A DNA stretch of 10,060 nucleotides from Gemmatimonadota bacterium (GTDB lineage: Bacteria; Gemmatimonadota; Gemmatimonadetes; Longimicrobiales; Gaopeijiaceae). The position numbers and the translations under genes were made by a program. Shown here piece after piece: positions 1 to 10,060 of the stretch (position 1 is the first letter of the stretch; each line of letters begins with the position of its first letter). The stretch lies in contig JBDHHQ010000137.1 in assembly GCA_039589315.1 (NCBI GenBank), positions 1 to 10,060 on the forward strand. The letters run 5' to 3'. Under the pieces are notes generated by a model. The model worked only from the letters and a program-made list of their open reading frames with translations, was not told the DNA's origin and searched no databases.

Positions 1-1
1 C

Positions 2-508
2 TACGTCATCGGGGTCTCGACGATTCCGCGCACCTTGGGCCTGGACGGGCCCGACTTCAACCAGTACCTGGCGGTGGACGGCATCCCCGACATGCTGATC
101 GAGCGCGCCCGGGACCGGGAGCTGGACAGCGAGGCGTGGGAGGAGTACTCCAAGCACATCAAGGCCGTGTTCCAGGTTGGTGAGCGGCGGAGCGGCGGGC
201 TCGACGTGGTCCTGGGCTACCCGGCCGAGCTCGTGCCCCTGGTGAACCCCTACGAGCTGTCGGAGGGCGACGAGATGGTGGTCCAGGCCCTGGTGGACAG
301 CGAACCGGTGGCCGGTCAGCTGGTGCTGGTCGGGGGAGACGGAGACATGGCGGCCGCGGAAGGTCGCACAGACGCGGAGGGCGTGTTCAGCTTCACGCTC
401 GATGCGCCGGGCCGCTGGTACGCCAAGTTCATAAACATGCAGAAGACGGACAGGGAGGGGTTGACCCACGAATCCAAGTGGGCCACGCTGTCCTTCGAGA
501 TTCGCTGA
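2..508 (+). CDS. DUF4198 domain-containing periplasmic protein (Ni/Co-uptake-associated family), 5'-truncated by the window edge
   Basis: The frame is open from base 2 (YVIGVSTIPRTLGLDGPDFNQYL...), so the ORF-track start at 35 is internal. Motifs typical of DUF4198: FNQYLxxDG, EEYSKHIKAVFQVG, LGYPAELVPLVNPYEL, GRTDAEG, GRWYAKFINM and terminal ESKWATLSF. Stop TGA at 506-508. Confidence 0.85.
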   Translation, partial: YVIGVSTIPRTLGLDGPDFNQYLAVDGIPDMLIERARDRELDSEAWEEYSKHIKAVFQVGERRSGGLDVVLGYPAELVPLVNPYELSEGDEMVVQALVDSEPVAGQLVLVGGDGDMAAAEGRTDAEGVFSFTLDAPGRWYAKFINMQKTDREGLTHESKWATLSFEIR

Positions 509-510
509 GG

Positions 511-879
511 CTACTGCGCCGATTCGATGGTGAAATCGAACCGCCCACGCACCGTGTGGTCGTCGATGGGAGCCCCGACCCACGAGAGCGTGTAGGTGCC
601 GGCCGGCATCTCGCCCACGACGCGTGCCCGGATCACCTCCTCCTCGTCACCCGCCTCCATCTCGCCGAGCTCGACGCCGCCTTCGGGACCACGGATTGAG
701 AAGCTGGACCGCGACATGTCCGGCGCGGCGCTGAACTCGAGCCAAACGACCTCCGGCGCCTCCTCCAGCACCTGATCCTCCTTGGGCAGGCTGTCGACCA
801 GGTCGAGGTGGAACGTGGTCCAGGCGCCGAGGATCAAGGTGACGGCGAACAGGGCTGGGATCAGGCGGCGCTGGTTCAT
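511..879 (-). CDS. copC: Copper resistance protein CopC (periplasmic Cu-binding protein), 122 aa
   Basis: Signal peptide followed by HLDLVDSLP...VLEEAPEVVWLEFS and C-terminal GTYTLSWVGAPIDDHTVRGRFDFTI, matching the CopC pattern HxxLxxSxP...GxYxVxWxxxxxDxHxxxGxFxF. SD-like AAGGA upstream on the minus strand. Confidence 0.9.
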   Translation of the reverse strand: MNQRRLIPALFAVTLILGAWTTFHLDLVDSLPKEDQVLEEAPEVVWLEFSAAPDMSRSSFSIRGPEGGVELGEMEAGDEEEVIRARVVGEMPAGTYTLSWVGAPIDDHTVRGRFDFTIESAQ

Positions 880-925
880 GGATGATTGTCCTTCGAGGGC
901 GAGAGATCGTGGGTCTGACGCAGGT

Positions 926-955
926 AAGATAGCCCAGGACTTCGATCGAAGTCAT
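926..955 (-). promoter_or_regulatory. Putative sigma70 promoter of copC with overlapping palindromic operator
   Basis: Minus strand reads ATGACT (955-950), an 18-bp spacer, then TATCTT (931-926). The perfect palindrome GACTTCGATCGAAGTC (938-953) overlaps the -35 and spacer. Confidence 0.55.
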
Positions 956-1020
956 GCGCGAGCAGGTCTTCCGGCGCTGCAGCCCGGCCGACCGGGACGG
1001 TCGTCGACCGAGGGCGAGCC

Positions 1021-1135
1021 ATCCGTGCTGCCCTCCATGCCCGATCCGTGCCGCTCTCCATGCCCGATCCGTGCCGCCTCCATGCCTGAGCCGTGTCGCC
1101 CTCCATGCCCGAGCCGTGTCGGACCGGTGTGCCCG
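1021..1135. repeat. Tandem array of about 5 copies of a 22-24 bp unit (consensus AKCCGTGYCGCCCTCCATGCCCG)
   Basis: Units: 1021-1043 atccgtgctgccctccatgcccg; 1044-1066 atccgtgccgctctccatgcccg; 1067-1088 atccgtgccgcctccatgcctg; 1089-1111 agccgtgtcgccctccatgcccg; 1112-1135 agccgtgtcggaccggtgtgcccg (degenerate). Confidence 0.9.
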
Positions 1136-1171
1136 TGGTCCGTGCACGAGCCGCGACGGGCATCATCGCGG

Positions 1172-1200
1172 TTGACAGCGTTCTCGCCGCCCGGCACCGT
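1172..1200 (+). promoter_or_regulatory. Putative sigma70 promoter for the RAPP leader gene and efflux operon (leaderless geometry)
   Basis: Perfect TTGACA (1172-1177), a 17-bp spacer, then CACCGT (1195-1200; keeps the A2 and T6 of TANNNT). The ATG at 1208 follows after 7 nt. Confidence 0.5.
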
Positions 1201-1207
1201 AGAGGGT

Positions 1208-1552
1208 ATGGACCTGAAGGACATCTCCGGCCGACTCCTCGCGGGGGCGCTCACCGTGCTGCTCACGGTTCCCCTCGCGATTGCGGTGCATCACCACGAG
1301 GCGGAGCACGACGGCGGTGTGCCGCACCTCGAAGTGCCCCACGGTGGCCACGAGAGCCCGGCGCCGGAGCTGTACGATCGGATCACGTCCACTGGGCCTG
1401 AAGGCCCAACGGCCCAGCAGGCCAGCCAAGCCCCGGCGTTCCACGACGGTTTCGTGGTCCGGGTCGTGGCGATTTCACCAGAGCACCCGGACCACCCCGC
1501 CAGGCCACCCCCCGCTCCACACCCCGCACGCGCTCCACCCCTCGGATTCTAG
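1208..1552 (+). CDS. Small His-rich exported/membrane peptide with C-terminal RAPP motif (DUF2946/CruR/CzcI-like leader or arrest peptide), 114 aa
   Basis: MDLKDISGRLLAGALTVLLTVPLAIA (hydrophobic signal/TM) - VHHHEAEHDGGVPHLEVPHGGHES (His cluster) - linker - PEHPDHPARPPPAPHPARAPPLGF*. RAPP is encoded at 1529-1540. This is the 3' part of the 782..1552 ORF, whose upstream extension runs through repeats and the antisense of copC. Confidence 0.75.
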   Translation: MDLKDISGRLLAGALTVLLTVPLAIAVHHHEAEHDGGVPHLEVPHGGHESPAPELYDRITSTGPEGPTAQQASQAPAFHDGFVVRVVAISPEHPDHPARPPPAPHPARAPPLGF

Positions 1553-1728
1553 TGTAGCGGCGCGAGAGCCTGCGCCACTGCACCAAGACGCCACACCGGC
1601 AGGGTCTGGCGGTCGTCGCCCTGTGCCCGTGTCGGTGATCGCGCGTCCTGCCGTCGCACCGCGGCAACGCTCGCACACTGATCGAGCGCGTCCGCGGATC
1701 CCATGGCACACACAGCGGATCCGACACA
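1552..1728 (+). promoter_or_regulatory. Structured spacer between the RAPP peptide gene and the tolC-like gene (candidate attenuator/translational switch)
   Basis: Hairpins seen by eye: 1552-1563/1572-1583, 1589-1597/1603-1611, 1653-1665 and 1668-1673/1683-1688. CGGATCC 1695-1701 pairs with GGATCCG 1717-1723, over the SD-like GGA. An alternative long-range pairing is GTGTCGG 1629-1635 with CCGACAC 1721-1727. Confidence 0.4.
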
Positions 1729-2976
1729 ATGAACCCGAGAATCGCCTTGCTGCTGCTCGTTGTGGCCGAACTGGCCGGCGGTCAGACCGAGGCACGCGCT
1801 CAGGGGTCGCCGACCGAAGTGACCCTCGAGCAGGCGATGGCCCTCTTCAGCCGGCACAGCCCGGAGCTGCAGATCGCCCGCGGTCAGCTCACGGGCTCGC
1901 TGGGAGCCGCCCGACAAGGACGTGCCGTGCCCAACCTCACCGCCTCCTTCACGCACGAGGACCTCGGAGAGTACTCCGAGAGCTATCTGCTCTTCTCCCA
2001 GCGACTCGAGTTCCTGTGGGAGCAGGGCCGCAAGGGAAACCGTGCCGAGGCGTGGAGCGCGGCGGCCACCGCCCGCTTCGCGGCAGACAGCACCCGGTTC
2101 GCAACGGGCATCAAGCGCATCTACGTGGATGCCTGGGCTCGCGGTCAGGCCGTGCAGACGCTGCGCCTGGCCGAGGGAGTGGTGGGTGAGGTCATCGCTT
2201 CTGCGGAGGCTCGTGTGTCCGAGGGCGACCTCGCCGGATACGACCTGAAGCGCCTAGGCTGGGAGCACGCTCGCATGGCCCGACGTCTTGCCGTGGCCGA
2301 GTTGGAGCTCGAGGACGCCGAGCGGCTCCTCGGCTCCTCGGTTTCCGCGAGCGACGCGCAGCTCAGGGTCAGCCCCACCGGTCTGGACACCGACGGACCG
2401 CCCCCGGTTTCCCACCCCGACGTCGTTGGCACGGCGTTGGCGAACCGGGCGGAGCTCCGGGCGGCCCGGGAAACGATAAGGGCGCTGGAAGGGGACGCCA
2501 GTCTCGCCGGTTCGTCCTGGCTGGCGGGAACCAACGTGACGGGTGGCGGAAAGACTCAGTCAGACGGACTGGACGGATGGTTCCTGGGCCTCCAGGTGCC
2601 GCTCCCTCTCACCGACCGACGTGGTGGAGCAAAAGACGCCGCACAGGCCGCCGCAAGTCAGGCCCGGGCTCGCACCGCGCTCCTCACCCGCGTCATCTCC
2701 CGGCAGGTCTCCCTCGCAGAGGCGCGCCTCGCCTCGCTCCACCGTCAGCGGGCGCTGGTGGGCGAAGACGCCGTGGGCGGTGCCGATGAGCTGCTGAACA
2801 TCGCCCGCCTGAGCTACGACGAGGGCGAGGTCGGGATCGTCGAGCTGCTCGACGCCGCACGGGCGTTCGTGGAGGCCCGCCTGCTCTACAGCCAGGTCCA
2901 GGCGGATTCATGGATCGCGTACTTCGAGCTGGAAGCGGCCATGGGCGGGTTTCCGCCGCCGCCGACCCGGGAGTGA
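1729..2976 (+). CDS. czcC: TolC-family outer-membrane efflux channel, CzcC-like, 415 aa
   Basis: Signal peptide (ARA/Q), then VTLEQAMALFSRHSPEL, ARVSEGDLAGYDL, ALANRAELRAA, LGLQVPLPL, ARLSYDEGEVGIVELLDA and ELEAAMG: the two-repeat OEP pattern. It is the first gene of an OMF-MFP-RND operon. The symbol is a family-level label. Confidence 0.9.
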   Translation: MNPRIALLLLVVAELAGGQTEARAQGSPTEVTLEQAMALFSRHSPELQIARGQLTGSLGAARQGRAVPNLTASFTHEDLGEYSESYLLFSQRLEFLWEQGRKGNRAEAWSAAATARFAADSTRFATGIKRIYVDAWARGQAVQTLRLAEGVVGEVIASAEARVSEGDLAGYDLKRLGWEHARMARRLAVAELELEDAERLLGSSVSASDAQLRVSPTGLDTDGPPPVSHPDVVGTALANRAELRAARETIRALEGDASLAGSSWLAGTNVTGGGKTQSDGLDGWFLGLQVPLPLTDRRGGAKDAAQAAASQARARTALLTRVISRQVSLAEARLASLHRQRALVGEDAVGGADELLNIARLSYDEGEVGIVELLDAARAFVEARLLYSQVQADSWIAYFELEAAMGGFPPPPTRE

Positions 2977-2983
2977 GAGACCG

Positions 2984-4477
2984 ATGACAATACGCGAGAC
3001 GCTCACATGCGCTGCGACGATCCTGGCCGCCGCCCTTCTTGTGGGATGCTCGGCCGAGGACGCTACGCTCGCGCAAGCCGATCACGAGCACGGCGGTGGT
3101 GAGGCCATAACGATCTGGACCGACCGCGTCGAGCTCTTCTTCGAGTATCCGCCCATGATCGCGGGTGCCCCGGGCGAGCCGTGGGCAGTTCACCTGACCG
3201 ACCTGTCCACGTTCCAGCCCGTCATTGAGGGAGAGCTGACGCTCGAGCTGGATGGACCGGATGGCCGGCACACCTTTGTCGCCGACGCTCCGGCCAGGGC
3301 AGGGATCTACACCCCGGCGCCCGGCCTACCCATGTCCGGGATGTACGACCTGGTCATGGTGCTGCGCGGGCCCCAGGTCGAGGACGAGATCTTCGTGGGG
3401 CCCATCCAGGTCTTCGCCTCCGAGGAGGACCTGCCACACCTGGAGGAGCCCGAGGCCGTGGGCATCGCCTTCCTCAAGGAGCAGCAGTGGCCCATCGACT
3501 TCGCGACGGCCGAAGCGGAACAGGGCGAGGTGACCGGGGGCTTCGAGGTGACCGGCGAGGTTACCCACGCGCCCGACGCGCTGGTCGAGATTACCGCACC
3601 GGTGGCGGGCATTCTGGGCTTCGACAGGAACCAGAGCGCTCCGGCAGAAGGCGCGCGGGTCAGGGCCGGCCAGGTCCTGGTGAGCCTCTCGCCTGTCGAG
3701 GGAGAGGACACGTATGCTCAGCTTCGCGCCCGCGCCGATCGGTTGGCCCGGGAAGTGGCCCGTCTCGAACGCCTCGTGGCCGCCGAGGCCGTGCCCGCCC
3801 GGCGCCTGGAGGAGTCCCGGCACGACCTGGCGGTGGCCCAGGCGCAGCTCGAGGCGCTGGGCGCCGGCGAGCAGGACGGCTACACGCTCACGCTGCGCTC
3901 TCCCATCGACGGCACCGTGACCCGCCGGGAGTTCGTCCTCGGACAGCGGGTCGACGCGGGGGCGCACCTGCTCACCGTCATGGACGCGCGTCGCCTGCTC
4001 GTTCGCTTTCACGTACCGGCGTCGAGGTCCGGTGCGCTGGCCCGACTGACGGGCGCCACCTTCTCCCCGGAGGGATCCGACGCGGTGATCAGGGCCGACC
4101 GGGTGGTGGCCGTGGGGTCTGTCCTGGACCCCGTGCGCCGCACCGTGCCGGTGACCGTCGAGGTGGACAACCGGGAGGCCCTCCTGAAGGCCGGCATGCT
4201 GGTCACCGGCCGACTCCTGGCCGGTGACGGTGAGACGGGGGTGGTCGTGCCGTCGGAGGCGATCCGCGACGAGGACGGGCTCTTGGTGGCCTACGTCCAG
4301 ATCGGCGGCGAGACCTTCGAGCGGCGGGCCGTCGAGGTCGGAGTGACCGACGGTCAGTGGACCGTGGTTCGCGACGGCGTCCGCCGAGGTGAGCGGGTGG
4401 TCACCCGGGGCGCCTACTCCATCAAGCTGAGCTCCCTCAACACCAGTGAGATCTCCGACCATGGTCACCCCCACTAG
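2984..4477 (+). CDS. czcB: RND efflux periplasmic adaptor (MFP), CzcB/CusB-like lipoprotein with extra N-terminal domain, 497 aa
   Basis: Lipobox LLVG-C. Lipoyl half-motifs ITAPVAG and LRSPIDGTV..GQRV..G flank an alpha-hairpin. Also LDPVRRTVPV, LKAGM, VVVPSEAI, FERRAVEVG and GERVVTRGAY. His tracts DHEHGG (N-terminal) and DHGHPH (C-terminal). The symbol is a family-level label. Confidence 0.92.
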   Translation: MTIRETLTCAATILAAALLVGCSAEDATLAQADHEHGGGEAITIWTDRVELFFEYPPMIAGAPGEPWAVHLTDLSTFQPVIEGELTLELDGPDGRHTFVADAPARAGIYTPAPGLPMSGMYDLVMVLRGPQVEDEIFVGPIQVFASEEDLPHLEEPEAVGIAFLKEQQWPIDFATAEAEQGEVTGGFEVTGEVTHAPDALVEITAPVAGILGFDRNQSAPAEGARVRAGQVLVSLSPVEGEDTYAQLRARADRLAREVARLERLVAAEAVPARRLEESRHDLAVAQAQLEALGAGEQDGYTLTLRSPIDGTVTRREFVLGQRVDAGAHLLTVMDARRLLVRFHVPASRSGALARLTGATFSPEGSDAVIRADRVVAVGSVLDPVRRTVPVTVEVDNREALLKAGMLVTGRLLAGDGETGVVVPSEAIRDEDGLLVAYVQIGGETFERRAVEVGVTDGQWTVVRDGVRRGERVVTRGAYSIKLSSLNTSEISDHGHPH

Positions 4478-4514
4478 GAGTGGCGCCGGACCCGATGCCG
4501 ACGCCCTGACGCTT

Positions 4515-7500
4515 ATGGACCGGGTGATCGCGTGGTCCCTGGGCCACCGGCTGATCACCCTGCTCGGCGCGCTGGGCATCCTGATCGGGGGCGGCGCGGT
4601 GGCGTTGACGATTCCCGTGGACGTGTTCCCGGACCTCACCGCTCCGACCGTCACCGTGCTGGCCGAGGCCCACGGGATGGCCGCGGAGGAAGTGGAGCGG
4701 CTGGTCACGTTTCCCATCGAGACGGCCGTGAACGGCTCGGCCGGGGTGCGCCGCGTGCGCTCCTCTTCGTCCCAGGGCATCGCCATCGTTTGGGTGGAGT
4801 TCGACTGGGGCACGGACATCTATCGGGCGCGTCAGATCGTGGGCGAGAAACTGCAACTGGTCACCGCGCAGCTACCGGAAGACATGCCCCCGCCCGTGCT
4901 GGCGCCCATCACGTCCATCATGGGCGAGATCATGTTGGTGGGCATGACCGGTGAGGGGGTGTCGGAGATGGATGTGCGAACAGAGGCGGACTGGACCGTT
5001 CGCAAGCGCCTCCTGGCCATCTCCGGCGTCTCGCAGGTCATCCCCATCGGCGGTCAGGTGCGGCAGTACCAGGTGCTGGTCGATCCAGGACGGATGGCGG
5101 CGTTGGGGGTGACGCTCACCGAGGTCCTGCGGGCCGCGCGAGAGTCGAACGCCGTCGCCTCCGGGGGCGTGTACCTGTCCGAGGGGATGGAGGTTCTGAT
5201 CCGTGGGTTGGGACGGGCCACATCCACGGACGACATCGCCCAAACGGTGGTCGCCCTCCGGGACGGGACGCCGGTGCGCCTCGCCGAAGTGGCCCGCGTG
5301 GAGATCGGGCCGCGCCCCCGAATCGGAACGGGCTCGGTGAACGCCGGACCGGCGGTGATCCTCTCCGTGCAGAAGCAACCGGGGGTGAACACCCTCGAGC
5401 TCACCGAGCGGATCAACGAGGAGCTCGACGTGCTCCAGGCGCAGCTTCCCCCAGGGATCCGCATCGAACGCGACATCTTCCGTCAGGCCGACTTCATCGA
5501 GCTGGCGGTAGCCAACGTAATGGAGGCCTTGCGCGACGGCGCGATTCTCGTCGTGGTCGTGCTGTTCCTGTTCCTGTGGAACCTCCGGACCACGGGCATA
5601 TCCATCCTGGCGATCCCCCTCTCGCTGGCCGTAGCGGTCATCCTGCTCCGGGTCCTGGGCATCACCATCAACACCATGACGCTGGGCGGCATGGCAATCG
5701 CCATCGGAGCCCTGGTGGACGACGCCATCATCGACGTCGAGAACACGTTCCGCCGCCTGCGCGAGAATCGGCACGCGCCCGAGTCCGAGCGGCGCCCCGC
5801 GCTGCAGGTGACGTACGAGGCCGCCCGGGAGGTGCGCGGTCCCATCGTGAACGCCACCGCGATCATCACGGTGGTGTTCCTGCCGCTGTTCTTCCTGACC
5901 GGAGTGGAGGGCCGGATGCTGAGGCCGCTGGGGCTGGCCTACATCCTCAGCATCCTGGCGTCGCTGGCCGTGGCGGTGACGGTGACCCCCGTGCTCTGCT
6001 ACCTGCTCCTCCCGTCGGCGCGGATCATGGCCGACGATCGGGACAGCTGGCTGGTACGGTGGCTCAAGAACGCCTATCGGCCGTTGCTCGACTCGACCCT
6101 CCGCTTCCCGGTGCCCGTGGCCCTCGTCTCCACGGTGGGCGTGGTCGTGACCCTCGGTGCGTTTCCCTTTCTCGGCCGGGGATTCCTTCCGGAGTTCCAG
6201 GAGGGCACCCTGACGGTGTCCGCCGTCACGGTGCCAGGGACAGGCATCGTGGAGTCGGATCAGCTCGGCAACAGGGTCGAGCAGGTGCTGCTGGCCCATC
6301 CGGCCGTCGTGTCCACCGCTCGGCGCACGGGGCGTGCCGAGTTGGACGAGCACGCACAGGGCGTCAACGCAGCGGAGATCGATGTACGGCTGGACCTGGC
6401 CGTGGGGCCCGTGCACGAGGTGATGGCGGAGCTGCGCGAGCGGGTCACGATCCTCCCGGGCATGAACGTCACGATCGGCCAGCCCATCGGGCACCGCATC
6501 GACCACATGCTGTCGGGCACCCGAGCGGCCATCGCGGTCAAGATCTTCGGTGCGGACCTCTACCGGCTGCGGAGTCTGGGCGAATCGGTCCGCGCCGCGG
6601 TCGAGTCGGTCCCCGGCGTGGTGGACCTGACGGTGGAGCAGCAGTCCGACGTGCCCCAACTTCGCATCCGGGCCGATCGCCCCGCCATGGCGCGGTTCGG
6701 GGTGACCCCCGCGCAGCTGGCCGAGGCCGTGGACGTCGCGTTCAACGGCGAGGTCGTGTCCCAGGTACTCGAAGGACAGAGCGCGTTCGATCTGGTGGTC
6801 CGCTACCCCAGCGAGCTGCGAAACGCCCAGCACCGCATCGCGTCGGCCCGGGTCGACGCGCCACTCGGCGGCAGCGTGCCGGTCTCCGAGCTGGCGGACG
6901 TCGCGCTGGACCGTGGCCCCAACGTCATCAGCCGGGAGGACGTGCAGCGGAAGATCGTGGTGCAGGCCAACGTGCAGGGCAGGGACGTGGGCAGCGTGGT
7001 CGAGGACATCCAATCCCGCGTGTCCTCCGAGGTCCTGCTACCCGACGGCTACTACGTGGAGTACGGCGGTCAGTTCGAGAGCGGCCGAGCCGCGGCCCGA
7101 GCCATCGGATTGCTTTCGCTGGCTGCCGTGGGCGCGATCTTCCTGATCCTGTTCCACGAGTTCGGCAGCGCACGACTCTCGTTGTTGGTCATGGTCAACC
7201 TGCCGCTGGCGCTGATCGGCGGCGTGCTGGCTACGTGGCTCATGGGGGGTGTCCTGAACGTGGCTACGATGGTGGGCTTCGTGACGCTCTTCGGGATCGC
7301 GGTGCGAAACGGCATTCTGCTGGTCAGCCACTACGGCGATCTCCTCGCCGAGGGCAGGCCGCTGAGAGAGGCTGTGGTCCAGGGGTCCATGGAGCGGCTG
7401 AACCCGATCCTCATGACCGCGCTCACGGCGGCGTTGGCGTTGATCCCGCTCGCACTCGGGGGCGGGGAGCCCGGCAAGGAGATCCAGGCACCGCTCGCGT

Positions 7501-7613
7501 TGGTCGTGCTTGGCGGGCTGCTCACGTCCACGTTTCTCAACATGGTCGTGGTGCCCACACTGTACCTGCGGTGGGGTCGTGTGGCGGACTCCGCGGCGCG
7601 AAGCCGGGCCTGA
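4515..7613 (+). CDS. czcA: CusA/CzcA-family heavy-metal efflux RND transporter, about 1032 aa
   Basis: MDRVIAWSLGHR...PVDVFPDLTAPTVTV..EA.GMAAEEVERLVTFPIE; TM4 AIAIGALVDDAIIDVEN; GVEGRMLRPL; FLPEFQEG; GFVTLFGIAVRNGILL; ERLNPILMTALTAALALIPL; GKEIQAPLA. ATG 4515 is preferred over the ORF-track GTG 4446 because HME pumps typically begin at this motif. The symbol is a family-level label. Confidence 0.95.
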   Translation: MDRVIAWSLGHRLITLLGALGILIGGGAVALTIPVDVFPDLTAPTVTVLAEAHGMAAEEVERLVTFPIETAVNGSAGVRRVRSSSSQGIAIVWVEFDWGTDIYRARQIVGEKLQLVTAQLPEDMPPPVLAPITSIMGEIMLVGMTGEGVSEMDVRTEADWTVRKRLLAISGVSQVIPIGGQVRQYQVLVDPGRMAALGVTLTEVLRAARESNAVASGGVYLSEGMEVLIRGLGRATSTDDIAQTVVALRDGTPVRLAEVARVEIGPRPRIGTGSVNAGPAVILSVQKQPGVNTLELTERINEELDVLQAQLPPGIRIERDIFRQADFIELAVANVMEALRDGAILVVVVLFLFLWNLRTTGISILAIPLSLAVAVILLRVLGITINTMTLGGMAIAIGALVDDAIIDVENTFRRLRENRHAPESERRPALQVTYEAAREVRGPIVNATAIITVVFLPLFFLTGVEGRMLRPLGLAYILSILASLAVAVTVTPVLCYLLLPSARIMADDRDSWLVRWLKNAYRPLLDSTLRFPVPVALVSTVGVVVTLGAFPFLGRGFLPEFQEGTLTVSAVTVPGTGIVESDQLGNRVEQVLLAHPAVVSTARRTGRAELDEHAQGVNAAEIDVRLDLAVGPVHEVMAELRERVTILPGMNVTIGQPIGHRIDHMLSGTRAAIAVKIFGADLYRLRSLGESVRAAVESVPGVVDLTVEQQSDVPQLRIRADRPAMARFGVTPAQLAEAVDVAFNGEVVSQVLEGQSAFDLVVRYPSELRNAQHRIASARVDAPLGGSVPVSELADVALDRGPNVISREDVQRKIVVQANVQGRDVGSVVEDIQSRVSSEVLLPDGYYVEYGGQFESGRAAARAIGLLSLAAVGAIFLILFHEFGSARLSLLVMVNLPLALIGGVLATWLMGGVLNVATMVGFVTLFGIAVRNGILLVSHYGDLLAEGRPLREAVVQGSMERLNPILMTALTAALALIPLALGGGEPGKEIQAPLALVVLGGLLTSTFLNMVVVPTLYLRWGRVADSAARSRA

Positions 7614-7622
7614 GGTCGAGCC

Positions 7623-9782
7623 CTGAGACTCCTTCTGATCACACTCGGTGCAGGTCTCGCGGCGGTCAGTGGGCTGGTGGCGCAGGAGCGCCCCCGCGCC
7701 ACCGTAGCCGCGGCGCAGGAGCAGGTGCGCATCGACGGGATCCTGGACGAGCCTTCCTGGGCTTCCGCGACACCACTCGACGCGTTGACCATGATCGAGC
7801 CGGTGGAAGGAGACGTGCCCAGCGCCGCTACCGAGGTCCGGGTCATGGCGGACGTCCACAACCTCTACGTGGGGATCCGGGCCCTTGACGACGACCCGGC
7901 TGGGGTCGTCAGCTATTCCAAGGCCAGGGACAGCCAGCTTCGCTCCGAGGACCACATCAAGCTGATCCTCGATCCGTACCTGGACGGCCAGTCGGGTTAC
8001 GTGTTCGCCATCAACCCGGGCGGCGCTCGCTACGATGCCTTGGTGGCGGATCAGGGAACGGGTGAGAATCCCAGCTGGGATGCGGTCTGGGAAGCTGCCA
8101 CACGGTTGACACGAGAGGGATGGGTGGCTGAGATCAGGATTCCCGTTCAGAGCATCACCTTCGACCGTTCGCTCGATGCCTGGGGCTTCAACGTGGAGCG
8201 GCGAGTCCAGCGTTCCCTCGAGGTAAGCCGGTGGGCCAGTCCTCGCAGGGACGCCCTCATTGCCCAGACCAGCCGGGCGGGCCTCATCACGGACCTTCCC
8301 CGGTTCGACCAAGGGGTCGGCCTCACCGTGCGCCCTTCCCTGGTCGGCGACGTGGAGACGGTCGGACCGGACGGCAGTTCGGCCGCGGGCGTGGAGCCGA
8401 GCCTGGACGTGTTCCAGAGGATCGGGTCCAACGCCACCGCCGTTCTTACAGTGAACACCGACTTCGCCGAGACAGAGGTCGACACCCGCCGGACCAACCT
8501 GACCCGCTTCCCCCTCTTCTTCCCCGAGAAGCGGATCTTCTTCCTCGACGGCGTAGACATCTTCGACTTCGGGGCCGGACTTGCCACCTTCCACTCCCCG
8601 GACATCGTTCCCTTCTTCACGCGACGGATCGGCCTGTACGAGGGAGAGCAGGTTCCGGTTCGCGTCGGAGGGAAGGTGAGTGGTCGACAGGGCCGGACCA
8701 ACTTCGGCGGATTGATCACGAGCACCGGCTCGGTCGAGGACCTGGTGGACGGGACCGAGATGGGCGCCTTCCGGGTGAAGCAGAATATCCTGGAGCAATC
8801 CAGCACGGGGATCCTGGCCACGTTCGGGGATCCAGCCGGCCGGTCCGGAAGCTACACGGCCGGTGCAGACTTCATCTTCAACACGTCCCACTTCCTGGGA
8901 TCGAGGAATCTGATCGTGGGCGCGTGGGGGCTGGTAACCGGGCGTGAGGATCTCAGAGGAGACCGGACGGCATTTGGGTTCATCGTGGACTACCCCAATG
9001 ACGTCTGGGATCTGTGGGTCTCGTACAAGCGAATCGGTGACGGCTTCGATCCGTCGTTGGGCTTCGTCCCGCGCAGGGGAGTCCACCTGGCCAACGCGGG
9101 GATCAACTACCGCCTCTGGTCCCCTATACCGTCGGTTCGGAATCTCTACTTCGAGCTGGTACCCATCTTCGCTTGGGACCTCTCCGGCGAGCTCGAGAGC
9201 TACCGCATCTTCACCGCACCGGTGAACGTCCGCTTCGAGAGCGGAGACCGCTTCGAGTTCAACGTCCAGCCGCAGGGCGAGCGGCTTCCGGTCCCATTCG
9301 AGATCGCCGAGGGCGTCGTCATTCCCGTCGGCAGCTACGATTGGGTGCGGTACCGAGCCGAATTGGATCTGGCGAGCAAGCGACTCGTCAGCGGGCGCGT
9401 TTCATGGTGGTTCGGCCCGTTCTACGACGGGGACCTGAGCGAGCTCTCGGCGCGGATCGCGATCAACCCGTCGGACCTCATCAATGTCGAGCTCACCGGC
9501 ACCCGAAACGACGGCTCGCTGCCCGCCGGCGATTTCGTGCAGGAGATCGTCGGTGCACGAATCCGGGTCAACTTCTCCCCGGATCTCCAGCTCAGCTCTC
9601 TGGGCCAATACGAGCGGGAGCGGGGTGAGTTCGGGGCCAATACCCGGCTCCGCTGGACCTTTCACCCCCTGGGTGACCTCTTCGTGGTCTACAACTACAA
9701 CGCGCTGGACGAAATCGGCCGAGGGTGGCAGCTCGACTCCAGTCAACTGCTGGTCAAGGTGCAATACGCTCTGAGGTATTGA
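7623..9782 (+). CDS. DUF5916 domain protein with N-terminal CBM9-like domain (probable outer-membrane beta-barrel), about 719 aa with a CTG start
   Basis: [33 protein letters not shown]......[30 protein letters not shown]...[33 protein letters not shown]-terminal beta-signal-like [11 protein letters not shown]. The start is inferred at CTG 7623, which restores a signal peptide and has an SD at 7612-7616. The ORF track starts at GTG 7677. Confidence 0.85.
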
Positions 9783-9885
9783 GCACAGTCGCGGATCCGG
9801 CACACTATGGGTCGGCAACGAGACTCGGACCGTCGCACCGCGACGCCGCCGATGCCGTGACAGCCGTCGTCGTATCTCGAGGGAC

Positions 9886-9933
9886 TGTCCCGCCAGGGGC
9901 TCGAACCCCGAAACCACTGATCGAGAGTCAATG
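9886..9933 (-). pseudogene. Degenerate tRNA 3'-half remnant (tRNA-Lys(CTT)-like body; loop now reads CTC), possible att scar
   Basis: Minus strand: C ATTGA CTCTCGA TCAGT GGTTT CGGGG TTCGAGC CCCTG GCGGGAC A. This gives an anticodon stem-loop, a 5-nt variable loop, a T arm with GTTCGA and a 7-nt acceptor strand plus discriminator, all at canonical spacing. There is no D arm, no 5' acceptor strand and no CCA. Confidence 0.65.
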
Positions 9934-10060
9934 AACGACCTCCGAATCGCGTTCCGCTCGCTCGCGCTCAGGCCCGGCTTCTCGGCTGTCGTGATCGCGA
10001 CCCTCGCCATCGGCGTGGGCATCAACACCGCGATCTTCAGCGTCGTGGACGGCGTGTTGC
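9931..10060 (+). CDS. ABC transporter permease, MacB-like/ADOP duplicated-permease family, 3'-truncated by the window edge
   Basis: Translates as [43 protein letters not shown], the characteristic DLR.A.R.L...PGF......[17 protein letters not shown]-terminus. It is not in the ORF track because there is no stop codon in the window. Confidence 0.88.

What the first reader, a model, noticed from the sequence alone, without database searches (positions are those of the whole stretch)
1208..1552. Cys-free, His-rich RAPP arrest-peptide candidate heading a heavy-metal efflux operon
Seen: a 114-aa ORF with a signal/TM segment, a His cluster (HHHEAEH..H..H..H), a linker and a Pro-rich tail RPPPAPHPARAPPLGF, directly upstream of czcCBA-like genes. 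Established: RAPP-type motifs stall ribosomes (ApdA/ApdP class). The DUF2946 uORF CruR of Bordetella uses TM + CxxC + RAPP to control a downstream copper-uptake gene. Inference: this peptide has the same architecture but no Cys at all, so His ligands may sense Ni/Co/Zn co-translationally during export. Because the downstream genes are for efflux rather than uptake, the switch polarity may be opposite to CruR. That would be a nascent-chain metal sensor, and no transcriptional regulator gene is visible in the window.
Basis: partly seen in the sequence, partly recalled or inferred. Interest (0 to 1): 0.85.

Follow-up and report, generated by a model that had tools for sequence, protein, structure and literature searches.

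The report
Histidine stalling leader before metal pump
A short gene with a histidine cluster and the ribosome-stalling motif Arg-Ala-Pro-Pro sits, conserved across many related bacteria, in front of a heavy-metal efflux pump and likely acts as a built-in metal sensor that would switch the pump on by pausing its own ribosome: an untested, cysteine-free version of a recently described copper-sensing trick.

Summary
The ORF is real and conserved. It has a hydrophobic N-terminus, invariant His34/40/48, no Cys pair, and RAPP near the stop in 65 of 70 homologs. All 30 loci fetched lie before tolC. The pump is NieA/HME5-like (putative Ni), not CzcA.

Added here:
- a second R-x-PP motif 8-10 codons earlier (68/70);
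- a fixed His-to-RAPP distance of 56-62 residues (67/70);
- a TTGAC box 34-39 nt before the ATG (27/30), predicting a leaderless mRNA;
- synonymous C-over-G bias in the last 20 codons (0.75 vs 0.46-0.51), resembling CruR's Rho site.

Best reading: metal prolongs the stall, the ribosome shields the C-rich patch, and the pump is made. Stalling, metal identity and polarity are untested.

The concept is in print. CutF is a metal-induced version, efflux genes are common neighbours of CutF-like leaders, and a 2025 source table lists RAPP leaders before tolC, including a member of this family. It is not DUF2946 (no HMM hit, no CxxC). The scan noted this kind of leader at least 8 times on other DNA.

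Verdict: new variant of a known kind, interest 0.45.

The parts
1172..1207 (+). Predicted sigma-70-type promoter: -35 TTGACA at 1172-1177 and a weak -10 (CACCGT) at 1195-1200; predicted start of transcription at or next to the ATG (leaderless mRNA)
   Evidence: TTGAC 34-39 nt before the leader ATG in 27 of 30 loci against 16 of 2766 rough ORFs of this genome. The start site is inferred; the consensus scan did not call this promoter.
1208..1552 (+). Leader ORF, 114 aa, Cys-free
1235..1288 (+). Hydrophobic export signal or anchor (residues 10-27), with Pro22 and A-I-A 24-26 as a possible signal-peptidase site
   Evidence: Hydropathy (34 of 36 full-length homologs have such a segment); helix 3-27 in the AlphaFold model. 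Cleavage is inferred; no signal-peptide predictor was available.
1289..1351 (+). His cluster H28-H48; core D-H-D/E-G..H-x-E..H-G-G-H; putative metal site
   Evidence: H34, H40, H48 invariant; G36, E42, H45, G46 at least 90% conserved in 40 sequences
1490..1549 (+). C-rich, G-poor, weakly folding mRNA patch over the last 20 codons (36 C, 10 G); candidate Rho-loading site and possible anti-SD
1502..1513 (+). First proline motif R99-P-P-P, nine codons before RAPP
   Evidence: An R-x-PP-type motif lies 8-10 codons before the last motif in 68 of 70 sequences, and is itself RAPP in 37
1529..1540 (+). RAPP arrest motif; by analogy with the CruR toeprint the stall would have Pro110 (1535-1537) in the P site and Pro111 (1538-1540) in the A site
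   Evidence: toeprint geometry from PMC12992588
1552..1582 (+). Hairpin directly behind the stop codon
   Evidence: -20.3 kcal/mol, z -3.85; z<-1 in 26 of 32 family loci but only 7 of 19 in the pump-picked set; one U-A to C-G change against the same-genus locus
1553..1728 (+). 176-nt intergenic region with further hairpins; weak SD-like GGA inside a GGATCC stem before the tolC start
   Evidence: 93-176 nt in the family
1729..2976 (+). TolC-family outer-membrane efflux protein
   Evidence: PF02321
2984..4477 (+). RND periplasmic adaptor
   Evidence: TIGR01730 over cut-off
4446..7613 (+). Heavy-metal RND transporter, NieA/HME5-like (frame open from 4446; likely start 4515)
   Evidence: TIGR00914 over cut-off; HAQGVN, HRIDH and AIG-x3-DDA-x3-VEN against NieA HAEGVH, HRLDH and the same TM4 consensus
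511..879 (-). Divergent CopC-like periplasmic metal-binding protein
   Evidence: PF04234, E 2e-14; seen beside the leader in several relatives

Best explanation
This conserved leader gene likely works as a nascent-chain metal switch: its ribosome is predicted to stall at RAPP, and metal (most likely Ni or Co, possibly Cu(II) or Zn) bound by the histidine cluster would prolong the stall and so keep the efflux operon on. Steps. (1) Shown: the ORF, its motifs, their spacing and the position before tolC are conserved. (2) Inferred: a promoter fires at the ATG, so the first ribosome rides close behind RNA polymerase. (3) Inferred: the hydrophobic N-terminus takes the chain to SecYEG. At the stall the His cluster is 62-82 residues from the P-site, which places it at the periplasmic mouth of the translocon. 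(4) Inferred: without metal the unfolded chain is pulled through, the stall is released, the ribosome leaves, the C-rich tail is exposed and Rho ends transcription in the 176-nt spacer. (5) Least certain: with metal, the bound cluster resists or slackens the pull, the ribosome stays on the C-rich patch, and tolC-MFP-RND is transcribed and translated. Odds by step: regulatory stalling leader about 0.85; metal sensing through His about 0.75; metal = ON about 0.6; this whole chain with a Rho output 0.45.
For: Family conservation. TolC downstream in 30 of 30 fetched loci, and a 62-81% identical RND in 20 of 20 genomes tested. Picking loci by the pump alone, 19 of 38 informative loci have a His-rich RAPP leader, with His-pair-to-Arg distance 54-63 in 17 of 19 although leader length varies. 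Fourfold third positions in the last 20 codons have C/(C+G) 0.75 against 0.46-0.51 elsewhere, higher than tolC in 28 of 32 loci, and 0.65 against 0.47 in the pump-picked set: selection on the RNA, like CruR's C>G bubble (PMC9426467). The spacer is 93-176 nt, like CruR's 162 nt; PMC9973294 says stem-loop melting is likely limited to short spacers. Rho is present over cut-off. Periplasmic folding forces appear about 70 residues from the PTC, and helices reach SecYEG at 45-50 (bioRxiv 2021.02.06.430026). In CruR and CutF the stall turns downstream genes on. No MerR, ArsR, CsoR, NikR or Fur family hit among 98 flanking ORFs picked from 10 loci. In L141 a Cys/Met-rich leader heads a divergent second RND operon, back to back with the His leader.
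Against: No stall, metal binding, transcript or termination was measured. Polarity rests on the pump being an exporter. Simple force logic says metal-induced folding at the translocon exit should pull and RELEASE the stall, as proposed for CruR, and the disulfide explanation given for CutF cannot apply to a Cys-free peptide. The neighbours include uptake-type or homeostasis genes: DUF4198 and CopC here, HupE/UreJ behind the pump in L143. The pump has two of NieA's three motif His, and NieA's nickel role is itself a proposal. 17 of 38 pump loci show no such leader. The tail's weak folding is explained by composition (median z about 0). The loci are related genomes, not independent samples.
Confidence: 0.45

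Rival explanations
1. Same sensing and polarity, but the output is translational: when no ribosome sits on the leader's tail, the C-rich codons pair with the tolC Shine-Dalgarno; a stalled ribosome frees it (CutF/SecM style).
For: Masking the tail as a stalled ribosome would lowers the computed cost of opening the SD zone by more than 1 kcal/mol in 24 of 32 loci and raises it in 4; medians 8.7 and 5.4.
Against: The effect is barely specific: native tails beat synonymous recodings in 23 of 32 and tails swapped between loci in only 19 of 32, and the pairing register differs from locus to locus. In this window there is no computed switch (4.9 vs 5.2). RNAalifold found no consensus pairs in 23 aligned spacers.
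Confidence: 0.15
2. CruR polarity: metal binding folds the His cluster, pulls, and releases the stall, so the operon is on when metal is scarce (the pump would then serve metal delivery or homeostasis, not detoxification).
For: RAPP motif, long spacer and C>G patch all resemble CruR more than CutF. Folding at about 70 residues from the PTC generates pull. DUF4198 and HupE/UreJ neighbours; published His-only CutF-like clusters precede HupE/UreJ genes.
Against: The target is an RND of the CusA/CzcA family, and its characterised HME5 relatives NrsA and CopA are described as resistance pumps.
Confidence: 0.17
3. An arrest peptide that monitors export capacity or simply couples translation to transcription, the histidines having no sensing role.
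For: RAPP peptides of the ApdA/ApdP type monitor protein localisation (PMC12992588); the operon encodes three envelope proteins.
Against: Three His are invariant where the linker is free; all 19 leaders found by the pump are His-rich; no sec or yidC gene follows.
Confidence: 0.13
4. A small secreted metal-binding peptide or chaperone that works in trans; the proline tail is incidental.
For: Export signal plus His cluster; CutF was first thought to be a chaperone.
Against: The model is unstructured beyond the N-terminal helix (pTM 0.29). RAPP position, spacing and the RNA-level bias are conserved while the linker sequence is not.
Confidence: 0.1

Closest known systems
CruR (Bp2923, DUF2946), PMC9426467; arrest shown in vitro in PMC12992588
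   Same: First gene of the operon, export signal, C-terminal RAPP 3 residues from the end, fixed metal-site-to-RAPP spacing, long spacer (176 vs 162 nt), C>G patch
   Different: His cluster instead of CxxC; spacing 56-62 instead of about 45; no Pfam hit; target is an efflux RND, not a TonB-dependent importer; CruR has a 45-nt leader, this mRNA is predicted leaderless
CutF of Rhodobacter capsulatus and the 'CutF-like' class, PMC9973294 and bioRxiv 10.1101/2025.02.05.636593
   Same: Small exported leader with a Pro-rich tail before a metal-detoxification gene; meets the paper's four filters; efflux genes are named first among neighbours of the class; metal-ON logic
   Different: No CxxxC and no disulfides; RAPP rather than PPP; long spacer with no computed SD switch here; the paper's His-only clusters (14, 17) precede HupE/UreJ, not RND pumps
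RAPP/RGPP uORF survey, PMC12992588 source data for Fig. 4B
   Same: Lists RAPP uORFs before TolC (530 vs 380 AAPP), RND adaptors (620 vs 148) and CusA/CzcA (50 vs 7); many rows seen are His-rich and Cys-free; row MSR21050.1 carries this family's signature
   Different: Anonymous rows: the main text has no occurrence of 'efflux' and does not describe or test this group
nieIC-cep-nieBA of Cupriavidus neocaledonicus (HME5-type), PMC7060636
   Same: Same TM4 consensus, HRxDH motif, and a small gene annotated nieI at the head of the operon
   Different: HAQGVN instead of HAEGVH; no cep gene; the nieI sequence was not compared here
CzcI of Cupriavidus metallidurans
   Same: Small gene upstream of a metal RND operon, suggested to be a metal-sensing regulator (as stated in PMC9973294)
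   Different: CzcI is said there to lack a C-terminal proline motif; no NCBIfam or Pfam hit links this peptide to it

Membership tests
DUF2946 / CruR | Match to the Pfam DUF2946 profile | tested here: not met
   0 of 40 members hit it at E<=1; P0001 has no Pfam or NCBIfam hit
DUF2946 / CruR | CxxC motif | tested here: not met
   0 of 40 with CxxC or CxxxC; 27 of 40 without any Cys
DUF2946 / CruR | C-terminal RAPP | tested here: met
   RAPP 65, RPPP 4, RSPP 1 of 70
DUF2946 / CruR | Metal-site-to-RAPP spacing of about 45 residues | tested here: not met
   Fixed but longer: 56-62 in 67 of 70
DUF2946 / CruR | C>G bubble at the 3' end and long spacer | tested here: met
DUF2946 / CruR | Rho-dependent termination controlled by metal | not testable with these tools
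   Rho gene present; no functional data
CutF-like class (PMC9973294 filters) | <150 aa, PP in the last 15 residues, same-strand gene within 1000 nt | tested here: met
CutF-like class (PMC9973294 filters) | N-terminal signal peptide | tested here: inconclusive
   Hydrophobic segment in 34 of 36; cleavage could not be predicted
CutF-like class (PMC9973294 filters) | Retrieved by the paper's jackhmmer profiles or placed in one of its 29 clusters | not testable with these tools
   The paper's protein list and logos were not read; only the list of three held supplements was seen
CutF (strict) | Stem-loop over the downstream SD that a stalled ribosome opens | tested here: inconclusive
   No computed switch in this locus; weak, barely specific trend in the family
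RAPP arrest peptides (ApdA/ApdP type) | Measured elongation arrest at RAPP | not testable with these tools
   Motif only
RAPP arrest peptides (ApdA/ApdP type) | Upstream of sec/yidC genes | tested here: not met
   tolC follows in 30 of 30 loci
HME5 / NieA-type RND (downstream pump) | TM4 consensus AIG-x3-DDA-x3-VEN | tested here: met
   Seen in the window's pump and in 19 of 20 orthologue loci; 1 not read by the script; reference rows
HME5 / NieA-type RND (downstream pump) | HAEGVH and HRLDH His motifs | tested here: inconclusive
   HRIDH met; HAQGVN lacks the third His
HME5 / NieA-type RND (downstream pump) | Nickel export | not testable with these tools
   Only proposed for NieA

The most novel reading that the evidence does not exclude
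A non-copper nascent-chain metal sensor: a leaderless, Cys-free peptide with two stall motifs nine codons apart and a fixed 57-60-residue ruler holds its His cluster at the translocon mouth, reads periplasmic Ni/Co, and turns on an HME5 efflux pump by blocking Rho. It would join CruR's output to CutF's polarity by a force mechanism that neither model explains.
Probability: 0.33. Interest if true: 0.75.

Novelty: new variant of a known kind. Interest (0 to 1): 0.45.

Why it matters
Both nascent-chain metal sensors characterised in the papers read here (CruR, CutF) use cysteines and copper. How metal binding changes a stall is stated as open in both. A Cys-free family with a tight spacing rule, tied to one pump clade, removes the disulfide explanation and gives a clean way to ask whether metal binding pulls on the chain or slackens it. 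It would also give a regulatory mechanism and a substrate clue for the little-studied HME5/NieA pumps, and a possible genetically encoded Ni/Co sensor. The general idea is already published and catalogued, so the value lies in testability, not surprise.

Tried and rejected
Pfam and NCBIfam scans gave no family for the leader. ESM Atlas: the top 30 hits have no common Pfam family; the nearest named cluster (DUF6769, score 0.94, 94 of 256 shared features) is a lead only. AlphaFold2 gave only the N-terminal helix (pTM 0.29), so no fold search was run. RNAalifold on a MAFFT alignment of 23 spacers gave 0 pairs; the hairpins differ in length and the alignment was not structure-aware, so this neither shows nor excludes a shared shape. 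A specific tail-SD switch did not pass the swap control. The promoter/terminator consensus scan found nothing in 1-2400, so no intrinsic terminator is predicted in the spacer. No RNA holder was listed for the locus. The metagenome scan with the wide alignment could not be run, so metagenome loci were not sampled. The idea that the 9-codon spacing of the two proline motifs holds a queued second ribosome was considered and left as speculation: it rests on recalled footprint sizes and no call tests it. An N-terminal ATCUN site after signal cleavage was considered and dropped: His28-30 are not invariant. Chance as the origin of RAPP was rejected. A sequence look-up in the scan's earlier findings returned nothing for this family.

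Full report
1. Observation. The window is a whole contig (G000:C137); the named relatives returned are Gemmatimonadota/Longimicrobiales. Positions 1208-1552 give the 114-aa Cys-free peptide described: hydrophobic residues 10-28, His at 28-30, 34, 40, 45 and 48, R99-PPP, and R108-APP at 1529-1540. TolC (1729-2976), an adaptor (2984-4477) and a CusA/CzcA-family RND over cut-off follow 176 nt later; a copC-like gene lies divergently. RAPP alone would prove little: 527 of 106,146 frames in this genome end with R[AG]PP within 15 residues.

2. It is a conserved gene. Two searches gave 39 homologs. In the 40-row alignment H34, H40, H48, P101, P102, R108, P110 and P111 are invariant at 27% mean column identity. 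The profile matched 38 of 401 genomes of the order; the best 30 of 40 places were fetched and all 30 have a TolC match downstream on the same strand, one partial and one after a 950-nt gap. Among 70 distinct sequences (73 before removing duplicates) the last motif is RAPP in 65, RPPP in 4 and RSPP in 1. A second R-x-PP-type motif lies 8-10 codons earlier in 68. The last cluster His is 56-62 residues before the Arg in 67. RAPP codons vary synonymously, and this locus differs from its same-genus relative at 36 synonymous against 23 non-synonymous codons. No row has CxxC or CxxxC, and no member hits DUF2946. AlphaFold finds only the N-terminal helix.

3. Converse test. The pump matched 60 of 301 genomes of the phylum. 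I fetched the upstream DNA of 40 of the 63 non-self places. Two were cut by contig ends. Of 38, 19 have a His-rich leader ending in R-x-PP, 2 have a His-rich leader without the Arg, and 17 show none with my filters. In the 19 the His-pair-to-Arg distance is 54-63 in 17, with no CxxC. So the leader is common but not universal for this pump.

4. The pump. Orthologues of 62-81% identity occur in 20 of 20 leader-bearing genomes tested. They carry HAQG[VAT]N, HRIDH and AIG-x3-DDA-x3-VEN, against NieA's HAEGVH, HRLDH and the same TM4 consensus (PMC7060636 supplement rows). That paper classes NieA as HME5-type and proposes nickel export, untested. 'czc' is therefore a loose label; Ni/Co is the best guess, and the CopC neighbour keeps Cu(II) in play.

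5. (a) TTGAC lies 34-39 nt before the leader's ATG in 27 of 30 loci (here TTGACA at 1172, 36 nt before). The background is 16 of 2766 rough ORFs. I chose the ATGs by hand among the candidates, with the upstream sequence in view. Two of the 32 loci were left out: one cut, and one without an ATG in range that has the box 36 nt before a GTG. This predicts a leaderless mRNA. The bases between the box and the -10 region vary, so no shared operator is visible, and none of 98 flanking ORFs picked from 10 loci hit a metal-repressor family; a few unrelated two-component genes lie nearby. (b) In the last 20 codons, fourfold third positions are C over G at 0.75, against 0.46, 0.50 and 0.51 in the linker, the early part and tolC; higher than tolC in 28 of 32 loci and 0.65 against 0.47 in the pump-picked set. 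This matches the unstructured C>G patch that serves as CruR's Rho site, and Rho is present. (c) A hairpin follows the stop directly: z -3.85 here, z<-1 in 26 of 32, but only 7 of 19 in the second set, and RNAalifold found no consensus. (d) Masking the tail eases SD opening in 24 of 32 loci, but not in this one, and the swap control gives only 19 of 32. One of the 30 loci (the interrupted one) was dropped from the RNA tests and three were added. These genomes are kin, so counts overstate independence.

6. Mechanism. With Pro110 in the P site, as toeprinted for CruR, the His cluster is 62-82 residues out. Helices reach SecYEG at 45-50 residues, and periplasmic folding pulls at about 70, so the cluster would sit at the periplasmic mouth (inference). 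In both tested systems the stall turns the next genes on, and both RNA readings here point the same way. For an exporter, metal must then prolong the stall. That is the weak link. Folding at the translocon exit would be expected to pull and release, and the disulfide model offered for CutF is not open to this peptide. I commit to metal-ON with a Rho output at 0.45. The rivals are SD output 0.15, CruR polarity 0.17, metal-independent monitoring 0.13 and a trans-acting peptide 0.10.

7. What is in print. PMC9426467 (parts 1-4 of 7 read): CruR; it names CutF as a possible activating uORF. PMC9973294 (passages and part 4 of 9; supplements only listed): CutF is Cu-induced, efflux genes are named first among neighbours, and His-only clusters precede HupE/UreJ. 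bioRxiv 2025.02.05.636593 (abstract and Discussion; supplements closed). PMC12992588 (passages; rows of supplement file 8, which is stored cut; file 10 and four larger files not seen): TolC 530 RAPP vs 380 AAPP, adaptor 620 vs 148, CusA/CzcA 50 vs 7. Many of the 30 TolC rows shown are His-rich and Cys-free, and MSR21050.1 has this family's signature; 'efflux' does not occur in the main text. PMC7060636 (passages, section 18, supplement rows) and bioRxiv 2021.02.06.430026 (passages). Searches listed no paper that describes or tests a His-only RAPP leader of an efflux pump; (Gemmatimonadota, RAPP, arrest peptide, heavy metal efflux; 3 of 4 terms) found none. Subscription journals are not covered, and the unseen supplements could list this family further. 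The scan's own notes hold at least 8 findings of this kind in other genomes and none on this sequence; they gave me the lead to the 2025 preprint and to the survey tables, both then checked.

8. Verdict. It works like CruR/CutF and meets the CutF-like filters that could be tested, but it is not a DUF2946 member. The class is published and catalogued; the Cys-free chemistry before an HME5 pump, the spacing rule, the tandem motif, the predicted leaderless start and the RNA bias were not found described. New variant of a known kind, interest 0.45; 0.75 if the non-copper, metal-ON, Rho-blocking reading (probability about 0.33) is shown.

Noticed in passing
window 1009-1159: Four to five imperfect 22-23-nt tandem copies (TCCATGCCCGAGCCGTGTCGG type) between the divergent copC start and the -35 box; the same-genus locus L035 is shorter here and does not show the array.
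   Followed up: partly
window 511-879 (-): CopC-like protein with His right after the predicted signal and a D-D-H near the C-terminus, which by recall fits the Cu(II)-type site; divergent from the leader in several relatives.
   Followed up: partly
window 2-508 (+) and 7677-9782 (+): DUF4198 gene converging on copC, also present in L035, L036 and L007; a DUF5916/CBM9-like gene follows the pump.
   Followed up: no
L141:4571-5011 (-): A Cys/Met-rich leader ending FHPPRA heads a second, divergent TolC-MFP-RND operon, back to back with the His leader: two leader chemistries at one locus.
   Followed up: partly
L137:10029-10406 (-) / L063: A DDE transposase fragment lies between the leader and tolC (about 950 nt gap), uncoupling them.
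   Followed up: no
L143:2070-4025 (-): SnoaL-like, HupE/UreJ and an unnamed membrane-protein gene follow the pump in the same direction.
   Followed up: partly
L125:1140-1638 and L126:1014-1623 (oriented coordinates): His-rich exported leaders before the same pump clade that end in LTDLSPP[IT]A, without the Arg: a possible other arrest motif.
   Followed up: no
L098-L102, L104, L105, L108, L109, L111, L118, L121, L127-L130, L133: 17 loci of the same pump clade with no leader found; 7 of them also show no TolC-length ORF before the adaptor. How they are controlled is unknown.
   Followed up: no
G000:C134 and G000:C53: Two other CusA/CzcA-family pumps in this genome; no His-RAPP leader was seen before them; the C53 operon is preceded by a small ORF that looks like a CsoR-type repressor by eye.
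   Followed up: partly
G000:C32:25709-26818: A second, below-cut-off Rho-like gene.
   Followed up: no
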